A stretch of DNA of 64,000 nt from Lutibacter sp. Its GTDB lineage: Bacteria > Bacteroidota > Bacteroidia > Flavobacteriales > Flavobacteriaceae. Location: NCBI GenBank assembly GCA_032251275.1, contig JAVVEF010000001.1, positions 46,891 to 110,890 on the forward strand, given 5' to 3'. The translations under genes were made by a program, and so were the position numbers. The notes beneath the pieces were generated by a model. The model saw only the letters and a list, made by a program, of their open reading frames with translations, was not told the DNA's origin and did no database searches. Shown in pieces: positions 1 to 64,000 of this stretch (within the stretch, counting starts at the first letter, position 1; each line of letters begins with the position of its first letter).

Positions 1-371
1 TTAATAAATTCTATGGTGAACGGATAATCGTAATATTCCCCATTGCTTGCTTTTATGCTGGCCGAAATAACTGTGGCAATGATTAAAATTATTACCGGAA
101 TAATTCCCAATAGTACGGCAACCATTCCCAATCCCAGCGTAAAAATTGTGAGTGGTATAATTAGCAATGCCAGTAAAAATGCGTAAAGCATTAAACTTAA
201 CTGAAAGTTTACGGCTGCTTTACCGTGCGTGTCTATATAAGCGCTTTCACTTTTTTTGGCCGACCATAATACGAAAGGCACAATCACATTTCCAAATGGA
301 AAAATCCATCCTGCAAAACTGCTTAAGTGTGTAATGGAGCTGTAAGTTTTATCATTTTGAGTGATCATCAT
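1..371 (-). CDS. DUF4870-family membrane protein (3' end runs off the window)
   Basis: Not in the ORF track. Hand translation from ATG at 371 gives MMITQNDKTYSSITHLSSFAGWIFPFGNVIVPFVLWSAKK...HGKAAVNFQLS...YDYPFTIEFI, with the characteristic HLS, HGK-A-NFQ and YP-I pattern; the frame is open to the window edge. Confidence 0.85.
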   Translation of the reverse strand, partial: MMITQNDKTYSSITHLSSFAGWIFPFGNVIVPFVLWSAKKSESAYIDTHGKAAVNFQLSLMLYAFLLALLIIPLTIFTLGLGMVAVLLGIIPVIILIIATVISASIKASNGEYYDYPFTIEFI

Positions 372-523
372 AATTGGTTTTATAAATACTTACACAAAGA
401 TATAAATTTTATATAGTATTATGCAAAACATAGTACTACTTTTTAACATAAAATTAACATATTGAAATATTGTATTTATGAAATATATATGATAAATAAA
501 TCATTTACAAGTATAATAATTCG

Positions 524-531
524 TATATTTG
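524..531 (+). promoter_or_regulatory. Bacteroidetes -7 promoter box (TAnnTTTG) upstream of the sensor kinase
   Basis: TATATTTG 28 nt upstream of ATG 560. Confidence 0.55.
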
Positions 532-559
532 GTATTAAAATAGCTATGAAACACATAAA

Positions 560-2641
560 ATGGATAAAGAAATGAAAAATCCAACTACATCCGACGAGAA
601 CAAATCAAAATTCCCTAACACTACAAAAAGCGAATTGTTAAATCGATTAAATGAACAAGAAAAATTAATTGATTCGCTTAAAGAAATTGAAAATAAATAC
701 CAAAACTTATTCAACAACTCTATTGACGGAATCTACAAAAGCACTGAAGAAGGTAAATTTATTGAGGTAAATGCTTCGTTGGTTGAAATGTTGGGTTATG
801 ATTCTAAGGAAGAATTGTTAAGCATAGATATTAAAACCCAGCTATATTTTGATGTTTCCGAAAGAGACCAGGAATTGAGTAATTTACAGAGAACTTTTAA
901 AAAAAGTGACATTTACCGCCTTCGTAAAAAGGATGGTACTGAAATTTGGGTGGAGGATCATGGAAGAAATGTGTATGATACCCTAGGAAAGGTTATCTAT
1001 TATGAAGGAATTTTAAGAGATGTTTCTGAAAAAAAGAAAAATGATGATGTACTGAATGTATTGCTGAAAATTTCCAGAAAGGCCAATGTCACCTCAAGTT
1101 TAAAGAAATTTGTCCAGTTAATTCAATCGGAATTGGGGCGTATTATTGACACCAGTAATTTTTATATTGCCTTTATCAACAGGGAAAAACAAACAATTAA
1201 TATCCCTTTTATTTCCGGGGAAGAATCTGAGGAGGAATTTCCTGCAGAAAAATCGATGACCGCACATTTAATAAATACCAATAAGTCCATATTTATTCAT
1301 GAAAAAGGCCTTAAAAAATTATTGGATCAACATATCATTAAACAAATAGGACCAATGTCAAAAGCTTGGCTTGGGGTTCCCCTAAGAGTTAATGATGAGG
1401 CCATAGGGGCCATCGTTGTTCAAAGTTATGAAAATAAAAATGCCTTTAAACAAAGCGATATTGAATTGTTGGAGTATGTGGCATCACACATCAGTTTGGC
1501 AATTCAGCGTAAAAAAATTCATCAGGAAACGCTTATCTCAAAACAAATTTTAAGAAAGGTGCTTGACCATATTCCAATCAATGTTTTTTGGAAAGATGCT
1601 GATTCTAATTTTTTAGGTGTCAACGCTATTTCTTTGAGGGAAATGGGATTGGAAAATGAAAGTGATGTTGTTGGCAAATCGGATGTTGATTTTTATGATA
1701 AAATGGATGCCGAAAAATATAGGAGAGATGAGCTGGCCATAATGCAATGTGGCAAGCCAAAATTAAATTATGAGGAATCTCATATTAAAAATGGAGAAAC
1801 AAGATGTTATGTATCCAATAAATTGCCAATTTTTGATGAAAAAAATCAGGTAATTGGCATTGTTGGTACTTCAGAGGATATTACCGAAAGAAGAAAAAAC
1901 CAATTGGAATTGGAAAAATTAACGAACGAATTAAAGATTCAGAATGATACAAAAAACAAATTTTTCTCCATTATATCTCATGATTTAATAAATCCTATTG
2001 CCGGAATAATTGGATTTTCTGAATTGCTAAAAGAGAATTCAGAGGATTTACATCCTGAAAAAATTAAATCTTTTGCAACCATTATTAATAAATCTGCCAA
2101 TTTTACCTTGGCTTTGCTCCACGATTTATTGGAATGGTCAAGAGTTCAAATAGGAAGTATTGAAGCTGAAAAGGAAGATTTTATATTAAGTCATTTATTG
2201 ACACATAATATTACGGGGGTAAATTCGCTTGTTTCTTCAAAAATTATTGATTTAAAATCTGATTTTTCAGAAAATTTGAGCGTTTTTGCAGATAAAAAAA
2301 TGGTTTCTACCATCACAAGAAATTTATTGTCGAATGCCATTAAGTTTACGCCAAAAAGAGGAACAATTACCGTTTCTTCAAAAGAAATTATGGTGAATGG
2401 CAAGAAAATGATAGAAACTGCTATTACTGATACCGGGATTGGAATGAGTGAGAAAAAAGTCAAAAATCTATTCAAAATTGAACATAATTATAGATCTGCA
2501 GGAACCGACAAGGAAGCGGGAACCGGTTTGGGTTTGGTTCTTTGCAATGAGTTCATCGAAAAAAATGGTGGCACTATTAAAGTGATAAGCAATGAAAATG
2601 TCGGTAGCAGTTTTATCTTTACTTTAGAAGCATCTTCTTAA
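560..2641 (+). CDS. Cytoplasmic PAS-GAF-PAS sensor histidine kinase
   Basis: PAS motifs (DGIY...G.FIEVN; IPINVFWKD), a GAF segment (WLGVPL...IGAIVVQSY), H-box SHDLINP, N-box NLLSNAIKFT, G1 DTGIGM and G2 GTGLGL; no TM helix. Confidence 0.92.
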   Translation: MDKEMKNPTTSDENKSKFPNTTKSELLNRLNEQEKLIDSLKEIENKYQNLFNNSIDGIYKSTEEGKFIEVNASLVEMLGYDSKEELLSIDIKTQLYFDVSERDQELSNLQRTFKKSDIYRLRKKDGTEIWVEDHGRNVYDTLGKVIYYEGILRDVSEKKKNDDVLNVLLKISRKANVTSSLKKFVQLIQSELGRIIDTSNFYIAFINREKQTINIPFISGEESEEEFPAEKSMTAHLINTNKSIFIHEKGLKKLLDQHIIKQIGPMSKAWLGVPLRVNDEAIGAIVVQSYENKNAFKQSDIELLEYVASHISLAIQRKKIHQETLISKQILRKVLDHIPINVFWKDADSNFLGVNAISLREMGLENESDVVGKSDVDFYDKMDAEKYRRDELAIMQCGKPKLNYEESHIKNGETRCYVSNKLPIFDEKNQVIGIVGTSEDITERRKNQLELEKLTNELKIQNDTKNKFFSIISHDLINPIAGIIGFSELLKENSEDLHPEKIKSFATIINKSANFTLALLHDLLEWSRVQIGSIEAEKEDFILSHLLTHNITGVNSLVSSKIIDLKSDFSENLSVFADKKMVSTITRNLLSNAIKFTPKRGTITVSSKEIMVNGKKMIETAITDTGIGMSEKKVKNLFKIEHNYRSAGTDKEAGTGLGLVLCNEFIEKNGGTIKVISNENVGSSFIFTLEASS

Positions 2642-2686
2642 TCAAAATCGGTGTTTTTTTTATAAATTGCCGAAAATTAAAATTTT

Positions 2687-3151
2687 ATGGGTGTTACAGT
2701 AAAAAAAATGAACCGATTTCTGATATTTAAATTGCCATCGGCCTATTTATGTGGCGTGCGGTTAAAAGAACTCGATAATGAAAAAACCATTGTTACCGTA
2801 ACACATCGATGGATTAACCAAAATCCGTTTAACTCTATGTATTTTGCAGTTCAGTCAATGGCGGCTGAACTAACCACAGGCGCTTTGGTGATTAAAAAAA
2901 TTAAAGAAAGTGGCAAGCAAATTTCTATGTTGGTGACCAACCACAACGGTACTTTTACTAAAAAGGCAGTTGGGAAAATAACTTTTACCTGTACCGATGG
3001 TCATTTGCTTGATGAGGCTTTAAAAAGAACCATTGAAACTGGTGAAGGACAAACTATTTTATTGAAATCGGTAGGCCTAAATGAAAATAACGAGCAGGTT
3101 TCTGCCTATGAATTTGAATGGAGCGTAAAATTGAAATCAAAACAATCATAA
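2687..3151 (+). CDS. Hot-dog fold thioesterase-like protein (DUF4442/YiiD-like)
   Basis: KLPSAYLCGVR...NQNPFNSMYFAVQSMAAELTTG pattern of Bacteroidetes DUF4442 proteins. Confidence 0.75.
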   Translation: MGVTVKKMNRFLIFKLPSAYLCGVRLKELDNEKTIVTVTHRWINQNPFNSMYFAVQSMAAELTTGALVIKKIKESGKQISMLVTNHNGTFTKKAVGKITFTCTDGHLLDEALKRTIETGEGQTILLKSVGLNENNEQVSAYEFEWSVKLKSKQS

Positions 3152-3216
3152 ATTTTATTACTTTTAAGAGGTTCAAAATATGAATTTATTTAAGTCAATC
3201 TAAAACACCTTCAAAA

Positions 3217-3627
3217 ATGTTATCCAAAAGAGCAAGATACGCTATCAAAGCACTGTTATTCCTTTATGAGAATAAAGAGAAAACACCAATTTCTGCAAAA
3301 TTAATTTCAGAAAATGAAAATATTCCCTATAAATTTCTTGAAAATATTCTTCGCGAATTGCGCCAGAGCAAGATTTTAAAAAGTGAACGTGGCGCAGGTG
3401 GAGGCTATAGGTTTTCAAAAGAGCCAAGCGAAATTACCATAGCCGATATCATTAGAATTATTGACGGTCCAATCGCTTTAATTCCTTGTGTTTCTTTAAA
3501 TTTTTATGAAAAATGCGATGAATGTGACGATGAAGCTACTTGTAAAATAAAAAAATTATTTGTTCAATTGCGTACTGAAATGTTGCCAATACTGAACAAA
3601 TCATTGGTTGAGGTAGAGCGATTATAA
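3217..3627 (+). CDS. Rrf2-family transcriptional regulator with three C-terminal Cys
   Basis: wHTH YAIKAL...IPYKFLENIL...S.RGAGGGY, DIIRIIDGPIA, and CVSLNFYEKCDECDDEATC. Confidence 0.93.
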   Translation: MLSKRARYAIKALLFLYENKEKTPISAKLISENENIPYKFLENILRELRQSKILKSERGAGGGYRFSKEPSEITIADIIRIIDGPIALIPCVSLNFYEKCDECDDEATCKIKKLFVQLRTEMLPILNKSLVEVERL

Positions 3628-3642
3628 ATTTTTTTAATTTTA

Positions 3643-3684
3643 TATCATATAAATTTGGTAGGATAAATATGTTTTATATATTTG
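3643..3684 (+). promoter_or_regulatory. Promoter (-33 TTTG 3654-3657, -7 TATATTTG 3677-3684) overlapped by an imperfect palindrome, putative Rrf2 operator
   Basis: 19-nt spacing fits the Bacteroidetes consensus; TATCATAT-N7-GTAGGATA at 3643-3665 spans the -33 box. Confidence 0.6.
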
Positions 3685-3710
3685 TCGAATCAAAAATCAA
3701 AAACTATAAA

Positions 3711-4793
3711 ATGAAAAAAATCTTTATCTCCTTATTTTTATTGATAATCAGTTTATCAATAAAAGCACAATCCAATGATGATTTAATTAACCTGTTAATC
3801 AAAAATGGTTCTATAACAAAACAACAAGGCGATTCATTGAAAGCAAAATCTTCTTCAGAAAAAAAAGCAAATTTTGTTGAGGTGGGCAGTAAAATAAAAT
3901 TGGCGGGTTATACACAATTGCGTTACAGGCAATTTGACGAACAGGGAAAAATAGATCAATTTGATATTCGCAGAGCGCGTCTTGATGTCAGAGGCGCAAT
4001 ATCCCCACGTTGGAATTATCGTTTGCAGGTTGAATTTGCAAATTCTGTGAAATTATTAGATGCCTACGCGGAATATAAACTCAACGATTATTTGAACGTT
4101 ACGCTTGGGCAGGCCAAAATTCCTTTTTCGCTTGAAAACCTAGCTTCATCATCAAAACTCGACCTTATTGACCGTTCTCAGGTAGTTGAGGCATTGGTTG
4201 GCAGAGGCAAGGATGTTATTGGTAATAACGGTGGTCGCGATATTGGCGTTCAGGTTGGCGGGACTATTTTTAAGTATGAAGGCAGGGCTTGTGTCGATTA
4301 TAAAATTGGTGTTTTTAACGGCCTAGGCATTAACACAGGCGACAATAACCAGCACAAAGACATTGCGGCCAGACTGATTATTCATCCAATTAAAGGGTTG
4401 GATATCAGTGGCGCTATTTATGACGGAGAGGCGAATATTGCTTCGGTAAATTCTAAACGCGACAGGTATGGGTTCGACCTAAACTATAACTGGCAAAATT
4501 GGGTTGTAAGCAGTGAGTATATTCATGGAGAAGACGGCCAAAAAACAAAAGAGGGGTTTTACCTTCAAACTGGCTATTATTTCTTGGATAAAAAATTGCA
4601 AATCGTTGCGAAATACGACACTTATGATGCTGATAAAGCAGTAAGCGACAATGCTTCAACTTTGTATGTTTTGGGCGCAACCTATAATTTCAACAACAAT
4701 GCGCGTTTTCAAATAAACTATACATTTAAAGATGAACAAGGCATTAGCGTGGATAATAATTATGCCGCAGCCCAGTTTCAAATTAGATTTTAA
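3711..4793 (+). CDS. Outer-membrane anion porin, OprO/OprP-like
   Basis: Signal peptide MKKIFISLF (start moved to 3711, downstream of the promoter), FDIRRARL, LLDAY, GQ.KIPFSLE.L.SS and GRDIG motifs, C-terminal Phe. Confidence 0.85.
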   Translation: MKKIFISLFLLIISLSIKAQSNDDLINLLIKNGSITKQQGDSLKAKSSSEKKANFVEVGSKIKLAGYTQLRYRQFDEQGKIDQFDIRRARLDVRGAISPRWNYRLQVEFANSVKLLDAYAEYKLNDYLNVTLGQAKIPFSLENLASSSKLDLIDRSQVVEALVGRGKDVIGNNGGRDIGVQVGGTIFKYEGRACVDYKIGVFNGLGINTGDNNQHKDIAARLIIHPIKGLDISGAIYDGEANIASVNSKRDRYGFDLNYNWQNWVVSSEYIHGEDGQKTKEGFYLQTGYYFLDKKLQIVAKYDTYDADKAVSDNASTLYVLGATYNFNNNARFQINYTFKDEQGISVDNNYAAAQFQIRF

Positions 4794-4840
4794 ACAACAA
4801 TTAAGTAATCAAAAATTCTAAATCCATTAAATTTATTAAA

Positions 4841-5797
4841 ATGAAAAAACTAAATTATATCATATTGGCGATAGCGATAACTTCCGTTTTCGTTTCTTGC
4901 GACACAAAGAAAAAAGAGGCTGTTGAGCCTGCCAGAGTAAGCTTATCTGGCGCATTTGCCTTGTATCCATTGGCAAATCAATGGGCTGATGAATACAACA
5001 AAGCAAATCCCGATAAGCAAATTAGGTTTGATATTCAGGCCGGTGGAGCCGGAAAGGGAATGGCCGATGCTTTGGGCGGCATTGTAGATTTAGGGATGTT
5101 TTCGAGGGAAATTACGCAGGCTGAAAAAGATAAAGGTGTTTGGTGGGTGGCCGTTACCAAAGATGCGGTAATTCCAACGATTAGTGCTGAGAATCCAGCG
5201 CTTGAAACTTTAAAGAAAAAAGGATTGACACAAGCTGAATTTAAAGCCATTTTTGTTGATAGAACCATCACCAATTGGAAACAACTTTCCGGAATTGAAA
5301 TTGATGCACCAATTAAAATATTTACGCGTTCCGATGCCTGTGGAGCCGCAGCAACTTGGGCGGCTTTTATTGATGCAAAACAAGAAGATTTAAAAGGTGT
5401 GGGTGTTTTTGGAGATCCAGGATTGGCAGAAGCCGTAAGCAAAGAGCCTGCCGGAATTGCCTATAATAATATTGTATATGCCTATGACATCAATACAGAA
5501 AAAAAACGTCCGGGAATTGAAGTGATTCCAATTGACATTAATGGTAATGGGACTATTGATGAAGATGAAAATTTCTATGAAAACGTAAGAAATTTACTTG
5601 ATGCAGTCGCAAAAGGAAAATTTCCTTCTCCGCCCGCAAGAGAACTTTATTTTGTGGCCAACGGAAAACCGCAAAACCAGGCGACAATAGATTTTTTGAA
5701 GTGGGTTTTAACAGATGGGCAACAATATGTGGTTCCGGCAGGTTATGTTACTTTAGAAGGAAAATATTTGAAAGAACAAGAAAATAAATTAAATTAG
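4841..5797 (+). CDS. pstS: PstS-family ABC substrate-binding lipoprotein with non-canonical ligand residues
   Basis: Lipobox VSC; PBP2 fold motifs GAFALYP, GGAGKG, GMFSR and TRSDACGA; located in a pstCAB-like operon. The ligand may not be phosphate. Confidence 0.8.
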   Translation: MKKLNYIILAIAITSVFVSCDTKKKEAVEPARVSLSGAFALYPLANQWADEYNKANPDKQIRFDIQAGGAGKGMADALGGIVDLGMFSREITQAEKDKGVWWVAVTKDAVIPTISAENPALETLKKKGLTQAEFKAIFVDRTITNWKQLSGIEIDAPIKIFTRSDACGAAATWAAFIDAKQEDLKGVGVFGDPGLAEAVSKEPAGIAYNNIVYAYDINTEKKRPGIEVIPIDINGNGTIDEDENFYENVRNLLDAVAKGKFPSPPARELYFVANGKPQNQATIDFLKWVLTDGQQYVVPAGYVTLEGKYLKEQENKLN

Positions 5798-5822
5798 TTT
5801 TAACAATTATACGTAAAATCAT

Positions 5823-5852
5823 AGATACATCTCCTTAATTGGAGGTGTATCT
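5823..5852 (+). promoter_or_regulatory. Intra-operon stem-loop after the binding-protein gene (mRNA stabiliser or attenuator)
   Basis: AGATACATCTCC-TTAATT-GGAGGTGTATCT, 12-bp stem with one G-U pair and no U-tract. Confidence 0.55.
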
Positions 5853-5873
5853 TAATTATTAAAAATTATCATT

Positions 5874-6512
5874 ATGGCACATTTAAGACTAGGGGATACC
5901 GCTCCAAATTTTACGGCGGAAACCACCGAAGGAAAAATTGAATTTCACAATTGGCTGGGCGTTAGCTGGGGAATTTTGTTTTCTCATCCGGCCGATTTCA
6001 CGCCTGTTTGCACCACAGAATTGGGTGCAACGGCAAAACTGAAAAACGAATTTGAAAAGCGCAACGTAAAAGTAGTCGCTTTAAGTGTAGATTCTTTGGA
6101 AAGTCACCACGAATGGATAAAAGATATTAATGAAACACAAAAAACAGAAGTGAATTTTCCAATTATTGCCGATCCCGACCAAAAAGTGGCTGAATTGTAC
6201 GGAATGATTCATCCAAATGCATCAGAAAAATTTACCGTGCGTTCTGTTTTCATTATTGGACCAGATAAAAAAATAAAATTGACCATTACTTATCCGGCTT
6301 CAACTGGAAGAAATTTCCAGGAATTGCTTAGGGTAATTGACAGTTTGCAATTGACCGCACACCACCAAATAGCCACGCCGGCAAACTGGCAAAAGGGTGA
6401 AGATGCTGTAATATCTCCTTCGGTTTCAGACGAGGAAGCCCAAAAACGTTTTCCGGGATTCAAAAAAATAAAACCTTATTTAAGAATTACCAAAACCAAT
6501 AATCTACAATAA
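5874..6512 (+). CDS. 1-Cys peroxiredoxin (Prx6/LsfA-like)
   Basis: LRLGD.APNF, W..LFSHPADFTPVCTTELG, YPASTGRNF and ATPANW; single Cys. Confidence 0.95.
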   Translation: MAHLRLGDTAPNFTAETTEGKIEFHNWLGVSWGILFSHPADFTPVCTTELGATAKLKNEFEKRNVKVVALSVDSLESHHEWIKDINETQKTEVNFPIIADPDQKVAELYGMIHPNASEKFTVRSVFIIGPDKKIKLTITYPASTGRNFQELLRVIDSLQLTAHHQIATPANWQKGEDAVISPSVSDEEAQKRFPGFKKIKPYLRITKTNNLQ

Positions 6513-6517
6513 TATAG

Positions 6518-7399
6518 ATGCGAAAATTTATTGATTCATTGTCAAGCGGCTGGATGCAAATTGCCATTTGGTTTGTGCTGTTGCTGCCGCTGATGATTGG
6601 ACTTGGCTTGGTTGTAAAATCAATGCCATTGTTGCAAGAAAATTCTTTGATCGGTATTTTAAGCAGCTCAACCTGGTCACCTATGAGAGGTGACTTTGGT
6701 TTTTTGCCCTTCATCATATCAACCATTTTGGTTACTGTAATTGCCACCGCCATTTCCATGCCTTTGTGTTTGCTTTCGGCCATTCATTTAACCCAATATG
6801 CGCCAAAATGGTTGTTGGGTTTTATGCATTCTGTTATAGATATTTTGGCGGGAATCCCGTCGGTGGTTTACGGCGTTTGGGGAATTTTGGTGATTGTTCC
6901 TTTTGTGGGCGACAATTTAGCGCCATTTTTTAATGCGGAATCCAGCGGTTACAGCATTTTGGCTGGTGCTTTAGTATTGGCGGTTATGACCATTCCTTAT
7001 GTGTTGAATATGCTTATTGAAGTTTTTAACAGCATTGCGGTTGAATACAAAGAAGCGTCACTTTCATTGGGCGCAACTTATTGGGAAACCATAAAATTTG
7101 TGGTGTTAAAAAAAGGTTTGTCTGGTATTCTTTCCGCTTTTGGATTGGGAATTTCAAAAGCATTGGGAGAAACTATTGCTGTGCTTATGGTGGTGGGAAA
7201 TGTAGTGCAATTTCCAAAGAGCGTTTTTGACGCGGGCTATCCTTTACCGGCTCTAATTGCCAATAATTATGGCGAAATGATGTCAATTCCTTTTTACGAT
7301 TCGGCTTTGATGCTGGCGGCATTGCTGCTTTTTATCATCGTTATATTTTTTAATGTTGCCGCAAGGTATCTCATACAAAAAACCACAGTTACGCAATGA
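6518..7399 (+). CDS. pstC: Pst-type ABC permease
   Basis: Multiple TM helices, LAGIPSVVYGVWG, EAA loop EASLSLGATYWET, and ALGETIAV. Confidence 0.9.
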   Translation: MRKFIDSLSSGWMQIAIWFVLLLPLMIGLGLVVKSMPLLQENSLIGILSSSTWSPMRGDFGFLPFIISTILVTVIATAISMPLCLLSAIHLTQYAPKWLLGFMHSVIDILAGIPSVVYGVWGILVIVPFVGDNLAPFFNAESSGYSILAGALVLAVMTIPYVLNMLIEVFNSIAVEYKEASLSLGATYWETIKFVVLKKGLSGILSAFGLGISKALGETIAVLMVVGNVVQFPKSVFDAGYPLPALIANNYGEMMSIPFYDSALMLAALLLFIIVIFFNVAARYLIQKTTVTQ

Positions 7400-8247
7400 T
7401 GAACAGGAAAAAAATTGAAGAACAGTTTTTTAGGCTATTGATGTCTTTGGTCACCGCATCCATCATTTTGGTATTGGTGTATATTTTTTATATCATTCTA
7501 AAAAAGGGATTGCCGTCTTTATCTTGGGATATGGTGAGCAGATTGCCCGAAGGCGGCTATTATTTTGGAAAAGAAGGCGGAATTTTAAATGCCATAATTG
7601 GCTCATTTTATATTTCGGTTTCAGCCACATTTTTAGCTTTTATTATCGGATTGCCGGTGGCGCTTTATATGAATGTTTATTTGGTTCGAAGGCCAAAATT
7701 TTTAACAATGACCCGATTTGTTTTAGACGCTTTATGGGGCGTTCCGTCTATTGTTTACGGAGCATTCGGATTTACCATAATGATTTATTTCGGATTAAGA
7801 ACTTCGTTATTGGCGGGAATAATTGCCGTAACCTTGCTTATTATTCCCATTATGATTAGGGCAATGGATGAGGTTTTGAGAACCATTCCCAAAGGTTTGA
7901 TGGAAGCTTCTTTGGCTCTGGGTTCCACAAAAACGGAAACGGCTTTTAAAGTTTTTTTCAAACAGGCTTTGCCCGGATTTATTACCGCCATTTTATTGTC
8001 TTTTGGACGTGGAATAGGCGATGCGGCTTCCGTATTATTTACGGCTGGATTTACAGATCATATTCCCGAAAAATTGACTGATCCGGTGGCAACGTTGCCT
8101 TTGGCCATCTTTTTTCAATTGGGATCGCCAATACCAGAAGTCCGTGAAAGAGCTTATGCCGCTGCAGTCATACTGATTGCCATTGTTTTCACCATTAGCC
8201 TTACGGCAAGATTGTTATCAAAAAAATTCAAAAAACACCAAGTATAA
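7396..8247 (+). CDS. pstA: Pst-type ABC permease
   Basis: GGILNAIIGS, GVPSIVYG, EASLALG, GRGIGD and TLPLAIF; ATGA overlap with pstC. Confidence 0.9.
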   Translation: MMNRKKIEEQFFRLLMSLVTASIILVLVYIFYIILKKGLPSLSWDMVSRLPEGGYYFGKEGGILNAIIGSFYISVSATFLAFIIGLPVALYMNVYLVRRPKFLTMTRFVLDALWGVPSIVYGAFGFTIMIYFGLRTSLLAGIIAVTLLIIPIMIRAMDEVLRTIPKGLMEASLALGSTKTETAFKVFFKQALPGFITAILLSFGRGIGDAASVLFTAGFTDHIPEKLTDPVATLPLAIFFQLGSPIPEVRERAYAAAVILIAIVFTISLTARLLSKKFKKHQV

Positions 8248-8249
8248 GA

Positions 8250-9002
8250 ATGGAAAGTGCAATTGTAATTAAAAATTTAAAAGTTTCTTCAAAAGAAAAA
8301 TTGATTTTAAAAGGAATCAATATCGAAATTCCCAAAAATAAATTGACGGTGCTTTTAGGACCATCCGGTTGCGGAAAAACAACTTTGTTTAAATGTTTGA
8401 ATCGGTTAACGGATTTATACCCTGAACTTAAAGTTGAAGGGAGCGTGTTTATTGGTGAAGACGATATTTTTCATACCAAACAAAATGTAACAGATTTACG
8501 TCAAAAAATGGGGCTTTTAAACCAAAAACCGTATCCCTTGCCTATGTCTATTTTTAAAAATGTGGCGTATGGATTAAAATTGAAAGGCGTAAAAGATAAA
8601 AAAATATTGGCAGAAAGGGTGGAAGTTTATTTAAAACAAGCCGCCCTTTGGGACGAGGTAAAAGATAGGTTAGATGATTCTGCCACAAAACTTTCAATAG
8701 GCCAACAACAGCGATTGTGCTTGGCAAGAGGCTTGGCCACAAATCCCGAAATCCTTTTGGCCGATGAACCTACTTCCGCATTGGATCCAATTTCGAGCAA
8801 AGCCATTGAAGAAAAGTTTTTGGAATTAAAGGAAAACTATACCGTAATTGTGGTTACCCATATTTTACGGCAGGCAAAACGATTGGCCGATCACGTTATT
8901 TTTATGTACGACGGACAAGTAATTGAGCAGGGAAGTCCCAAAGAATTGTTTGAAAATCCGCAAACGGAAACTTTGAAAAAATATATTCAGGTTGGATATT
9001 GA
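8250..9002 (+). CDS. pstB: Pst-type ABC ATPase
   Basis: Walker A GPSGCGKT, signature LSIGQQQRLC, Walker B LLADEPTSALDPIS, and VTH. Confidence 0.92.
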   Translation: MESAIVIKNLKVSSKEKLILKGINIEIPKNKLTVLLGPSGCGKTTLFKCLNRLTDLYPELKVEGSVFIGEDDIFHTKQNVTDLRQKMGLLNQKPYPLPMSIFKNVAYGLKLKGVKDKKILAERVEVYLKQAALWDEVKDRLDDSATKLSIGQQQRLCLARGLATNPEILLADEPTSALDPISSKAIEEKFLELKENYTVIVVTHILRQAKRLADHVIFMYDGQVIEQGSPKELFENPQTETLKKYIQVGY

Positions 9003-9021
9003 TTTTTTGTTGGTTGTTAAG

Positions 9022-9057
9022 CAAAAAACAGCGAAATTTTTATTTCGCTGTTTTTTT
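9022..9057. terminator. Bidirectional intrinsic terminator
   Basis: CAAAAAACAGCGAAAT-TTTT-ATTTCGCTGTTTTTTT between convergent genes. Confidence 0.8.
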
Positions 9058-9079
9058 GTGAATAATTTCAATCACTGTT

Positions 9080-9721
9080 TTAAACCTCCAAAGATTCCAA
9101 TTCTTTATAGTTTCTGTTTAATTTTTTCAGCAAAATTCCGTAAATAATTCTGTAATAAGCCCATATAATTCCACACATCGCCAACAAAACAACGATTTGA
9201 ACCACAATCATAATGCCCAGAAATTTATCGCTGTCCAAAGTGGCGTTTTTCGGCATCATGTTTTCAATTAAAATATTGGGATGTGAAAACATAACAACAT
9301 TCAAAATAACCGACAATAAAATGTACAAAGCAATATTGTAATACACATAATAATTCACCGTTTTGCGGGTTTTTAAAATGTTTTTCATCAGTAAATTGGT
9401 GCTGTCAACTACCGAAATTGTCTTGTAATTTTTATAAAACAGGTAAATAAAAACAAACACCACAACATAATGCAAAATTTGCGCAATAAACAGAAATGTA
9501 TTTAAATTGAATTTTTCATAAATGGCAAAAGTGCTTTCAGGAATCAAAAGCGTTATCAATCCCCAAAACAAAAATTCTGCCACACAAATAATAAAAATCA
9601 ATTTCACAATCGATGAAGATTTTTTATGGATCAATTTATAAATTTCGTCATACGATAATTTCGGAAAATCAGCGCCTTGCTTTTTCCAATCCTTTTTTAA
9701 GAATTCTAGTTCATCCATCAT
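9080..9721 (-). CDS. Membrane protein, probable ECF anti-sigma partner
   Basis: MDELEFLKKDW N-terminus and four TM helices; begins immediately after the ECF sigma stop codon. Confidence 0.7.
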   Translation of the reverse strand: MMDELEFLKKDWKKQGADFPKLSYDEIYKLIHKKSSSIVKLIFIICVAEFLFWGLITLLIPESTFAIYEKFNLNTFLFIAQILHYVVVFVFIYLFYKNYKTISVVDSTNLLMKNILKTRKTVNYYVYYNIALYILLSVILNVVMFSHPNILIENMMPKNATLDSDKFLGIMIVVQIVVLLAMCGIIWAYYRIIYGILLKKLNRNYKELESLEV

Positions 9722-10216
9722 TTAAGGATTTAATATTGTTTTTAAACGCGTTTTAATTCTGTTCATCCGCACACGTGCGTTTACTTCCGAAATACCCATT
9801 GTTTCGGATATTTCCTTATAATTTACATCTTCCAGATACAAGAAAATCAACGCTTTGTCAATGTCGGACAATTGGTGAATTGCCTTATACATCAGCTTCA
9901 ATTGCTCTTCCTCCGTATCATCGTAACTTGTCGATTCAATCCGGTATAAAACCGAGTCAAAGTCCTGTGTCACAATGCTTCTTTTCGATTTCCGGTACAA
10001 AGTAATGGCCGTATTCAGCCCAATCCTGTACATCCAAGTGCTCAGTTTAGACTCGCCCCGAAACTTCGGATATGCTTTCCAAAGCTGAATCGCAATCTCC
10101 TGAAATAAATCATTGTGGGCGTCCTGGTTAGAAGTGTAAATTCTGCATACTTTATGAATGATATTTTGATTTTGCTCAAATTCAACAATAAATTTATGCT
10201 CAATTTCTTTATTCAC
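9722..10216 (-). CDS. ECF sigma-70 family RNA polymerase sigma factor
   Basis: Region 2 DLFQEIAIQLWKAY...STWMYRIGLNTAI; region 4 LYLEDVNYKEISETMGISEVNARVRMNR. Confidence 0.95.
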   Translation of the reverse strand: MNKEIEHKFIVEFEQNQNIIHKVCRIYTSNQDAHNDLFQEIAIQLWKAYPKFRGESKLSTWMYRIGLNTAITLYRKSKRSIVTQDFDSVLYRIESTSYDDTEEEQLKLMYKAIHQLSDIDKALIFLYLEDVNYKEISETMGISEVNARVRMNRIKTRLKTILNP

Positions 10217-10337
10217 AGGTTCTAACTATTTAGCAATTAATAAGTATGCGTTTCATATAATTTGTTACAAGATTACGCAACAAATAAAGAAGAAGCCAAT
10301 CAAAAGCAAATTATTTGGGCCTACCGACCTTTTCGGT

Positions 10338-10435
10338 GGGCGTTTCCCTGCGGGCAGGGCTTTCACTACTCGCTTTTTTTTGTTGCGAAAAGCAACAAAA
10401 AAAGAGCTCAAACAAGCCGTTCAATCCCTAACGCA
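10338..10435 (+). repeat. Dispersed ~95-120 bp palindromic repeat, copy 1
   Basis: GGGCGTTTCCC...T-run-hairpin-A-run...CAATCCCTAACGCA; related copies at 36398-36518 and 55890-55981. Confidence 0.8.
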
Positions 10436-10446
10436 AATTGAGTTAC

Positions 10447-10481
10447 GAATTTAGATTTTAGATTTACGAATCTTGAATTTT
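10447..10481. repeat. Degenerate 7-bp tandem repeat (GATTTTA/GATTTAC)
   Basis: GAATTTA GATTTTA GATTTAC GAATCTT GAATTTT; related array at 51881-51908. Confidence 0.6.
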
Positions 10482-10577
10482 GCTTTCAGATTTTAGTTTT
10501 AACTTTTAACTTCCGTTTTTGACCTTCAAAATTTTAACCGGCTGGCTTTTAATATTTAATATTAACTTTTTCACCTT

Positions 10578-11291
10578 TTAAATTCCCCCTTCGGGGGCTA
10601 GGGGGCCTTTAATTTCCGTAATATATTTTTCCAATTCCTTACCGTATTTAGAAGCTTTTACTTCTTTAGAAAGCGAATTGTTAATGGTGTCCAATAATCT
10701 GATATTGGCATCATACAATTCTGTTAAAGCCAGATAAGGCGCAACTTCTTGGCCTGCATTAACAACGGCAAAATTGGTGGTGTAATAATATTTTCGTTTA
10801 ATCAGGCTTGCCTCTTCCTGTTCAAGTTTTGCAGCCAAAGCAGTATCGTTAATTTTATAGGCATTGAACTTTTCAACAACCAGGTCCAATTTTTTGCCGT
10901 TAAATTTTTGCGCCATCGCTTTATGTTCCGCCAATAAATCCTGGTTAACCGATCCTGTTATTTTTGCAGATGTCGCAAATTTCTCCAATTTGGCATTTAC
11001 GGTTATTTCACCTTTTTCACCAAAAAACGAAATTCTTTCTCCCGCAATTTTATCCAACGCCAAAAAATAGATTTCCGGACTTTCAACATCATCGCTAAGC
11101 ACTATTTCGGTTTTACCGTCCAGTTGAATGGAATCCACAGAAATCAAAGCAGTATCTTTCACTTTTTGCAAATACAAAGTTCCCTTTTTTAAACCATCAA
11201 TGGTGACTTTCACAACCATGTTTCCTTGCTCGTTTTTATTACAGGAAACTAAAAGCGCCACAATAGCTATAAAGCCAAATATTTTTCTCAT
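10578..11291 (-). CDS. DUF4369-domain lipoprotein (TlpA/AhpC N-terminal-like, no thioredoxin domain)
   Basis: Lipobox LVSC, GLKKGTLYLQK, and S.VAPYLALTE...LDTINNSL...SKYGK. Confidence 0.8.
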   Translation of the reverse strand: MRKIFGFIAIVALLVSCNKNEQGNMVVKVTIDGLKKGTLYLQKVKDTALISVDSIQLDGKTEIVLSDDVESPEIYFLALDKIAGERISFFGEKGEITVNAKLEKFATSAKITGSVNQDLLAEHKAMAQKFNGKKLDLVVEKFNAYKINDTALAAKLEQEEASLIKRKYYYTTNFAVVNAGQEVAPYLALTELYDANIRLLDTINNSLSKEVKASKYGKELEKYITEIKGPLAPEGGI

Positions 11292-11319
11292 CTGTTTAAA
11301 TTTTATTTATAAAAGTAAA

Positions 11320-12621
11320 TTAGGGTGCAACAATACGCATTAATTCGGCCGTTAGCATAGCGCCGTAAGTGCCGACAACATAACCAAAAACAGCTAAAAT
11401 TACACCAACCGACGCTAATGAAGGATGAAATGCAGCGGCGACAACAGGCGCTGAAGCTGCACCTCCAACATTTGCCTGACTTCCAACGGCCAAGAAGAAG
11501 TAAGGAGCACGAATTAGTTTGGCTACAATAATTAGCAAAGCCGCATGAATGGTCATCCAAATAATTCCAATTAAAATCAATCCCGGATTATCTAAAATCA
11601 TCGTCAAATCCATTTTCATTCCAATGGTTGCCACTAAAATGTATATAAATACACTTCCAACTTTACTGGCTCCTGCGCCTTCGTAAGTTTTAAACCTTGT
11701 AAATGACAAAATAATTCCTAAAATAGTTGCAATACTAATCATCCAAAAGAATTGTGATCCGAAAGATGATAATGAAGAGCGTTTATCGCTTACGGATGGA
11801 ACATTTTCTATTAAAAATGCAGAAATGGCATCTGCGCCGAAATGAGAAATTCCAACTATTGTAAACGCAATGGAGAGTATGACAATTAAATCGGATAGCG
11901 AAGGGTTTCTTGATATTTTTGAGCTGAATGTTGATACTTTTTCTTTTAATGCCGAAATTGCTGAAGTATCTGATTTCAGCCATTTGTCTATTTTTTCTGA
12001 TTTTCCGATACCTATTAATATAATCGCCATCCAAATGTTTGCGACAACAATGTCAACCAAAACCATTCCGCCGTACAATTTCGGATTGTATCCGTAAATT
12101 TCAAGCATCGCCGCCTGGTTGGCACCACCGCCAATCCAGCTTCCCGCCAACGTTGCCAGTCCGCGCCAAACTGCATCCGGCCCAACGCCTCCCATCGTTT
12201 CGGGAGAAATCACAGAAATTATTAATATGGCAATTGGGCCACCAATTATAATGCCGACAGTTCCTGTTAAAAACATAATTAATGCTTTTGGCCCCAAATT
12301 AAGCACTGCTTTTATGTCAATGCTTAAGGTCAATAATACCAAAGAAGCCGGTAGCAGAAATCTGCTTGCCACATAATATAATTGGGATTCGTGTTTAACA
12401 AGCTCTCCGGCCTCATTTATTGAAGTCCATTCCGGCGCAATAACGCCAAATGAGGTAAAAATAGCCGGTAACATATAAGCCATCAATAATGCGGGTATAA
12501 TTTTATAAAACTTTTGCCAAACTTTATTTTCACTGGAGGATGTGTAAAAAACGAATCCGAGCGTCAGCATTAATATTCCGAAGGCAATGGTGTCTTGTGT
12601 AATAATTGGCGTTGTATCCAT
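11320..12621 (-). CDS. DUF819-family membrane protein
   Basis: About 10 TM helices; GSWIGGGAN and GSQANVGGAASAPVVA motifs. Confidence 0.88.
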   Translation of the reverse strand: MDTTPIITQDTIAFGILMLTLGFVFYTSSSENKVWQKFYKIIPALLMAYMLPAIFTSFGVIAPEWTSINEAGELVKHESQLYYVASRFLLPASLVLLTLSIDIKAVLNLGPKALIMFLTGTVGIIIGGPIAILIISVISPETMGGVGPDAVWRGLATLAGSWIGGGANQAAMLEIYGYNPKLYGGMVLVDIVVANIWMAIILIGIGKSEKIDKWLKSDTSAISALKEKVSTFSSKISRNPSLSDLIVILSIAFTIVGISHFGADAISAFLIENVPSVSDKRSSLSSFGSQFFWMISIATILGIILSFTRFKTYEGAGASKVGSVFIYILVATIGMKMDLTMILDNPGLILIGIIWMTIHAALLIIVAKLIRAPYFFLAVGSQANVGGAASAPVVAAAFHPSLASVGVILAVFGYVVGTYGAMLTAELMRIVAP

Positions 12622-12660
12622 GTTTTTTTTTGAATTTTGGCTAAAATACTATTTTTTTAT

Positions 12661-12821
12661 TGAACTCATCTTGACTTATTTGATTGAAGCGAAAATTAGC
12701 TATTTTGAGTTTGATTGAAGTTTTTTTAAGTTGCATAGCACCGCTACGGAAGGAAAAAAAGACAAAAAGCAGGCTCAAAAGAGCAGTTTTTTAGCCAATT
12801 GAAAAAATTAAGATGAGTTCA
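12661..12821. mobile_element. MITE-like non-coding element with terminal inverted repeats
   Basis: Perfect 12-bp TIR TGAACTCATCTT (12661-12672) / AAGATGAGTTCA (12810-12821); imperfect complementarity extends about 50 bp inward; no ORF. Confidence 0.6.
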
Positions 12822-12883
12822 TTGAATATCAGACTAAAAAAAGTGTTTATGGTTGTGTATATTTGTGGAATAAACAGATACAA

Positions 12884-15088
12884 ATGAAATATATAAAACT
12901 TTATTTTTTAGTCGCCTTATTGGCAATTTCCTGCAAGCCGATTCAGGAAACAGCTTCAACTTCAGCAAAAAGTACCGCTGTTACTAAACAAGATGTTAGA
13001 GAAATACAAGGTGGGATGTGGATTCCTTCTTTATTGGAAGGGATGAATGAACGCGAAATGCAATTGTTGGGCAGCAAAATGACCGCAAAAGACATTTATG
13101 ATGTTAACAATTCAAGTTTAAAAGATGCCATCGTGCATTTTAACGGTGGCTGTACTTCAGAAATTATTTCACCAAACGGTTTGCTTTTGACAAACCATCA
13201 TTGCGGTTATGGCGCCATACAATCACACTCAACTGTGGAAAACGACTATTTGAAAGACGGTTTTTGGGCGATGAATTATGATCAGGAATTGCCAAATCCA
13301 AGCATGAGTGTCACTTTTATCAAAAGAATTGACGATGTCACTTCTGATGTTTTTCAAGGCGTAACAGCCAATATGGATGAAGCTTCAAAATTGAAAATCA
13401 TCAACCAAAATATTGAAAAAGTAGCAAAAGCTGCCCAAAAAGAGGGCTGGCAAAAAGCGAATATCAAATCAATTTACCACGGCAATCAATATTTGTTGTT
13501 TGTAACCGAAACGTTTAACGATCTGCGTTTGGTTGGCGCACCGCCTTCATCCATAGGAAAATATGGGGCAGATACCGACAATTGGATGTGGCCACGCCAT
13601 ACAGGAGATTTTTCTATGTTCCGTATTTATGCCGATGCAAATAACCGTCCAGCAAGTTATTCAAAAGACAATGTGCCCTACAAACCTAACCATTATTTGC
13701 CAATATCATTAGATGGTGTGGAAGAAGGCGATTTCACCTTGGTATTCGGATTTCCGGGACGCACCAATGAATATTTGCCGGCCGTTGGCGTAGCCCAAAT
13801 TGTGAACGTGTTGAATCCGGCAAAAATTGAAATTCGTGACAATGCCTTAAAAATAACGGATTCATTTATGAGAAAGGATGCAGATATCAAGATAAAATAT
13901 GCTTCAAAATATGCTTCCACCGCAAATTATTGGAAAAAATGGATAGGGGAAAATCAGGGAATTCAAAAATCAAATGCGATTGAAAAGAAACGCAATTTGG
14001 AAAAAGAATTTTCTAAAATAGTCAATGAAAAAGATTTGGTTGGTTATAAAACTTTGTTGTCGGATTTTGAAAAATTATATGCAGAAATAGAAAGTGTTTC
14101 TTTGGCGCGCGAATACTGGATGGAAGTTGCCTACAGAAATGTGGAGTTGTTAGGAATTACTTTTAGGGCCTATCAAATTGAACAAGCGTATTTAAAAGGC
14201 GGCGAACCCGCTTTTAACAAAGCAAAAGAAACTGCCATGAAAACTTTAAATGGAATCTATAAAAATTATAGCACCACAGTTGACAAGCCCGTTTTTGAAA
14301 AATTGGTTGCTTTATATGCTGAAAAATCACCCAAAGAATATTTGCCTGCCAATATGGTTAATGCTGATTTTAAATCAATTACAAATGATATTTATGTCAA
14401 CTCAAAACTAACAACTATGGAAGGTACTGAAAAATTACTTTCCGGAACTCCTGAAGAAGTGATCAAAAAGTTGAATGAAGACAAGGCTTATGCATTTGGA
14501 AAAGAATTGCACACTATTTTTTACACCAAATTGGAACCGAAATTTCAAGAATTAAATGTGCAAATTGAAGCGGTGCAAAAAGAATATATGAAAGCGTTGA
14601 TGGAAGTTTTTCCAAACAACCGATTTTTCCCTGATGCAAACAGCACACTTCGGGTAACTTACGGGCAGGTGAGTGGTTACGAGCCAAGAGATGGGGTTTA
14701 TTATAATACAACCACTTATTTAGAAGGTGTTATGGAAAAATATGTTCCGGGAGATTATGAGTTTGATGTACCGCAAAAATTATTGGATTTATACAAAACC
14801 AAAGATTACGGACAATATGGTGAAAACGGAAAAATGCCTGTTAACTTTATTGGCACAAACCACACAACCGGAGGAAATTCTGGAAGTCCGGCCATTGACG
14901 CCCACGGAAATTTAATCGGATTGAACTTCGACAGGGTTTGGGAAGGAACGATGAGCGATATGAATTACGATCCGGATATTTGCAGAAATATTATGGTTGA
15001 TATTCGTTATGTGCTGTTTATCATCGATAAATATGCCGGCGCTAAAAATTTAATTGATGAAATGACTTTAGTGCATCCAAAGAAATAA
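12884..15088 (+). CDS. dpp11: S46-family dipeptidyl peptidase, DPP11 (Asp/Glu-specific) type
   Basis: GGMWIP, TNHHCG, NWMWPRHTGDFS and catalytic TGGNSGSP; S1-pocket motif LNFDRVWE (Arg); start placed after TATATTTG at 12858-12865. Confidence 0.88.
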   Translation: MKYIKLYFLVALLAISCKPIQETASTSAKSTAVTKQDVREIQGGMWIPSLLEGMNEREMQLLGSKMTAKDIYDVNNSSLKDAIVHFNGGCTSEIISPNGLLLTNHHCGYGAIQSHSTVENDYLKDGFWAMNYDQELPNPSMSVTFIKRIDDVTSDVFQGVTANMDEASKLKIINQNIEKVAKAAQKEGWQKANIKSIYHGNQYLLFVTETFNDLRLVGAPPSSIGKYGADTDNWMWPRHTGDFSMFRIYADANNRPASYSKDNVPYKPNHYLPISLDGVEEGDFTLVFGFPGRTNEYLPAVGVAQIVNVLNPAKIEIRDNALKITDSFMRKDADIKIKYASKYASTANYWKKWIGENQGIQKSNAIEKKRNLEKEFSKIVNEKDLVGYKTLLSDFEKLYAEIESVSLAREYWMEVAYRNVELLGITFRAYQIEQAYLKGGEPAFNKAKETAMKTLNGIYKNYSTTVDKPVFEKLVALYAEKSPKEYLPANMVNADFKSITNDIYVNSKLTTMEGTEKLLSGTPEEVIKKLNEDKAYAFGKELHTIFYTKLEPKFQELNVQIEAVQKEYMKALMEVFPNNRFFPDANSTLRVTYGQVSGYEPRDGVYYNTTTYLEGVMEKYVPGDYEFDVPQKLLDLYKTKDYGQYGENGKMPVNFIGTNHTTGGNSGSPAIDAHGNLIGLNFDRVWEGTMSDMNYDPDICRNIMVDIRYVLFIIDKYAGAKNLIDEMTLVHPKK

Positions 15089-15105
15089 TAAGATTCAATA
15101 AACAC

Positions 15106-15139
15106 AAAAAAACTCCAAATGCAAATTTGGAGTTTTTTT
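15106..15139. terminator. Bidirectional intrinsic terminator
   Basis: AAAAAAACTCCAAAT-GCAA-ATTTGGAGTTTTTTT. Confidence 0.85.
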
Positions 15140-15156
15140 ACGATATAAATTATTTC

Positions 15157-15321
15157 TTACTCGGGATTCGATTTTTTAGGCAAGCGCTTTGCGTCTTTCA
15201 GGCTTTTGTTGAGCATCCATTCCAATTGCCCGTTTGTGGAACGAAACTCATCAGCAGCCCATTTTTCTATTGCTTTAAGCAGTTCTTCGTCTATCCGTAA
15301 TGCAAATGCTTTCTTCGACAT
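15157..15321 (-). CDS. Arc/ribbon-helix-helix small DNA-binding protein (54 aa)
   Basis: Not in the ORF track. Hand translation MSKKAFALRIDEELLKAIEKWAADEFRSTNGQLEWMLNKSLKDAKRLPKKSNPE; F.LR strand plus WA.DE.RS.NGQ. Confidence 0.88.
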   Translation of the reverse strand: MSKKAFALRIDEELLKAIEKWAADEFRSTNGQLEWMLNKSLKDAKRLPKKSNPE

Positions 15322-15341
15322 ATTTAATTTCTTTTGTGAAT

Positions 15342-15854
15342 TTAAGAATTCATCTTTCCAATTTTGTCCTGATAGGTGTCAATCGTTCTTTGAATTTCTT
15401 CTTTCTTTTGTGTTCCAATTAAAAGGTGTTTCCCATTTGTCAATAACAATTGAAGTCCGATATTTCCTTTTACCGTAAATGATTTTCCTCGGTTTTTTCT
15501 AAAACTGAATTTCAAGCCCCAGCCGCCATATTCAAAAATGGCGTTATAATTTCGAACGTAACTTTTGTCAATCTCATCCCAAGGTATAAACCGATAGGAA
15601 AAATGAAATGGCAAATACTGATAATAAACACCTTTTTCGTCTATTCTTGTTTTCAGCTTAAAATAATTAAAAAGCGCAAAGATGAATATAATGACCAGAA
15701 ACCCTCCTAAATTATTTAGTATTTCCCCAATATTACCTTGTGAAATAGTGTCCCAATCTTTAACTATCGGAATTGCTGCCACAACAAAAACAATGGCCAA
15801 GCTAATAAATAACCAGATTTGCGTAAACTTTTGTTCTTCAATAAATATTCTCAT
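15342..15854 (-). CDS. Membrane protein with PH-like C-terminus
   Basis: EEQKFTQ.W, two TM helices, and EYGGWG...G..GLQL..TNGK.LLIGTQK. Confidence 0.7.
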   Translation of the reverse strand: MRIFIEEQKFTQIWLFISLAIVFVVAAIPIVKDWDTISQGNIGEILNNLGGFLVIIFIFALFNYFKLKTRIDEKGVYYQYLPFHFSYRFIPWDEIDKSYVRNYNAIFEYGGWGLKFSFRKNRGKSFTVKGNIGLQLLLTNGKHLLIGTQKKEEIQRTIDTYQDKIGKMNS

Positions 15855-15918
15855 TTTTGGCGTCTTTATTTGACTTTTTTTGAAATGGGAAATTGCTGTT
15901 TTTCACAATAAATGGTCA

Positions 15919-16086
15919 TTAATATTTATTTTTATCCCGTTCAAAAATCACTTTTGAAAAATCACCATGTCCGTTGCTAATAGCGCAGACCACTTCCCAG
16001 CCTTCCCTTGCATATTGATTCAGACTATCTTCAAAATAGGGGTCTTTTTTCCAAAAACCTTTTGATAAAATTTTATACTCCTTCAT
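15919..16086 (-). CDS. DUF4177-like small protein (55 aa)
   Basis: MKEYK...EDSLNQYAREGWEVV...IFER; the upstream extension in the ORF track overlaps the SPFH gene and is rejected. Confidence 0.75.
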   Translation of the reverse strand: MKEYKILSKGFWKKDPYFEDSLNQYAREGWEVVCAISNGHGDFSKVIFERDKNKY

Positions 16087-16172
16087 GATTGTAAAATTAA
16101 TTGTTAAAAAATCATTTTTGAAACTACCATATAAATAATGAGGGTAACGTAAACCAAAATTGTGATCATAGA

Positions 16173-17030
16173 TTAGTGGTTTAAAGTTCCTGTGTTTACA
16201 ATTGGCGTCGCATCTTTGTCTGAACAAAGAACCACCATTAAATTACTTACCATCGCTGCTTTTCGTTCTTCATCCAAGTCCACAATATTATTTTTGCTTA
16301 ATTTTAAAATCGCCATTTCTACCATACTTACAGCGCCTTCCACAATTTTGTGTCGTGCGGCAATAATTGCCGTTGCTTGTTGGCGTTTTAACATGGCGCT
16401 TGCAATTTCCTGTGCGTATGCCAAATAACCGATACGTGCTTCCAAAACTTCAATGCCGGCCATATTAAGTCGTTCAGCAAGTTCTTTTTCTAAAGCAATG
16501 CTCACTTCATTTACACTTGCTCTCAAAGTAATTTCTTCATCTTTATCGTCATCTTCAAAATTGTCGTAAGGATATAAACTCGCCAATTTACGAACAGCGG
16601 CATCCGATTGTACGCGCACAAAATTTTCGTAATTGTCCACATCAAAAGCGGCTTTGTAGGTGTCTTTTACTTTCCAAACCAAAATAGTGCTGATCATAAT
16701 CGGGTTTCCCAATTTGTCGTTTACTTTTACGCGCTCGCTGTCGAAATTGCAGGCCCTTAATGAAATTCCTTTTTTCAGATACAAAGGATTTCCCCAATAA
16801 AATCCGTTTTCTTTTACCGTTCCGATGTATTTCCCAAAAAGCAAAATTACTTTTGAGGTGTTTGGATTTACCAAAAAGAAACCGGGAAGAATAATAATTG
16901 CCAAAAAGATAGCGATGGCGAACCAGTCAGAAATATTGGCAAGACCGTAAATTCCGGAGATGGCTAAAGCGAAAAAGAGGAAGAGCATCAAATAGCCACT
17001 CGATAATTTAATAAGTTTTTCTTGTGTCAT
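16173..17030 (-). CDS. SPFH/band-7 domain membrane protein
   Basis: Two N-terminal TM helices, KVNDKLGNPI.I, ARIGYLAYAQEIASAMLKRQQA and KAAMVSNLMVVLC. Confidence 0.92.
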   Translation of the reverse strand: MTQEKLIKLSSGYLMLFLFFALAISGIYGLANISDWFAIAIFLAIIILPGFFLVNPNTSKVILLFGKYIGTVKENGFYWGNPLYLKKGISLRACNFDSERVKVNDKLGNPIMISTILVWKVKDTYKAAFDVDNYENFVRVQSDAAVRKLASLYPYDNFEDDDKDEEITLRASVNEVSIALEKELAERLNMAGIEVLEARIGYLAYAQEIASAMLKRQQATAIIAARHKIVEGAVSMVEMAILKLSKNNIVDLDEERKAAMVSNLMVVLCSDKDATPIVNTGTLNH

Positions 17031-17141
17031 GATTGTTGTTTTAGTTGATATTAATATGATATCATAAAGATATAAAATAATTTTTAATGATTCCAAAATT
17101 TTTACCCATTTATTTTTTATCTTAGCCAAAAAACAAACAAG

Positions 17142-17936
17142 ATGAAAACCTTCAAATTAAGCTATATTTTAACTGTATTTTTACTGATAAGTTCACAATT
17201 ATTTGCAAATGATGGCAACCCGGATTGGGGAAAAACTGGTCACAGAACCATTGGCGAGATTGCGAATGATTATACAAAATCCAAAACAAAACGCAAAATT
17301 GCAGAAATTTTGGACGGACAAAGTTTGGCCTTGGTTTCCACTTTTGGGGACGACATAAAATCGGACAAGCGTTACAGAAATTTCAATACGATGCATTATG
17401 TGAATATGCCTTTTGGCGTAAAATATGAAGATTCTGAAAAAAATCCAGAAGGCGATATGGTCACAGGAATTGAAAAATGCAAAGCTATTATTTTAGACAA
17501 AAATTCCACAAAAGAAGACAAAGCCTTTTATTTGAAATTATTGGTTCATTTTATGGGCGACTTACATCAGCCGATGCACGTTGGAAGAGCAGAAGATAAA
17601 GGCGGAAACGACATTCAGGTTCAGTGGTTTGGCAACGGAACCAACTTACACTCAGTTTGGGATTCAAAAATGATTGACGGTTTTGAAATGACTTATACCG
17701 AACTTACCGACAATGCCGATAAAATTTCTAAAGAGCAAGTGAAGTTTTTACAAAAAGGCAATATCGTTGATTGGGTGAATGAAACGCAAACATTCGCGGT
17801 GAAAGCATATGCTTCCGTTACGGTTGGCGAAAAATTAAGCTATAAATATTCTTATGAAAATTTTGAAACTGTTCGTTCGCAGCTTCAAAAAGGAGGAATT
17901 CGTTTGGCAAAAGTGCTGAATGATTTGTTTAAATAA
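17142..17936 (+). CDS. S1/P1 nuclease
   Basis: Signal peptide; WGKTGHR, HFMGDLHQPMHVG and NLHSVWDS zinc ligands; GGIRLA. Confidence 0.95.
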   Translation: MKTFKLSYILTVFLLISSQLFANDGNPDWGKTGHRTIGEIANDYTKSKTKRKIAEILDGQSLALVSTFGDDIKSDKRYRNFNTMHYVNMPFGVKYEDSEKNPEGDMVTGIEKCKAIILDKNSTKEDKAFYLKLLVHFMGDLHQPMHVGRAEDKGGNDIQVQWFGNGTNLHSVWDSKMIDGFEMTYTELTDNADKISKEQVKFLQKGNIVDWVNETQTFAVKAYASVTVGEKLSYKYSYENFETVRSQLQKGGIRLAKVLNDLFK

Positions 17937-17939
17937 GAT

Positions 17940-18098
17940 TCCTATCCCCAACCTTTTCTATCCCGATTGCTATCGGGAGAAAGAAAGTTTGATATGTTAT
18001 ATTATTACATATTTATTCAGATTTCAACTTCTGACTGCGGTCTTCCGGTCTTCGGACTTAAACATTTAACATATAACTTGCCTGTCTACCGGCAGGCA
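17940..18098. repeat. Cluster of REP-like palindromes and a heptamer array between convergent genes
   Basis: TCCCGA-TTGCTA-TCGGGA (17961-17978), TGCCTGTC-TACC-GGCAGGCA (18079-18098), and CTTCGGT-type array (18028-18059). Confidence 0.65.
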
Positions 18099-18099
18099 T

Positions 18100-18999
18100 T
18101 TAACTTTTGTGATAGTTCTCCCAGCGTCTTTGCTCCCTTCTAAGCAAAGATTCAAATTTATTCGGAATTTCAATTCTTAAGTTGATTTCTTTTGAAGTTT
18201 TTGGATGGCGATAAGTTATTTCCTGTGCGCATAAAAAAAGTCCTTTTCCCCTGTGAAGCATTTTTTCTTCCACATATAATTTGTCGCCAAAAATTGGATG
18301 ATTGATGCTTGCTAAATGAATGCGTATTTGATGTGTTCTTCCTGTTTTTGGAAAAACATTTAAAAGACTTAAATGTTCAAATCTTAAAGAGTTTACAACG
18401 GTAACGACTTCAAAATCAGTTTCGGCAGTTTTGTCTTCAATGGGCGAGTTTATTTTGCCATTTTTAAGCACTTTGCCAATCACAACCGTGCAATATTTTT
18501 TTTGAATGGTATGATTTTCAAATTGGTTCCCCAATGCAATTTGTGCGGTTTTTGTTTTGGCAATCAATAATATTCCCGTGGTTTGATTGTCCAATCTGTG
18601 CACCGGTGTTGGCCAGGAAAGCGCATCGGATTCAGTACTTTTTTCTAAATTAAAGGGCAATGCGTTGTAAATGGTTTTATAAGCATTTCCACTCACTGAA
18701 AATCCGGCCGGTTTATGAATCGTCGCCATATGATGGTCTTCAAACAAAATTTCTAAAGGTAGTTCAAATATTTTGGGTTGCGACTGCGGCGTTTCCAACA
18801 AATCGATTGTATGGCCAAATTGCACATAAGTTCCTGTTTGGGCAATTTCACCATTGATTAATAGTTGTCCGCGTTTGATGGCTTTTTTTATGCCTGCGTT
18901 TGACGGAATAAAATTGTAAAAAATGGTTGGTGCATAATTTTGCAGCCTAATATTTTCAATGCCTTTTGGGACAATATGTGAATGAAGTATGTAGATAAT
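18100..18999 (-). CDS. RluA-family pseudouridine synthase with N-terminal S4-like domain; start codon uncertain
   Basis: HKPAG, catalytic VHRLDNQTTG and GRTHQIRIHL. The frame is open upstream of GTG 18825 to the NUDIX stop and encodes IRLQNYA...GIKKAIKRGQLLING. Confidence 0.88.
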   Translation of the reverse strand: MIYILHSHIVPKGIENIRLQNYAPTIFYNFIPSNAGIKKAIKRGQLLINGEIAQTGTYVQFGHTIDLLETPQSQPKIFELPLEILFEDHHMATIHKPAGFSVSGNAYKTIYNALPFNLEKSTESDALSWPTPVHRLDNQTTGILLIAKTKTAQIALGNQFENHTIQKKYCTVVIGKVLKNGKINSPIEDKTAETDFEVVTVVNSLRFEHLSLLNVFPKTGRTHQIRIHLASINHPIFGDKLYVEEKMLHRGKGLFLCAQEITYRHPKTSKEINLRIEIPNKFESLLRREQRRWENYHKS

Positions 19000-19002
19000 A
19001 TT

Positions 19003-19389
19003 TTATAATAATTGGCGGTTCTTGTATAGCATTTCAATGATTTCCCGATAATCAAAAGCCAAATTCAGTTTTGAAGCTTCATCAAATGAAAACCAGTTGT
19101 AATCCAAAACTTCAAGTTCCTGAATTTTTATTTCTCCGGTCCAATTTCCAAGAAATCTGTAATATTTCCGGTCTTGCCAAATGCCGATTTTAATAATTTC
19201 GGTAGGTGTAAAGTCCAAATTGCATTCTTCCTTTACTTCACGTATCACATTTTGCTCGGCAGTTTCACCAATTTCGGCTCTTCCGCCCGGGCAACCCCAA
19301 TATTCCGGATAATTTTCAGTGTAATGGGAACGTTGCAACAACAGTATTTTTTTGTCTTGTAAAATTACGCCCGATGCGGCTAAAACCAT
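19003..19389 (-). CDS. NUDIX hydrolase
   Basis: Nudix box GGRAEIGETAEQNVIREVKEECNL; start MVLAASG, as the longer ORF overlaps the upstream gene. Confidence 0.92.
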   Translation of the reverse strand: MVLAASGVILQDKKILLLQRSHYTENYPEYWGCPGGRAEIGETAEQNVIREVKEECNLDFTPTEIIKIGIWQDRKYYRFLGNWTGEIKIQELEVLDYNWFSFDEASKLNLAFDYREIIEMLYKNRQLL

Positions 19390-19396
19390 AATCTCT

Positions 19397-20098
19397 TTAT
19401 TTTTTAATGATGCCAAGCGTGGCAGTTTCGCCGGTTGCCAAATTCCATTCCTTCGAAGAGATGATATTTCCCATAGCGTCATAAACAATCATTTCTGCAG
19501 TGTTCGGACCAGAATATCCTTGGTTTAAAGCCTGAAAATCTATTCTGTTAAAGCCTTCTTCTAAATTGAGATACACCACAAAATAATTTCCTTTTAACCC
19601 GATGTTGGTGCTCACAACTGTATTGTTCAGGTAAATTTGTATTCGGTCACCATCAACCAAACCAAAATCCCTGCATTCAATTTTAACTGTTTTTGTGGTG
19701 CTATTAACGGTTCCCAAACTAAAATTACTTTGCAATTTTTTATGGGTTACATCTTGTCCTTTCCAGTACTTTTTGCCGATAATGTCTTTGTCTTCCGGCA
19801 ATGTTTCCATTAAAAAGTTATGATTTTTAGAATTGGATTTATTTTGTTCCAAGTTTTTATCAATGGCGCTTGTGTTTAATTTCTCATCGATTTTAAAATC
19901 AAGATTTTGAGCCGGAGGTGCTATTTTATTATTTTCAAAAGTGGCTTTTATGGGTGTTTTGCTTTTAAGGGTACCAGCTTGGTCATCCATTTTTAGGGGC
20001 TTGCTGGCAGATTTTCCGGAATCAGTTTGTGAAAATAAATTTACCGAGAAACAGCTTATAAAAAGTGTAAAGAGAATTAAGTTTAAGTTGTTGCTCAT
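19397..20098 (-). CDS. Secreted hypothetical protein (Flavobacteria-type C-terminal beta domain)
   Basis: Signal peptide and RDFGLVDGDRI...LEEGFNRIDFQALNQG.SGPNTA. Confidence 0.65.
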   Translation of the reverse strand: MSNNLNLILFTLFISCFSVNLFSQTDSGKSASKPLKMDDQAGTLKSKTPIKATFENNKIAPPAQNLDFKIDEKLNTSAIDKNLEQNKSNSKNHNFLMETLPEDKDIIGKKYWKGQDVTHKKLQSNFSLGTVNSTTKTVKIECRDFGLVDGDRIQIYLNNTVVSTNIGLKGNYFVVYLNLEEGFNRIDFQALNQGYSGPNTAEMIVYDAMGNIISSKEWNLATGETATLGIIKK

Positions 20099-20177
20099 TT
20101 TCAGTTTTAATTTCATAGACAGCTGCAAAAAAAATGCCAAGTATTGTAAATTATTAATATGCTGATAAAAGTAATAA

Positions 20178-20207
20178 AAAATGCCCCAATAACTATTGAG
20201 GCATTTT
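20178..20207 (-). terminator. Intrinsic terminator of htpG
   Basis: Minus strand AAAATGCCTCAATA-GT-TATTGGGGCATTTT followed by U-run. Confidence 0.7.
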
Positions 20208-20237
20208 ACTAATTGTTTGTTAAACTATTTTGAATTG

Positions 20238-22127
20238 CTATTTAATCAGCTCGAAACTTCGTTTGATAAAATTGGTCAAATCTTCACCGTGCAATAAATT
20301 TTGGGAAAGTTTTGCCAAGTCAAACGCCTGTTTAATTAACGCTTCCTGTTTCTTTTTGGTTTTTGTGGCCAAAATTTTACCAACCAATTCATTGTTGGTA
20401 TTCACCACCAAATTGTACATATCTGGAAAATTGCCCATTCCCATAAATCCACCGCCACCTGTCGCCTGCATTTCTTTCATCCGACGCATAAACTCTGGTT
20501 GTGTAATGATAAACGGGTTTGCCAATGAATCCATCGCTTCCATTTGAACCGAATAGGTTTTTGTTGGAATTATTTCTTCAATAATCGGTTTTAATTCGGC
20601 TATTTCGTCATCGGAAAGTTTGCTTATTTTGACTTCGTCTTTTTTAATTAAATTGTCAATTTGATCAGCATCAACGCGCGCAAAATGGATATTTTCTTTC
20701 GAACCTTCCAGTTTTTGAATCAAGTGAGAAACAATTGGGGAATCCAGTAACAAAACTTCATAGCCTTTTTCTTTTGCGGCATCAATATAACTGTGCTGCG
20801 CTTTTTCGTTTGAGGCATATAAAATAACCAGTTTGTTGTCTTTATCTGTTTGAAGTGGTTTAATTTTTTCTTCCAATTCTTCAAAAGTAAAATAGGTTCC
20901 GTCAACCGTTGGATATAGGGCAAATTTATCCGATTTTTCAAAGAATTTATCCTCGGAAAGCATTCCGTATTCAATAATTATTTTGATGTCGTTCCATTTT
21001 TCTTCAAAAGCCTTGCGGTCATTTTTGAACAGGCTGATTAATTTATCGGCCACTTTTCGCGTGATGTAGCTCGCTATTTTTTTAACGGCCGCATCGCTTT
21101 GCAAATACGAACGGGAAACATTCAAAGGAATATCCGGAGAATCAATCACACCACGAAGCATCTGTAAAAAGTCGGGCACAATTCCTTCCACATTGTCGGT
21201 TACAAATACCTGATTTTGATACAATTGAATCTTATCTTTCATTTGATCAATATTTTTGGTCAGCTTTGGAAAATATAAAATTCCGGTTAAATTAAACGGA
21301 TAATCAACATTTAAATGAATATTAAACAAAGGTTCTTCAAATTGCATTGGATACAATTCCCTATAAAAATCAGCGTAATCTTCCTCCGTTAAATCAGCAG
21401 GATTTTTTGTCCATGCCGGATTTGGGTTGTTTACAATATTGTCAACCGTAATTTTTTCCGGTTTTGCATCTTCAGGAGCCCCTTCAGACAAAGGCAAGGT
21501 TTCTTCACGCGTTCCAAATTTAATTGGAATTGGCATAAACTTGCTGTATTTGTTCAACAATTGCGTAATTCTGTTTTCCTCCAAAAATTCTGTGGAATCA
21601 TCGGCAATGTGCAACACAATTTCAGTTCCGCGCTCTGGTTTGTCAATTTCTTCCAGGATATATTGTGGACTTCCGTCGCATTCCCATCGCACTGCTTTTG
21701 CATCTTCCTGAAATGATTTGGTGAAAATTTCCACTTTTTCGGCAACCATAAAAGAAGAATAGAAGCCCAATCCGAAGTGACCGATAATACCGGTATCTTC
21801 AACTTTGTCTTTGTATTTTTCAACAAATTCTTCAGCACCCGAAAAAGCGATTTGGTTGATGTATTTTTTAACTTCATCGCCCGTCATTCCAACTCCCTGG
21901 TCAATAATCCTGATTTCCTTTTTTTCTTTATCTACTTTTATTTCAATCATAGGATTTCCAATATCGCCCTTAATTTCTCCTAAAGTGGATAAATGTTTTA
22001 ATTTCAACGTAGCATCCGTTGCATTTGAAATCAACTCACGCAAAAATATTTCGTGATCAGAATACAAGAATTTTTTAATAATGGGAAAAATATTTTCAGC
22101 CGTTACTTTAATACTTCCTTTTGCCAT
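20238..22127 (-). CDS. htpG: Hsp90 chaperone HtpG
   Basis: LYSDHEIFLRELISNATDA, DQGVGM and GHFGLGFYS. Confidence 0.98.
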   Translation of the reverse strand: MAKGSIKVTAENIFPIIKKFLYSDHEIFLRELISNATDATLKLKHLSTLGEIKGDIGNPMIEIKVDKEKKEIRIIDQGVGMTGDEVKKYINQIAFSGAEEFVEKYKDKVEDTGIIGHFGLGFYSSFMVAEKVEIFTKSFQEDAKAVRWECDGSPQYILEEIDKPERGTEIVLHIADDSTEFLEENRITQLLNKYSKFMPIPIKFGTREETLPLSEGAPEDAKPEKITVDNIVNNPNPAWTKNPADLTEEDYADFYRELYPMQFEEPLFNIHLNVDYPFNLTGILYFPKLTKNIDQMKDKIQLYQNQVFVTDNVEGIVPDFLQMLRGVIDSPDIPLNVSRSYLQSDAAVKKIASYITRKVADKLISLFKNDRKAFEEKWNDIKIIIEYGMLSEDKFFEKSDKFALYPTVDGTYFTFEELEEKIKPLQTDKDNKLVILYASNEKAQHSYIDAAKEKGYEVLLLDSPIVSHLIQKLEGSKENIHFARVDADQIDNLIKKDEVKISKLSDDEIAELKPIIEEIIPTKTYSVQMEAMDSLANPFIITQPEFMRRMKEMQATGGGGFMGMGNFPDMYNLVVNTNNELVGKILATKTKKKQEALIKQAFDLAKLSQNLLHGEDLTNFIKRSFELIK

Positions 22128-22275
22128 ATCTTTTAGTTTTTGATTTATAATTTACCAACTATTATAGTCAAAAAAAATACCAAAGTGCTAAAGGTGACAA
22201 ATTGGCAATTTTAAATGTTGAATTCGGATAATTATGTATATTCGTTTTTAGAATTTTTATTGATGAATTAAAAAA

Positions 22276-23871
22276 ATGGCACAACTTGATTTTGATTATG
22301 TGATTATTGGCAGCGGATTTGGCGGGTCGGTAAGTGCTTTGCGACTTTCAGAAAAAGGTTACAAAGTTTTGGTTATTGAAAAAGGGAAATGGTTTACCGG
22401 CAAAGATTTTCCCAAAACCAACTGGAATTTAAAAAAGTGGTTGTGGCAGCCAAATATGAAGTTGTTTGGGTTTTTTAAAATGACCTTTTTAAACCACGTC
22501 ACGGTTTTATCGGGCGTTGGTGTTGGCGGCGGATCACTGACTTATGCCAATACACTGCCAGTTCCAAAAACAAATTTTTTCACCTCGGGAAGTTGGGCAA
22601 CTTTAAACAATTGGGAAGAAGCACTGAAACCGCATTACGAAACCGCTTACAAAATGCTGGGGGCGGCAACAAACCCTTCATTTTTTGAAGCAGATGAAAC
22701 CCTGCGGAAATTGGCCAATGAAATAGGTAAAGAAAATGCTTTTGAAGCGACAAATGTGGCAGTTTATTTTGGAGAGGCAGGAAGAACTGTAGAAGATCCA
22801 TATTTTGAAGGAAAAGGTCCGGACAGAACCGGTTGCGTTTTTTGTGGTGCTTGTATGACTGGTTGCCGGTACAATGCAAAAAACACGTTGGATAAGAATT
22901 ATTTGTATTTAGCGCAACAGTTGGGCACAGAAATCTTGGCCGAAAAAGAAGTGGTTGATGTGACAGTTTTAGGCACTGAAGATGGTGCTGACGGGTACAA
23001 AATTGAATTTATTTCGAGTATCGGAAAAAAAGAAAAAGCCAGTGTTACATCAAAAGGCGTTATTTTTTCAGGCGGCGTTGTGGGTACGGTGCCTTTGCTT
23101 TTAAAACTGAAAAAGAAATCGCTGCCACATTTGTCGGAAATGGTTGGTTGTGCTATAAGAACCAACAACGAATCGTTGATGCTGGTGACTTCAACCAATA
23201 AAAATTTCAAAGATTTTTCCAAAGGAATTGCCATTGGCTCAATTTTACAAACCAGTGAAAATTCGCATTTGGAACCGGTACGTTATGGTGAAGGTTCCGC
23301 TTTTTTCCGAACAATGACCATTCCTGTAATTTTCAGTAAATATGCCATATTAAGACTTTTGGGTGTTTTGTTTTTATTGCTCAAATTCCCAATAAAGTTG
23401 TTGAAAACAGTTTTTGCCAAAAATTATTCAAAACGTACTTCCGTTTTATTGTTTATGGAATCGGCTGACAGCACCATTCGGCTAAAACTTGGAAAATTAA
23501 CAAAAATGAAAACTGTGGGCGAAATGGGAGCAAAACCATCGGGAATTATTCCGGAAGCATTCGGTTTAAGCAAAAAATACGGCAAAATTGTGAACGGAAT
23601 TCCTTTCGGAAATTTTGTGGATGTTCTGCTGGGAACGCCAACAACAGCTCATATTTTGGGTGGCGCGGTAATGGGAGAAGACAGTTCCAAAGGCGTTATC
23701 GACAAAAATAATCGGGTTTTTGGTTATGAAAATATGTTTGTTTGCGATGGTTCTATGATTTCGGCAAATCCGGGCGTTAATCCGTCTTTGACTATTACGG
23801 CAATTACAGAATATGCAATGGGCAGGATTGAAAGAAAAAATCTGAAGACCGAAGACAGAAGTCCGAAGTAA
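22276..23871 (+). CDS. GMC-family flavin oxidoreductase, cholesterol-oxidase-like
   Basis: GSGFGGSV Rossmann motif, GVGGGSLTYAN, CVFCGACMTGC, TAHILGG and GVNPSLTITA. Confidence 0.88.
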   Translation: MAQLDFDYVIIGSGFGGSVSALRLSEKGYKVLVIEKGKWFTGKDFPKTNWNLKKWLWQPNMKLFGFFKMTFLNHVTVLSGVGVGGGSLTYANTLPVPKTNFFTSGSWATLNNWEEALKPHYETAYKMLGAATNPSFFEADETLRKLANEIGKENAFEATNVAVYFGEAGRTVEDPYFEGKGPDRTGCVFCGACMTGCRYNAKNTLDKNYLYLAQQLGTEILAEKEVVDVTVLGTEDGADGYKIEFISSIGKKEKASVTSKGVIFSGGVVGTVPLLLKLKKKSLPHLSEMVGCAIRTNNESLMLVTSTNKNFKDFSKGIAIGSILQTSENSHLEPVRYGEGSAFFRTMTIPVIFSKYAILRLLGVLFLLLKFPIKLLKTVFAKNYSKRTSVLLFMESADSTIRLKLGKLTKMKTVGEMGAKPSGIIPEAFGLSKKYGKIVNGIPFGNFVDVLLGTPTTAHILGGAVMGEDSSKGVIDKNNRVFGYENMFVCDGSMISANPGVNPSLTITAITEYAMGRIERKNLKTEDRSPK

Positions 23872-24168
23872 AATGTTAAAAGTTGAAAAATCACTTCACA
23901 AAATAAAAAATAACTGCGTGATTTTTTTGATTTTAATATCGATGGACGAAAAAAGTCAATCAAAAAGGTTTGTCCGTTTTTATTTTTTTGTTGACTATCG
24001 TATTTATATAAATTAAAATTTAACGGTTATGTATTGACAATATATGAGTTAAGTTTTATGTTTTAGAAAAAACAGGCAATAAAATAGTTATGAACATCGT
24101 AAAATTAATGTTGTAATTAGTTTTTGATTTTAGTAAGTTTGAATAAATATACCAAAAAAGCAAAGTTT

Positions 24169-25176
24169 ATGTATAATTCTAAAATAACAGGTCTGGGGTT
24201 CTACGTTCCTGACAATATTGTCACCAATGATGATTTATCCAAAATGATGGATACCAATGATGAATGGATTCAGGAAAGAACGGGAATTAAAGAGCGAAGA
24301 TGGATAAAAGAAGGAAGTGATGACAGCTCTTCCGTGATGGGCGCAAAAGCTGCACGAATTGCCATTGAAAGAGCCGGACTTACCAAAGATGATATTGATT
24401 TTATTGTTTTTGCAACCTTGAGCCCCGATTATTATTTTCCTGGATGTGGCGTTCAATTGCAGGAAATGCTTGATATGAGGACAATTGGCGCGCTTGATAT
24501 CAGAAACCAATGTTCAGGTTTTGTGTACGCGCTTTCTGTTGCTGATCAATTTATCAAAACTGGTATGTATAAAAATGTGTTGGTGGTTGGCGCTGAATTT
24601 CATTCGGGCGGATTGGATAAAACCGACAGAGGCCGAGGCGTTACGGTAATTTTTGGCGATGGGGCAGGAGCAGCAGTATTGTCGAGAACTGAAGACAATA
24701 ACAAAGGAATTTTGTCCACCCATTTGCATTCCGAAGGAAAACACGCCAAAGAATTAATTGTGGCTGCGCCGAGCATTAAGCATTGGGTGCCTGAAATTTT
24801 AGAAGCCAATGATGAAAATGATGAATCGTACTTTCCCTATATGAATGGAACTTTTGTGTTTAAGCATGCTATTGTGCGATTTGCAGAAGTAATTAACGAG
24901 GGATTGCAGGCAAATAATTTACAGACATCGGATATTGATTTGTTTATTCCTCATCAGGCAAATTTGCGCATTTCTCAGTTTGTTCAGAAAAAATTTGGAT
25001 TGAATGATGATCAGGTGTATAACAATATTATGCAATATGGAAATACCACAGCAGCATCTATAGCGATTGCACTTACCGAAGCTTGGGAAAAGGGAAAAAT
25101 AAAAGACAATGATCTTGTTGTTTTGGCAGCTTTCGGAAGCGGATTTACCTGGGGAAGTGTGATAATTAGGTGGTAA
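24169..25176 (+). CDS. fabH: 3-oxoacyl-ACP synthase III family
   Basis: Catalytic C (NQCSGF), H (PHQAN) and N (YGNTTAAS); FGSGFTWG. Confidence 0.92.
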   Translation: MYNSKITGLGFYVPDNIVTNDDLSKMMDTNDEWIQERTGIKERRWIKEGSDDSSSVMGAKAARIAIERAGLTKDDIDFIVFATLSPDYYFPGCGVQLQEMLDMRTIGALDIRNQCSGFVYALSVADQFIKTGMYKNVLVVGAEFHSGGLDKTDRGRGVTVIFGDGAGAAVLSRTEDNNKGILSTHLHSEGKHAKELIVAAPSIKHWVPEILEANDENDESYFPYMNGTFVFKHAIVRFAEVINEGLQANNLQTSDIDLFIPHQANLRISQFVQKKFGLNDDQVYNNIMQYGNTTAASIAIALTEAWEKGKIKDNDLVVLAAFGSGFTWGSVIIRW

Positions 25177-25178
25177 AA

Positions 25179-25264
25179 AAGTCAGAAGTCAGAAGTCCGA
25201 AGCTCAAAGTTGAAAAGTTAATCAAATCAAACCCCCTTTCCTTCGGAAAGGGCTGGGGATAGGA
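25179..25264 (+). repeat. Heptamer array plus REP-like hairpin after fabH
   Basis: AAGTCAG AAGTCAG AAGTCCG AAG (25179-25202); CCCTTTCC-TTC-GGAAAGGG-CTGGGGATAGG (25234-25263). Confidence 0.6.
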
Positions 25265-25272
25265 GAAAAATC

Positions 25273-25306
25273 AAAAGCCTCTAAAACGCAAGTTTAGAGG
25301 CTTTTT
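25273..25306. terminator. Intrinsic terminator
   Basis: AAAAGCCTCTAAA-N7-TTTAGAGGCTTTTT. Confidence 0.75.
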
Positions 25307-25475
25307 CAAAAAGACTATCAATTAACTAATTCAAATAATTATAAATATTCTTTTATATGTTTTAAGCATTTACATGCTTTTTGTGTTCGTAATGTTTACC
25401 CTGCAAATTTAAGGCTTTAACGCGTTTAACTTGTTAAAAGATAGTTAATTAAATGTAAACAAATTCACAAAGTTT

Positions 25476-27920
25476 TTACATAAATCCGCCACTGCCTTGG
25501 GTTTCATTGTTGTCTCTTACTTTACGGCTTTTCGCACTATTTTTTCCGCCGCCAAATTTGTACATAAATCCAACGTAAGCTGTTCTGCTTTCCCAGTTAA
25601 ATTGTCCTGACTGCGGATAAGGATTTTCTGATTCAAATTTGAATTTCATTCCTTCAAAAATATCATTAACCCTTGAACTGATGGAACCTTTTCCTTTAAG
25701 CACATTTAAACTGGCGCCTGTATTAATCATCCACATAGGATCTGTTTTAAACTGGATGGATTCTCCGCCGCCTCGGTACATTCCAAACAATTGAAAACGC
25801 AAATTTTTGGTGGCCGTAAAATTGTTGTTCACCCTAAAATTAAAGGAATTGTTGGTTACTTCAAGCTGATCGCCGTTGGCAATTCCACTTTCTTTTTGCG
25901 TATATAAATCGAAACTGGCATTCACTTTCCACCAAGTTGCTATTTTGTGATTGCTGGATAATTCCACCCCATATCTGTTATTGCTTTCTGTATTTGTGTA
26001 GGACATTTCCACTTTGTCTTCATCTAAAGGGTCAACATTCAGGATTCTGGTAATGTTATCGTTCACCCTTCTGAAAAATGTTCCAAAAGTAACAGAACCA
26101 TCCTTGTATTGTCGTGTATAGTTCAATTCGTAGGAATTGGTGAATTGTGGTTTAAGGTTTGGATTTCCTACAGAAGTAACTGTTGGCGTGCTCCATTCTC
26201 TAATTGGATTTACCTGGCCAATTGACGGACGGTCTACCCTGCGGCTATAACTTAACTGAAATTGGTCTTTTTCATTGGCATTGTAGGTGAAAAATGCGGA
26301 TGGATAAACTGTAAAAATTTCATCTTTGTAAGTCGCAGTTTCTGTACTTTTAACAAAAGTGCCAGCCACTTCATACTGTTCTAATCGTGCGCCCAATTGC
26401 ACGGCCAATTTGTTGAAAGTCTGATTGAAGTTTGCATAACCTGAATAAATTTTCCGGTCATATTCAAAGGATGAATTTCCTTTTGGCGAAGTTTCATACC
26501 AACCATTTCCATCGTCGATTAAATCACCGTTTGCGTCGTACACAAATTCGTGCTGGCTGGTGACATTGTTATTTTTGGTATCTTCCATTCTGGCTTCCAA
26601 GCCTAATTCCATTTTGGAATTTTCTGAAATTGGGTTGGTGTAATCCAGGTTGATAAGGTTTGTATTTCGATCATTTGTCACGATGTCGTTGTAATTTGAA
26701 ATCAGATTATTTGGACGAATGGTTTCTTTATACAACGCATTTTCCGGACTGTCACTGTTTGAAAAATTTGCTTCCAACTACAAATTATGGCCTTTCTTAT
26801 CAAAATTTAGGCTGTAATTAAAATTATAGGCGGCTGAATTGTTGTCGCCTTTAACCATATTTAAGCTGTTGCTGTTCAAAATATTGTTATAAAATACGGT
26901 GGTGTTTCCGTCAGATTGTGAATTTGACACATTTTGGGTTGTGTAGAAGGACAACGTGTTTTTATCATTCAAATAAACATCGGCACCCAATTTCAGCAAA
27001 TGAGAAGTTCGGTCACTTTCATTCAAAAAGTTTTGCACGGAATTGTTGTCGTATCGGAACATTTTTCCTCCCATTTCACTTTTGCCGTCGTTCACCCCAT
27101 AATTTGAAAAGAAATTCACTTTTCCGGTTTTAAAATTCATATCCAAAGAACCATTAAATCGGTTATGTATACCTGAAGTTATTCCCGTGTTTACGGTGGC
27201 ATTAAATCCTAAATTCGAATTTTTATGCAGGACAATGTTTATAATTCCGCTCATTCCTTCCGGATTGTATTTTGCTGATGGATTGGTGATTAACTCAATA
27301 CTTTTAATGGAGGTTGAAGGAATTTGTCTTAACAGTTGCGCCGAATCAATATTCGATGGTTTTCCATCAACCAAAATGCGTACATTGTCATTTCCGCGCA
27401 AACTTATGTTGCCGGTTTGGCTATCGACCGAAACGGATTGCACATTGTTCAACAGTTCCGAAGCTGTTGCGCCGGCAGAAGTTAAATCCTTTCCGACATT
27501 GATTACTTTTCTGTCGATTTTTTGCGTTACCGTTGAAGTTTCAGCTACCACCAGCACTTCATCCAATTGTGCCGCTTCTTCTTTTAGTGCAATAACTCCC
27601 AAATTAATGTTGGTGTTTAGTTTGGTAATATTTATTTTCTTGGTTTCGGTTTTGTAACCAATAAACTGAATTTCAACATTATTTTCACCTTCAGGAATTT
27701 GTTTGATGGAAAAATCCCCATTGGCATCGGTTATGCCACCAGTGGTAGATTTATTTCCGGCATCTTTAATAACAATGCTTACATAAGGTAAGGCCTGTTT
27801 TGTGGTTTCGTCAATCACTTTTCCTGTAACTACGCCAGTTTTCGGATTGTCATTTGAAGGAAGTTGTGCGGAAATTGTTAATGATAGGAATAGACTGCTT
27901 AATACTATTAATTTTTTCAT
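25476..27920 (-). pseudogene. TonB-dependent receptor (outer-membrane beta-barrel family) interrupted by one in-frame TAG at 26780-26778
   Basis: The 380-aa ORF (signal peptide, carboxypeptidase-reg-like domain, plug) and the 433-aa ORF (barrel) share a frame: CAT AAT TTG TAG TTG GAA GCA. Confidence 0.85.
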
Positions 27921-28109
27921 TTTAGTAGGTAGTAATTTTTGTTAGTAGTGTTGGTTATTATAAAAATTAAATTTCGTTGCGCTGTTGTTTGTTGTTTTCG
28001 TTTTTTATTTTGAATTGTCTTATTTTTATTTTGACAGCTTTCGTTTTTAATAGACTACAAACTTTATATTATGTTACACTTTTCCCAAAACTTTAGCTAA
28101 TTTTGTTGA

Positions 28110-28472
28110 ATGATAAAAAAAACATTGGTTATTGGAGCTTCTACAAATCCAAGTAGGTATTCTTATATGGCTATTCAACAGTTAATAGCCAACGGGCATC
28201 TGGTAATTGGAATTGGAAAAAAAGAAGGGGAAGTTAACGGGGTGAAAATTACTGCCAACAAAATATTGTTCAAAGATGTGGATACAGTAACTCTTTATCT
28301 GAACAAGAAAAATCAACAAGAGTATTATAACTACATCATTAGTTTGAATCCAAAAAGAGTTCTTTTTAATCCGGGTACCGAAAATGAGGAATTACAAAAT
28401 TTACTGACAAAACACCATATTGCATTTGAGGAAGCGTGTACGTTGGTGTTGCTGAGTATTGGAAAATATTAA
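28110..28472 (+). CDS. CoA-binding protein (YccU-like)
   Basis: TLVIGASTNPSRYS, DTVTLYL and PKRVLFNPGTEN...ACTLVLL. Confidence 0.92.
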   Translation: MIKKTLVIGASTNPSRYSYMAIQQLIANGHLVIGIGKKEGEVNGVKITANKILFKDVDTVTLYLNKKNQQEYYNYIISLNPKRVLFNPGTENEELQNLLTKHHIAFEEACTLVLLSIGKY

Positions 28473-28494
28473 ATAGGATATTATTGCTGCCCCA

Positions 28495-28531
28495 AAAAAG
28501 GCTGAAGTAATTTTTATGCTTCAGCCTTTTT
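28495..28531. terminator. Bidirectional intrinsic terminator
   Basis: AAAAAGGCTGAAG-N11-CTTCAGCCTTTTT between convergent genes. Confidence 0.8.
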
Positions 28532-28555
28532 ATCTTTTTTGTTAAAACTGCTTTT

Positions 28556-31012
28556 TTATTTAGTTTCTAAAACAACCTTTTCGCTCTTTAAACTTTTTGA
28601 AGTTGCCTCAACGCTAACATTTCCCTTTGTAAATTCGGAGCCTATAATAAGCATCGCTTTTCCATAAAACAAATTTACAGTATTCGATTTAAATGATGTA
28701 AAAGATTGTGGGTTCCCGTTTCCTACGCCCGCAATTTTTGCAGTTCTGTTTATTTTTATTTTGATGTTATTGGTGGCTAACGGACAGAGATTACCGTTTT
28801 TGTCGACTGCTTCAATCAGTATATAAGACAAGTCGTTTCCATCTGCTTTTAGCACTTTTCTGTCGGGAGTCAGTTTTAATTTATAGGGTTCACCGGCGGT
28901 TTTCATCAATTGTTTCCCAATAATTTTTCCTTCTTTATAGGCAACAGCTTTTAATGTTCCAGGTTCATAAACCACCTCGTTCCACATCAATCTGAAACGT
29001 TCAATGGATTTCTCTGATTTCGGATTTTTACATTTCTTACCAAGGGATTTTCCGTTTAAAAATAATTCTGCACAATCGCCGTTCGTATAAACAAAAACTG
29101 GGGTAATTTCTCCAATTCGGTCTTTCCAGTTCCAATGAGGAAGAATATGTATGGTGGTTTCTTCGGGTTTCCAATAACTTTTATATAAAAAATAGCGATC
29201 TTTTGGAATGCCGCATAAATCAACAATGCCAAAATAAGAACTTCTTGAAGCTTCTTTATCGGTCATTCCGTTTTCTTTTACCCATTTATTGTCATACGGC
29301 GTTGGCTCTCCCAAATAATCAAAACCGGTCCAAACAAATTCGCCTGCAACATAAGGTTCATCTTGTTGCCACATAAAATCGTCATCGGCAAGTTCGGCCC
29401 AATCGGGCGCGTTCAAATCGTACGAACTTACCTGAAGTGAATTTGTGAAATCAATTTTTTCTTTGGGTAAAGGAAATTCGTAAAATCCCCTTGTGCTCAA
29501 TGTTGATGCCGATTCGCTAATGATGACCGATTTATTTGGTTCCAGTTGGCGGGCCAGAATATAACGACGGCCATAATTCCAACTGTGAATGTCATAATAA
29601 TCGAAATGCCTTAATTCAGCACTTTTATAACTGTCGCAAACCAAGGTAGTTGGTCTGGAAGTGTCATATTTTTCCACATAATTGAGCATCGTTTGAAGTC
29701 GGTGAAAACCGTTGTCTAGATTCCATTGCACATCCGGAATCTCATTGCCAACGCTCCATAAAAATACGGAAGGATGGTTTCGGTCTCTCTCTACAAAATT
29801 TTTAATGTTTCTTTTGGCGAAATTTTCAAAATTGGTGCTGTCAACAATACCTGCTTTCGCATCATATTTGTCAAATACCTCATTAAAAACCAAGATGCCC
29901 ATCTTATCACATAAATCCAGCAATTCAGGTGCGGCGGTGTTATGACTGGTTCTTATGGCATTGGCGCCCATACTTTTCATAATCTCCAGTTGCCGTTCCA
30001 TAGCTCTTTCATTAAATGCTGCGCCTAGCGGACCTTGGTCATGGTGTAAGTTTATACCCTTTAATTGCACACGTTTGTCATTCAAGTAAAATCCGTTGTC
30101 AGCCGTAAATCGAATAGCTCTAATGCCAAAAGTGGAAGTATAAGTGTCGAGCAGTTTGTTATTTTGGGAAATGGTGGTGACAAGTTTGTATAATTGCGGA
30201 TTTTCCGTATCCCAAAGTCTCGGATTTGCAACGGTTAAAGTTGTTTCAATCCTTTTTTGTTTGCTGATGGTAATAACTCCAGTAACTTCTTTTTCTATAA
30301 TTACTGTATTATTTGGGGCAAAAATTGTGTGTTTAATTTTAATTTCATCGGCATTTTCTGAATAATTATTGATGCTGGTGGCAATTCTCACCTCAGCATA
30401 ATTTGGTTTTATGACAGGCGTTGTGATATAGGTTCCCCAAACGGCAACGTGGACTGGATTTACCGCAATCAATTGAATTTTTCTGTAAATTCCAGCTCCG
30501 GGATACCACCTGCTGTCGTGTTTTCGGGTGTCCACATGAATTGCCAAGGTGTTGTCCGTGTTAAAATTTACCAAATTGGTAATGTCTAAATAGAAGGAAT
30601 TGTAGCCATAATCCCATTTTCCTGCAAGTTGTCCATTTACATAAATGCTTGGAAAAGCCATAATTCCGTCACATAACAAATACAATCTTTTCCCTTCATA
30701 ATTGGCAGGAAAAGTTATTTTTTTTCGATACCAGCCTTCTCCTTTCCAGGGAAGTTTTCCGGTATTTCCGTCGCCATCAACAATAAATGGACCTGCAATT
30801 GCCCAGTCGTGTGGAATGATGACCTGTTCCCATTTGGAATCATCAATAGTTTTTTGATGCGCCATTTTGTTGTGGCCTTTTGAAAATTTCCAATTGGTGT
30901 TCAGATTGGTGACTTCTCTTTCCTGGGAATGAGTTTGTGTGGAAAATGTGAAAATAATAAGAAGTAAAATGAAATTTTGTTTAGAGATCATTGCTTTAAA
31001 TTTATTATTCAA
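28556..31012 (-). CDS. Glycoside hydrolase family 2 (beta-galactosidase-like)
   Basis: PHDWAI, SRWYPGAGIYR, RTSHN, acid/base WSVGNEI and WTGFDYLGEPTP; the start may be 30991. Confidence 0.93.
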   Translation of the reverse strand: MNNKFKAMISKQNFILLLIIFTFSTQTHSQEREVTNLNTNWKFSKGHNKMAHQKTIDDSKWEQVIIPHDWAIAGPFIVDGDGNTGKLPWKGEGWYRKKITFPANYEGKRLYLLCDGIMAFPSIYVNGQLAGKWDYGYNSFYLDITNLVNFNTDNTLAIHVDTRKHDSRWYPGAGIYRKIQLIAVNPVHVAVWGTYITTPVIKPNYAEVRIATSINNYSENADEIKIKHTIFAPNNTVIIEKEVTGVITISKQKRIETTLTVANPRLWDTENPQLYKLVTTISQNNKLLDTYTSTFGIRAIRFTADNGFYLNDKRVQLKGINLHHDQGPLGAAFNERAMERQLEIMKSMGANAIRTSHNTAAPELLDLCDKMGILVFNEVFDKYDAKAGIVDSTNFENFAKRNIKNFVERDRNHPSVFLWSVGNEIPDVQWNLDNGFHRLQTMLNYVEKYDTSRPTTLVCDSYKSAELRHFDYYDIHSWNYGRRYILARQLEPNKSVIISESASTLSTRGFYEFPLPKEKIDFTNSLQVSSYDLNAPDWAELADDDFMWQQDEPYVAGEFVWTGFDYLGEPTPYDNKWVKENGMTDKEASRSSYFGIVDLCGIPKDRYFLYKSYWKPEETTIHILPHWNWKDRIGEITPVFVYTNGDCAELFLNGKSLGKKCKNPKSEKSIERFRLMWNEVVYEPGTLKAVAYKEGKIIGKQLMKTAGEPYKLKLTPDRKVLKADGNDLSYILIEAVDKNGNLCPLATNNIKIKINRTAKIAGVGNGNPQSFTSFKSNTVNLFYGKAMLIIGSEFTKGNVSVEATSKSLKSEKVVLETK

Positions 31013-31263
31013 TATTAAGATTGAATGGTAAAAAAAACTGTTTTATGTTATTTGAGCATTGCTATTTTGCTGTCATCATTTGCCACAAATTGGCAGAAGC
31101 ACTTCTGTCAATTTCAACTAAAAATTTTGTTTTTCTATTGCAAACAGCCTTTTGTTAATTGCACAATTAAAATTACAGTCTTTAGCTTTCACTTGCAAGT
31201 AAACGGATAATTTTATAAAGGAACCATTATGGCTTTATGAAGAACAAATTACATCAAAAAACA

Positions 31264-31292
31264 AACCTCTTTAAATTGGCTTTAAAGAGGTT
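31264..31292 (-). terminator. Hairpin, probable terminator downstream of the CsbD gene
   Basis: AACCTCTTTAAA-TTGGC-TTTAAAGAGGTT. Confidence 0.55.
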
Positions 31293-31395
31293 ATAAATTA
31301 CTTGTTACTAAGGTTTTATTTTTCTGAAGCTGTTGTAAAAGAATTACTTTCAAGTATGATGAATTACAATCACCGAAAGAAATTTAAGGGATCAT

Positions 31396-31584
31396 TTAGA
31401 GTGAATCAATAAATTTAACCAATTCTTCTTTGGTTTTTCCAAGTTTTACCTGAAGTTTTCCAAGCATTTCATCTTTTTTGCCTTCATCATACATCAGGTC
31501 ATCATCAGTTAAATCTGCATATTTTTGTTTCAGTTTTGCTTTCTGGATATTCCAGTTTCCTTTTGCTTCTGTTTTGTTCATCAT
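31396..31584 (-). CDS. CsbD/YjbJ-family general stress protein
   Basis: KGNWNIQKAKLKQKYADLTDDDL...GKLQVKLGKTKEE. Confidence 0.92.
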   Translation of the reverse strand: MMNKTEAKGNWNIQKAKLKQKYADLTDDDLMYDEGKKDEMLGKLQVKLGKTKEELVKFIDSL

Positions 31585-31744
31585 ATTAGAATTTACCTGT
31601 GAATGTATTTTCACATTTCAAAAGTACTCCGGTTAATTTTAGAAGACGTTATACAATTCCGAAGATATTTTGCATTATTCCCACGTTTTGCAATTTGTTT
31701 CAGAAAGAATTCAAAGGCTAAAAAACGCAATTAAAAATCTTGTT

Positions 31745-32809
31745 TTAGTGCAAATTAATATAGGTATACAATCCGTAAAGTACCAACAACACACTTACAA
31801 TAACCAAATTTAGTGCATACACCAAACTGCTTTTGAAACCTGAAACCAAATGGGATTCCCCATAAAATCGCCTATGTGCAGGAAAGAAATAGATCACCAT
31901 CCATAGAAGTCCGATGGATTGAATAATCAGATTTATCCATCCTAAAAATGGTGAATCAATTAAGGTAAAAAGTTTATCAATAAAGAAAAGCAACAAGATC
32001 ATCAGCAGCAAAAATGAAAAAAGATGCAGCGTAAAAATGCCGTGATCATAAAAATACCACCTTTCTTTATCGTGAAATAACCATAGAAAAAAGGCGAAAA
32101 CCGGCATATAAATAAACAATACTTTGGGAAGATTGAGCACAAAGGATTTGCCAAACTTGTCCACAATTTCTTTGTTGGTATTTTCTTCTTTTACGGCAAG
32201 CCATTTCTTAAGAAACCAATATTCCGTTTTGCCGACCTTTACTTTTTCTGAACCGTTTTTTTGGATCCAATCCAATTGTTTGGTGCTTTTGTAGCCAAAA
32301 TCAGTGATTTTTTCCGGATTAATGCTTTTTGTGTTTTTCAATATATTTTTTAGCGTATCATTCTTACCCTGTGAGATTATTCCAATTTTAGTTAGCCCGT
32401 CAACACCTTTCTCGTCAATCTTCAAAGAGTCTAATTTGGGAACCACATTTTCAACCTTGCTTTTTGCACCTGTTATAATCTTTGCATTTTCAGCAGGAAA
32501 CAGCGAAATTAGAAAAAAGGTCATAAAACTGGTGAAAATATACAAGCGCATAGGTGCTAAAAATGACTTTCGTTTTCCAGAAGTATAAGCTTTGGATACA
32601 GCGGCAGGTTTGAAGAGCAAGTAAACAATTGTTCTCCAAAATGAATTATCATAATGGGTTAAATCTTTAAAAAAATGCGTAAATAAGTGATGAAAAGTGA
32701 TTCGTATTACCGTATTTTCCTGTCCGCAATGTGGGCAATAGCGATGCTCAACCTTTTGGTCGCAGTTTAGGCAGTTGTTCTCTGACCGTAATTTCTCTTT
32801 TGACATCAA
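31745..32809 (-). CDS. DUF3667-domain membrane protein with N-terminal zinc ribbon
   Basis: CLNC...YCPHCGQEN, GKRKSFLAPMRLY and HGIFTLH. Confidence 0.88.
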   Translation of the reverse strand: MMSKEKLRSENNCLNCDQKVEHRYCPHCGQENTVIRITFHHLFTHFFKDLTHYDNSFWRTIVYLLFKPAAVSKAYTSGKRKSFLAPMRLYIFTSFMTFFLISLFPAENAKIITGAKSKVENVVPKLDSLKIDEKGVDGLTKIGIISQGKNDTLKNILKNTKSINPEKITDFGYKSTKQLDWIQKNGSEKVKVGKTEYWFLKKWLAVKEENTNKEIVDKFGKSFVLNLPKVLFIYMPVFAFFLWLFHDKERWYFYDHGIFTLHLFSFLLLMILLLFFIDKLFTLIDSPFLGWINLIIQSIGLLWMVIYFFPAHRRFYGESHLVSGFKSSLVYALNLVIVSVLLVLYGLYTYINLH

Positions 32810-32888
32810 GTGTTATTTATTTGATTTTCTGGCTGTTTTGTTTGTGTCGGAGACACTTTTTATGTTGAATATTTTAATTAGTTTGTCA

Positions 32889-34205
32889 TTATATAGCATT
32901 AGAATTAATCCTGTTATTTTTTTTAAGAAACCATTTTTCACCTCCATAAATTAAGAATATAGACACAAAGGCAATAATTACAATTAAAATATCTGATGAG
33001 ACCTTAATCCATAAAAACCCTCCCAGCACTACCACATCCAAAACAATGGCAGTAATCAAAATAGTGGCGTTGGCCTTTATTTCTTTTCGCAAATTTTTAT
33101 ATACGCCATATTGAACAGCAATATCCATGACCAAATAATAAATGGCGCCCAAAGATGCAATTCTGGTTAAATCGAAGAAGATGGTTAATAAAATAGCAAT
33201 TACAATTGTGTAAACCAGCATGTGTTGCTGTATGCTTCCAGGCATTTTAAAATGACGATGCGGAATTAATTTCATATTGGTGAGCATGGCGGTCATCCTT
33301 GAAACGGCAAAAACATTGGCCATTACACTTGAAATGGTGGCGATAATGGCAATACCAACGGTAAACCAAAGACCATATTTTCCAAAAGCGGGTTTGGCTG
33401 CCTCAGCCAAGGAATAGTCTCTGGCATTAATTATTTCATCGATACTCAAATTGGCGGATACGGCAAAAGCAACCAATAAATAAATCACTGCACAAATGAT
33501 TAAGGAAATAACAATGGCTCGGCCAACATTTTTATGGGGTTTTTCAACTTCTGCACCGCTGTTGGTAATGGTTGTAAATCCTGCATAAGCTAAAATGGCC
33601 AATGCCATAGCTCCCAGGTAGTTGCCTATTGAATAACCTCCCGAAATATTTGAAGGTATTGCCTCAACAAAAGAAAATCCTGCAGCCCAAAGTCCGCCAA
33701 TGGCAAAAATTGCAATGCCGCCCACTTTTAAAATTGCCATAATGAAAGCCGATTTTTCAATCACTTTATTTCCTGCAATATTGATTAAAAAGGCTACAAT
33801 TAATAAGAGAACTCCTAAAATTGGAATCCAGACGCTATTCGAATTAACGTCAAAAAGTTGCATAGTATAAGATCCAAATGTACGCGCCACCAAACTTTGG
33901 TTTATGACCATCGCTAAGGCCATAAGCATTGCGGAACCGCCCGTTATTGTTATTTTGCCATACGCCTTTTTTAAAATCATTGCAATTCCTCCAGCCGATG
34001 GATATGCGTTTGATGCTTTGATGTAAGCATAGGAACTGAAACCTGATACTACCGCACCAAGCAGGAATATAAACGGGAATAGTGTTCCAGATAATTCAGC
34101 AACTTGCCCTAATAAGGCAAAAATTGCCGCGCCAATCATTACACCAGTACCCAAGGACACTGCTCCAGTTAAAGAAAGACTGTTTTTTTTATACTCTTTC
34201 ATCAT
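32889..34205 (-). CDS. APC-family amino-acid permease
   Basis: GTGVMIGAAIF, YPSAGG and LAYAGFTTI; about 12 TM helices. Confidence 0.9.
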   Translation of the reverse strand: MMKEYKKNSLSLTGAVSLGTGVMIGAAIFALLGQVAELSGTLFPFIFLLGAVVSGFSSYAYIKASNAYPSAGGIAMILKKAYGKITITGGSAMLMALAMVINQSLVARTFGSYTMQLFDVNSNSVWIPILGVLLLIVAFLINIAGNKVIEKSAFIMAILKVGGIAIFAIGGLWAAGFSFVEAIPSNISGGYSIGNYLGAMALAILAYAGFTTITNSGAEVEKPHKNVGRAIVISLIICAVIYLLVAFAVSANLSIDEIINARDYSLAEAAKPAFGKYGLWFTVGIAIIATISSVMANVFAVSRMTAMLTNMKLIPHRHFKMPGSIQQHMLVYTIVIAILLTIFFDLTRIASLGAIYYLVMDIAVQYGVYKNLRKEIKANATILITAIVLDVVVLGGFLWIKVSSDILIVIIAFVSIFLIYGGEKWFLKKNNRINSNAI

Positions 34206-34348
34206 TTTAATTTTTAAAATCTTTCTTAAAGTTATTCAACCAATAAATTCATTTGTAACCCTACTGTAATATACACAGAAAATAAAATGAGGTAAATAAT
34301 TGATTTCTATCACTATAGATTTTAATTTTTTGCTATTTTTTCGTCTAG

Positions 34349-35461
34349 TTAATTGTTTTCGATATTTGGGCGTTCCAATTTGTATTTGGTTAATAACGAG
34401 TTAAGGGCTTCATAATAACCACTTAAATTTTTTAGCGGTATTTCCTGTTTTTTTTCTACGGGAATTGTTACCGGCATTTCGTCTAAATATTTCACCAATT
34501 CAGGATATTTATCTTTAATAACCATAGTGATTTTCATAATTTTTGAATTCAAATCCTTTTCAATTTTATCAAAACTCGCTTTTTTGTTTGTGATTTGTAT
34601 TTCAAAAACCGATTGAATTTCTTTTTGAAGTTTGTTTGGGTTCTGATTTTTTGAATCTATAAACTTTTTAAGTTGGGTATTAAACTCATCAGTATTTTCC
34701 ATATTGCTTAAATGGCCTGCATTTGAAATAATATGCAATGATGAGTTTTTTATTTTTTCATGCATGGCATTTGCTGCTTCAGGAGGTGTAATTTTGTCTT
34801 CTTCACCTACCAAAATAAGCACGGGCACTTTTATTTTCAGCAGTTTGCTGCAGGTTTCTTTGCGATTTGCCATAGCGTGCAAACTATTGTAAAGTGATTG
34901 TTTGGAGGTTTTCATAATCATCTTTTTCACAGCGGCAATTTCTTCTGAATTTGTTTTAAAAGATTCCGGCGCAAACAATTTAGGAATCAGGCCGTCGGCT
35001 AATTTTTCCACGCCGTTTTGTTTGACGCCTTCAATAGTCTTCATTCTATTTTCTTTTGCTTCTGGTGAATCGGCAGTGCAATTTGTGTCGCTTAATATAA
35101 GTGCACTAAAACGATTTGGATGGTTTTCAATGGCATTCAGTGCAATATATCCGCCCATGGATAAACCGCACAGCATGGTTTTTTCAACCTTCAAGGCATC
35201 CATAAAACACATTAAATCTTGTGCAAAAAGGTCAATGGAGAAATCAATAGCGCCAAGGTCAGTATCTCCATGTCCACGAATATCATAAGCAATCACTCGG
35301 TAACTGTCTTTTAATTTTTCAACCTGATTGTCCCACATTGATTTATTCAATGGAAAACCGTGAAGGAAAATGATAACCGGCGCTTTTTTAGGCCCTTCAT
35401 CATTATAACTTACATTAATATCATTAACTGGTATTTTGATATTGTTTCCTGTCTGTCTCAT
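34349..35461 (-). CDS. Alpha/beta hydrolase (enol-lactonase-like) fused to an extra C-terminal domain
   Basis: HGFP, nucleophile GLSMGG, GEED and GHLSN, followed by about 100 extra residues including YPEL.KYLDEMPVTIP. Confidence 0.85.
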   Translation of the reverse strand: MRQTGNNIKIPVNDINVSYNDEGPKKAPVIIFLHGFPLNKSMWDNQVEKLKDSYRVIAYDIRGHGDTDLGAIDFSIDLFAQDLMCFMDALKVEKTMLCGLSMGGYIALNAIENHPNRFSALILSDTNCTADSPEAKENRMKTIEGVKQNGVEKLADGLIPKLFAPESFKTNSEEIAAVKKMIMKTSKQSLYNSLHAMANRKETCSKLLKIKVPVLILVGEEDKITPPEAANAMHEKIKNSSLHIISNAGHLSNMENTDEFNTQLKKFIDSKNQNPNKLQKEIQSVFEIQITNKKASFDKIEKDLNSKIMKITMVIKDKYPELVKYLDEMPVTIPVEKKQEIPLKNLSGYYEALNSLLTKYKLERPNIENN

Positions 35462-35708
35462 AGGGTTTTTGTTTTTATTGGAATTTTATTGTTTATGATC
35501 CGAAGCCAAAAAAAGGGAGTTCGAAGTTAAATTCACCCATAAAACTCCATCTTACATCTTCTGTCTCCCTTCTTTTACCTTCGCTTATATTTCTGCTGTT
35601 TTTTTGAATTGATATAATCACATTCTCATTTCCGATTTTATTGTAGAGAATAAGTTTGCTATATCCAATCTCAAGCTACAATTGGCACTATTTAGTGTTT
35701 GAAATAAA

Positions 35709-36191
35709 TTATACTGCTGCCGGACCCGCAGTTTGATTCATCAGGTAATTTTCAATACCCATTTGATCCATTTGTATATGTTGAGTTTCTGCCCAGTCTG
35801 CGTGACCTTCTTCCATCCCCAATATTTTGGTTAGCAAATCGGCAGTGATTTGATCGCCAACCTCGCGGGCAAGTTTAATGGCGTCATTATAGGCGCGAAC
35901 TGCATTTAGTTCGTCGTCGCTGTCGTTATTTATGATTTCCGGAACGGTTTTGCCAATTTTTATGGAATTAAGTTTTGACACAGTTGGTGCGCCATCCAAA
36001 AAAATTATGCGTTCAATTAGCCATTCGGCATGGTGCATTTCATCCATTGCTTGCGAGCGAATTGCACTATGAAGTTTTCCGTAACCCCAGCTTTCGCACA
36101 TTTCAGCATGTACCATATATTGATTTATGGCTGTTAATTCGTCGGCCAATAGCGAATTTAATACGGCAATTAATTTTGCGTTTCCTTTCAT
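35709..36191 (-). CDS. bfr: Bacterioferritin
   Basis: MKGN..LI..LN.LLADELTAINQY.VH, DEMHHAE, RIIFLDG.P and EEGHADW. Confidence 0.93.
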   Translation of the reverse strand: MKGNAKLIAVLNSLLADELTAINQYMVHAEMCESWGYGKLHSAIRSQAMDEMHHAEWLIERIIFLDGAPTVSKLNSIKIGKTVPEIINNDSDDELNAVRAYNDAIKLAREVGDQITADLLTKILGMEEGHADWAETQHIQMDQMGIENYLMNQTAGPAAV

Positions 36192-36397
36192 TTTTAGGTT
36201 ATTTTAGTTTATTTTAATTCTTAAATTTTAAGGTGTAAAGTTCGTCAGTTTACTAAGGTAAGGTGTTACAGAACTATTAAAAAAAGTTACATCATTCACA
36301 CTTTAATGAAATCAAAATATAAAAACCAGACATTTTAATAAATGTTAATTTAGGCTAAACCCTAATTTGAACAACAAAATAAAATAATCACCATTTT

Positions 36398-36518
36398 GGG
36401 CGTTTCCCTTTGGATCAGGCTATCGCTACTCGCTTTTTTGGCGGTTATTCACCGCTAAAAAAGAGCTCAAACAATTAGTTTACCCTGAGCGCAGCCGAAG
36501 GGCTCTATCCTTAACGCA
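36398..36518 (+). repeat. Dispersed palindromic repeat, copy 2, with an inserted REP (CCCTGAGCGCAGCCGAAGGG, 36483-36502)
   Basis: Shares GGGCGTTTCCC, CTACTCGCTTTTTT, AAAAAAGAGCTCAAACAA and TAACGCA with 10338-10435. Confidence 0.8.
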
Positions 36519-36591
36519 AAAGAGACCTTAATTATAATTTAGCTATTTTTTGCAAATCTTTAAGGTCGCCAAAATGATAATCCTAACTTTT

Positions 36592-37151
36592 TTAATGAGT
36601 GTTCCAATCCCAAATCACAATACGCCATTCAGTTCCGTTAAAGTCTTTATAGGCATAAATTTCTTCAAAACCAATTCTTTTATGGGCGGCTCTAGAACGT
36701 GTGTTGGTGGTCGCAATTTCTGTAATGGCGAAATCATATTTGTTTTTAAAATTGTTTTTATAAGTTTCATAACTACCGTCGAACAATCCTTTTCCGCGAT
36801 ATTCTTTGTCAATGCAAACTTGTCCAACAACAATATAATTGTAATCTGAAATCACTTTTCCCTGATGTTTTATTTTGTCGAAACAGTCAAACATCGGAAT
36901 TAAAATTGGAATGTCGGCTTTTGATTTTTTAGTCATGGCGAGGATGTATCCTACTATTTCATTTTGGTCTTTTGCAATGATATTGTATTCGTCGCCGTGC
37001 ATTTTTTTAATTCATCAAGCGTATAAGCAACCGTTAAAAAACCTTGATGTTGCATTTCGGAATCTTTTAAATTTTGCAGCAAATTTATTTTTTGTAACGT
37101 AATAATTTCAGAAAGATCTTCGACCGATTTTGAATTTGTGTAGCTTATCAT
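36592..37151 (-). pseudogene. GNAT-family acetyltransferase split by a -1 frameshift at an A7 run (37008-37002)
   Basis: The 65-aa ORF (…GFLTVAYTLDELKK) and the 136-aa ORF (MHGDEYNII…GQVCIDKEYRGKG) join into one ~185-aa GNAT if one more A is present. Confidence 0.8.
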
Positions 37152-37173
37152 TATTTAATTTATAGAATAGTTT

Positions 37174-37773
37174 TCAAAATTTAAAACCTTTAACATTTAT
37201 ATTGATATTTTTCAATTTTTCCTTCAAGGCTTCGTACTCTTTTTCTGTAATCACATTGCGCTCTTTCAGAAAGTTGAGGTTTTCTATTTGTTTTTCAACT
37301 GGTAAATCTATGTCGATAATGGCATATTTTTCTTTCAGATAAGCGAAGGTTTTTATTTTAAGTATTTTCAGGAATTCATCGATGGCTTCCTTACTCGGAT
37401 TTCTATCATAAAAATCAATTAAATATCCGCTTATAGTTGTGATGTACAACATATATTTTCTGCTAAAAATTGTCATCAATAAAAAAATTGCGAAAAGCAA
37501 TCCTGAAAAGAACACCAAAACCATATAAACGGCAAATGGAATTTTAAAAATATCCCATAAAGCCAAGCTTAAAATTAGGCCAGAAACTATGGTGATCCAG
37601 ATGAATAGCTTGCTGGTTTTGGTTTCCCTTGTAATGGCATCTGGGATAATTTCATCAAAAGGAATGAAAACTTCTTTGGCGTTTAAAAAATTCCCCGAAT
37701 AAAAAGTGATTCCGTCAAATTCAAATTCAACTCTTTTTGAATTAAAGAATCTTTTTTGTTTAAACTCTTCCAT
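37174..37773 (-). CDS. Hypothetical two-TM protein with SHOCT-like C-terminus
   Basis: Two TM helices, then LNFLKERNVITEKEYEALKEKL. Confidence 0.65.
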   Translation of the reverse strand: MEEFKQKRFFNSKRVEFEFDGITFYSGNFLNAKEVFIPFDEIIPDAITRETKTSKLFIWITIVSGLILSLALWDIFKIPFAVYMVLVFFSGLLFAIFLLMTIFSRKYMLYITTISGYLIDFYDRNPSKEAIDEFLKILKIKTFAYLKEKYAIIDIDLPVEKQIENLNFLKERNVITEKEYEALKEKLKNININVKGFKF

Positions 37774-37811
37774 TTTGCAAAGTTTTGGTTGGTAATTTTT
37801 ATCCTAAAAAA

Positions 37812-38105
37812 TTAGTTTTCATAAATCCGTAACCTGTTTTTGATTGAAATTAATTCATTTTCCAGTTCATCTATTTTTTGCAATAAATTAAAAGCAATAT
37901 CAATTCCTTCGATATTAATTTCCAAATCACGGTGCATCCGAATCATTTTTTCAATATCGATTATTTTGTCTTTATGGATATATTGTGATTCTTCAATAGC
38001 GGTGATTTGAATCAGGCCAATTTCATTTAAACTGCTGAAAAATGACATTTCAACTTTGTATTGTTCACATAATTTATGAAGCGGTATGAAGTTTTCTATG
38101 CTCAT
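37812..38105 (-). CDS. cbpM: Chaperone modulator CbpM (MerR-like)
   Basis: [14 protein letters not shown]...[14 protein letters not shown]; overlaps the cbpA stop. Confidence 0.88.
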
Positions 38106-39016
38106 GACGGTCTTAATTTAGCAAGTTCGGCAAACAGTTGTTTTTCTTTTTCAGTCAGATTTTGAGGCATTTTTATTTGATAAGTAATGTATAAATCACC
38201 AAAAGAGCCTTCTTTTTTATAAACGGGAAATCCTTTTCCTTTTAATTTTACTTTTGTTCCGTTTTGGGTTTCTGGCGCAATTTTCAGTTTTGCTTTTCCG
38301 TCAAAAGTATCCACGGTAATTTCTCCGCCCAAGATGGCTTTGTACAAATCCAAATCAACCGTTGTGTGTAAATTGTCGCCATCCAATTTGAATTTGGTAT
38401 TGTTTTCTATGGAAAATTTTATGTTTAAATCACCTTTCGGACCTCCGTTGATGCCTTCGCCGCCGTGCCCTTTTATTTTTATGACCTGTCCGTTTTTAAC
38501 GCCTGCCGGTATAGTAAGGCGAATATTTTTTCCGTTAATCGTTAAAGTTCGTTTATGAGTTTCATAAACATCTCTTAAGTTTAGGTGCAATTCTGCGTTG
38601 AGATCCTGTCCCCTGAATTTTACGCCACCTGTTCTTCCTCTGGATGAAGAACGTCCGCCAAACATGGATTCAAAAAAGTCGGAGTATTCGCCGCCGCCAA
38701 AATCGCCGCCGCCAAAATCCCCAAACGGACTTTGTTGTCTGCTTCCCTGATATTGTCGCCGCTGTTGTTTTGCTTTTTCAAATTCCTCGGCATGTTTCCA
38801 GTCTTTTCCGTGCTCATCGTATTTTTTTCGATTTTCAGGATCGCTCAATACTTCGTTGGCTTCATTAATTTCTTTGAATTTTCGCTCGGCTTCCTTATCA
38901 GAAGGATTCAAATCGGGGTGGTATTTTCTGGCCAATTTTCGATAGGCTTTTTTAATGTCACCTGCAGAAGCATTTTTATCAATGCCCAATATTTTATAAT
39001 AATCTATAAAAGCCAT
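38102..39016 (-). CDS. cbpA: DnaJ-class co-chaperone CbpA
   Basis: J-domain with HPD, G/F-rich linker and DnaJ C-terminal domain; no zinc finger. Confidence 0.93.
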
Positions 39017-39177
39017 TTTTCTTTGTTTGTGGAAATCTATCTAAATTTACGAAAAATAAGTCGAACTGTTTATTTGTTGAACTGTTTATTTGTTAATGAA
39101 TTCAATATTATACTAAAAGGAAACTGCCTAATTGTCACCTAAAATATTTTGGCGTGATATTCGTTTAAGAAAATGTT

Positions 39178-40914
39178 ATGAGCAAAACTAACGTATCTTA
39201 CAAATGGGCCTTCAATGAATTTATTTGGCCGAGAAAAAAAATTATTTTTATTGGAATTATCTTAATCGTTGCCAAAAGTTTGGCCGGATTGGTGCTTCCT
39301 TATGCCAGTAAAAACTTAATTGATGATGTAATTCCGTCAAAGGATACGCAAGCATTGACAATTTTATTGGCAGTGGTATGCTTCGCTATTTTAATTCAGG
39401 CGTTAACATCTTTTGAGCTTACGCGTTTGTTGAGTGTTGAAGCACAGCATTTAATCTCCGTTTTAAGGGCGAAGGTTCAAAGGAAACTGCTTACGCTGCC
39501 CATCAGTTTTTTCGACAATAACAAATCGGGAGCGCTTGTTTCCCGTGTAATGAATGATGTTGAAGGTGTCCGTAATTTGGTGGGAACCGGTTTGGTTCAG
39601 CTAGTTGGAGGATCGATTACCGCAGTAATCTCTTTGGTGATTTTAATAAAAATTAATGCTTTAATGACCTTTTTTGTGTTGGTGCCCGTTGCCATTTTTG
39701 CGATTGTGGCCTTAAAAGCATTTGGCTATATCCGCCCCATTTTTAGGGATCGCGGAAAAATAAGTGCCGAAGTTACGGGACGATTGACCGAAACCCTGAA
39801 CGGCGTTCGGGTAATAAAGGGTTTTAATGCCGAATACCAGGAAAATAAAACTTTTGAAGAAGGTGTAGAGCGTTTGTTTTTGAATGTGAAAAAGAGCTTG
39901 ACGGCCACAGCGTTGATTACGAGTTCTTCAACTTTTTTGCTCGGATTGGCTTCCGCAGGCATTATGGGAATTGGCGGTTACTTTATTATGAATAACACCA
40001 TGACCATTGGTGAATTTGTGTCGTTTACGCTATTTTTGGGCTTTATGATTGCACCAATTGTTCAAATGAGCAATATTGGCAGCCAGTTAACTGAAGCGAT
40101 GGCGGGTTTGGACAGAACCCAGGAATTGATGAATATGACCGAAGAGGACAATCCGGAAACAAGAACGGTGGTGCTTGATGATGTTGTTGGCGATATGGAG
40201 TTTAATGAGGTATCTTTCAGCTACGAAAAAAGCAAAGAAGTTTTGCATCATATTTCGTTTAAAGCACCATCGGGAAGCGTAACAGCTTTGGTGGGTTCCT
40301 CAGGCTCCGGAAAAACAACGATTGCCGGATTGGCGGCGTCATTTTTAAATCCTACCGAAGGAAAAGTGACGGTTGACGGCATCGACTTGTCTACAGTAAA
40401 CCTGAGCAGTTTCAGAAGTCATTTGGGTGTGGTACTTCAGGACGATTTTTTGTATGAAGGCACCATTCGAGAAAATATTTTGTTTCCAAGGCCAAATGCC
40501 ACAGAAGCACAGTTGCTGGCAGCCGTAGAAGGCGCCTATGTGAACGAATTTACCGATAGGTTTGAAGACGGTTTGGATACCGTAATTGGAGAGCGCGGCG
40601 TTAAATTATCGGGTGGCCAGCGTCAGCGAATCACCATTGCAAGGGCTTTGTTGGCTGATCCAAAAATTATTATCTTGGATGAAGCCACTTCAAATTTGGA
40701 TACGGAAAGTGAATCCTTTATCCAGAAAAGTTTGCAAATTTTGATGAAAGACCGCACCACTTTTGTGATTGCGCACCGATTAAGCACGATTCAAAAAGCG
40801 GATCAAATTTTGGTGATTGAAAACGGAAATATTGTTGAACGTGGAAGACACGAAGAACTGATTGCCAAACAAGGCAGGTATTACGATTTATATACCTACC
40901 AAAGCAGGATTTAA
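39178..40914 (+). CDS. ABC exporter, fused permease/ATPase (MsbA/MdlB type)
   Basis: TMD followed by GSSGSGKT, LSGGQRQR, LDEATSNLD and IAHRLST. Confidence 0.95.
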   Translation: MSKTNVSYKWAFNEFIWPRKKIIFIGIILIVAKSLAGLVLPYASKNLIDDVIPSKDTQALTILLAVVCFAILIQALTSFELTRLLSVEAQHLISVLRAKVQRKLLTLPISFFDNNKSGALVSRVMNDVEGVRNLVGTGLVQLVGGSITAVISLVILIKINALMTFFVLVPVAIFAIVALKAFGYIRPIFRDRGKISAEVTGRLTETLNGVRVIKGFNAEYQENKTFEEGVERLFLNVKKSLTATALITSSSTFLLGLASAGIMGIGGYFIMNNTMTIGEFVSFTLFLGFMIAPIVQMSNIGSQLTEAMAGLDRTQELMNMTEEDNPETRTVVLDDVVGDMEFNEVSFSYEKSKEVLHHISFKAPSGSVTALVGSSGSGKTTIAGLAASFLNPTEGKVTVDGIDLSTVNLSSFRSHLGVVLQDDFLYEGTIRENILFPRPNATEAQLLAAVEGAYVNEFTDRFEDGLDTVIGERGVKLSGGQRQRITIARALLADPKIIILDEATSNLDTESESFIQKSLQILMKDRTTFVIAHRLSTIQKADQILVIENGNIVERGRHEELIAKQGRYYDLYTYQSRI

Positions 40915-40933
40915 AATCAGCATAAAATAGTTT

Positions 40934-40974
40934 AAATAAACACTTGTTCTTTTTAAAAGCGCAAGTGTTTATTT
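40934..40974. terminator. Intrinsic terminator
   Basis: AAATAAACACTTG-N15-CAAGTGTTTATTT. Confidence 0.6.
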
Positions 40975-41151
40975 TATTTTCACTTGTGCTTATTTTATTT
41001 TCTAAAGTGCTTTATTAATTTTCTAAGGTTAAAATGTAACTAAAAAACAACCCCCAATTTTAAAACTAAGGGCGTTTTTTCTTTTTCTTTTGTTTAATTG
41101 CAATCTTCCGGCGTTGATTTTCATAGTCTTTTTTTATTTTTATGCAAACAT

Positions 41152-41286
41152 TTAAATGTTGCTAAAAACCGTGTACATCAAATAGAAGCTCGATAGCATT
41201 GTAAAAAGCACTAATAGGGCAATGATTGCTATTTGGGTGTTTTTCTGCTGAACAGCATTGATTGTGGATCGTAAAAATCTTTTCAT
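41152..41286 (-). CDS. Small single-TM protein (44 aa)
   Basis: Hand translation MKRFLRSTINAVQQKNTQIAIIALLVLFTMLSSFYLMYTVFSNI; basic N-terminus plus hydrophobic helix. Confidence 0.5.
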   Translation of the reverse strand: MKRFLRSTINAVQQKNTQIAIIALLVLFTMLSSFYLMYTVFSNI

Positions 41287-41418
41287 AAATTTCAACGGTT
41301 TTAAGTTAGAAATGGTATTGCGAATTTAAAAACACCATTTCATTAAAACCCATTCTCGCATTATAATGAGATGATTATTTTTTTATCTCACAAACCGTAT
41401 TTTGTGTATATTTGGCTT

Positions 41419-42786
41419 ATGATGCTTAAGAACAAGATTTTAACCGCCGGTTTATTTTTAATTACAACATTGATATTTTCTCAATCGGTTTGTGTTGGGA
41501 AATTTGATAAAATATCCCACACTTCATTGGACAGCGCAAACAATACCATCTTCGTTTTTTTTAAGGATTACTACAAAAAAATTGATTTGGAAACTTTTGA
41601 AATCGACAGCATCAAAATTGTTGTTGACCCTCAATTTGAATTCAGAGGTGCTAAACCTATGTTAGTGAATTCAAAATTTTATTTTGTGCATTCTATGGGC
41701 GGAATTGTTTATGCCTTACAAAATGATACGATTAAGCGGATTGATAATTCCTTTAACCACAAAATGCAAATCAATTCCAGCATCTTTGTTTATGATGATA
41801 AAATACTAAGATATGGAGGTTATGGTTTTTGGAGCGCACGAAATTTCTTTACCTATTTCGATACCGATTTAATGGAATGGGAAACCATAAGTCCGGTTAA
41901 TTCTAAAGAAGTACCCAAGGGAACTTTTGATGGATTGTATCTATTGGACAATGATAACGCCTATTTTTTTAACGGTAAAAGCATTGACGATTTTAACAAA
42001 ATGGAAATGTATTTTAACAATGAAGTATGGAAATACAATTTGAAATCGAACGTATGGCGTTATTTGGGAACAAGTGAATTTATTGATTTAACCAATATTA
42101 CCTACCCAATACGTTATAAAAAATCGTTGTTGGTGTTTTATACAAACGGCATGTCGACCATAGATTTAGGATATAACAAACTCACAAAATTTAAACACGG
42201 TAAGTACTCCCACAATATAATACCCGCTTTAAATCATTATTTTTTGAATGACCGTTTTTATTTTTTCACTTTCAGATCAAATAGTGCTAACAATAAAGTC
42301 TATTTAAGAAGTGCCAGTGAAAATGAATTTATCGGGGAATTCATTTCCGAACAAGCATTTTACAGCAATCATAATTTATTAAAAGGCTCCTTTTCCTTGG
42401 CGGCTGGCATCTTATTGATGGCGCTGTTGGCCAATGTTGGTTTTAAGCAATTCAAAAAAAGGAAGAAAATTATTTTGTTGGACAATGGACTTCGGTATCA
42501 GAATAAATTTATTGAGTTTGACCAAAAAGCGATGGAAATTATAAAATTGTTGGTTTTGGGCACGGTGGTAAACTCCAATAAAATTTTGAGTATTGTAGAG
42601 GAAAAGCAATACAGCGCGGCCCACAATGAGCGGATTAAGGTACAGAAACTCGATGAAATAAACCTAAAAATTAAAACACTTCTTAGTTTTAACAGCGATA
42701 TTATTCAGTCTAAAAAATCCGAAACAGACAAAAGAATACGGCAGTATTTCATCAATAAGAATTTGTTTTTTCTCTCAAAAAAATAA
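41419..42786 (+). CDS. Kelch/beta-propeller periplasmic domain + TM + cytoplasmic helical domain
   Basis: Signal peptide, Kelch-like YGGYGFW and VWKYNLKSNVWRYLG, one TM near residue 345, and C-terminal KLDEINLKIK...DKRIRQYFI. Confidence 0.7.
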   Translation: MMLKNKILTAGLFLITTLIFSQSVCVGKFDKISHTSLDSANNTIFVFFKDYYKKIDLETFEIDSIKIVVDPQFEFRGAKPMLVNSKFYFVHSMGGIVYALQNDTIKRIDNSFNHKMQINSSIFVYDDKILRYGGYGFWSARNFFTYFDTDLMEWETISPVNSKEVPKGTFDGLYLLDNDNAYFFNGKSIDDFNKMEMYFNNEVWKYNLKSNVWRYLGTSEFIDLTNITYPIRYKKSLLVFYTNGMSTIDLGYNKLTKFKHGKYSHNIIPALNHYFLNDRFYFFTFRSNSANNKVYLRSASENEFIGEFISEQAFYSNHNLLKGSFSLAAGILLMALLANVGFKQFKKRKKIILLDNGLRYQNKFIEFDQKAMEIIKLLVLGTVVNSNKILSIVEEKQYSAAHNERIKVQKLDEINLKIKTLLSFNSDIIQSKKSETDKRIRQYFINKNLFFLSKK

Positions 42787-43243
42787 AAATGTAATGAAAT
42801 TTTAAATGAAAGACATTTTAGGGACTGTAGTTTTTCAAAAACTCCGCAAATGGCATAGGTTTTAATTTTCTGGATTCATAATGTGTTACGTATGTTTTGT
42901 AATTTTTTAAAACAAATTCTTTAGTAGGAGTGGAAGTGTTTTTGTTTTTTTTGGTACTAAATTTCATTAAAAAAACTGTTTAATAATTTATTAATTTTCT
43001 AAATTAATAAAATTATATTAGAAATCAAAGAGATGACTTAATTGTAATTGAGATTTTGCTTGCGGAATTAAAAAGGTAACTATTTGTTAATATAGTCACT
43101 ACCTGGTTTTGACAGAATGTATCCAGAATTTATAAATATTTTTTAAATCTTTGTCAATATTTTCTTTAACCACGAAAATTTGTTAAACAATAAATTTAAA
43201 ATGTATATTTTATTGCAACTTTGCGCTTTCCATAAATTGGTAT

Positions 43244-43972
43244 ATGTCCGATAAAAATCTTCAAATAACAACAGACAATGAACAAGAACAACTGCTGTTG
43301 AAAGCGAAAATTATGCATTTACAGCAGGAGTTGAAAGATATTGAGCAAAAAACAACTGCTTTTGAAGTTATTTTACGTTCACATTTAACCAATGAACTTA
43401 TTGAGGAACAGGAGTTGACAGTGCTTTATAAAAAAGTGCAACTGGCAAAAAAGGAAAAACGCTTTGCGCAAAAAAAGAAAGGGAAGAACTTTAAGGATTT
43501 GGCAGGCTTAAAAGTGATTATCAAAAACAGCGAGAATGTAATCAGCAATGATGATCAAAAAGAAAAAAAACGCTTGTATCGGGAAGCCATGCTTTTTGTG
43601 CATCCCGACAAATTCTCTATGCACAACGAAAAAATTGACCTCGCCACAGAAGTGACCACTAAACTCATAGAAATTTACCAAACCGGTAATTTGGCCGAAT
43701 TGCAAAGTTTTCATACACACATTTTTAGTGGAAACGCGATGTTGCAGTTCCCTAAATTTTCTGAAAAAACTGCCACAGCTGATTCTTATTTACTAAATGA
43801 ACTCCTGAAATTGGAAAAGCAACTGCAAGCCGCCAAAACAAAACTCACCTATAAAGTGCTGACGGAATATGAAAATCCGCTGACGTTTATAGATGAGTTA
43901 AAGGAATATTACGCCGACCGAATTTTTAAACTGAAAAAACGGACGCGAAAAGCATCTATGTTTGATTTGTAG
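43244..43972 (+). CDS. Coiled-coil protein with internal J-domain-like segment
   Basis: KKRLYREAMLFVHPDKF. Confidence 0.6.
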   Translation: MSDKNLQITTDNEQEQLLLKAKIMHLQQELKDIEQKTTAFEVILRSHLTNELIEEQELTVLYKKVQLAKKEKRFAQKKKGKNFKDLAGLKVIIKNSENVISNDDQKEKKRLYREAMLFVHPDKFSMHNEKIDLATEVTTKLIEIYQTGNLAELQSFHTHIFSGNAMLQFPKFSEKTATADSYLLNELLKLEKQLQAAKTKLTYKVLTEYENPLTFIDELKEYYADRIFKLKKRTRKASMFDL

Positions 43973-44015
43973 TTCTCTACATTTGTTTTTTTTGAAAATA
44001 CTTTTTGTATTGGAA

Positions 44016-46190
44016 TTACAACTTTATTTTCAGTCCGCCGTTTATTACAAATCCATCAACCGGCGCATAAATGTCCCTAAATGTTGGGTCGGTAATTGTG
44101 CCGGTATGAATGGTATCGAATTTTGTTTGGCGGGTATCCCCAAAATTTTCAAAATTGATGAAAACGGAAAACGAATCCCAAATTTTTTCTACCATAAATC
44201 CGAATAGCCAATATTGTTTGCCTTTTGCACCGTCATTTAGTTCTTGCGGACTAAAATAATAGGCTTCCAAGCCCATTTTTAAGGAATCTTCAATTTCATA
44301 CATCAAAACATTATTAAGCCTGTGCTTTGCCACCAATGGAAAAGTTGTTGATTTTCCGTCGTAATGTTCTTTGACATCTGCCAAAGTATATCCGATGAAA
44401 AGTTTTAGGTCTCCATAAGTCAGTTTTACATTTGTTTCAATTCCTTTAGTATCAATTGAACCATTTGGTTGCTGAAATTCATATAAATTTTCAGTGGTTG
44501 GAGTAAGAATCAAGGGATCTTTTATTTGGGTATAAAAAAGCAAGGTATTTATGCTAAAAGACATGTTGTCCGAAAGTGACGTTCTGTAATTGATGTCAAA
44601 ATTTCCACCGATGGATTTCTCTGCTTCTGTTTCTGAAATATCGATGGGCAATACATTTCTAAACTGAATTCGTTCGGCGTCTTCCGTAAAAACTGTCGGG
44701 GTTTTGTAGCCCAAACCGCCGCCAAGTCTCATTGATAATTTCGGATTCACTTTTAAAAGTGCGGAAATTCTAGGTAATGCAAAAAAGCCATATTCATTTT
44801 GATAGTCGCCACGCAAACCGGTTTCAAGAATAAATTTTTCCGTTGCGTTCCAGGTATTTTGAACAAAACCGCCAAAGGTTGTGTAATGGTAATCAACCAC
44901 TTTTGAGTTATCCAATTTATCTTGGTTAAATTGATCTGTCCATAAATTTAAACCGACAATCCATTCTGACTTTTCAAGGTTGTGATTGTAGGTTGCTTCG
45001 CTGAATGAAGCCAATTGAACCCCCGAAAATTTGTAATCTGGAATTTCAATGGCCCTGTCATAATAGCTTAAGCTATTTTTGAATGACAGTTTTGAGTTGG
45101 CGTTTATGGTATGGTCAAGTCCTAGTTGGGCACTGTAACGATTTGTATTATTCTTCTCAAAATAACTATGCGTTTCATCACCTTTGTTTTCAATATAATG
45201 TATGTCACCGCCAATGCGCTCTTCAATGGTTGTATTCACACCGGCATTCAAGGTGGTTTTGTCATTGAAATACACAAATATTTTCGGATTGACCGTATAT
45301 CTCGTAAATTTGGGGATTGCGGTAAAGCCAATATTGGAAGGGTCATAAGGTTTTGCAGTGTTGTAGGATGCGAATATGGTTGTGCCTATTTTGTTATTTC
45401 TTTTCGCGTAAAACCCGCTGACATCCAAACCCATTGCAGAAGTTCCGTTAAGCATAAAACTCAATTCTCTTTCTTCTTTTGGAGTTTTTGATATAAGATT
45501 CACCAATCCCGCAATTGCGCCGCCACCGTAAAGCGTGGACGAAGCGCCTTTAATTACTTCCACTTGTTTCAAATCAAGAGGCGCAATTTGCATCAAACTT
45601 AATCCGCCCGAAAATCCTGCATATAGCGGGTAGCCGTCTTTTAATAATTGCGTATATTTTCCGTCAAGACCTTGTATTCTGATACTTGAATTGTAGCTTG
45701 TTGCTGAAGTTTGTTGGGTTTGAATGCCTGTGCTTTCGTTCAGCATCATTCGAATATCTCCGGGTTTCATGTTTCCCTTTTCTTCCAGCTCTTCACCCGA
45801 AATGGCTTCAATTCTTGTGGGAATATTGTCAATGGTTCTGCTGGAACGCGTAGAAGTAATCACCACTTCATCCAGTTCTTCGCCTTCTTCTGCAGAAAGT
45901 AAAATTTCAAAGGGTTCGGTTTGAGTCAAAGGAAAAATAAATGTGTTCTTTTTTCCGTGATAGCCAACATAGCTAAAAATAATGGTTTGTTTTCCGTCGG
46001 GAATATTTTTGAGTTCAAGATAACCGTTTTGGTCAGCACTGGCGCCATTGGTGGTGCCTTGTAAAATTGCGGTTGCGCCCAAAAGTAATTCTTTGCTTTC
46101 GCCGTCTTTGATGATGGCTTTAAAAGTGTTTTGCCCAAAAGCCAATGAGGTATATATGATTGCCAATAAAGGCAAAATGATTTTTTTCAT
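44016..46190 (-). CDS. TonB-dependent receptor (CirA/FepA-like)
   Basis: Carboxypeptidase-reg-like N-domain, LDEVVITSTRS, plug VEVIKGASSTLYGGGAIAGLVN and C-terminal NGGLKIKL. Confidence 0.93.
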   Translation of the reverse strand: MKKIILPLLAIIYTSLAFGQNTFKAIIKDGESKELLLGATAILQGTTNGASADQNGYLELKNIPDGKQTIIFSYVGYHGKKNTFIFPLTQTEPFEILLSAEEGEELDEVVITSTRSSRTIDNIPTRIEAISGEELEEKGNMKPGDIRMMLNESTGIQTQQTSATSYNSSIRIQGLDGKYTQLLKDGYPLYAGFSGGLSLMQIAPLDLKQVEVIKGASSTLYGGGAIAGLVNLISKTPKEERELSFMLNGTSAMGLDVSGFYAKRNNKIGTTIFASYNTAKPYDPSNIGFTAIPKFTRYTVNPKIFVYFNDKTTLNAGVNTTIEERIGGDIHYIENKGDETHSYFEKNNTNRYSAQLGLDHTINANSKLSFKNSLSYYDRAIEIPDYKFSGVQLASFSEATYNHNLEKSEWIVGLNLWTDQFNQDKLDNSKVVDYHYTTFGGFVQNTWNATEKFILETGLRGDYQNEYGFFALPRISALLKVNPKLSMRLGGGLGYKTPTVFTEDAERIQFRNVLPIDISETEAEKSIGGNFDINYRTSLSDNMSFSINTLLFYTQIKDPLILTPTTENLYEFQQPNGSIDTKGIETNVKLTYGDLKLFIGYTLADVKEHYDGKSTTFPLVAKHRLNNVLMYEIEDSLKMGLEAYYFSPQELNDGAKGKQYWLFGFMVEKIWDSFSVFINFENFGDTRQTKFDTIHTGTITDPTFRDIYAPVDGFVINGGLKIKL

Positions 46191-46279
46191 TTGTAAAATG
46201 ATTAAGTAAATAAATTAAGAATTGTTTACGCTGCGCCATATACCAAAAACAATAGTGGCGAAACGCGCTAATTTTATGA

Positions 46280-46585
46280 TTAAATTATTTTTGGCGGTTG
46301 CCATATTTTATTAAAAAAATCATCAGGAAATTGCGGTTTGTAAATAAGAACAAATTGATCTTCATCAGCAGGAATTTCATCGATGTCAATCTGTAAATTT
46401 GTGAACACAAAGCCAATACAGGTTCCGCAGTTAAGAAATGGAGAACAGGCATTGCAATCGCCTTCTTCTTTGGGCTCTTGTGAATGATTTTCTGTTATTT
46501 CATCATCGCAGTTATCATCCGAGCAGCAAGGCACCACAGATAGGGCAAAAACATATAATGACAATACAATGCAGAGTGTTTTCAT
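46280..46585 (-). CDS. DUF6660-like Cys-rich small protein
   Basis: Signal peptide, PCCSDDNC, CNACSPFLNCGTCIGF and IWQPPK. Confidence 0.8.
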   Translation of the reverse strand: MKTLCIVLSLYVFALSVVPCCSDDNCDDEITENHSQEPKEEGDCNACSPFLNCGTCIGFVFTNLQIDIDEIPADEDQFVLIYKPQFPDDFFNKIWQPPKII

Positions 46586-46824
46586 TGTTGCAAATATAAC
46601 AAATATTTTTGGCGGGCATTAAAATATTGGTGATTGTGAAGGAGATTCCTTTTAGGTTAAAAGCAGTGTGAGGTGATTTTTAACTTATTGTTTTTGGTGC
46701 GGACTTATTTGTTTCTTCAACAAATTTGCCATTTCAAAATTGAAAGTCTTTTTTGAATCTTTGAGAGTCCAAAAGATTACACGCTTATAAATGCGGCAAA
46801 AAAGCACTATAATGAAGTGAAACA

Positions 46825-47337
46825 TTATAAACTGTAAAGCAGCAATTCCTCCTCATCATTTGGAATTCTTATGGTGTTGATGTATTTGAGTCCCAATTTT
46901 TCTATGAGTTTTTGTGAGGCAATATTTTCTTTGGTGGTAATGGCGCTGATGCGCTTAATTTGAAACTCTTTAATGCCAATTTCCACTAGTTTTGCAGCAC
47001 TTTCATAGCCATAACCCAAATTTTCATAAGCCGGCAACAACGCGAAACCAAGATCAATGCCTTCCAAACCTTCACGGTCATACAATCCGCAGGTGCCTAT
47101 TTTAATGTTGTCAACTTTTCTGATAAGCGTATAATTTCCATAGCCAAGTCTTTCCAGTTGTGGAGTCATCCTTTCTTTAATATACGTTTTTGCAGCATCA
47201 ACGGACTTCACGTTTCTGTCACCAATATTTGCAATCCATTTCGGCGTATTGACCAATTCAAAAATGAATTCGGCATCCGCTGAAGTGGTGGGTTTTAAAA
47301 TTAACCGATCAGTTTCGAAGTGCTTGTAGGTTTTCAT
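46825..47337 (-). CDS. GNAT acetyltransferase, RimJ/RimL family
   Basis: FETDRLILKP, IGTCGL, DLGFALLPAYENLGYGYE and ENIASQKLIEKLG. Confidence 0.9.
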   Translation of the reverse strand: MKTYKHFETDRLILKPTTSADAEFIFELVNTPKWIANIGDRNVKSVDAAKTYIKERMTPQLERLGYGNYTLIRKVDNIKIGTCGLYDREGLEGIDLGFALLPAYENLGYGYESAAKLVEIGIKEFQIKRISAITTKENIASQKLIEKLGLKYINTIRIPNDEEELLLYSL

Positions 47338-47435
47338 TTTTGGGTTTTGAATAAGAAATGTATGCTAAAATAATCAAATTTTATTCATTGTGCGGTAGTG
47401 AGGATTTGATATTGGTGACATAGCTTACAGAATCA

Positions 47436-47450
47436 CGGATTGCAAATCCG
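47436..47450. repeat. REP-like palindrome at the left edge of the low-GC insert
   Basis: CGGATT-GCA-AATCCG. Confidence 0.5.
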
Positions 47451-47497
47451 CGCGAACGGGTATGAGATTTTTTTTTGAAAGATTTCAGTTTATAAAT

Positions 47498-48274
47498 TTA
47501 TAATTCTTTCTTCTGATTTAAAAGATTGTCAATTTTAGTTTCTAAACGATCTATTTTTTTTTCTAAATCTTCATTATTATCACTTACCATTGCGTCAACA
47601 AATATAGAATTCACTAATGAAAGTCCTAAAATTCCTCCACTAAGAACTACAAAAATGAAATAAATAAATGTAAAAAAAGAATTTATTGATGAAAGACCTT
47701 CAGTAACTTTTTCGGGAATTTCAAACCAACCTTCAACAGTAAATATTTTGAAAATGGAATATAACGAAATTATAGGGTTACCAAAATATTCTGGAGAACT
47801 ATCCTTAAATAAATAAAATGAAAATATACCAATTATAAAAATATAAACAATAAATCCAAGCAAAACTATAATTGAAGCTTTAAGCGCTCGATTTACACCT
47901 CTAATCAAATTGTCAATGCCTGGAATAAATTTTAAAAATCTGAATGACTTAAAAACTCTCATAACTCTAAATACAAGTAAAAAACTTAAATCGCTAATTT
48001 CAACGGAAAACGCAAATGTTATTAGTGCTGGAATTGAAAGTAAAATAAGTACAAAATCAAATTTATTCCAATTTGAAATAAAGTAATTTTTACCATATTC
48101 ATTTAGTTTTATAAGTAACTCACAAATGAAAAGAATAGTTATTGTATGATCAACTAATGATAAAATAAAGTCATTTCTGCTTCCATTATCAAAACCGCCA
48201 ACAAAAATATTCACCGAATTTAAAATGATTAAAAACAGAATAAAATTATCATTAAGAAATAATTTTTTTATCAT
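47498..48274 (-). CDS. Voltage-gated cation channel, BacNav/NaChBac superfamily (ion transporter)
   Basis: Six TM helices; WN.FDF in S3, S4 FRVMRVFKSFRFLK, pore FTVEGWFE, S6 G.L..SLVN and C-terminal coiled coil. Confidence 0.92.
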   Translation of the reverse strand: MIKKLFLNDNFILFLIILNSVNIFVGGFDNGSRNDFILSLVDHTITILFICELLIKLNEYGKNYFISNWNKFDFVLILLSIPALITFAFSVEISDLSFLLVFRVMRVFKSFRFLKFIPGIDNLIRGVNRALKASIIVLLGFIVYIFIIGIFSFYLFKDSSPEYFGNPIISLYSIFKIFTVEGWFEIPEKVTEGLSSINSFFTFIYFIFVVLSGGILGLSLVNSIFVDAMVSDNNEDLEKKIDRLETKIDNLLNQKKEL

Positions 48275-48375
48275 AAATTTAATAAAATGGTCATCATTTG
48301 ATAATTACTTTTCGTGATCATAACATTTGTGTGTAAACCTGAAAATATTGGTTGATATGGTTTTATTAATCAGCA

Positions 48376-50220
48376 TTATTTACTCAATGCTTTTAAAATG
48401 CGTTCCTCATTAATCAAGATATCACGAAATAATACGTGAGGAAATTCCTGGTATTTTGACGTTTTAAATGAATCAAATATATGTGATAGCGTTGAAGCGG
48501 AAATTAATGATAAATTCATTTCGGTGTCCATTTCACAATCGGTCACAAAGTCATCACTAAATTCTGGAGCAACCAGTAATATTTTTACAATTCTCAAATT
48601 ATTTTTTAAAGCTAAATTTTGATATGATTTTAATTGTCTTGAAACAGCACTGAACTTATTATAGCCCTTTTCTTTGCTGGTTTTGCACTCAACAATAATA
48701 ACTTCGTTGTTTCCAAGATTTAGCAGAATATCAATCATATCTTTATTTGTATTCAATTGATTTTTAAATTTTTCGTCCACATTAAATCCTAAACCTTTAA
48801 AAATTAATTTGGTTAGCTCTTCAAATTTTAAACCTATCTCACTTTCTTTTATTGAAATTCCGTTCTCTTTTAATAAGTTTAAATTTCGATAGCCAACATT
48901 TTCATAATTCTCCAAATATAAATTTTCAACATCTTTATAATGTTCTAATATGTTGAAAAGGTCATCGCCTCGTTGCTTTATCCCATTATCTTTTATGAAT
49001 TTTGAGATGTCTTCTTTAATTATTAAATCCAAAATATCTCTTGGTTTGATATTATAATCAAGCAGAAAACTGGCCTTTAAAACATATTCATCTTCAAGTT
49101 CATAATGGTCTTTTAGTTGTTTGTTTAAATTTGGTAGCGATTGGTTAAGTTCTGTTAACAATTTTTCAAAACCATCAAGTGAAATGCCAACTTTTTCATC
49201 TTTTTCAACATTTTCAAAATATTCTATTAAGCTGTTAATTTTGTCTTCTAAGGTATTTCCTTTTAAGTTATTTATATTTAGTCCTTTTTCACAAAGTTCG
49301 TTTAGTGTTTTTTTCTTTTCAGATATTGTAATTCCATCTTTGTAAATTTCAGACGCAAGTAAGCTTCTAAACGAAACACCTTCTTTAATGATTTCTTCAA
49401 TTTTTTCAGAATAGGATAATTTTCTGTCAATATTGTGGTTTTTTGCAATTTGATTTATTATTGGCTCTCTTAATAATTTTAATGTTCTTCTACTGAATTT
49501 TTCAGCAACTTCTTTTTTTCTTATTTTTCTTAAAAGCCTAACCATTTCATCCGCAACATAAATTGTACTGTCTTTTTTTGTGTAAAAAATAACACCGATG
49601 TTTTTTAAGCTATTAATTAGATCGTGTATATCTAATTTTTTAATTGGCAGAATTGTGTAATTAATTAGTTTAATTTCTTCTTGTGATAGACCGAGCTCTT
49701 TTGAAAGCGTTAAAATTATGGATAGCTCATCTGAAGTTATTTTTGATTCTCGATTGTTTGCTACATCATTTTTATACGCTGTTGTTAAACACGATTTGTA
49801 AATTCTATAATCGCGTTTTCTCTCAGCACTTAATTCCGATTTTTCATTTTCGAACTCAATATTTAGAAATTTAATTTTTGTGTTTAAATTCTTAATTTCC
49901 TTTTCGTATAATCTTGAAAACCAATCTTGCTTCATTATACAGTTCCCATCACGAATAATAATATCTATTAATATATCTAATTGTGATGTAACTTCTTGAA
50001 ATTCACATTCAATTTGTTTTGAAAAGTCGTTTGAAGTTAGTTCAAAAATATTTGCAACATTTTGATTATCAACAGATTTTAAGCCTTTGTCAACTGATAT
50101 TAAAATTTTTTCTATTTCTTTAATGTTTTTTGGATTTTTTGAAATGATATTGTCAATAATTTTAATAAATGAATTTTTCTCAAGTGAGCCCAGTTTGTCT
50201 AATATCTTTTCTAATTTCAT
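48376..50220 (-). CDS. Hypothetical protein with TerB-like segment and C-terminal PD-(D/E)XK (Mrr-like) nuclease domain
   Basis: KITSDELSIILTLSKELGLSQEE; C-terminal KFEELT...MIDILL...IIVECKT...RQLKSY. Confidence 0.7.
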   Translation of the reverse strand: MKLEKILDKLGSLEKNSFIKIIDNIISKNPKNIKEIEKILISVDKGLKSVDNQNVANIFELTSNDFSKQIECEFQEVTSQLDILIDIIIRDGNCIMKQDWFSRLYEKEIKNLNTKIKFLNIEFENEKSELSAERKRDYRIYKSCLTTAYKNDVANNRESKITSDELSIILTLSKELGLSQEEIKLINYTILPIKKLDIHDLINSLKNIGVIFYTKKDSTIYVADEMVRLLRKIRKKEVAEKFSRRTLKLLREPIINQIAKNHNIDRKLSYSEKIEEIIKEGVSFRSLLASEIYKDGITISEKKKTLNELCEKGLNINNLKGNTLEDKINSLIEYFENVEKDEKVGISLDGFEKLLTELNQSLPNLNKQLKDHYELEDEYVLKASFLLDYNIKPRDILDLIIKEDISKFIKDNGIKQRGDDLFNILEHYKDVENLYLENYENVGYRNLNLLKENGISIKESEIGLKFEELTKLIFKGLGFNVDEKFKNQLNTNKDMIDILLNLGNNEVIIVECKTSKEKGYNKFSAVSRQLKSYQNLALKNNLRIVKILLVAPEFSDDFVTDCEMDTEMNLSLISASTLSHIFDSFKTSKYQEFPHVLFRDILINEERILKALSK

Positions 50221-50591
50221 ATGTTTATTTTTTTGTAGTTTTTTTCAAATTAAAGCCAATTTATTTACCCAACCAAAATACGTACACATAAGGCATCAGC
50301 CCAACAACAATCATTTTATGTGAATATTTAAGCAATTTTTTTAGCAGTCGATCAAATATAGGAAAAATATTGAAATAATAAGGGAAAGTTGAAAAGGGGT
50401 TTTTTGAGAAAAAAGCAAGTTTTTTTTTAATTAAGGATCAATTTGCTTCTGTCATTTCTTTATCGAAATTTCGATTTTATTGCTGGCAGATTTTACTTTA
50501 AAAATGCATCAAAATTCTATTCTTTTTTTTGTTTTTTTGAAGCAAAAAAGAGGGTTATTTTTTGAGTCTTTTTCGGCCATTTTTTAGGCCG

Positions 50592-50661
50592 AGTGTTATA
50601 GTCACTATAACACTACTATAACACTATGTATGGAGTATCTATGGAGTATGTATGGAGTATC
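50592..50661. repeat. 11-bp inverted and direct repeat cluster
   Basis: AGTGTTATAGT-C-ACTATAACACT, a second ACTATAACACT, then TATGGAGTAT(C/G) three times. Confidence 0.85.
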
Positions 50662-50868
50662 CTCCCTTTTGCCTACCTGCAGGCCTTTGTTTTACTGGGC
50701 TTTTTCGATATCCTAAAATTTTATTTTTGACGATTTACAGCATTGAAGGATTGTTGTAGAAATGGCATTTTTTGGCTACATTTTTGGCGCATAATTTACT
50801 TCAAAATTGGAAATTATTTTAACAGAAGTTGTGCTTAAAGACAAATATTGCAAGACGACCATAACAGA

Positions 50869-51825
50869 TTAACGAAGATCGCGTTCCGCCGCTAAAATTT
50901 CATTTACCGCAGTTTGGTAATTTTTGATGCTCCCCGCTTTTTTTATCTTTTTTAAGGCTTTGTGCGGATTTGTAAACAGCACGGAAAAGTATTCCCACAA
51001 ATGGTACATTTTCAATAAAAGATGCGTTGCGCCCGATAACGATTCACTGTAATTTTGGAAAAGCGTGTCGTGAAACGTCCTAAACATTTCAAGTTTGTTT
51101 GCAGGGTATTGTGTGGTATTGTTTTTTATCATACTTGGCAAAAAAGGATCGGCAATCAACCCGCGTCCGATCATCCAGTGGTCAATGCTTGGAAAGCGTT
51201 CCTGCATTTCGTGAAATTTTGCCACCGAAGTTATGTCGCCGTTGTAATATAGTTTCAGGCGGGTTTGGTTTACGCATTGTTGAAAAGCATCCAAATGCAC
51301 GCCGCCTTTGTACAATTGTTTTCCAATGCGGGCGTGGATGGCCACGTTTTTAACGGGATATTTCTCCAAAATGGGCAACACCTGCAAAATTTCATCAGTA
51401 TTTTCATAACCCAAACGCATTTTCATAGAGACGATAATATCCGATTCGGCGTGTACTTTTTCAAGAATTTTGTCAATTCTTTCCGGGTCGCTTATCAATC
51501 CAGAACCCATTCCGCATTTGGTGACCATTGGGTATGGACAGCCTAAATTCCAGTTTAATTCTTTATAACCAAGTTGCTTAACGTAGTTGGCCACGAACAA
51601 AAACTCATCTGCATCGTTGGTGATAATTTGCGGAATCACTTCCAAACCCACATTGTTTTCGGGCAGCAAGTCGCGCTCGTACGCTTTTTTGATCACCAAA
51701 CTTCCGTTTAAACGAATATAAGGCGAATAAAAGGTGTCTATGCCACCAAAAATTGTGTTAAAGGCGTTTCTAAACCGAAAATCGGTAAATCCCTGCAGGG
51801 GCGAAGAGAGCAATGTGTAGTTCAT
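50869..51825 (-). CDS. tRNA-dihydrouridine synthase family protein
   Basis: SPLQGFTD..FR, NWNLGCP, GMGSGL, SMKMRLG, IHARIG and NGDI...MIGRG. Confidence 0.93.
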   Translation of the reverse strand: MNYTLLSSPLQGFTDFRFRNAFNTIFGGIDTFYSPYIRLNGSLVIKKAYERDLLPENNVGLEVIPQIITNDADEFLFVANYVKQLGYKELNWNLGCPYPMVTKCGMGSGLISDPERIDKILEKVHAESDIIVSMKMRLGYENTDEILQVLPILEKYPVKNVAIHARIGKQLYKGGVHLDAFQQCVNQTRLKLYYNGDITSVAKFHEMQERFPSIDHWMIGRGLIADPFLPSMIKNNTTQYPANKLEMFRTFHDTLFQNYSESLSGATHLLLKMYHLWEYFSVLFTNPHKALKKIKKAGSIKNYQTAVNEILAAERDLR

Positions 51826-51880
51826 ATTGTTTTCGATTGCGCAAAGATACGGCTTTAGGATTTTAGAATTACGATATCAT

Positions 51881-51943
51881 ATTTTAGATTTACGATTTAC
51901 GATTTTGGATTTGCTGCACTTCGGTCTTCGGTCTTCGGACTTC
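51881..51943. repeat. Two adjacent heptamer arrays
   Basis: ATTTTAG ATTTACG ATTTACG ATTTTGG (51881-51908); CTTCGGT CTTCGGT CTTCGGA CTTC (51919-51943). Confidence 0.7.
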
Positions 51944-53174
51944 ACCTTTTCTTACCGATCATTTTAACGGAAAACCAGCCGAGCACTAAAATGATGATGC
52001 CCATAAGTCCCCACAACCACATTTTATTTTTGAATAATGGCGCTTTTGTTGTGTCCTTTTTATCAATTTTTTGTTCATTTCCCACCATTAAAACGGTTAA
52101 GGTATCCGGAACTTTGGTAACAAATCGTTCAATATCGTAGTTTGGTTTTGTTGCTTTTTTGTTTCCGTAGGTTAAAAAATAAGTGGCCGGTTCCGTAAAA
52201 CGGACCAGCAATTCGTGCACGTATCCTTTTATGGCAAGTGTTTCAATATTTAAGGGTTCATTGTCCTGGTTTAAAATACTGATTTTTAGTTTTTTCAGGA
52301 TGGTGCTTTCAAATTTGAATTCGTTATTTTCAATGGAATTGAGCGTTCCCGTGGTCAGATTTTCATACAAATAATTCCATCCTTGTTCCGTTTTTACGCT
52401 GTCAGCAACATACTGAATGTTTATCGGACGGTAATAATCGAAAGTGTCTTTCACTTTAATTTGAATGGAACTTACGGCCACAGTCGATTTTAAGTCAATT
52501 TCAAGTACCGTGCGCTGTGCTTGTTTTTCCCTAATTGTTTTAATGTTTGCAATAGCGTAATCCATAAAACCTCCATCGCTAATTTCATTGTAAGTGGCCT
52601 TTACATTGACCAATTCCGGATTTTCTTCACTTTTGATGAGCAATCTGAAAAAATGAAATTTTGCGTTCGGAAAAATGATCTTGGTAAATTGATAATCGGT
52701 TTCGTCATTTTTGATAGACAAAATTCGGTAGTCATCAACCACAGTAAACCATTCCTGTTGATTTTGGCTTCCTTCGAGCGTTACTTTCCAATCAAAATTT
52801 TGCTTGTTAAAATCAAGTTTTAACTGATTGATGGCTTCTTCTGATGGCACTTCTAACGTAAAATAATAGCCATTTTCATTTTGCGTGGTGTTCAAAAATC
52901 TGAAATTCACATCTTTGACAACTATTTTTTCGTCTTTTAATTTCAGCAAGTACGAAGCTTCAATGGTGTCTTTGGCCGAAGTAATTCCAAAAATTCGAAT
53001 ATCGGCCAAATTGTGCACCACTTTTCCGAAGATTTCTTCAGGTAACACCACCTTATGCCAAGTCGCCTTAATTCCCTGCAATTCCCGTTTATAATTGTAT
53101 TGATTCATTTGCGCATAGGAAGAAGAGCAAAACAATATCAGTAAAAAAGCGCTTATTTCAGCTTTCAATTTCAT
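51942..53174 (-). CDS. DUF3999-family protein
   Basis: Signal peptide, LADIRIFG, YFLTYGN...PNYD and C-terminal TM anchor WLWGLMGIIILVLGWF; follows DUF2339. Confidence 0.8.
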   Translation of the reverse strand: MKLKAEISAFLLILFCSSSYAQMNQYNYKRELQGIKATWHKVVLPEEIFGKVVHNLADIRIFGITSAKDTIEASYLLKLKDEKIVVKDVNFRFLNTTQNENGYYFTLEVPSEEAINQLKLDFNKQNFDWKVTLEGSQNQQEWFTVVDDYRILSIKNDETDYQFTKIIFPNAKFHFFRLLIKSEENPELVNVKATYNEISDGGFMDYAIANIKTIREKQAQRTVLEIDLKSTVAVSSIQIKVKDTFDYYRPINIQYVADSVKTEQGWNYLYENLTTGTLNSIENNEFKFESTILKKLKISILNQDNEPLNIETLAIKGYVHELLVRFTEPATYFLTYGNKKATKPNYDIERFVTKVPDTLTVLMVGNEQKIDKKDTTKAPLFKNKMWLWGLMGIIILVLGWFSVKMIGKKR

Positions 53175-55692
53175 CGGAAATATGGTGTTTAAATTTGTTG
53201 TATAAAAATGAAATGATCAAAAGCAATATGCCCAACGACAAAAATACGATGGTTTTTGAAATGGTGTTGAGGTGCGAAATATCATAAAAAAACAGTTTTA
53301 TGAGTGTCACAGAAAATAACGCGATGGCACCAATGCGCAAATGTTTTTTCGTTTTCCAGATTCCTAAAGAAATTAACAATAAGGCATAAACGCCCCAAAG
53401 TATGCTCAACCCAAGTTTGTTGGATTGGGTCGATCCTGCAAGTTCCATCAAGTTGATCAGTTCGCTGCTGGCAATCCATAAAACGGACAAGTGAAGCAAC
53501 AAATCAAACGCCATTTTATAATCAACTTTCATAAATTCCTGGCGGATATAAGCGTAGGTAGCAAAAAGCGCAAGTGCAACAAAAGCAAAGGAAATATACC
53601 TGATGCCAATATTAAAAACGTCAATTTGGTAGTAAACAGCCATCGTTTGCTCTAAATAATTCTTGCGCATTTCACTTAAAATACACAATCCCTGAGTTAA
53701 AAATGACAAAATTGCAATGGCATTAAACCCTAAATTAAGAAGTCCGAACTTTCTGTTTTTTAACTTTTTGATATTCACAAAAGAAAATACCGATAAAAAA
53801 AGTAAGGAATAATTGAGAATCCAGATGGTTTTGAAATTCAGATAATCGTAGTTGAAATGCTGTTCATACTGATGGAGGATAACATTGGAATCCGCATAAA
53901 GCTGATTCCAGTAATTTTCAATTTCCATTCTGAAGGCAAAATAGAGCGTCCCCAAAAGCGCTGCCGGAATCGCAAAAGAAACCAGTTTTTGCAATTCCTT
54001 ATTTGAAATTAAGGCAGATGGATAATTTTTATTGTGATACAGAAAAGTGATAAATCCGAAGGCGGCAATAAATAAAACCGAACTCAGGAAATGGATATTG
54101 AGAAGGGGCGTAATTTTTTCTGATACATCACTATAATAATTTAAATTATAGTCTGTTGACCAATCCTGAAAAATACTGATTACGGCAAGCAGCATTAAAG
54201 GATAGGATATTTTTTCATAAACAGGAATATTTTTTGTTCGGCCAATCCAAAAAAGCAGCGTTGCTTCGCCAACCCATAAAAGGGTTACCCAATTTCCGTT
54301 TAACTGAACAGGAATAGCGATGGTGATAAAAACAAGCACCAAGCCTGCAACAAAATAAAACAGGTTTTTGTCGCCCAGCTTTTGCCGGTAAATAACAAGT
54401 CCAACTATAAAATGCAATAGCGCGTTGCCGAGCGTAAACAAGCCCAATAATTGGGATCCAATTTCGTGGCTGTCCAAAATGGCATAACCAAATCCGTAAA
54501 AAACAAAGGAATTGGCAAGCAATAATAAAATGTCGATAATTTCAAATTTTTCCTTTTGAAGCAGTTTAAAAGCGAGAAATGTTGCGTAAAAAGTGGTAAA
54601 AAAGATAAAAATAAAAGTCAGCGCCAATTCATAATGTTCTGCCATTTCATATTTTGAATAGTGCCAGGAAGCAAAAATGAGCCAAGTGAGTGCAAATGCC
54701 GAAAAATAAAGCAGTTTCCAATATTTTTTAAAGGCAATCACAAGAATTCCAATATTGATGATAGTCATATAACTGAAAAGCACGGCCACATTTCCCGAGT
54801 CCTCGCTCAATAAAAAAGGAACTGCGTAAGCGCCCACCAAGCCGATGAGCGCAATAATTTGTTTGTTAAAATTCAAAGCGGCTACAACCGTAAAAACCGT
54901 AAATATTACCATAAAAACAAATGCAATTGTTTGCGGAAACAGTGCGTAAAAACTGAATGCGGCATAGGTCATAAAATACAAAATAGCCATCGCGCCACTT
55001 ACTAAAACGGCACTGAAATTTTCATATTTCTCTTTCAGTTTCAATCCGAAACCCAAGAGCACCAAACCTACCAAATAGCCCAAAATTACCCGCGTTAACG
55101 GACTTATCAATTCGTGTTCTATGGAATATTTTGCGCCAATTCCCACACCAATTACGGTAATGGCTATTCCAATTTTATTGATGAGGTTTTCGCCTACAAA
55201 TTTCTCCCAATCAACAGTAATTTTTGGCAGGTTGGCAGTAGTTGGCTCAGCTGATTTGCTGGTGTTTTGTACAAATTGCGGTTGTGGTTTTTGGGTTGCT
55301 GCAGGTGCTCTTGGAATAGCGATCCACAATACAACATAGGCCAAAAATCCAAAGCCAAAAAAGACGGTTAGCAACAGCCAGATAATGCGTGTTAAAATTC
55401 TGCTGATGCCAAAGTATTGCGCAAATCCAGCGCAAACACCACCTAAAATTCTGTGATTGATATCTCTATACAATTTTTTGGAAGTTGCAGTTGTGGTGTA
55501 TATGGGTTGCTCTTTAACTGGTTCTTCCTTAGGTGGCACATCTTTTTCTGTTGGCTTTTTTTCGGCATCAATGCGAAGTTGCGTAATTTCATCCTTTAAT
55601 TCCTGCACTTCTTTTGAAAAAACGGCCTGTTTTTTTAAAAGTGCATCAAGCTTTCCAAGAAGCAGATCGATTTGGTTTTGATGCTCGCTCAT
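53158..55692 (-). CDS. DUF2339 polytopic membrane protein with an N-terminal PspC domain
   Basis: Coiled coil, PspC KLYRD..HRILGGVCAGFAQYFG...AYVVLWIAIP, then DUF2339 WEKFVGENLINKIG with many TM helices. Confidence 0.88.
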   Translation of the reverse strand: MSEHQNQIDLLLGKLDALLKKQAVFSKEVQELKDEITQLRIDAEKKPTEKDVPPKEEPVKEQPIYTTTATSKKLYRDINHRILGGVCAGFAQYFGISRILTRIIWLLLTVFFGFGFLAYVVLWIAIPRAPAATQKPQPQFVQNTSKSAEPTTANLPKITVDWEKFVGENLINKIGIAITVIGVGIGAKYSIEHELISPLTRVILGYLVGLVLLGFGLKLKEKYENFSAVLVSGAMAILYFMTYAAFSFYALFPQTIAFVFMVIFTVFTVVAALNFNKQIIALIGLVGAYAVPFLLSEDSGNVAVLFSYMTIINIGILVIAFKKYWKLLYFSAFALTWLIFASWHYSKYEMAEHYELALTFIFIFFTTFYATFLAFKLLQKEKFEIIDILLLLANSFVFYGFGYAILDSHEIGSQLLGLFTLGNALLHFIVGLVIYRQKLGDKNLFYFVAGLVLVFITIAIPVQLNGNWVTLLWVGEATLLFWIGRTKNIPVYEKISYPLMLLAVISIFQDWSTDYNLNYYSDVSEKITPLLNIHFLSSVLFIAAFGFITFLYHNKNYPSALISNKELQKLVSFAIPAALLGTLYFAFRMEIENYWNQLYADSNVILHQYEQHFNYDYLNFKTIWILNYSLLFLSVFSFVNIKKLKNRKFGLLNLGFNAIAILSFLTQGLCILSEMRKNYLEQTMAVYYQIDVFNIGIRYISFAFVALALFATYAYIRQEFMKVDYKMAFDLLLHLSVLWIASSELINLMELAGSTQSNKLGLSILWGVYALLLISLGIWKTKKHLRIGAIALFSVTLIKLFFYDISHLNTISKTIVFLSLGILLLIISFLYNKFKHHISDEIES

Positions 55693-55889
55693 AGGATTTT
55701 TTTGTTTTTGGCGATGGCTAATCTTTTATTGGTTCATTAGGAAAATGAAAAAATAATTTTTTGGAGTTGAAATTTGCTTATGTAATATTACAAAAAAAAT
55801 AGATTTCAGGAGCAACTATTCCCCAGTTTTTATGCCATCAGCAATTTGATTGTTGGTTTATGGGACTTAATTCTATTTACAATAGCATC

Positions 55890-55981
55890 TGCGTTAGGGA
55901 TTGCAGTGCAAATCCTTTTTTGAAGCTTTTTCAGCTTCAAAAAAGATTGTAACGGAAAGCCCGACCCAAAGGGTAACGCCC
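55890..55981 (-). repeat. Dispersed palindromic repeat, copy 3 (inverted)
   Basis: Reverse complement GGGCGTTACCC...GGGCTTTC...TTTTTTGAAGCT-N5-AGCTTCAAAAAA...CAATCCCTAACGCA. Confidence 0.75.
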
Positions 55982-56068
55982 TCCAAAAGGCAGGCGCCCA
56001 AAACAACAATGGCTAAATTGCTGTTCTTATTAGAATTAAACCGTTTATGGCAATGGATTTTTAGTAAT

Positions 56069-56545
56069 TTAAAATTTTAATTTTTCAAGTTCCTGTTCGT
56101 AATCATATTGCAGATCTTCGTGTAATGCTAGCATTTTTTTTTCAATGGCAATTATTTCCCTGTCGAATAGGTTTTTTAGTACCGTATTTTTATGGATGGA
56201 AGGTTTAAAATCCTTCAATTTTTTGCAGAAATAGAGGAGAAGCTCCACTTCAGTTTCCTTGTTTTTTGAATAGCGAATGGCAGTTTTAATGTTGCGTAAA
56301 ATTTTGCGAACGCTCTTTTTAATGAAATAATACGTTTTTGTGTTTACGAGTTCAAACTGTTCGTCAATCTCCAGTTTTATGGTGCTGGTGTAACCTTCTT
56401 CATTTGAAGATTCAAACAAAAGATAGGTGAGCAGTTCTTTATTTTCCTTTTTAAATTTCGACAAACGCAAACACAATTCCACCAATTCCTTTTGTGAATA
56501 ATGAGACAATTCTGTTTTGAGTTCTTTTACAGTGACGGCTTTCAT
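56069..56545 (-). CDS. Conserved hypothetical helical protein
   Basis: 158-aa ORF with ELKTEL...LCLRLSKFKKENKELLTYLLFE. Confidence 0.7.
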   Translation of the reverse strand: MKAVTVKELKTELSHYSQKELVELCLRLSKFKKENKELLTYLLFESSNEEGYTSTIKLEIDEQFELVNTKTYYFIKKSVRKILRNIKTAIRYSKNKETEVELLLYFCKKLKDFKPSIHKNTVLKNLFDREIIAIEKKMLALHEDLQYDYEQELEKLKF

Positions 56546-56762
56546 GTGTGCAATTTAGGGAAAGAATGAATTAATTTGTATTCTAAGCCGAAGAATTTTT
56601 GTTAGCTACGTTTTTCTGTTAATCGACAATTATTTACCATTCATCGACACTTAAATTAGACTTGTCGAATTCTTTCATAAAAAACGTAGCAATCTTTAGA
56701 TCTTTGATGATTATTTTTAATTAGGATAATTAGAAATTTTAAAAATAATTAACACACTACTT

Positions 56763-57176
56763 ATGAGAAAAAGTCTGAACATATTACTGGTTGAAGATGA
56801 TATGATAGAAATTATGAAATTTAACAGAACAATTTCAAAATTGGCGTATCTCCATAATATTATAGAAGCTAAAAATGGTGAAGAAGCTTTGGAAATTTTA
56901 TACAACAGTGAATCGTTGCCCGATCTTATTTTGCTCGACTTAAATATGCCTAAAATAAATGGCCTTGAATTTTTAAGCATCATCAGAAATAATGCGCATT
57001 TAAAATATATTCCAACCGTTATTTTAACTTCATCAAGCGACCATAAAGATGTTACAGAATGCCACCAGCTTGGCATTGCTGGTTATTTGGTAAAACCTTT
57101 AAAATTCAGCGATTATTCTGAATCCATTAAAACAGTGCTGGATTACTGGTGTTTTAATGAATTTGTAGAAGCTTAA
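56763..57176 (+). CDS. Single-domain response regulator (Rcp1-like)
   Basis: LLVEDD, LLDLNMPKINGLEFL, VILTSS and YLVKP. Confidence 0.93.
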   Translation: MRKSLNILLVEDDMIEIMKFNRTISKLAYLHNIIEAKNGEEALEILYNSESLPDLILLDLNMPKINGLEFLSIIRNNAHLKYIPTVILTSSSDHKDVTECHQLGIAGYLVKPLKFSDYSESIKTVLDYWCFNEFVEA

Positions 57177-57187
57177 GGTTTAACACC

Positions 57188-57895
57188 ATGTCTCAAAAAG
57201 AACAATTACTTCAAAAATTAAAATATCAAAATGAGCAGTTGGATGACTATGCGCATTTGGTTTCGCACGATTTAAAATCATCGTTAAGAAGCCTTTCGGC
57301 TTTGTTAAGCTGGGTGAAAGAGGATTGTATCGAAAAAAGTGGTAAAGAAAGTGTAGGAAATTTAAACTTGATGGAGGCGAAAATTGAAAAGATGGACAAG
57401 TTTTTAGAAGACATTATTAATTACTCTGAGATTGGCGCTACAAGTCTAAAAACTACGACCATCGATCTGAATAAAAAGGTGTCCAAAATAATAGAAAGCC
57501 TTCATATTCCCCAAAATATTAGCATCGTTGTAAAAGGCGATTTGCCTGTTTTAAAAGGGGATGCAAGACGATTGCGCCAGGTTTTTCAGAACTTAATCAG
57601 CAATGCCGTTAATTTCAATGATAAAGAAAATGGTTTGATTGAAATTGGGGTTGAAGAGGCTGAAGATTTTTATACTTTTTCAATTAAAGACAATGGGCAG
57701 GGAATTCCGCAGGAATATCACGAAAAAATATTTAACACTTTTACCACGCTTGGATATCAGGAGAAATCTACCGGGATGGGACTTTCCATCGTAAAAAGGG
57801 TTTTAGACCTTTATGGTGGTGAAATTTGGGTGGAAAGTGAAGTTTCAAATGGAAGTACATTTTATTTTACCATTTCAAAAAAAGATAATCAATAA
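57188..57895 (+). CDS. Histidine kinase core lacking a sensor domain
   Basis: SHDLKSSLR, QVFQNLISNAVNF, DNGQGIP and TGMGLSIVKR; only about 25 residues precede the H-box. Confidence 0.88.
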   Translation: MSQKEQLLQKLKYQNEQLDDYAHLVSHDLKSSLRSLSALLSWVKEDCIEKSGKESVGNLNLMEAKIEKMDKFLEDIINYSEIGATSLKTTTIDLNKKVSKIIESLHIPQNISIVVKGDLPVLKGDARRLRQVFQNLISNAVNFNDKENGLIEIGVEEAEDFYTFSIKDNGQGIPQEYHEKIFNTFTTLGYQEKSTGMGLSIVKRVLDLYGGEIWVESEVSNGSTFYFTISKKDNQ

Positions 57896-57967
57896 AGCAT
57901 TGATTTTGTTGATAAATTGATATAGAAAATGGGTATATTTACGGTTTAAAACAAACAAAAAACGCCT

Positions 57968-58684
57968 ATGAATTGTATTGTTATTGATGATGATGAAATT
58001 GTAAGAGTTATTATTGAAAAGTTAATTTCGAAAAATACAAATTTAGATCTGGTATCCAGTTTCAACAATCCTATTGAAGCGCTTAAATATTTAAACCAAA
58101 ACAGTGTCGATCTTATTTTTTTAGACATTTATATGCCTGCTTTTACAGGTTTTGATTTACTGCAAACCTTAAAGAATCCTCCTAAAGTAATTTTAATCAG
58201 TTCTAGCTCAAATTTTGCTTTGGAAGCTTTTGAATACAATTGCGTGGTAGATTATTTGGAAAAACCAATTTCCCAGGTGCGATTGGACAAAGCTGTTGAA
58301 AAGGCTAAATTATTTTCCGATACCAAAAATTTGCTTCCTGTTTTTCCAATAATAACAGCTGTAAATGAGTCTAAAACCGAATTGTACGTTAACATTTTTA
58401 AACGTCTGGTAAAAATTAATTATGACAGCATCAATTTAATTGAAGCAAAAGGCGATTATATTCTGATTAAAACCGACAAAGAAAATTACACGGTGCACTC
58501 AACCCTTAAAAAAATTGAAGAAAAATTGCCCGAAAGGCTATTTTTAAAAGTGCACAGGTCTTATATCATCAACATTAATAAGATTGTTGATATTGAAGAT
58601 AGTAGTGTACTTATTGGGAAAAATGTAGTTCCCGTAAGCAGGTCGAGCAAACCGGAATTAATCAAACGCCTAAATTTACTGTAA
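57968..58684 (+). CDS. LytTR-family response regulator
   Basis: REC IFLDIYMP...YLEKP; LytTR FLKVHRSYIIN. Confidence 0.95.
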   Translation: MNCIVIDDDEIVRVIIEKLISKNTNLDLVSSFNNPIEALKYLNQNSVDLIFLDIYMPAFTGFDLLQTLKNPPKVILISSSSNFALEAFEYNCVVDYLEKPISQVRLDKAVEKAKLFSDTKNLLPVFPIITAVNESKTELYVNIFKRLVKINYDSINLIEAKGDYILIKTDKENYTVHSTLKKIEEKLPERLFLKVHRSYIININKIVDIEDSSVLIGKNVVPVSRSSKPELIKRLNLL

Positions 58685-58735
58685 AATAAAATCGATTATA
58701 AACCCCAATTTATTAGCAAAAATAAATTTTTAAAA

Positions 58736-59518
58736 ATGAAAAAATCCTTACTGTTTCTTTTATTATTTTTGAGTTTTCAGATCTCAAATGCCGGTGTTGT
58801 CATCCTTAATGGCTTAACACATGTGCATCAATCGGCTTCCGGACAATTAATCACCGGAGTCATCAGTTTAAAAAACACCGATGCAACAGAGCAACGCGTT
58901 ATTATCTATTTCAATGATTTGTTTCAAGAATGCGGCAGTGAAACAGTTTTAACGGCGAACAACAGTCATAAAAATTCTATCAAAAACTGGTTGTCCACCA
59001 ATGTCAACGAACACGTTTTTCAGGCAAACGAAGCCTATGAACTTATTTACACCATCAATGTGCCCAATGATGTTGAAATTGACGGTTCTTATTGGGGCGT
59101 TTTAATGGTTGAAATTGAAAAACCAATAAAAGAAGATGAATTGGAATTTGGCGTAAAATTGGAATCAAAGGTAAGATATGGCATTCAAATTATTGCTGAC
59201 ATTAATGAAAGAACACCTTCAGAACTTGAATTTTATGACATTAAAATTGAAGAACCTGACGGAAATAAACTGATAAATGTTGATTTAAAAAATTTAGGAA
59301 CATTTTATGTAGAGCCAACCTTAATTCTTGAAGTATTTAATGCCAACGGGGAACAGGCAAAAAAAGTGGAAGTTAAATTTAAAAAAGTGTATCCAAATTC
59401 CTGTAAATCATTTTCGCTTGATATTTCAGGCTTGCCAAAAGGCGCTTATTCTACGGTATTAATAGCCGATTATGGCAAAAATATTTATTCCATTGATTTG
59501 GAATTTGAAAATAAATAG
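58736..59518 (+). CDS. Secreted two-Ig-domain protein, fimbrial-chaperone/DUF916-like
   Basis: Signal peptide; W...Y.INVP...GSYWGVLMVE...RYGIQI, then KNLGTFYVEP second domain. Confidence 0.6.
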   Translation: MKKSLLFLLLFLSFQISNAGVVILNGLTHVHQSASGQLITGVISLKNTDATEQRVIIYFNDLFQECGSETVLTANNSHKNSIKNWLSTNVNEHVFQANEAYELIYTINVPNDVEIDGSYWGVLMVEIEKPIKEDELEFGVKLESKVRYGIQIIADINERTPSELEFYDIKIEEPDGNKLINVDLKNLGTFYVEPTLILEVFNANGEQAKKVEVKFKKVYPNSCKSFSLDISGLPKGAYSTVLIADYGKNIYSIDLEFENK

Positions 59519-59569
59519 CCACAACATATATAATGACTATAAAAAATACTGTCTTTTTTCAGTTTTAAT

Positions 59570-62296
59570 TTGAGAAATTTTTCCGAAATAACAACATTAA
59601 CCTATTTTTTTCTTTTAATATTGATCTTATTTTCAATGACAAAAGTTGAAGCACAACATAGTGTTGTTGAAATTTCTGCAAAAAATATCCCAGAAAATTT
59701 AGTTCCCGGAAAAAATTATACCATCGCTTTCGAAATTTCAAATACCACCGGCAATCCGTTGAATTTAAGCAGTGAGTTTATGGTTTCAGACCAGTTTTAT
59801 CTGACTACAAACCTAAAAAAGTTGGAGGTTGCCGCAAATAACAAAAAAATTGTGCTGTTTACTTTTGGCATCAATAGCCATTGCGCAGCCGGCGCTTACA
59901 CAGCATTGCTGAAAATTACAAATACCAATAGCAATGTGCCAATTGCTTCTCAGGAAATAGCGCTTAGCGTGTCTAAATTATACAATTTAACTGTTGAGGT
60001 TTTAAATTCACCTGAATATTTGCGGCTTGAGAAAGAATATTATTGTGAATATTTAGTGACAAATAATGGGAACAGTGAAGAGAAAATAATTTTTGAATCG
60101 AGCAATGCGCTTAAAATAGTTCCGGAAAACGCGGTGTTAAAACCAGATTCTTCGATGGTTGTGGCTGTTTACCAGCAGGTTCCTGGAAATGTGCGCAGCA
60201 AAACCATGGTTTTGAATAACTTAAAGGCTTATCTCATTTCAAACGATTTAATGTTTTCAAATCGCGTGGCAATCACACTTTACCCAAACAACACCAAAAA
60301 ACCCGATTTGTACCACCGTTTCCCAGTTACCGTTTCCACTATTTTTAACTCATTAAAAGGTTTGGATACCTTGAATGTTTTTAAATTTAAGGTGAGCGGA
60401 CAAGGTTTTTTGGACAAGGGCAATGAACATTATTTAAATTTTGAATATTCCGGTCCCAGCCAAAGCGATATTGTGCGATTCGGCGATTATGAAAGGTACA
60501 GCCTGCTTTACAAAAACAAAAAAATAGAAGTTGTTGCAGGGCACGTAAATTTTTCGCTTTCCAATATTACCGAAACTTCGCGTTATGGAACCGGCGGAAT
60601 TTTAAGCTACGATTTTGGAAAAACTACCGCAACCGTATTTTACGTAAAACCACGTTTCACTAAACAAATCTCCGATTCGTATGGCGGTAAAATTTCTCAG
60701 GATTTATCGGATAAAGCGTATTTGGAAATGGGATTTATCAACAGGACGCTGTTTGAAGACAATGAAGAATTCAATTCCAAAATTTTTAACATCGCTTCTT
60801 TTTACACCCTTAACCGATTTAAAATGAATGGTGAAATTGCTTACGAAAGCAATTATAAAACGAACGGACTTGCCTATTCTTTGGAAGCCTATTTAAATTT
60901 AAAAAAGTGGGATTTTATCAATTCCGCGCAATATTCCGATAAAAATTATAAGGGCTATATCAGAAACAGCAAGCAATTGTTGTCGCTGGCAAATTACCGG
61001 TTCAGCAAAAAAATTGATATGCAAATAGGGGCGGAGTATCGTGCCATCAATCCGGTAAGAGACACCATTAATTACAGTTCGTCGCCAATAACCACCAAAT
61101 ATCAGGCGTACTTTAATTACAACATCAACAGAAATAACAAGATTAGGGTAGGAGGATATTACCGGAATAAGGAAGACCAGTTAAGTTTGCAGAACTATAA
61201 TTTTGAAGAAAAACTGGCAACGCTTTCATTTTATAGCCGGATGCCTTACAAATACGATTTAATGTGGCAAAATCGCATTGGAAAAACCATTAATTTCTTG
61301 GCAAACAGCACCGAGCCACAAAGCACGCTTTTTAGTTCCTTAAGTATTTCAGCAAATATTTTTAGAAATTTAATTGTTGGCGTTAATGGCGATTACCAGC
61401 AAAGCAACAAGCAATCCGCAGAAAATAAAGTAGTTAAAACATTTTATTACGGCGGAAATTTACGCTACAATTTAAAATCGTACTTAAATGTGAGTGCCTT
61501 TTACAAAAAAAATTACGATTTTGATGAGTTGGATGAAGCCCAAAATTATTTACAGGCGCAAGTAAATTATAACTACCAAAGAAAACATTTGTTGAGCCTG
61601 GCAGTTTCACAAACGAGTTTGCCGGTTTTCCCCATCAAAAAGGAACTTTTAATTACGGCATCTTACAGTTTTGTGGTGAATGCGCCTATTTCAAAAAATA
61701 AAACGGTAGGCTCTTTAATCGGTAAAATTACATCCGATGAAAAAGTTAATTTAGAAGGGATTCTTGTGTTGTTGGATGAGCATATTGCCATTACCAATGA
61801 AAAAGGCGTTTTCCATTTCTACAATCTAATACCCAAAACCTATCGTTTGTACGTGAAACAATCGAGTTTGCCAAAAAATAAAATTATTGTGATGCAACAG
61901 CCAATTGACATCGATATTGTCCCAAATAAAGAAACCGAAGTGGTACTTGAAATGGGAAATACAGGCACTTTATTTGGACAAATTATTTTTGAGGAAACAA
62001 CAGTGATGCAATCTTCAAAATTCATCAAAAAATTGCCTATTTTGGTGGTGAAAATTACCAAAGAGGACAAAACCTATTATACCAAAACCGACAAAGACGG
62101 CAAATTTTGGTTTAAAGAATTGACACCCGGCGATTGGACGGTAGAGTTGGTTGTCAGAAATTTACTGAACGATTTTACTTTTAGTGAAACGCAAAAAACA
62201 ATTGTTGTGCTGTCAAATGAAGAATTGAAGGCTCTTTTTAAAGCCACCAACAAAAATAGGGAAGTTAAAAAAAGCGATAAAATATTTAAATTATGA
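59570..62296 (+). CDS. Large secreted protein, putative usher-like outer-membrane protein
   Basis: Signal peptide, two N-terminal Ig-like repeats, about 500 aa of amphipathic beta strands, and two C-terminal TNEKGVFHF/TDKDGKFWF beta-sandwich domains. Confidence 0.55.
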   Translation: MRNFSEITTLTYFFLLILILFSMTKVEAQHSVVEISAKNIPENLVPGKNYTIAFEISNTTGNPLNLSSEFMVSDQFYLTTNLKKLEVAANNKKIVLFTFGINSHCAAGAYTALLKITNTNSNVPIASQEIALSVSKLYNLTVEVLNSPEYLRLEKEYYCEYLVTNNGNSEEKIIFESSNALKIVPENAVLKPDSSMVVAVYQQVPGNVRSKTMVLNNLKAYLISNDLMFSNRVAITLYPNNTKKPDLYHRFPVTVSTIFNSLKGLDTLNVFKFKVSGQGFLDKGNEHYLNFEYSGPSQSDIVRFGDYERYSLLYKNKKIEVVAGHVNFSLSNITETSRYGTGGILSYDFGKTTATVFYVKPRFTKQISDSYGGKISQDLSDKAYLEMGFINRTLFEDNEEFNSKIFNIASFYTLNRFKMNGEIAYESNYKTNGLAYSLEAYLNLKKWDFINSAQYSDKNYKGYIRNSKQLLSLANYRFSKKIDMQIGAEYRAINPVRDTINYSSSPITTKYQAYFNYNINRNNKIRVGGYYRNKEDQLSLQNYNFEEKLATLSFYSRMPYKYDLMWQNRIGKTINFLANSTEPQSTLFSSLSISANIFRNLIVGVNGDYQQSNKQSAENKVVKTFYYGGNLRYNLKSYLNVSAFYKKNYDFDELDEAQNYLQAQVNYNYQRKHLLSLAVSQTSLPVFPIKKELLITASYSFVVNAPISKNKTVGSLIGKITSDEKVNLEGILVLLDEHIAITNEKGVFHFYNLIPKTYRLYVKQSSLPKNKIIVMQQPIDIDIVPNKETEVVLEMGNTGTLFGQIIFEETTVMQSSKFIKKLPILVVKITKEDKTYYTKTDKDGKFWFKELTPGDWTVELVVRNLLNDFTFSETQKTIVVLSNEELKALFKATNKNREVKKSDKIFKL

Positions 62297-62835
62297 AGCA
62301 ACTAATTTTCATCCTATGCGGATTGTGTGCGATTTCAAGTTATGCTCAAGTTACAGAAAGTGTTACTGCTTCATTTACCTTAAATGAAGTGGCAATGTTG
62401 GATCTAGAGCCCAGCAATTCAACGGTTACGCTAAATTTATCTTCTGCTATTGAAGCAGGTGAAATGGCTACTGTTGAAACGACGAATAACGACCAATGGA
62501 TTAATTTTTCATCGGCTGTTTTTGAAAATACCTCCAGAAGTATTTCTATTAATATTGATGGGCAAGTTCCTTCGGGAATTAATTTAATATTGAGTACTTC
62601 AAAATATACAGGTAATGGCAAAGGTGCGTTGGGTGAGCCCGTCGGTAATGGGATCCTGACATTAAACAACACCCTGCAAACAGTAATTTCCAATATTAGA
62701 GGCGCTTATACCGGAGATGGCATCAATAACGGATATAAACTTACTTATTCATTGGAAATTTACGATTATAAATTACTGGACTTCAACCAAACGGCAACTT
62801 TGTCTATTACTTTAACTTTAACCGATTCTATATGA
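62293..62835 (+). CDS. Secreted all-beta protein, putative pilin-like subunit
   Basis: Signal peptide, N-terminal alternating strand VTASFTLNEVAMLDL and C-terminal strand LSITLTLTD; ATGA overlap with the upstream gene. Confidence 0.5.
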   Translation: MKQLIFILCGLCAISSYAQVTESVTASFTLNEVAMLDLEPSNSTVTLNLSSAIEAGEMATVETTNNDQWINFSSAVFENTSRSISINIDGQVPSGINLILSTSKYTGNGKGALGEPVGNGILTLNNTLQTVISNIRGAYTGDGINNGYKLTYSLEIYDYKLLDFNQTATLSITLTLTDSI

Positions 62836-63350
62836 AAAAATTAATTTTTATGTGCTTTTTAGCAATTTCTAATAATTTGTTTTGTCAAGGTAATGGAAAC
62901 GGAGATAGTTTTACTGTTACTGTCATTAATGGTAATATGGCTAATATTACTATTCCAATAAATGACATAACCGAAGCTGGGAATGACTATTATAATAAGG
63001 ACTATGAAAGTGATTTAGGTTCTCAGACTGAAATATTGATAAGTTCAACTTTCCAAAATCAACTATTTACTGTTATAATTAATAGAGGAGATGATGATCC
63101 TGCTTGGCCCTTAGGTTTCCCAGATCTGGATCTTCAAATGAAAGTATCTTCCAGTTCAAGTCTAATATCACCAGGATATCAACCATTTAAATCAATCCCA
63201 TATAACAACGGAAGTCTAAGTCAATTTAGTTTCGATATTGGAGGCAACAAAATAAACCAGATGATAGTCGATTATAAAATTAAGGGTATAAGTGTGCTGC
63301 TACCAGTTAATACCTATAAAACCACCATTTTTTTTACAATAATGATGTGA
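62832..63350 (+). CDS. Secreted all-beta protein, putative minor pilin/WxL-like subunit
   Basis: Signal peptide and C-terminal VDYKI...NTYKTTIFFTIM strand; ATGA overlap. Confidence 0.45.
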   Translation: MKKLIFMCFLAISNNLFCQGNGNGDSFTVTVINGNMANITIPINDITEAGNDYYNKDYESDLGSQTEILISSTFQNQLFTVIINRGDDDPAWPLGFPDLDLQMKVSSSSSLISPGYQPFKSIPYNNGSLSQFSFDIGGNKINQMIVDYKIKGISVLLPVNTYKTTIFFTIMM

Positions 63351-63411
63351 TAATATTATCAATGGTAAAAGATAACGAATTAAAAAATCAAAACAACTAA
63401 ACACATAGAAA

Positions 63412-64000
63412 ATGCCCGTAAAAATACTTTTTATTGAAGAAAATGGCACAAAGCAAGAAGCCCTAAAATTGTGTCTTACACAAGACACAGGCATTCAATA
63501 TAACATCATCGCGGATTTTAGGGAATTGGATGCAGCTTTAAATTCTGGGACTTACACGCATTTGGTTGTACAATCTGTTGTTAACAATGAGTCTGTTTTG
63601 GCATTTGGCGACTTTATGAAACTGCCTTTACTGGTTGTAAATGATGCCGGGTTGGATTTGTCGGGAACTTCTTATGCAAGCACAAAATCACCCTTGACAT
63701 ATTCGGCATTGTTTGATTTTTTGGTGGAAAGCACGCCAGTTTCTTATGCATCTATGGAAGAATACGCGATGGATGACCAGGAGTTTTTTGATCAATTAAA
63801 AGGATTGATGGTGGATGAATTCAAGCTTAATTTTGAGGAAATTCCGGCATTGATTGAAAACAAAAATTTGGCGGAATTAAAAAGCAGGGCGCACCAATTG
63901 GGCAGCAAATTTGCAATGCTCGATTTGCCTTTGTCTGCACTCCTATGCAAAGAAGTTGATGTCAATATTTTAAATGATGCCGAACCCCAACTGCAAAATA
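63412..64000 (+). CDS. Degenerate receiver + Hpt domain protein (runs off the window end)
   Basis: Not in the ORF track. Hand translation MPVKILFIEENG...YAMDDQEFFDQLKGLMVDEF...ELKSRAHQLGSKFAMLDL; open to 64000. Confidence 0.75.
   Translation, partial: MPVKILFIEENGTKQEALKLCLTQDTGIQYNIIADFRELDAALNSGTYTHLVVQSVVNNESVLAFGDFMKLPLLVVNDAGLDLSGTSYASTKSPLTYSALFDFLVESTPVSYASMEEYAMDDQEFFDQLKGLMVDEFKLNFEEIPALIENKNLAELKSRAHQLGSKFAMLDLPLSALLCKEVDVNILNDAEPQLQN

What the first reader, a model, noticed from the sequence alone, without database searches (positions are those of the whole stretch)
3217..9002. Rrf2-porin-PstS*-peroxiredoxin-PstCAB: candidate sulfur-starvation oxyanion (sulfate/thiosulfate) importer that looks like a phosphate transporter
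Seen: one co-directional unit of Rrf2, an OprO/P-like porin, a PstS-like lipoprotein, a 1-Cys Prx and pstC/pstA/pstB, with no phoU or phoBR alongside. Known: Pst operons are normally Pho-regulated and often carry phoU; Rrf2 members such as CymR and IscR control cysteine/Fe-S genes; the Pseudomonas 1-Cys Prx LsfA is a sulfate-starvation-induced protein. Four independent signals point away from phosphate: the regulator type, an LsfA-like gene inside the operon, loss of phosphate-binding hydroxyls in the binding protein, and Met/Cys depletion of the abundant soluble and outer-membrane components. Inference: a Pst-derived ABC system repurposed for a sulfur oxyanion. Automated annotation would call it phosphate transport.
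Basis: partly seen in the sequence, partly recalled or inferred. Interest (0 to 1): 0.86.

Follow-up and report, generated by a model that had tools for sequence, protein, structure and literature searches.

The report
Phosphate-type ABC transporter likely importing sulfate
This operon looks like, and is automatically annotated as, a high-affinity phosphate (Pst) transporter. Its binding protein has lost the phosphate-holding residues, and in many other bacteria the same system sits inside sulfate-assimilation operons. It is therefore most likely an unrecognised type of sulfate importer that is widespread in Bacteroidota.

Summary
No phoU or phoBR lies within 64 kb.

The binding protein has a PstS fold. 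Six of the seven phosphate-contacting hydroxyl residues of the nearest solved PstS are replaced, including the proposed acceptor of the phosphate proton. The new residues are conserved across a large subfamily (at least 590 species genomes).

In 157 loci of this subfamily:
- PhoU is absent from all (2 of 2 assessable canonical-motif relatives have it adjacent).
- 21 have sulfate-assimilation genes within eight genes, and 14 abut the transporter directly.
- Several are complete Rrf2–cysI–cysG–cysH–cysD–cysN–porin–SBP–pstCAB clusters.

The window's Rrf2 is closest to the Rrf2s that head those clusters.

Met/Cys depletion is not diagnostic (E. coli PstS is lower). The LsfA-like peroxiredoxin (67% identical to LsfA) is a lineage-specific insertion. 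The Rrf2 has a three-Cys, Fe–S-type signature, unlike CymR.

Nothing has been tested experimentally. Sulfate cannot be separated from thiosulfate or other fully ionised oxyanions. No prior description was found.

The parts
3217..3627 (+). Rrf2-family transcription regulator (136 aa) with Cys91, Cys100, (Cys103) and Cys109; candidate sulfur- or Fe-S-responsive repressor of the unit
   Evidence: PF02082 at 119.7 bits. IscR and CymR equivalog models score far below their cut-offs. Cys91/100/109 are conserved in 46 of 49 linked Rrf2s. The closest relatives (49-51% identity) head the Rrf2-cysIGHDN-porin-SBP-pstCAB clusters L151, L147 and L144.
3628..3710 (+). Rrf2-porin spacer with a Bacteroidota-type promoter candidate (TTTG 3654-3657; TAtaTTTG 3677-3684; 19-nt spacing) and AT-rich palindromes (3626-3656, 3654-3694)
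   Evidence: Sequence read; inverted repeats. The promoter consensus is from memory of the Bacteroidota -33/-7 motifs. The operator palindromes found in relatives have no clear match here.
3711..4793 (+). Outer-membrane anion-channel candidate, Porin_O_P family (360 aa from the MKKIF start; the mechanical ORF starts at 3669)
   Evidence: PF07396 at 78.8 bits (partial), plus Porin_4. Called as 360 aa in relatives. No sequence-level PDB hit. A Porin_O_P or Alginate_exp barrel lies within 2 genes of the SBP in 93 of 157 loci.
4841..5797 (+). PstS-fold substrate-binding lipoprotein with a remodelled anion site (SGAFALYP 36-43, GGAGKG 68-73, MFSR 86-89, RSDACGAA 163-170); predicted sulfate (or thiosulfate) binder
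   Evidence: TIGR02136 at 109.8 bits against a cut-off of 206.6. Alignment to 4GD5/8ODS plus the contact list in PMC5381212. Motifs are invariant across the subfamily. AlphaFold2 pLDDT 86; the top 41 Foldseek hits are all PstS.
5823..5852 (+). 12-bp-stem hairpin between the SBP and Prx genes; probable intra-operon attenuator or mRNA stabiliser that raises the SBP:permease ratio
   Evidence: The function is inferred by analogy with other ABC operons.
5874..6512 (+). Cytoplasmic 1-Cys peroxiredoxin (Prx6 type), close homolog of P. aeruginosa LsfA; ends 5 bp before pstC
   Evidence: AhpC-TSA plus 1-cysPrx_C; NF009668 at 229 bits against a cut-off of 211. E = 2.8e-94 and 66.7% identity to 6P0W, which is LsfA. 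LsfA rises >45-fold under sulfur starvation (PMC12581299). The insertion is conserved only in near relatives.
6518..7399 (+). PstC-type permease
   Evidence: TIGR02138 at 252.7 bits against a cut-off of 196. The position equivalent to E. coli PstC Arg237 is Lys here (K 37, R 35 in the family). Glu241 is kept.
7396..8247 (+). PstA-type permease
   Evidence: TIGR00974 at 209.7 bits against a cut-off of 193. The Arg220 equivalent is kept. Glu224 is Asp in 73 of 73 family members.
8250..9002 (+). PstB-type ABC ATPase
   Evidence: TIGR00972 at 324.3 bits, just below the 343.2 cut-off.
9014..9065 (.). Long hairpin (24-nt arms) after pstB; operon end, shared with the convergent minus-strand genes

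Best explanation
This is a binding-protein-dependent ABC importer descended from the phosphate (Pst/PhoT) family whose substrate has become a fully ionised sulfur oxyanion. The substrate is most likely sulfate, possibly also thiosulfate.

Proposed mechanism:
- A dedicated anion-selective outer-membrane barrel (Porin_O_P here, an Alginate_exp-type barrel in many relatives) admits the anion.
- The lipoprotein SBP captures it in a PstS-type cleft. That cleft keeps the backbone-NH donors, Ser88 and Arg163, but has replaced six of the seven phosphate-contacting hydroxyl side chains (Ser88 is the one kept). One of those replaced is the residue proposed to accept the proton of HPO4(2-). This leaves a donor-only site of the kind that suits sulfate.
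- PstC/PstA, which keep their cationic membrane site, and PstB translocate the anion.
- The linked Rrf2, with three conserved Cys, probably represses the unit when sulfur or Fe-S status is adequate.
- In this lineage an LsfA-type peroxiredoxin is co-transcribed, as an antioxidant accompanying sulfur limitation.

Shown: gene content and order, residue replacements and their conservation, PstS fold, absence of PhoU, and physical linkage to cys genes in relatives.

Inferred: the ligand, the direction of regulation, the Fe-S cluster and the role of the peroxiredoxin.
For: 1. Binding site. Using the 4GD5 contacts and the alignment: Ser11->Ala38, Thr12->Phe39, Ser13->Ala40 (proposed proton acceptor), Ser41->Ala70, Ser129->Cys167 and Thr131->Ala169. 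Ser59=Ser88, Arg125=Arg163 and Gly130=Gly168 are kept. These motifs are invariant down to 57% identity. They define a discrete subfamily, and canonical motifs reappear only at 140-175 bits.

2. Gene linkage in 157 loci. Cys genes lie within 8 genes in 21 loci and abut directly on the same strand in 14 (P about 1e-4 even if counted as only 4 independent architectures). Examples:
- L075: SBP-pstCAB-cysH-cysD-cysN-cysI-cysG.
- L041: SBP-pstCAB-cysC-cysD-cysN-cysQ.
- L147/L151: Rrf2-cysI-cysG-cysG-cysH-cysD-cysN-porin-SBP-pstCAB.
- L077: the window's architecture followed by cysH-cysD-cysN.
Identities were confirmed by Pfam and NCBIfam.

3. PhoU: 0 of 157 loci and absent from the window. PhoU is adjacent in 2 of 2 assessable canonical-motif controls.

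4. The window's Rrf2 is closest to the Rrf2s heading the cys clusters. Conserved palindromes lie at the promoters of Rrf2-linked loci.

5. The peroxiredoxin is 66.7% identical to LsfA, which is induced by sulfur starvation.

6. Other sulfur-related neighbours: an Sbp/CysP-like SBP plus a 1-Cys Prx after pstB in L026, and a TauE/SafE permease in L021.

7. Precedent: B. subtilis CysP is a PiT phosphate-family permease that transports sulfate after losing conserved Asp residues.
Against: - No experiment of any kind, and no RNA data for this organism.
- PstC and PstA still pass the phosphate equivalog cut-offs, and the membrane Arg/acid pairs that determine phosphate handling in E. coli are essentially kept.
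- About 85% of loci have no cys gene nearby. None of the 40 loci most similar to the window does, and the window has no cys gene in 64 kb.
- Linkage to cysDNH fits sulfate, but thiosulfate, selenate, molybdate or sulfite cannot be excluded as substrates.
- Lys72 and the Ser88-Arg89 pair also occur in canonical-motif relatives.
- Met/Cys depletion is uninformative.
- The peroxiredoxin could simply be an oxidative-stress gene that landed here.
Confidence: 0.75

Rival explanations
1. It is an ordinary, if divergent, high-affinity phosphate transporter. The SBP binds phosphate with an unusual hydroxyl-poor site, and regulation has simply moved from PhoBR/PhoU to other regulators.
For: PstC and PstA exceed the curated phosphate equivalog cut-offs and PstB nearly does. 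The SBP has a PstS fold. The membrane Arg220/Arg237-type site is retained. Porin_O_P is the phosphate-porin family. C. perfringens PBP-1 shows that PstS sites can vary.
Against: Six of seven hydroxyl ligands, including the proposed proton acceptor, are replaced and then conserved. PhoU is absent from 157 of 157 loci but present next to both assessable canonical-motif controls. Repeated insertion into cysHDN/cysIG operons has no rationale for a phosphate importer.
Confidence: 0.07
2. It imports a different oxyanion: thiosulfate or sulfite specifically, or selenate, molybdate/tungstate, arsenate or phosphite.
For: A donor-only, partly hydrophobic site (Phe39, Ala38/40/70/169, Cys167) could suit several tetrahedral or pyramidal anions. 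A TauE/SafE (sulfite-exporter family) gene follows pstB in L021. NCBIfam's best porin hit is the selenite/tellurite-operon porin ExtI, though far below its cut-off. A broad cloud of related SBPs with other motif combinations exists.
Against: The abutting genes are cysH/cysD/cysN/cysC/cysI/cysG, which are needed for sulfate but not for thiosulfate or sulfite. No molybdopterin, ars, ptx/htx or selenium genes recur among the neighbours. Cys167 is Ser or Ala in about 10 members, so thiol chemistry is not essential.
Confidence: 0.13
3. The SBP and porin act mainly as a sensor or scavenging module, or the system is decaying, and it is not a working importer.
For: Orphan SBP+porin pairs without adjacent pstCAB exist (L056, L068). 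Tandem SBP copies occur (L029, L034, L037).
Against: SBP-pstC-pstA-pstB is intact and tightly packed in nearly all loci. Motifs are under strong conservation. All window ORFs are full length with the ABC signatures.
Confidence: 0.03

Closest known systems
PstSCAB phosphate ABC transporter (PhoT family, TC 3.A.1.7)
   Same: Same architecture and ancestry. It has a PstS-fold SBP, a PstC/PstA heterodimer with the conserved Arg/acid pairs, and a PstB ATPase. The permeases pass the curated PstC and PstA models.
   Different: The SBP fails the PstS cut-offs and has lost six of seven hydroxyl ligands. There is no PhoU or PhoBR. The system is linked to cys genes and an Rrf2, and carries its own outer-membrane channel.
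CysPUWA/Sbp sulfate-thiosulfate ABC transporter (SulT family, TC 3.A.1.6)
   Same: The predicted job is the same (high-affinity sulfate uptake feeding CysDN). Placement beside cys genes is the same. The recognition logic is also similar: mostly backbone-NH donors with no proton acceptor (the Sbp principle, from memory).
   Different: It is not homologous at family level. CysU/CysW models score 30-40 bits against cut-offs of 240-415. The SBP does not hit the Sbp/CysP models. Sbp is not among the top fold matches.
Bacillus subtilis CysP (sulfate permease of the PiT phosphate-transporter family)
   Same: It is an evolutionary parallel. A member of a phosphate-transporter family became a sulfate transporter, lost phosphate-critical residues and is encoded in a sulfate-assimilation operon (PMC5840216).
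   Different: CysP is a secondary carrier with no SBP or ATPase and is unrelated in sequence. It has been characterised experimentally, whereas this system has not.
Pseudomonas aeruginosa LsfA (1-Cys peroxiredoxin, Prx6 subfamily)
   Same: 66.7% identity, the PVCTTE active-site motif and the 1-cysPrx_C domain. LsfA is co-induced with a sulfur-acquisition ABC cluster under low sulfate.
   Different: Here the gene lies inside the transporter operon, and only in this lineage. Its induction by sulfur limitation is untested.
Fe-S-cluster Rrf2 regulators (IscR, NsrR, RirA) and CymR
   Same: It has the Rrf2 winged-helix fold. Three conserved C-terminal Cys recall the cluster ligands of IscR/NsrR. It controls sulfur-related genes, as CymR and IscR do. 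Palindromic promoter sites occur in relatives.
   Different: It is far below every equivalog cut-off (best 77 bits against 195-208). The Cys spacing is C-x8-C-x8-C here, not the C-x5-C-x5-C of IscR (from memory). CymR lacks the Cys triad. The effector is unknown.
OprP/OprO phosphate/pyrophosphate-selective porins
   Same: Membership of Pfam Porin_O_P, and co-transcription with an anion ABC importer.
   Different: Only a partial profile match, with no detectable sequence similarity to any solved structure. It is replaced by an Alginate_exp-type barrel in many relatives. Its selectivity is unknown.

Membership tests
PstSCAB phosphate transporter | PstC, PstA and PstB match the curated equivalog models | tested here: met
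   PstC 252.7 bits against 196.45 and PstA 209.7 against 193.45 both pass. PstB at 324.3 against 343.2 is marginally below.
PstSCAB phosphate transporter | SBP matches the PstS models above cut-off | tested here: not met
   TIGR02136 scores 109.8 bits against 206.6, and TIGR00975 scores 61.2 against 205.
PstSCAB phosphate transporter | Phosphate-ligand residues of PstS are conserved (hydroxyl donors/acceptors and a proton acceptor) | tested here: not met
   Six of seven hydroxyl ligands of 4GD5 are replaced by Ala, Phe or Cys, including Ser13->Ala40. The classical Asp56 position is Ser88. The replacements are conserved.
PstSCAB phosphate transporter | Membrane-domain anion site (E. coli PstA Arg220/Glu224 and PstC Arg237/Glu241) | tested here: met
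   PstA has R/D and PstC has K (or R)/E in the family. This does not discriminate between divalent oxyanions.
PstSCAB phosphate transporter | Genomic linkage to phoU and/or Pho regulon regulators | tested here: not met
   PhoU is found in 0 of 157 loci and 0 times in the window. Both assessable canonical-motif controls have PhoU adjacent.
PstSCAB phosphate transporter | Binds and transports orthophosphate; induced by phosphate limitation | not testable with these tools
   No RNA runs or biochemical data exist.
SulT (CysPUWA/Sbp) sulfate ABC transporter | Sequence membership of the permeases and SBP | tested here: not met
   CysT/CysW/sulfate-permease models score 26-42 bits against cut-offs of 240-415. 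There is no Sbp/CysP hit for the SBP.
SulT (CysPUWA/Sbp) sulfate ABC transporter | Functional context: encoded with the assimilatory sulfate-reduction genes | tested here: met
   Met in relatives: 21 of 157 loci, with 14 directly abutting. Not met in the window itself.
Prx6 / LsfA 1-Cys peroxiredoxin | AhpC-TSA fold plus the 1-cysPrx_C domain, the PVCTTE motif and high identity to LsfA | tested here: met
   FTPVCTTE is present and identity to 6P0W is 66.7%.
Prx6 / LsfA 1-Cys peroxiredoxin | Induction by sulfate starvation | not testable with these tools
   Known for P. aeruginosa only.
Rrf2 family regulator | Rrf2 domain above the Pfam/TIGR superfamily cut-off | tested here: met
   PF02082 scores 119.7 bits against 30, and TIGR00738 scores 106.5 against 73.3.
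IscR or CymR (specific Rrf2 orthologs) | Equivalog-level match | tested here: not met
   CymR scores 76.9 bits against 195, and IscR scores 76.3 against 207.55.
Fe-S-binding Rrf2 subgroup | Three conserved C-terminal Cys ligands | tested here: met
   Cys91/100/109 are conserved in 46 of 49 linked Rrf2s. Cluster binding itself is untested.
Porin_O_P (OprP/OprO) | Pfam family match | tested here: met
   78.8 bits against a cut-off of 20.9, covering profile positions 14-163 of 370 only.
Porin_O_P (OprP/OprO) | Conservation of the OprP arginine-ladder/lysine-cluster residues | not tested
   No alignable solved structure was found.

The most novel reading that the evidence does not exclude
The SGA[FWY]ALYP/RSDACGAA Pst-like system is the main high-affinity sulfate ABC importer of Bacteroidota, Ignavibacteriota and neighbouring phyla. 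That would make it a further family of bacterial sulfate transporters beside SulT, SulP, CysP(PiT), DASS and CysZ/TSUP. It would come with its own outer-membrane anion channel and a previously undescribed three-Cys Rrf2 sulfur-status regulator acting at conserved palindromic operators. If so, thousands of 'pstS/pstCAB' calls in genomes, metagenomes and metatranscriptomes would report sulfur physiology, not phosphorus physiology.
Probability: 0.55. Interest if true: 0.85.

Novelty: new variant of a known kind. Interest (0 to 1): 0.78.

Why it matters
1. Sulfate uptake in Bacteroidota and relatives would gain a missing high-affinity system, and the catalogue of sulfate transporter families would gain a new, Pst-derived member.

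2. pstS and pstCAB are widely used as markers of phosphate stress in metagenomics and metatranscriptomics. A subfamily present in at least 590 species-level genomes (169 clusters at 50% identity, E <= 1e-30) is annotated as phosphate transport. This would bias such inferences, especially in sediments, groundwater, wetlands and digesters, where these organisms live.

3. The SBP is a natural experiment in anion discrimination. A PstS scaffold has been converted by about six substitutions from a hydroxyl-rich, proton-accepting site to a donor-only site. This is useful for understanding and engineering phosphate/sulfate selectivity.

4. The linked three-Cys Rrf2 and its palindromic sites offer an entry point to sulfur regulation in Bacteroidota, which is poorly known.

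Tried and rejected
- I first read the VDLG Asp as the E. coli Asp56 discriminator and took it as evidence against sulfate. Re-counting showed that Asp56 aligns to Ser88, so I withdrew that argument (notes 1-2).
- Met/Cys depletion as a sulfur-starvation signature: rejected as non-diagnostic.
- Thiol chemistry at Cys167: rejected, because the position is Ser or Ala in about 10 members.
- The membrane-domain Arg/Glu site as a discriminator: uninformative, because it is retained.
- PhoU-sized ORFs directly after pstB: these are TauE, DUF2490, GPP34, DUF5020, MarC and TetR, not PhoU.
- OmpR/PhoB-like regulators: the only strong hits are 6-7 kb away in 2 loci.
- Expression data: only DNA metagenome runs hold the sequence.
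- Operator in the window: the palindromes found in relatives (TTAAGTATTAATACCTAA; ATAGTCGAT-N7-ATCGACTAT) have no convincing match in the window.
- Porin comparison with OprP/OprO structures: no sequence-level hit.
- Eight literature searches found no description of a Pst-type sulfate transporter. Subscription-only literature is not covered.

Full report
OBSERVATION

The window carries seven co-directional ORFs at exactly the stated coordinates:
- Rrf2 (3217-3627).
- A Porin_O_P outer-membrane protein. The mechanical ORF is 3669-4793. Gene calls in relatives and a promoter-like TTTG-N19-TAtaTTTG at 3654-3684 point to the ATG at 3711.
- A PstS-like lipoprotein (4841-5797).
- A 1-Cys peroxiredoxin (5874-6512).
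- pstC (6518-7399), pstA (7396-8247) and pstB (8250-9002).

Pfam and NCBIfam confirm each family. PstC and PstA pass the curated phosphate-transporter cut-offs and PstB narrowly misses. The binding protein reaches only 110 bits against the 207-bit PstS cut-off. A 12-bp hairpin follows the SBP gene (5823-5852), and a long hairpin (9014-9065) closes the unit against convergent genes. No PhoU, PhoB or PhoR lies anywhere in the 64 kb. The upstream kinase is a generic PAS/GAF sensor.

THE BINDING PROTEIN

Sequence search of the PDB finds only phosphate-binding proteins, the best being C. perfringens PBP-1 (4GD5/4Q8R, E = 2e-17). An AlphaFold2 model (pLDDT 86) matches 41 PstS structures before anything else, and none exceeds 24% identity. 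The fold is therefore PstS.

The published contact list for 4GD5 (PMC5381212) names these phosphate ligands: the side-chain hydroxyls of Ser11, Thr12, Ser41, Ser59, Ser129 and Thr131; Ser13 as the likely acceptor of the phosphate proton; Arg125; and five backbone NH groups. Mapping them through the alignment gives:

| 4GD5 residue | Window SBP | Status |
|---|---|---|
| Ser11 | Ala38 | replaced |
| Thr12 | Phe39 | replaced |
| Ser13 (proton acceptor) | Ala40 | replaced |
| Ser41 | Ala70 | replaced |
| Ser59 | Ser88 | kept |
| Arg125 | Arg163 | kept |
| Ser129 | Cys167 | replaced |
| Gly130 | Gly168 | kept |
| Thr131 | Ala169 | replaced |

What remains is backbone amides, one Ser and an Arg. 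This is a donor-only site with no group to accept a proton. That is the logic by which the sulfate-binding protein recognises fully ionised sulfate and by which classical PstS excludes it (established knowledge; the 10^5 discrimination through the Asp hydrogen bond is restated).

The changes are not decay. SGAFALYP, GGAGKG, DLGMFSR and TRSDACGA are invariant in 30 sequences down to 57% identity. They persist, with F/W/Y at position 39 and C/S/A at position 167, through the whole subfamily. An exhaustive search gives 169 clusters at 50% identity with E <= 1e-30. Canonical type-2 PstS motifs (SGS[ST]T[VL]YP / GGSGKG / M[AS]SR / R..ASGT) reappear only at 140-175 bits. I initially mis-assigned the E. 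coli Asp56 column and corrected it in the notebook.

GENOMIC CONTEXT IN RELATIVES

Pattern scans found the altered-motif SBP in at least 593 species-representative genomes. Nearly all are Bacteroidota, with some MAGs labelled Ignavibacteriales, Neomarinimicrobiota and Omnitrophota. It also occurs in at least 563 metagenome contigs. I analysed two samples:
- the 80 genome loci closest to the window;
- 80 metagenome loci closest to the most distant genome member.

Of these, 157 had a callable SBP. Results:
- SBP-pstC-pstA-pstB is the constant core.
- A Porin_O_P or an Alginate_exp-type barrel lies within two genes in 93 loci.
- An Rrf2 of the same kind lies within eight genes in 48 loci.
- A HisKA_3 kinase plus NarL-type regulator lies upstream in 29 loci, almost all in the Marinilabiliales-like clade nearest the window.
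- PhoU is present in none.

The PhoU negative is robust for four reasons.
- A permissive phmmer search with E. coli PhoU gives nothing above 7 bits.
- The ten PhoU-sized ORFs that follow pstB are other families: TauE/SafE, DUF2490, GPP34, DUF5020, MarC and TetR.
- Of three canonical-motif relatives looked up as controls, the two with enough contig each have a PhoU-domain gene next to PstS. The third contig was too short.
- E. coli PhoU detects that control PhoU at 8.6e-8, while the control PhoU finds nothing in the 160 loci or the window.

In contrast, assimilatory sulfate-reduction genes lie within eight genes in 21 loci and abut the transporter unit on the same strand in 14, with gaps of 12-60 bp in most. 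They occur in at least four different arrangements:
- SBP-pstCAB-cysH-cysD-cysN (L077, L088, L113, L120), extended in L075 by cysI and cysG.
- SBP-pstCAB-cysC-cysD-cysN-cysQ (L041).
- cysD-cysN-cysH-SBP-pstC-pstA (L059, L076).
- Rrf2-cysI-cysG-cysG-cysH-cysD-cysN-porin-SBP-pstCAB (L147, L151), with L144 and L138 as partial versions.

Further sulfur-related neighbours:
- CysE-CysK or CysK sit beside the divergent Rrf2 in L068 and L119.
- An Sbp/CysP-like SBP and a 1-Cys peroxiredoxin follow pstB in L026.

Against a generous random-placement null the excess is large: P about 3e-12 for 21 of 157, and P about 1e-4 if the 14 abutting cases are counted as only four independent events. In these operons the Pst-like system is the only transporter present. 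The enzymes beside it start from sulfate. This points to sulfate, not thiosulfate or sulfite, as the main substrate.

LINK BACK TO THE WINDOW

The window has no cys genes of its own, and none of the 40 loci most similar to it does. The inference therefore rests on three points:
- identical binding-site motifs;
- L077, which has the window's architecture (Rrf2, Porin_O_P, SBP, pstCAB) followed by cysH-cysD-cysN;
- the window's Rrf2, whose closest relatives among 48 linked Rrf2s (49-51% identity) are those heading the complete cys-plus-transporter clusters.

REGULATION

The linked Rrf2s conserve Cys91, Cys100 and Cys109 (46 of 49) and usually Cys103. This triad recalls the Fe-S ligands of IscR/NsrR-type Rrf2s and is absent from CymR. 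All specific equivalog models are far below cut-off.

In one clade (SBP identity 60-100%) the divergent Rrf2-transporter spacer holds a nearly invariant 18-bp palindrome, TTAAGTATTAATACCTAA. It lies about 31 nt from the Rrf2 start and just upstream of a TTTG...TAnnTTTG promoter. Weaker copies occupy the same position in more distant loci, including some without an adjacent Rrf2. Co-directional Rrf2 loci show a second palindrome type (for example ATAGTCGAT-N7-ATCGACTAT), both upstream of Rrf2 and before the SBP or porin gene.

The window has only AT-rich palindromes and a half-site-like TAAGTCAAT, so its operator is unresolved. That Rrf2 represses the unit and releases it when sulfur or Fe-S status falls is an inference.

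THE PEROXIREDOXIN

The protein is 66.7% identical to P. aeruginosa LsfA (PDB 6P0W/7KUU). LsfA was named for low-sulfate induction together with an organosulfur ABC cluster, and it rises more than 45-fold under sulfur starvation. The SBP-Prx-pstC arrangement is conserved in four contigs of close relatives but occurs in none of the other loci. L026 is the only other loose co-occurrence. This is supportive colour, not a defining part of the system.

WEAK OR NEUTRAL POINTS

- Met+Cys content is low in the window's porin, peroxiredoxin and SBP. However, E. coli PstS is lower still, and the family-wide SBP median is close to background.
- The E. coli membrane-domain phosphate site (PstA Arg220/Glu224, PstC Arg237/Glu241) is retained as R/D and K-or-R/E. 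This fits any divalent oxyanion.
- The porin matches Porin_O_P only partially and has no solved relative.
- The organism is seen only in DNA metagenomes from groundwater, aquatic, soil, landfill and mine-drainage samples, so no transcript evidence is available.

COMPARISON WITH WHAT IS KNOWN, AND NOVELTY

By descent the system belongs to the PhoT/Pst ABC family. It fails three defining features of a phosphate transporter: the PstS model, the ligand residues and PhoU/Pho linkage. It works like CysPUWA/Sbp without being homologous to it.

A review of sulfate transporters lists SulT, SulP, CysP(PiT), DASS and CysZ/TSUP, with no Pst-type system. B. subtilis CysP, a PiT-family permease turned sulfate carrier after loss of conserved Asp residues, is the nearest evolutionary parallel.

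Public annotations of this subfamily read 'PstS family phosphate ABC transporter substrate-binding protein' or similar. Eight full-text searches found no description of this reassignment. The searchable library omits most subscription journals, so prior mention cannot be excluded.

VERDICT

I rate it a new variant of a known kind. Confidence that the substrate is sulfate or a closely related sulfur oxyanion is 0.75. Interest is 0.78.

Noticed in passing
L077 8751-8768; also L104, L106, L111-L113, L116, L117, L119, L120, L128, L132; weaker sites in L037, L048, L064, L071, L080, L093, L095, L098, L107, L121, L122, L139, L145: A near-invariant 18-bp palindrome, TTAAGTATTAATACCTAA, lies between the divergent Rrf2 and the porin/SBP gene. 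It sits just upstream of a TTTG...TAnnTTTG promoter and is conserved although the SBPs fall to 60% identity. It is a candidate Rrf2 operator and is also present in loci with no adjacent Rrf2.
   Followed up: partly
L160, L141, L149, L163, L165 (upstream of Rrf2 and in the Rrf2-to-SBP/porin spacer): A second palindrome type (for example ATAGTCGAT-N7-ATCGACTAT) lies next to sigma-70-like promoters in co-directional Rrf2 loci. Bacteroidota spacers show TCTAC-N7-GTAGA-like repeats instead.
   Followed up: partly
L003-L011, L014, L016, L018, L021, L026, L027, L032, L036, L037, L039, L046, L057, L061, L063, L066, L071, L074 (upstream of the SBP unit): A small membrane HisKA_3 histidine kinase plus a NarL/LuxR-type response regulator precedes the transporter unit in 28 of the 80 genome loci. 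Most are in the clade nearest the window, where Rrf2 is rare. The signal is unknown.
   Followed up: no
L029 8969-10957; L034 8740-10936; L037 3732-5717: These loci carry tandem SBP genes. The second copy in L037 carries a half-canonical RNDGSGET motif together with GGAGKG/DLGMFSR, so it may be an intermediate or a second specificity.
   Followed up: no
L056 2395-~4800; L068 8070-10347: Orphan SBP-porin pairs without adjacent pstCAB are followed by an ECF sigma factor and preceded by Crp/Fnr and a divergent Rrf2. In L068 they are also preceded by cysE-cysK.
   Followed up: no
L115 13535-14287, L146 13599-14270, L157 13550-14230 (DUF2490); L062, L150, L161 (GPP34); L021 13696-14460 (TauE/SafE): Recurrent genes lie directly after pstB: DUF2490 (a predicted outer-membrane barrel) three times, GPP34-family proteins three times, and a TauE/SafE sulfite-exporter-family permease once.
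   Followed up: partly
window 560-3151: A cytoplasmic PAS-GAF-PAS histidine kinase (693 aa) and a DUF4442 protein lie co-directionally just upstream of Rrf2, with gaps of 46 and 66 bp. This synteny is conserved in the close relatives L084-L087 but not elsewhere. The kinase is not PhoR.
   Followed up: partly
window 9080-10216 (minus strand): An ECF sigma factor (164 aa) and a downstream 213-aa multi-pass membrane protein with no family hit (a probable anti-sigma factor) converge on the end of pstB.
   Followed up: no
L084-L087, locus positions 1-146 (about 5 kb beyond the left end of the window): A second Rrf2-family gene lies about 8 kb upstream of the operon's Rrf2 in the close relatives.
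   Followed up: no
P0128-P0260: A broad set of PBP_like_2 relatives carries other binding-site combinations (for example SGAYALYP/SSSTKG/MYSR/RSDLCGAS and SGADALYP/GGAGVG). This suggests further unassigned anion specificities between this subfamily and canonical PstS.
   Followed up: no
L059 5198-6073 and L076 5159-6025 (minus strand): In the two rumen Bacteroidales loci no pstB follows pstA. A PstB-like ATPase is instead encoded divergently upstream of the regulator-cysDNH-SBP-pstCA cluster.
   Followed up: no

What the first reader, a model, noticed from the sequence alone, without database searches (positions are those of the whole stretch)
4841..5797. PstS-like protein has Ala/Cys where phosphate-binding Ser/Thr normally sit
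Seen: the motifs read SGAFALYP, GGAGKG, GMFSR and TRSDACGAAATW. Known: canonical PstS-family motifs are roughly GST/S..P, GSG.G, SSR and R..GSGT, and their hydroxyls (E. coli T10, S38, S139, T141) hydrogen-bond phosphate; sulfate-binding proteins rely mainly on backbone NH donors. The Arg and Asp are kept, but four hydroxyl positions appear as Ala, Ala, Cys and Ala. The alignment is by eye. A pocket Cys beside a co-encoded peroxiredoxin also raises the possibility of redox or persulfide chemistry at the binding site.
Basis: partly seen in the sequence, partly recalled or inferred. Interest (0 to 1): 0.7.

Follow-up and report, generated by a model that had tools for sequence, protein, structure and literature searches.

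The report
Phosphate-type transporter repurposed for sulfate uptake
This gene is annotated as a phosphate-binding protein, but it has lost the groups that recognise phosphate's proton, and in related bacteria it sits inside sulfate-assimilation operons, so it most likely captures sulfate for an ABC importer that databases currently count as a phosphate transporter.

Summary
ORF 4841-5797 encodes a PstS-fold lipoprotein with the motifs SGAFALYP, GGAGKG, GMFSR and TRSDACGAA. HMMER alignments to solved PstS structures put Phe39, Ala70, Cys167 and Ala169 at E. coli T10, S38, S139 and T141. Arg163 and Asp165 are kept. One correction: the T10 position is Phe, not Ala.

These changes are a family signature, nearly invariant in 162 orthologous loci. 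At least 594 species genomes carry the motif, mostly Bacteroidota.

The pocket lacks both Thr/Ser proton acceptors that S-type PstS proteins need for HPO4(2-); here they are Ala40 and Ala169. It also lacks Asp56.

The gene always travels with pstC, pstA, pstB and an outer-membrane anion channel. No PhoU or PhoBR gene recurs beside it. In 21 of 162 loci it lies beside cysH, cysD, cysN, sulfite reductase or siroheme synthase, 20 of them on the same strand with short gaps. Orthologues of its Rrf2 regulator sit next to TauE-type or CysP-type sulfate permeases, or next to sulfite reductase.

Best reading: a Pst-derived sulfate (possibly thiosulfate) importer. This is not biochemically tested.

The redox/persulfide idea is not supported. 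Cys167 is Ala or Ser in 28% of orthologues. The peroxiredoxin has no signal peptide and occurs only in Lutibacter loci.

The parts
3217..3627 (+). Rrf2-family transcription regulator (136 aa) with a C91-x8-C100-x2-C103-x5-C109 motif. First gene of the operon and probable sulfur/Fe-S-status regulator.
   Evidence: PF02082 E 1e-34. It scores below the equivalog cut-offs for CymR and IscR. The four Cys are conserved in 39-46 of 50 orthologues. Orthologues of 50-80% identity lie next to TauE, CysP-type PiT, or sulfite reductase plus siroheme synthase.
3669..4793 (+). Outer-membrane anion porin of the OprO/OprP type (374 aa, with signal peptide).
   Evidence: PF07396 Porin_O_P E 6e-22. An outer-membrane barrel (Porin_O_P 45, Alginate_exp 63) accompanies the binding protein in 108 of 162 loci.
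4841..5797 (+). PstS-fold substrate-binding lipoprotein (318 aa; lipobox FVSC, Cys20). This is the finding. Proposed ligand: sulfate.
   Evidence: AlphaFold2 model pLDDT 93.5. All top Foldseek matches are PstS proteins.
4946..4969 (+). Motif SGAFALYP (aa 36-43). Phe39 sits at E. coli T10. Ala40 sits at the S-type proton-acceptor Ser/Thr (C. perfringens S13, SphX T17).
5042..5059 (+). Motif GGAGKG (aa 68-73). Ala70 sits at E. coli S38. Lys72 is nearly invariant.
5093..5107 (+). Motif GMFSR (aa 85-89). Ser88 sits at the Asp56 position, as in S-type PstS, and is the only pocket hydroxyl kept. Arg89 is nearly invariant.
5324..5359 (+). Motif TRSDACGAAATW (aa 162-173). Arg163 and Asp165 are kept. 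Cys167 (codon 5339-5341) sits at S139. Ala169 sits at T141, the second proton acceptor of S-type PstS.
5823..5852 (+). 12-bp stem-loop between the binding-protein gene and the downstream genes. Probably a partial terminator or mRNA stabiliser that sets a higher binding-protein level (inference).
   Evidence: Folding energy -18.6 kcal/mol, z = -6.8.
5874..6512 (+). Cytoplasmic 1-Cys peroxiredoxin (212 aa; single Cys46 in PVCTTE; no signal peptide). A lineage-specific insert, 5 bp upstream of pstC.
   Evidence: PF00578 plus PF10417; NF009668 229 > 211 bits. Found in 2 of 162 loci.
6518..7399 (+). PstC-type permease.
   Evidence: TIGR02138 252.7 > 196.45. Aligned to E. coli PstC (9k3s): R237 -> Lys214, E241 kept.
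7396..8247 (+). PstA-type permease.
   Evidence: TIGR00974 209.7 > 193.45. E. coli R220 kept (Arg205); E224 -> Asp; S130 -> Gly.
8250..9002 (+). PstB-type ATPase.
   Evidence: TIGR00972 324.3, just under the cut-off of 343.2.
9021..9059 (.). Strong A-run/hairpin/T-run terminator that closes the operon. It is shared with the convergent gene at 9080-9721.
   Evidence: Sequence. Folding energy -19.1 kcal/mol, z = -6.0.

Best explanation
The gene encodes the periplasmic, lipid-anchored binding protein of an ABC importer that descends from the S-type PstSCAB phosphate system and has been repurposed for sulfate, probably also accepting close analogues such as thiosulfate or selenate.

Proposed mechanism:
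1. Sulfate crosses the outer membrane through the co-encoded anion porin.
2. It is trapped in the interdomain cleft of the binding protein by donor groups only: the backbone NH groups of residues 39, 40, 70, 168 and 169, Ser88-OH, and the Arg163 guanidinium held by Asp165.
3. It is handed to PstC/PstA, which keep the basic residues of the transmembrane anion site, and is imported at the cost of ATP hydrolysed by PstB.

Every hydroxyl or carboxylate that could accept the proton of HPO4(2-) has been replaced by Ala or Phe. The site should therefore reject protonated phosphate and accept a fully ionised tetrahedral dianion. This is the same logic that separates Salmonella Sbp from E. coli PstS.

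The operon is controlled by a four-Cys Rrf2 regulator (other lineages use a HisKA_3/LuxR two-component system). In Lutibacter the operon also carries a cytoplasmic 1-Cys peroxiredoxin as a sulfur-starvation-type accessory.

Shown: fold, motif substitutions and their conservation, operon structure, gene neighbourhoods.
Inferred: the ligand, the hydrogen-bond scheme, and the regulatory signal.
For: 1. Pocket. HMMER alignments to liganded PstS structures map the phosphate ligands as follows: T10 -> Phe39, the F11/S13 position -> Ala40, S38 -> Ala70, D56 -> Ser88, R135 -> Arg163, D137 -> Asp165, S139 -> Cys167, T141 -> Ala169. In S-type PstS the proton of HPO4(2-) is accepted by SphX Thr17 (C. perfringens Ser13) and Thr148 (Thr131); the SphX T17A mutation abolishes phosphate binding (PMC13614923). 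Both positions are Ala in all 98 orthologues of the first census (the wider set agrees).

2. The protein scores at about half the curated PstS cut-offs. PstC and PstA pass theirs. No dedicated NCBIfam model exists for this family.

3. Context in 162 unique loci. The core is an outer-membrane anion barrel, the binding protein, PstC, PstA and PstB. No PhoU or PhoBR cluster recurs.

4. Sulfate-assimilation genes lie beside the system in 21 loci, in 20 of them on the same strand with short gaps. They occur in at least six different gene orders and several lineages. Examples:
- L070: cysD-21bp-cysN-20bp-cysH-24bp-SBP
- L090: pstB-47bp-cysH-21bp-cysD
- L082 (Ignavibacteriales): pstB-cysH-cysD-cysN-sulfite reductase-siroheme synthase
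- L229 (Mucilaginibacter sp. E4BP6, complete genome): SiR-CysG-TauE-CysH-porin-SBP-PstCAB
The gene identities were confirmed above NCBIfam cut-offs: CysH 258.7 > 154, CysD 432.9 > 195, CysN 555.6 > 336.

5. Regulator. Orthologues of the window's Rrf2 (50-80% identity) lie next to TauE/SafE genes, a family shown experimentally to include sulfate uptake transporters (PMC11535334). Others lie next to a PiT whose only NCBIfam hit is the CysP-type sulfate permease, or next to sulfite reductase plus siroheme synthase. In seven loci Rrf2 is divergently transcribed from a unit of binding-protein gene (preceded by a porin gene in five), pstCAB and cysH, followed by cysDN where the contig extends that far.

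6. The co-encoded 1-Cys Prx has a precedent in LsfA, induced more than 45-fold by sulfur starvation.
Against: There is no biochemical or genetic test, and no ligand-bound structure.

Only about 13% of loci are cys-linked (15% of those with full flanks). Most loci carry a two-component system whose signal is unknown.

The pocket keeps the Arg163-Asp165 pair and gains conserved Lys72, Arg89 and Arg267, whereas classical Sbp uses no charged residue. The chemistry therefore differs from Sbp and could suit another dianion.

PstC and PstA still pass the phosphate-equivalog HMMs.

In Anaerophaga and Marinilabilia, ars genes lie next to the operon.

I could not check whether the same genomes also carry a canonical pstSCAB-phoU or lack cysPTWA.
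Confidence: 0.7

Rival explanations
1. It is still a phosphate-binding protein. It would be a low-affinity or specialised Pst paralogue, for example one that discriminates against arsenate, binding H2PO4-/HPO4(2-) through backbone NH groups, Ser88 and Arg163.
For: PstS fold, with all top structural neighbours being phosphate binders. The Arg163-Asp165 pair is kept. PstC and PstA pass the phosphate equivalog cut-offs. A porin of the OprO/OprP family is co-encoded. Ars genes and a PiT gene lie beside the operon in Marinilabiliaceae.
Against: Both proton-acceptor hydroxyls and Asp56 are absent; SphX T17A alone abolishes phosphate binding. The protein scores at half the PstS cut-offs. No PhoU or PhoBR recurs in 162 loci. 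It is operonic with cysHDN, sulfite reductase and CysG. The neighbouring PiT resembles the CysP sulfate permease rather than PitA.
Confidence: 0.1
2. The main ligand is a different fully ionised oxyanion such as thiosulfate, sulfite, selenate, molybdate or tungstate. Phe39 and Cys167 would contact a larger or softer atom, for example the terminal sulfur of thiosulfate.
For: The Ala/Phe/Cys lining makes a roomier and more hydrophobic pocket than sulfate strictly needs. Known sulfate systems such as Sbp/CysP also take thiosulfate, selenate and molybdate (general knowledge; Aguilar-Barajas 2011 as cited in PMC11535334). Two loci carry tandem binding-protein copies, as with the Sbp/CysP pair. The porin has a weak hit to the ExtI selenite/tellurite porin.
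Against: The linked enzymes are CysDN and CysH, which act only on sulfate/APS and are not needed for thiosulfate or sulfite. No mod, moa, nif or sel genes recur nearby. Cys167 is often Ala.
Confidence: 0.12
3. One reading: the pocket Cys performs redox, persulfide or S-thiosulfonate chemistry on the ligand, functionally coupled to the co-encoded peroxiredoxin.
For: Cys167 is the only Cys of the mature protein apart from the lipid anchor, and it lies in the cleft. It is conserved in 71% of orthologues. A Prx gene sits 77 bp downstream.
Against: Position 167 is Ala in 26 and Ser in 19 of 162 orthologues, including six Ala variants inside cys operons. The Prx occurs in 2 of 162 loci and is cytoplasmic, whereas the binding protein is exported.
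Confidence: 0.03
4. It is an arsenic-related binding protein, for arsenite bound through the thiol or for arsenate or thioarsenate, belonging to an ars island.
For: ACR3-, ArsM- and ArsC-like genes lie directly downstream on the opposite strand in Anaerophaga (two loci) and Marinilabilia; a fourth locus, L009, carries only the ArsM-like methyltransferase. In all, 5 of 162 loci have at least one ars-like gene nearby. Thiol ligation of As(III) is known for AioX (own knowledge).
Against: The association is restricted to a few closely related genomes and is on the opposite strand. There is no biological reason to import arsenite with an ATP-driven system. The Cys is dispensable in orthologues. The sulfur context is much more frequent.
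Confidence: 0.03

Closest known systems
S-type PstS phosphate-binding proteins (C. perfringens PBP-1, 4gd5/4q8r; Synechocystis SphX and Sll0540; V. cholerae 1twy)
   Same: Same fold and closest sequence relatives (E 2e-17, about 22% identity). Ser at the Asp56 position in a GM-x-SR motif. Arg-x-Asp motif before the second glycine loop. Works with PstC/PstA/PstB.
   Different: All Ser/Thr ligands other than Ser88 are replaced (Ala38, Phe39, Ala40, Ala70, Cys/Ala/Ser167, Ala169), including both proposed proton acceptors. Scores below the family cut-offs. Found in sulfur rather than Pho gene neighbourhoods.
Sbp/CysP-CysTWA sulfate/thiosulfate ABC importer (SulT family, E. coli/Salmonella)
   Same: Proposed function and logic: a periplasmic binder that offers only hydrogen-bond donors to a fully ionised tetrahedral dianion, an ATP-driven importer, and co-regulation with cysDN/cysH.
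   Different: Not homologous at the family level. There is no SBP_bac_11 match, and the permeases score only 30-40 bits against the CysT/CysW models compared with more than 200 bits for PstC/PstA. This pocket keeps an Arg-Asp pair and further conserved basic residues, whereas Sbp uses no charged ligand (established knowledge, Pflugrath and Quiocho).
TauE/TSUP-family and PiT-family (B. subtilis CysP) sulfate permeases
   Same: Alternative sulfate importers found under the same Rrf2 orthologues, with the same kinds of outer-membrane barrel, and sometimes in the same operon as this system. Sulfate uptake by TauE homologues and by CysP is shown experimentally (PMC11535334).
   Different: These are secondary carriers with no binding protein and are unrelated in sequence.
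LsfA, the 1-Cys peroxiredoxin of Pseudomonas (sulfate-starvation-induced protein)
   Same: The window's Prx is a Prx6-type 1-Cys enzyme (PVCTTE, 1-cysPrx_C domain) encoded in a putative sulfur-acquisition operon. LsfA is induced more than 45-fold by sulfur starvation.
   Different: The link here is purely genomic and is restricted to Lutibacter (2 of 162 loci). Regulation has not been measured.

Membership tests
PstS phosphate-binding protein (functional family) | Type II periplasmic-binding-protein fold / PF12849 | tested here: met
   PF12849 E 5e-31. AlphaFold2 pLDDT 93.5. Foldseek top 40 are all PstS, probability 1.0.
PstS phosphate-binding protein (functional family) | Score above the curated NCBIfam cut-off (TIGR02136 or TIGR00975) | tested here: not met
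   109.8 against 206.6 bits; 61.2 against 205 bits.
PstS phosphate-binding protein (functional family) | Hydroxyl ligands at T10, S38, S139 and T141 (E. coli numbering) | tested here: not met
   Phe39, Ala70, Cys167 and Ala169 by HMMER alignment to 4gd5, 4exl and 8ods. Conserved across orthologues.
PstS phosphate-binding protein (functional family) | Acceptor for the phosphate proton: Asp56 (D-type) or the Thr/Ser pair SphX T17/T148 (S-type) | tested here: not met
   Ser88 at the Asp56 position; Ala40 and Ala169 at the S-type acceptor positions.
PstS phosphate-binding protein (functional family) | Arg135-Asp137 pair | tested here: met
   Arg163 and Asp165 are invariant in 98 of 98 sequences.
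PstS phosphate-binding protein (functional family) | Pho-regulon context (phoU after pstB, phoBR) | tested here: not met
   No such cluster among recurrent neighbours in 162 loci. All clusters found in five or more loci at the position after pstB were identified as other families.
PhoT-type ABC importer (PstC/PstA/PstB) | Two different permeases and an ATPase matching the Pst models | tested here: met
   PstC 252.7 > 196.45. PstA 209.7 > 193.45. PstB 324.3, slightly below 343.2.
PhoT-type ABC importer (PstC/PstA/PstB) | Transmembrane anion-site residues PstC R237/E241 and PstA R220/E224/S130 (PMC12976172) | tested here: inconclusive
   PstC R237 is Lys in the window and Lys/Arg 51/40 in the family; E241 is kept. 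PstA R220 is kept; E224 -> Asp and S130 -> Gly are invariant. The basic site is retained, which fits any dianion.
Sbp/CysP sulfate-binding protein family (SulT) | Sequence membership (SBP_bac_11, CysT/CysW partners) | tested here: not met
   No such Pfam or NCBIfam hit for the binding protein. The permeases score 30-42 bits on the CysT/CysW models.
Sbp/CysP sulfate-binding protein family (SulT) | Binds sulfate; transporter supplies the CysDN pathway | not testable with these tools
   Only genomic linkage to cysH, cysD, cysN, sulfite reductase and CysG in 21 of 162 loci.
1-Cys peroxiredoxin (Prx6 type) | PVCTTE peroxidatic Cys, no resolving Cys, 1-cysPrx_C domain | tested here: met
   PF00578 plus PF10417; NF009668 229 > 211; single Cys46.
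Rrf2 regulators (CymR / IscR equivalogs) | Rrf2 domain; equivalog-level score | tested here: inconclusive
   PF02082 is met (119.7 bits). CymR 76.9 < 195 and IscR 76.3 < 207. The family has its own CX8CX2CX5C motif.

The most novel reading that the evidence does not exclude
The family is a previously unrecognised class of bacterial sulfate importer, created by turning a phosphate receptor into a sulfate receptor through loss of its proton acceptors. On top of this, the Cys-bearing majority form (71%) would use the pocket thiol to favour thiosulfate or to form a transient S-S adduct, giving redox-gated uptake of sulfur oxyanions.
Probability: 0.07. Interest if true: 0.85.

Novelty: new variant of a known kind. 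Interest (0 to 1): 0.62.

Why it matters
1. Phosphate-versus-sulfate discrimination by periplasmic receptors is a textbook case of ligand specificity. This family would be a natural experiment in which the phosphate scaffold was converted by removing every proton acceptor. That makes the rule testable by forward and reverse mutagenesis (A40T, A169T, F39T).

2. It would add a sulfate-uptake route beside SulT, SulP, CysZ, PiT-type CysP and TauE. It would fill the sulfate-transporter gap in many Bacteroidota, Ignavibacteriota, Aminicenantes and others.

3. Public annotation calls these genes pstS, pstC, pstA and pstB. Metagenomic phosphorus-cycling surveys, and Pho-regulon inferences in groundwater, sediment, rumen and peat Bacteroidota, therefore count a probable sulfur gene as a phosphate gene.

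Tried and rejected
- Redox/persulfide role of Cys167 with the Prx: rejected on conservation and compartment.
- Arsenic link: ACR3/ArsM/ArsC lie next to the operon in three Marinilabiliaceae loci, and L009 carries only the ArsM-like gene. The genes are on the opposite strand. Judged coincidental or secondary.
- Phosphite recognition through a P-H...pi contact with Phe39, and molybdate or tungstate: considered from memory. No ptxD, htx, mod or nif genes recur nearby. Not pursued.
- A shared Rrf2 operator upstream of Rrf2 orthologues: only weak AT-rich palindromes and no consistent motif. Inconclusive.
- Sigma-70 promoter scan: uninformative, 27 sites against 25.5 expected, and Bacteroidota promoters are not covered by the scan.
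- RNA evidence: only DNA metagenome runs (groundwater and similar) hold this sequence, so expression could not be examined.
- Cys genes or a second sulfate or phosphate system in the 64-kb window: none found by tblastn with my reference set.
- Literature searches for a Pst-like sulfate importer or an Rrf2 sulfate regulator in Bacteroidota: nothing found. Absence from this library is not proof of novelty.
- Pocket geometry could not be measured, because model coordinates are not exposed by the tools.
Full report
**What is there.** The finding's coordinates are exactly one ORF: 4841-5797, + strand, 318 aa. It begins with a lipoprotein signal (…SVFVSC20) and contains only one other cysteine, Cys167.

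It is the third gene of a tightly spaced operon on the + strand:
- Rrf2 regulator, 3217-3627
- OprO/P-type porin, 3669-4793
- binding protein, 4841-5797
- a strong hairpin, 5823-5852
- 1-Cys peroxiredoxin, 5874-6512
- PstC, 6518-7399
- PstA, 7396-8247
- PstB, 8250-9002
- a hairpin/T-run terminator at about 9021-9059

**Checking the observation.** The four motifs are present at aa 36-43, 68-73, 85-89 and 162-173. The protein belongs to the PBP_like_2 family (E 5e-31). It reaches only 109.8 bits on the PstS model TIGR02136 (cut-off 206.6) and 61.2 on TIGR00975 (cut-off 205). PstC and PstA pass their equivalog cut-offs, and PstB just misses its own.

HMMER alignments to solved, phosphate-bound PstS proteins are gapless through the motifs and agree with each other. 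They give this map:

| E. coli PstS | This protein |
|---|---|
| T10 | Phe39 |
| F11 position | Ala40 |
| S38 | Ala70 |
| D56 | Ser88 |
| R135 | Arg163 |
| D137 | Asp165 |
| G138 | Ala166 |
| S139 | Cys167 |
| G140 | Gly168 |
| T141 | Ala169 |

An AlphaFold2 model built on a 40-sequence alignment is confident (pLDDT 93.5). Its 40 best structural neighbours are all PstS proteins at 17-24% identity.

**It is a family signature, not an accident.** The motifs are invariant in 120 database homologues of at least 57% identity. Four genome scans gave 162 unique orthologous loci.

In these orthologues:
- The first motif reads SGAFALYP in 137, SGAWALYP in 19, SGAFAIYP in 4 and SGAYALYP in 1, so position 39 is Phe/Trp/Tyr in 141/19/1.
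- GGAGKG, Ser88, Arg163, Asp165, Ala166, Gly168, Ala169, Asp108, Asp192 and Arg267 are invariant or nearly so.
- Position 167 is Cys in 115, Ala in 26 and Ser in 19.

At 30-40% identity the family grades into ordinary S-type PstS sequences (GSTTLYP … GGGSGKG … TRSEASGT). The family is therefore derived from S-type PstS.

The hosts are mostly Bacteroidota: Bacteroidales, Marinilabiliales, Cytophagales, Chitinophagales, Sphingobacteriales and Flavobacteriales. There are also Ignavibacteriales, Aminicenantes, Planctomycetota and Kiritimatiellia MAGs. The window itself is from a Lutibacter-like flavobacterium. Its nearest relative is at 94% identity, and the sequence is found in groundwater metagenomes.

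**What the pocket says.** A 2026 structural study divides PstS proteins into two types. D-type proteins use Asp56 to accept the single proton of HPO4(2-). S-type proteins have Ser at that position, and the proton is accepted by two Thr/Ser residues: SphX Thr17 (C. perfringens Ser13) and Thr148 (Thr131). SphX T17A abolishes phosphate binding (PMC13614923).

By the alignment these two positions are Ala40 and Ala169 here, and they are Ala in all 98 orthologues of the first census. Of the six or seven side-chain hydroxyls that contact phosphate in S-type proteins, only Ser88 survives. What remains are backbone NH groups, Ser88-OH and the Arg163 guanidinium, which are all donors.

A site with no acceptor cannot satisfy a protonated oxyanion, but it suits a fully ionised one. 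This is the established rule that separates the sulfate-binding protein from the phosphate-binding protein (Luecke and Quiocho; established knowledge). The exact hydrogen-bond scheme is inferred, because I could not inspect model coordinates.

**What the neighbourhood says.** Across the 162 loci the counts are:

| Neighbour | Loci |
|---|---|
| PstC | 151 |
| PstA | 143 |
| PstB | 137 |
| Outer-membrane anion barrel (Alginate_exp 63, Porin_O_P 45) | 108 |
| HisKA_3 kinase/LuxR-type two-component system | about 42 |
| Rrf2 regulator | 39 |

No PhoU or PhoBR cluster recurs. Every cluster present in five or more loci was identified as something else.

In 21 loci (13 of the 88 with full flanks) sulfate-assimilation genes lie beside the transporter, in 20 of them on the same strand with short gaps. 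They occur in at least six different gene orders:
- pstB-cysH-cysD-cysN (peat and fen Bacteroidales)
- cysD-cysN-cysH-SBP with 20-24 bp gaps (rumen Bacteroidales)
- pstB-cysH-cysD-cysN-sulfite reductase-siroheme synthase (Ignavibacteriales)
- pstB-(APS kinase)-cysD-cysN-cysQ (Cyclobacteriaceae)
- sulfite reductase-cysG-tauE-cysH-(cysD-cysN)-porin-SBP-pstCAB (Mucilaginibacter isolates, including the complete genome NZ_CP183227.1)

CysH, CysD and CysN were confirmed above curated cut-offs. CysDN and CysH act on sulfate/APS only. This is why I favour sulfate over thiosulfate or sulfite as the primary ligand.

**What the regulator says.** The window's locus has no cys genes, so I tested its regulator independently. 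Orthologues of the Rrf2 protein (50-80% identity) in other Bacteroidota lie directly upstream of one of the following:
- a TauE/SafE gene (five Lutibacter loci; in one Flavobacterium locus the order is Rrf2-Alginate_exp barrel-TauE)
- a PiT-family gene whose only NCBIfam match is the CysP-type "sulfate permease" (Aquaticitalea)

In Sphingobacteriaceae, Rrf2 instead follows sulfite reductase plus siroheme synthase on the same strand.

TauE homologues, and B. subtilis CysP, have been shown experimentally to import sulfate (PMC11535334). The same regulator family therefore governs three interchangeable inner-membrane sulfate carriers, each paired with an outer-membrane anion channel. The Pst-like system is one of them.

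The regulators share a CX8CX2CX5C motif, present in 39-46 of 50. This suggests an Fe-S or redox-sensing Rrf2 rather than a CymR-type protein. That is an inference.

**The peroxiredoxin and the cysteine.** The Prx is a Prx6-type 1-Cys enzyme without a signal peptide. It occurs only in the two Lutibacter loci. The exported binding protein and a cytoplasmic Prx cannot share a reaction. The thiol at position 167 is dispensable in 28% of orthologues, including six Ala variants embedded in cys operons. The redox/persulfide reading is therefore unlikely.

A simpler explanation of the Prx is precedent: the 1-Cys Prx LsfA is among the most strongly induced genes in sulfur-starved Pseudomonas, more than 45-fold (PMC12581299).

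**The membrane part.** Aligned to the E. coli PstSCAB cryo-EM chains, PstA Arg220 is kept. PstC Arg237 is Lys here and Lys or Arg in the family. PstC Glu241 is kept. PstA Glu224 -> Asp and Ser130 -> Gly are invariant. The basic anion site is intact, which is compatible with either dianion and does not discriminate between them.

**Verdict.** The most likely reading (about 0.7) is a Pst-derived, binding-protein-dependent sulfate importer that is currently annotated everywhere as a phosphate transporter.

Rivals:
- A residual phosphate function (about 0.1).
- Another fully ionised oxyanion as the main ligand (about 0.12).
- Thiol chemistry at Cys167 (about 0.03).
- An arsenic role (about 0.03). 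This was suggested only by ars genes beside a few Marinilabiliaceae copies.

I found no paper describing such a system, and NCBIfam release 20 has no model for it. The literature library is incomplete, however, so I rate it a new variant of a known kind rather than categorically new. Nothing here is biochemically tested, and the decisive experiments are listed separately.

Noticed in passing
window 5823-5852: Perfect 12-bp stem-loop (-18.6 kcal/mol, z -6.8) between the binding-protein gene and the Prx-pstCAB genes. It is likely a partial terminator or mRNA stabiliser giving an excess of binding protein over permease.
   Followed up: partly
window 3217-3627; Rrf2 genes in 50 loci: The Rrf2 regulators linked to this system and to TauE/PiT/sulfite-reductase genes share a CX8CX2CX5C motif (39-46 of 50). 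This spacing is unlike IscR or NsrR and may mark a distinct Fe-S-sensing sulfur regulator subfamily.
   Followed up: partly
L010, L018, L025 (Anaerophaga, Marinilabilia); L009: ACR3-, ArsM- and LMW-ArsC-like genes lie immediately downstream of pstB on the opposite strand in L010, L018 and L025. L009 carries only the ArsM-like methyltransferase. A CysP-like PiT gene lies upstream in L010, L016, L018 and L025.
   Followed up: partly
P0233, P0262 (distant relatives, about 31-34% identity): PBP_like_2 domain fused to a glycine-cleavage H-protein (lipoyl-carrier) domain, 567-579 aa. An odd architecture with no obvious explanation.
   Followed up: no
P0124 (651 aa): Binding protein fused to a BPD_transp_1 permease domain in one polypeptide. 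This confirms the physical partnership of this binding-protein family with Pst-type permeases.
   Followed up: no
L044 8969-10957; L062 5882-6862 and 10001-10978: Two copies of the binding-protein gene per locus (tandem in L044), both with the SGAFALYP motif. This is reminiscent of the Sbp/CysP pair of E. coli.
   Followed up: no
L070 12837-13313; L083 12871-13907; L200 downstream of TauE: Tandem arrays of small genes of about 155-163 aa following pstA or TauE. The L070 example tested has no Pfam or NCBIfam match.
   Followed up: no
L107 1521-2264; L217, L218, L244, L245 at the position after pstB: DUF2490 proteins recur next to the CysP-like PiT and next to this Pst-like system in Flavobacteriaceae. 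They are possibly a third kind of outer-membrane anion channel for the same pathway.
   Followed up: no
L008 182-1117 and 33 other loci: The HisKA_3 kinase paired with the system has three N-terminal membrane helices and no periplasmic domain. It may sense through the transporter itself, as PhoR does through PstSCAB/PhoU.
   Followed up: no
window 560-3151: A PAS/GAF histidine kinase (693 aa) and a DUF4442 protein lie upstream of the operon. The same pair occurs in L118 (77% and 92% identity), about five genes from a minus-strand gap beyond an Rrf2 orthologue, with no transporter seen in that 8.5-kb stretch. They are neighbours, not part of the system.
   Followed up: partly

What the first reader, a model, noticed from the sequence alone, without database searches (positions are those of the whole stretch)
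58736..63350. Chaperone-usher-like (or diderm WxL/Csc-like) surface-fibre locus in a Bacteroidetes
Seen: four co-directional secreted proteins, the last three translationally coupled. They are a two-Ig-domain 260-aa protein; a 908-aa protein with N-terminal Ig domains, a long amphipathic beta region and two C-terminal beta-sandwiches, with no terminal Phe; and two 170-180-aa all-beta proteins with alternating N-terminal strands. None has a lipobox or a T9SS C-terminal signal. Known: that size and topology set matches chaperone + usher + pilins of alternate (ECP/CFA-I-like) chaperone-usher systems, and the first protein also recalls DUF916 partners of WxL proteins. The characterised Bacteroidetes pili are lipoprotein-derived type V. 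Inference: an uncharacterised fimbrial assembly pathway. No obvious major pilin gene lies upstream, so 62293-62835 may be the major subunit.
Basis: inference. Interest (0 to 1): 0.76.

Follow-up and report, generated by a model that had tools for sequence, protein, structure and literature searches.

The report
Usher-like surface-assembly operon in Lutibacter
A four-gene operon in a Lutibacter (Flavobacteriaceae) genome, conserved across Bacteroidota and unannotated in the libraries searched, combines a relative of a Gram-positive surface-protein partner, a large usher-shaped outer-membrane barrel and small fast-evolving secreted proteins. It is probably an undescribed machine for putting a fibre or protein complex on the cell surface.

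Summary
The four co-directional genes are real. All four proteins have signal peptides, and the last three genes overlap by 4 nt. The set (A 260 aa, B 908 aa, C 180 aa, D 172 aa) is conserved in order in about 70 of 80 fetched Bacteroidota loci. The B family has 2,445 clusters at 50% identity.

A is not a PapD-type chaperone. It is a soluble homologue of the Firmicute WxL-interacting protein (DUF916+DUF3324) and lacks that protein's membrane anchor. B models confidently as two N-terminal Ig domains, a barrel of about 26 strands with no plug insertion, and two C-terminal sandwiches. Its best PDB match is the usher FimD, but with low TM-scores and no sequence match to ushers.

C and D are distant paralogues from families absent from Pfam and NCBIfam. 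C-like proteins carry a conserved alternating-hydrophobic N-terminal segment that AlphaFold leaves unfolded. C is not the major subunit. A second C-like class (C') sits upstream of A in most genomes and, in close relatives, just past the window end. D is a hypervariable cassette.

Best reading: an analogue of chaperone-usher assembly built from different parts (confidence 0.5). Polymerisation is inferred, not shown.

The parts
56763..57176 (+). Stand-alone response-regulator receiver (context, likely regulator of the operon)
   Evidence: Pfam Response_reg E 6.8e-23. Response regulators flank the locus in 43 of 80 related loci.
57188..57895 (+). Soluble histidine kinase (HisKA + HATPase_c)
   Evidence: Pfam HATPase_c E 4e-28, HisKA weak.
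57968..58684 (+). LytTR-type response regulator, 51 nt upstream of gene A
   Evidence: Pfam Response_reg E 3.7e-18 and LytTR E 1.6e-20.
58736..59518 (+). A: secreted, unanchored two-domain WxLIP-like protein (DUF916-like + DUF3324-like); candidate periplasmic chaperone or adaptor
   Evidence: Signal peptide ends ...SNA|GVV. Across two scans of A relatives (the window protein is in both), 27 hit WxLIP_HBD (best 4.9e-12) and 11 hit WxLIP_PGBD. hhalign against 5 real Firmicute WxLIPs gives prob 95.9%, E 5.4e-9, 226 columns over both domains. No C-terminal TM helix. No PapD hit.
59570..62296 (+). B: outer-membrane protein with usher-like architecture (whole gene)
   Evidence: AF2 mean pLDDT 79.9, barrel blocks 85-96. 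Foldseek best PDB hit FimD 3rfz_E, E 9e-14. The family has 2,445 50%-identity clusters, nearly all about 900 aa.
59657..60244 (+). B residues 30-225: two N-terminal Ig-like (CARDB-like) domains, inferred periplasmic
   Evidence: AF2 strands 33-134 and 140-222. Weak CARDB / Ig_VWA7 hits. A relative carries 4 LysM domains fused N-terminally.
60308..61705 (+). B residues 247-712: barrel of about 26 strands, no plug-sized insertion; the last strand ends in SYSF (beta-signal-like)
   Evidence: 26 consecutive strands in DSSP of the AF2 model. Y699 is conserved in at least 95% of 73 relatives.
61706..62269 (+). B residues 713-900: two paralogous transthyretin-like (CarboxypepD_reg) domains
   Evidence: Pfam CarboxypepD_reg E 3.7e-9. 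hhalign CT1 vs CT2 prob 96.6%.
62293..62835 (+). C: small all-beta secreted subunit of the conserved 'post-B' class
   Evidence: AF2 pLDDT 83.8, ten strands. No Pfam, NCBIfam or PDB sequence match. 71 orthologues sit directly after B, and none has the H-x-phi-x-phi-x-phi-P motif.
62347..62388 (+). C residues 19-32: mature N-terminal segment with alternating hydrophobics; candidate donor strand
   Evidence: Unstructured in the AF2 model, pLDDT 58-67. Positions 26, 28 and 30 are 97-100% hydrophobic; P31 is present in 149 of 171.
62832..63350 (+). D: small secreted protein, distant paralogue of C, last gene of the core
   Evidence: hhalign of mature C vs D: prob 88.5%, E 2.7e-6. Present in 68 of 80 loci directly after C.
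62860..63273 (+). Hypervariable core of D
   Evidence: No blastn match to five collinear Lutibacter loci whose flanks are 74-86% identical. Median protein identity in 12 close loci: A 91, B 85, C 66, D 36%.
63412..64000 (+). Start of a conserved downstream gene (weak Hpt-like in the L001 orthologue), cut by the window end
   Evidence: Collinear with L001 12502-13235 at 84% nt identity. The L001 orthologue hits Pfam Hpt at E 2.3e-4, below cutoff. In L001 two C' genes follow it.

Best explanation
The operon encodes a Sec-dependent, two-step surface-assembly pathway that works like a chaperone-usher system but is built from different protein families.

Shown: all four proteins carry signal peptides. 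A is a soluble, unanchored homologue of the Firmicute WxL-interacting protein. B is an outer-membrane barrel of about 26 strands, flanked by two N-terminal Ig domains and two C-terminal transthyretin-like domains. C and D are related small beta proteins. C-like proteins share a conserved amphipathic N-terminal segment that lies outside the modelled fold. The gene set and order are conserved across Bacteroidota.

Inferred: in the periplasm A caps C, D and C' subunits by strand complementation, as published AF2 models predict for WxLIP with WxL. B docks A-subunit complexes on its periplasmic domains and passes folded subunits through its wide barrel. The subunits join head-to-tail by donating their N-terminal strand. 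Hypervariable D would sit at the exposed distal end, C would be an adaptor, and the multi-copy C' class would form the shaft. C' is encoded beyond this window. Expression is probably controlled by the flanking LytTR-type two-component genes.
For: Gene set and order A-B-C-D are conserved, with C' next to A in 55 loci. A is homologous to WxLIP over both domains. WxLIP is reported to complete the WxL sandwich with a donated strand in AF2 models (PMC10599100), and a WxL + WxLIP complex entry exists in the PDB (9i25). B's model is confident and FimD is its best PDB hit. A LysM fusion in one relative places B's N-terminus in the periplasm. C-like proteins have a strictly alternating hydrophobic N-terminal segment followed by Pro, which AF2 leaves unfolded. 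The weak top of C's fold-match list is enriched in donor-strand pilins: CfaB, FimF/G/A, PapE, CsuA/B, the Pyrobaculum bundling pilin and Ena3A. Evolutionary rate rises in the order A, B, C, D, and D is a cassette-like hypervariable gene, as expected for exposed distal parts.
Against: No polymer, complex or contact was modelled or observed, and the tools gave no coordinates or multimer predictions. C's fold matches are all non-significant (best E 0.047, TM 0.3-0.4). B has no plug insertion, no Usher Pfam hit, and only TM 0.28-0.40 to FimD. LptD, MtrB, TonB-dependent receptors and AlgE also match it. A shows no similarity to PapD chaperones, and C/D show none to WxL domains, so the WxLIP-WxL analogy is being transferred to a different client fold. 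The window itself has no C' gene.
Confidence: 0.5

Rival explanations
1. A non-fibrous cell-surface complex, the diderm counterpart of the Firmicute WxL/Csc cluster. B exports or anchors a small hetero-oligomer of C', C and D (possibly with A) on the outer membrane, for adhesion or substrate binding, without polymerisation.
For: A is a true WxLIP homologue, and WxL clusters form surface complexes rather than pili (PMC10599100, PMC1534035). D and C are fast-evolving, as surface-exposed binders would be. No significant pilin fold match.
Against: C and D have no detectable WxL similarity. A has lost the membrane anchor that tethers WxLIP. The multi-copy C' class and the conserved amphipathic N-terminal segment fit a repeating polymer better.
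Confidence: 0.25
2. B is a secretion pore or transporter whose cargo is released. The small proteins are soluble secreted effectors or binding proteins, or B moves a non-protein substrate and A, C and D are periplasmic accessories or barrel plugs, as LptE is for LptD.
For: The 26-strand barrels LptD and MtrB, both of which house a partner protein, are among B's fold matches. B has no plug of its own. Two-component control is common for uptake and export systems.
Against: FimD ranks above LptD and MtrB. Fixed co-linearity with 2-5 paralogous small secreted proteins, one of them hypervariable, is unusual for a solute transporter. No enzyme or inner-membrane transporter gene is conserved in the neighbourhood.
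Confidence: 0.15
3. A true but extremely divergent branch of the chaperone-usher superfamily: B descends from ushers and has lost its plug, and the chaperone was replaced by a WxLIP-type protein.
For: FimD and PapC are the best full-length fold matches, and the domain order matches (N-terminal domain, barrel, two C-terminal sandwiches). The operon order is the same.
Against: No Usher or PapD Pfam hit in any member tested. Different strand count and no plug. hhalign of B against five E. coli ushers gave prob 1%, but the positive control (EcpC vs classical ushers) also failed, so this test has no power.
Confidence: 0.1

Closest known systems
Chaperone-usher pili (classical Fim/Pap, alternate CFA/I, archaic Csu; ECP)
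   Same: Sec-exported small beta subunits with an amphipathic N-terminal segment. A two-Ig-domain periplasmic partner. A large outer-membrane barrel with N-terminal and two C-terminal periplasmic sandwich domains. The order subunit-chaperone-usher-minor subunits in relatives. FimD is B's best PDB fold match.
   Different: A is not PapD-like. B has no Usher-family sequence signal, about 26 rather than 24 strands, and no plug domain. The subunits are about 160-aa, ten-strand folds with no significant pilin match. No two-domain tip adhesin. Restricted to Bacteroidota among the loci fetched.
WxL / Csc cell-surface clusters of Firmicutes (WxLIP = DUF916+DUF3324, small and large WxL proteins, LPXTG protein)
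   Same: A is homologous to WxLIP across both domains (hhalign 95.9%; Pfam hits to both halves). It is clustered with several small secreted beta proteins. WxLIP is predicted to donate a strand to its client (PMC10599100).
   Different: A has no transmembrane anchor. C and D are not WxL domains (prob below 2%). No LPXTG or large multidomain WxL protein. An outer-membrane barrel is added. The organism is diderm.
Type V pili of Bacteroidota (FimA/Mfa1)
   Same: Same phylum. Surface fibres assembled by strand exchange of beta-sandwich subunits.
   Different: Type V pilins are lipoprotein precursors processed by a protease and have no usher-like barrel or periplasmic chaperone. Here there is no lipobox and no FimA/Mfa Pfam hit. 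The type V features come from established knowledge, not from a test made here.
Donor-strand fibres without an usher (TasA, archaeal bundling pili, Ena)
   Same: The P. calidifontis bundling pilin (7ueg) is C's top, non-significant, fold match and Ena3A is fourth.
   Different: E 0.047 and TM 0.31. No camelysin/TasA or Ena Pfam hit. Those systems lack an outer-membrane translocator.
26-strand barrels LptD and MtrB
   Same: Similar strand number. MtrB gives the highest target-normalised TM among the full-length matches (0.45).
   Different: Different flanking domains, partners and gene context. No sequence similarity detected.

Membership tests
Chaperone-usher pathway | PapD-like periplasmic chaperone (Pfam PapD_N / PapD_C) | tested here: not met
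   Neither Pfam scan of A relatives (36 and 64 members) listed a PapD family among the matches; they hit WxLIP domains instead. hhalign against 6 E. coli chaperones gave prob 1%, but that test is weak.
Chaperone-usher pathway | Usher-family outer-membrane protein by sequence (Pfam Usher) | tested here: not met
   No Usher hit for B at E<=1 or for 8 relatives at E<=1e-3. hhalign against 5 ushers gave prob 1%, but the EcpC positive control also failed.
Chaperone-usher pathway | Usher architecture: N-terminal domain, 24-strand barrel with an inserted plug, two C-terminal domains | tested here: inconclusive
   Domain order matches and FimD is the best PDB hit (E 9e-14). However TM is 0.28-0.40, there are about 26 strands, and no plug-sized insertion.
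Chaperone-usher pathway | Subunits with an incomplete Ig fold completed by a donated N-terminal strand | tested here: inconclusive
   A conserved alternating N-terminal segment is left unfolded by AF2. No groove or multimer could be examined, and pilin fold matches are non-significant.
Chaperone-usher pathway | Operon order: major subunit, chaperone, usher, minor subunits | tested here: met
   C' lies directly upstream of A in 55 loci and C-D directly after B in about 70. In this window C' is absent; relatives carry it past the window end.
WxL / Csc cluster | WxLIP protein: DUF916 + DUF3324 domains | tested here: met
   hhalign prob 95.9%, E 5.4e-9, over both domains. Pfam HBD best 4.9e-12, PGBD best 8.5e-6.
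WxL / Csc cluster | C-terminal transmembrane anchor of WxLIP | tested here: not met
   A ends at residue 260 directly after the second domain (...DLEFENK). This is the same in all aligned relatives.
WxL / Csc cluster | WxL-domain proteins in the cluster | tested here: not met
   hhalign of C and D against a profile of 9 real WxL domains gave prob 0.6% and 1.8%. No WxL Pfam hit in 39 C-like proteins. 9i25_A (WxL) is not among C's top 50 fold hits.
Type V pili (FimA/Mfa1) | Lipoprotein precursor (lipobox Cys) and FimA/Mfa-family fold | tested here: not met
   No conserved Cys at the cleavage site; Gln is at +1 instead. No FimA/Mfa Pfam hits.
T9SS cargo | C-terminal sorting domain (Por_Secre_tail / TIGR04183) | tested here: not met
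   Only sub-threshold hits inside A's DUF3324-like domain (14.5 bits against a cutoff of 27; best 8.2e-4 among relatives). None in B, C or D.

The most novel reading that the evidence does not exclude
This is a new class of outer-membrane fibre-assembly pathway, specific to and widespread in non-Bacteroidales Bacteroidota. A WxLIP-type periplasmic chaperone and a plug-less barrel of about 26 strands polymerise a novel pilin fold by donor-strand exchange. That would link the enigmatic Gram-positive WxL clusters and Gram-negative chaperone-usher pili as two outcomes of one strand-complementation principle.
Probability: 0.35. Interest if true: 0.9.

Novelty: new variant of a known kind. Interest (0 to 1): 0.72.

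Why it matters
Bacteroidota are known for type V pili and T9SS-dependent adhesins, and no usher-type pathway turned up for them in the literature searched here. This locus is common in environmental Flavobacteriales, Cytophagales, Saprospiraceae and Sphingobacteriales. The B family alone has at least 2,445 clusters at 50% identity, and every named member looked up is 'hypothetical protein' or carries only a generic domain-based name. If it builds a surface fibre, it would add a new assembly class. It would also give the poorly understood WxLIP family a concrete biochemical role as a strand-donating chaperone, and it would identify a hypervariable, probably exposed protein (D) relevant to adhesion or phage recognition in aquatic and soil bacteria. 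Even if the product is not fibrous, B is a new family of very large outer-membrane barrels with a defined set of clients.

Tried and rejected
- Sequence searches of A, C and D families against PDB chains gave nothing significant.
- NCBIfam has no model for any of the four families, including distant members.
- C or D as a WxL domain was rejected by profile-profile comparison with real WxL proteins fetched from Firmicute plasmids.
- hhalign of B, A and C against E. coli ushers, chaperones and pilins was all negative. The positive controls (EcpC, EcpB and EcpA against classical families) were also negative, so the test is uninformative.
- B's Ig domains against A or WxLIP gave only weak, generic Ig-like scores (prob 14-46%) and are not counted as homology.
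- A fused-chain AF2 'pseudo-multimer' was considered and dropped. The tool returns no coordinates or contacts, so interfaces could not be read.
- The promoter/terminator scan gave counts equal to shuffled sequence.
- The search for sequencing runs found only low-share metagenomic DNA runs (groundwater, runoff) and no RNA, so expression was not examined.
- Literature searches for a diderm or Bacteroidota version found nothing.
- C as the major subunit was rejected on the class analysis.
Full report
OBSERVATION. All are on the + strand. B/C and C/D overlap by 4 nt, and A and B are 51 nt apart. Each protein starts with a signal peptide. B, C and D have Gln at the predicted +1 position, and Q19 is present in 166 of 171 C-like proteins. 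That fits the Gln(+1) preference of signal peptidase I substrates in Bacteroidota, which I cite from my own knowledge. No canonical lipobox is present. The only T9SS-tail signal is a sub-threshold hit inside A's second domain. Names attached to close homologues place the window in Lutibacter, Flavobacteriaceae. Directly upstream on the same strand lie a receiver protein, a histidine kinase and a LytTR response regulator.

CONSERVATION. A pattern scan of one genome per species with the A family found 197 loci. The best 80 are all Bacteroidota: Lutibacter, Chryseobacterium, Dyadobacter, Runella, Arcicella, Telluribacter, Algoriphagus, Saprospiraceae and others. I clustered all ORFs of these loci. 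A occurs in 77 loci, B in 73, D in 68, and C-like proteins in 75 loci with 169 copies, always co-directional and in the order A-B-C-D. The only other recurrent neighbours are response regulators (43 loci), LytS-type kinases (15 loci) and, in Lutibacter-type loci, a weakly Hpt-like gene directly after D. A profile of the B family against 1.84 billion representative proteins found 2,445 clusters at E<=1e-3 and 624 at E<=1e-30. Almost all are full-length and about 900 aa. Of the ten listed clusters I looked up, five had named members, all from Flavobacteriaceae, Flavobacterium, Mariniflexile or Sphingobacterium. Their names are 'hypothetical protein' or generic domain-based labels such as 'SpaA isopeptide-forming pilin-related protein'. 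Pfam covers only B's C-terminal domains. NCBIfam covers nothing.

PROTEIN A. In two Pfam scans of A relatives (36 and 64 members, with the window protein in both), 27 hit WxLIP_HBD (DUF3324, best E 4.9e-12) and 11 hit WxLIP_PGBD (DUF916, best 8.5e-6). None hits PapD domains. I fetched real WxL clusters from Enterococcus, Listeria, Bacillus and Lactiplantibacillus plasmids. A profile of 5 WxLIPs aligns with the A-family profile at hhalign probability 95.9%, E 5.4e-9, over 226 columns spanning both domains in order. Cross-controls (A vs WxL, C vs WxLIP) score below 1%. A therefore is a WxLIP homologue. It ends directly after the second domain, so it lacks the WxLIP membrane anchor and should be a soluble periplasmic protein. 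Hassan et al. (PMC10599100) describe WxLIP as two perpendicular Ig-like domains. Their AF2 models have a hairpin strand from DUF916 inserting into the WxL domain to complete its sandwich. The PDB holds EfmWxLIP1 alone (9i1y) and together with a WxL protein (9i25). This gives A a mechanistic precedent that resembles chaperone donor-strand complementation without any relation to PapD.

PROTEIN B. The AF2 model has mean pLDDT 79.9, with barrel blocks mostly at 85-96. It shows a signal helix and two Ig-like domains (residues 33-134 and 140-222). A low-confidence linker follows, then 26 consecutive long strands (248-709) with only short connections. Two beta-sandwiches close the chain (714-794 and 799-894). 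These two sandwiches match CarboxypepD_reg and are paralogous to each other (hhalign 96.6%). No insertion is large enough to be an usher-type plug. The last barrel strand ends in SYSF, with Y699 conserved in at least 95% of 73 relatives, so the lack of a C-terminal Phe on the whole protein is irrelevant. Foldseek against the PDB ranks FimD first (3rfz_E, E 9e-14) and also finds PapC (1e-8). TM-scores are only 0.28-0.40, and LptD, MtrB, TonB-dependent receptors and AlgE also match. One relative carries four LysM peptidoglycan-binding domains fused to its N-terminus. That places the N-terminal side in the periplasm, and with an even strand number the C-terminal domains lie there too. In summary, B has usher-like architecture but no demonstrable membership of the usher family.

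PROTEINS C AND D. Neither has a Pfam, NCBIfam or PDB sequence match. They are distant paralogues: hhalign on the mature parts gives 88.5%, E 2.7e-6. They share a TEAG motif and a T-x-(Y/F)-T-(L/V) C-terminal strand. C's AF2 model (pLDDT 83.8) is a ten-strand all-beta fold. Residues 19-32 of the mature N-terminus are left unstructured. Across 171 C-like proteins this segment has a strict pattern. Positions 26, 28 and 30 are 97-100% hydrophobic and the intervening positions are polar. Pro follows at position 31 in 149 of 171, and then comes the most conserved strand, V-A-L-L-D-L-E. Foldseek finds no significant match (best E 0.047). The weak top of the list is nevertheless dominated by donor-strand fibre subunits: the Pyrobaculum bundling pilin, CfaB, FimF/G/A, PapE, CsuA/B and Ena3A. 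C and D do not resemble WxL domains by profile (prob below 2%), and the solved WxL chain is not among C's top 50 fold hits.

TWO CLASSES OF C-LIKE PROTEINS. Labelling C-like genes by position separates them cleanly. The 71 genes directly after B, including the window's C, never carry the motif H-x-phi-x-phi-x-phi-P. Of the 100 genes elsewhere, 91 do; these lie upstream of A, between A and B, or further up or down. Nearest neighbours from other loci fall almost always in the same class. The window's C is therefore the conserved 'post-B' subunit, not the likely major subunit. The other class, C', occurs in 1-4 copies per locus and lies next to A in 55 loci. That gives the fim-like order subunit, chaperone-like protein, usher-like protein, minor subunits. 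In Lutibacter relatives C' genes lie 1.1 and 2.2 kb downstream of D. The window is collinear with those loci up to its last base, so its C' genes most probably lie just beyond position 64000.

VARIABILITY. Among 12 close loci, median protein identity to the window is A 91%, B 85%, C 66% and D 36%. At the DNA level the window matches L001, L002, L003, L008 and L009 at 74-86% on both sides. Positions 62860-63273, the body of D, have no blastn match at all. D behaves like a replaceable cassette, which suggests an exposed and selected surface.

MECHANISM. The shown and inferred steps are listed under Best explanation. The parallels with chaperone-usher assembly are architectural and contextual. 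The link to WxLIP is by homology. Polymerisation, strand exchange and the roles I assign to C', C and D are inference. I give the fibre-assembly reading 0.5, a non-fibrous surface complex 0.25, a release pore or transporter 0.15, and true but very divergent usher ancestry for B 0.1.

LIMITS. My hhalign tests against E. coli chaperone-usher components lack power, because EcpA, EcpB and EcpC also failed to match the classical families. The start codon of B is uncertain. Many homologues are called 18-22 residues shorter, but only the long form has a plausible signal peptide. The literature library returned no paper on a diderm version. That shows absence from the library searched, not that the system has never been described.

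Noticed in passing
window 62860-63273 (body of gene D): About 410 bp with no nucleotide similarity to five otherwise collinear Lutibacter loci (flanks 74-86% identical). D proteins are only about 36% identical where A is about 91%. It looks like allelic cassette replacement or strong diversifying selection.
   Followed up: partly
A residues C66 and C223 (window 58931-58933 and 59402-59404): One nearly invariant Cys in each of A's two domains across about 100 relatives. This could be an inter-domain disulfide in a periplasmic protein. The mature N-terminus V-V-x-L-N-G-L-T-H-x-H is the most conserved motif of the family.
   Followed up: no
B, C, D signal-peptide cleavage sites (e.g. window 62347-62349): Gln at +1 after the predicted signal peptidase I site in B, C and D (166 of 171 C-like proteins). 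This fits the Bacteroidota 'Q-rule' of pyroglutamate N-termini.
   Followed up: partly
protein P0284 (B-family relative, 1222 aa): Four LysM domains are fused to the N-terminus of a B-like protein. Other relatives (1,300-1,390 aa) carry long unannotated N-terminal extensions.
   Followed up: partly
L058 and L074 (same Arcticibacterium MAG): Two separate complete loci in one genome, so the system can be multi-copy.
   Followed up: no
window 56763-58684 and 63412-64000: The operon is bracketed by signalling genes: a receiver, a soluble histidine kinase and a LytTR regulator upstream, and a weakly Hpt-like gene downstream. This suggests a dedicated phosphorelay.
   Followed up: partly
window 48001-50000: G+C drops to 26% against 31-39% elsewhere, over a 614-aa ORF on the minus strand (48376-50220). 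Not examined.
   Followed up: no
window 59570-59640 (start of B): Most database homologues of B are annotated 16-22 residues shorter (886-890 aa), which would remove most of the signal peptide. These are probably mis-called starts in the public annotations.
   Followed up: partly
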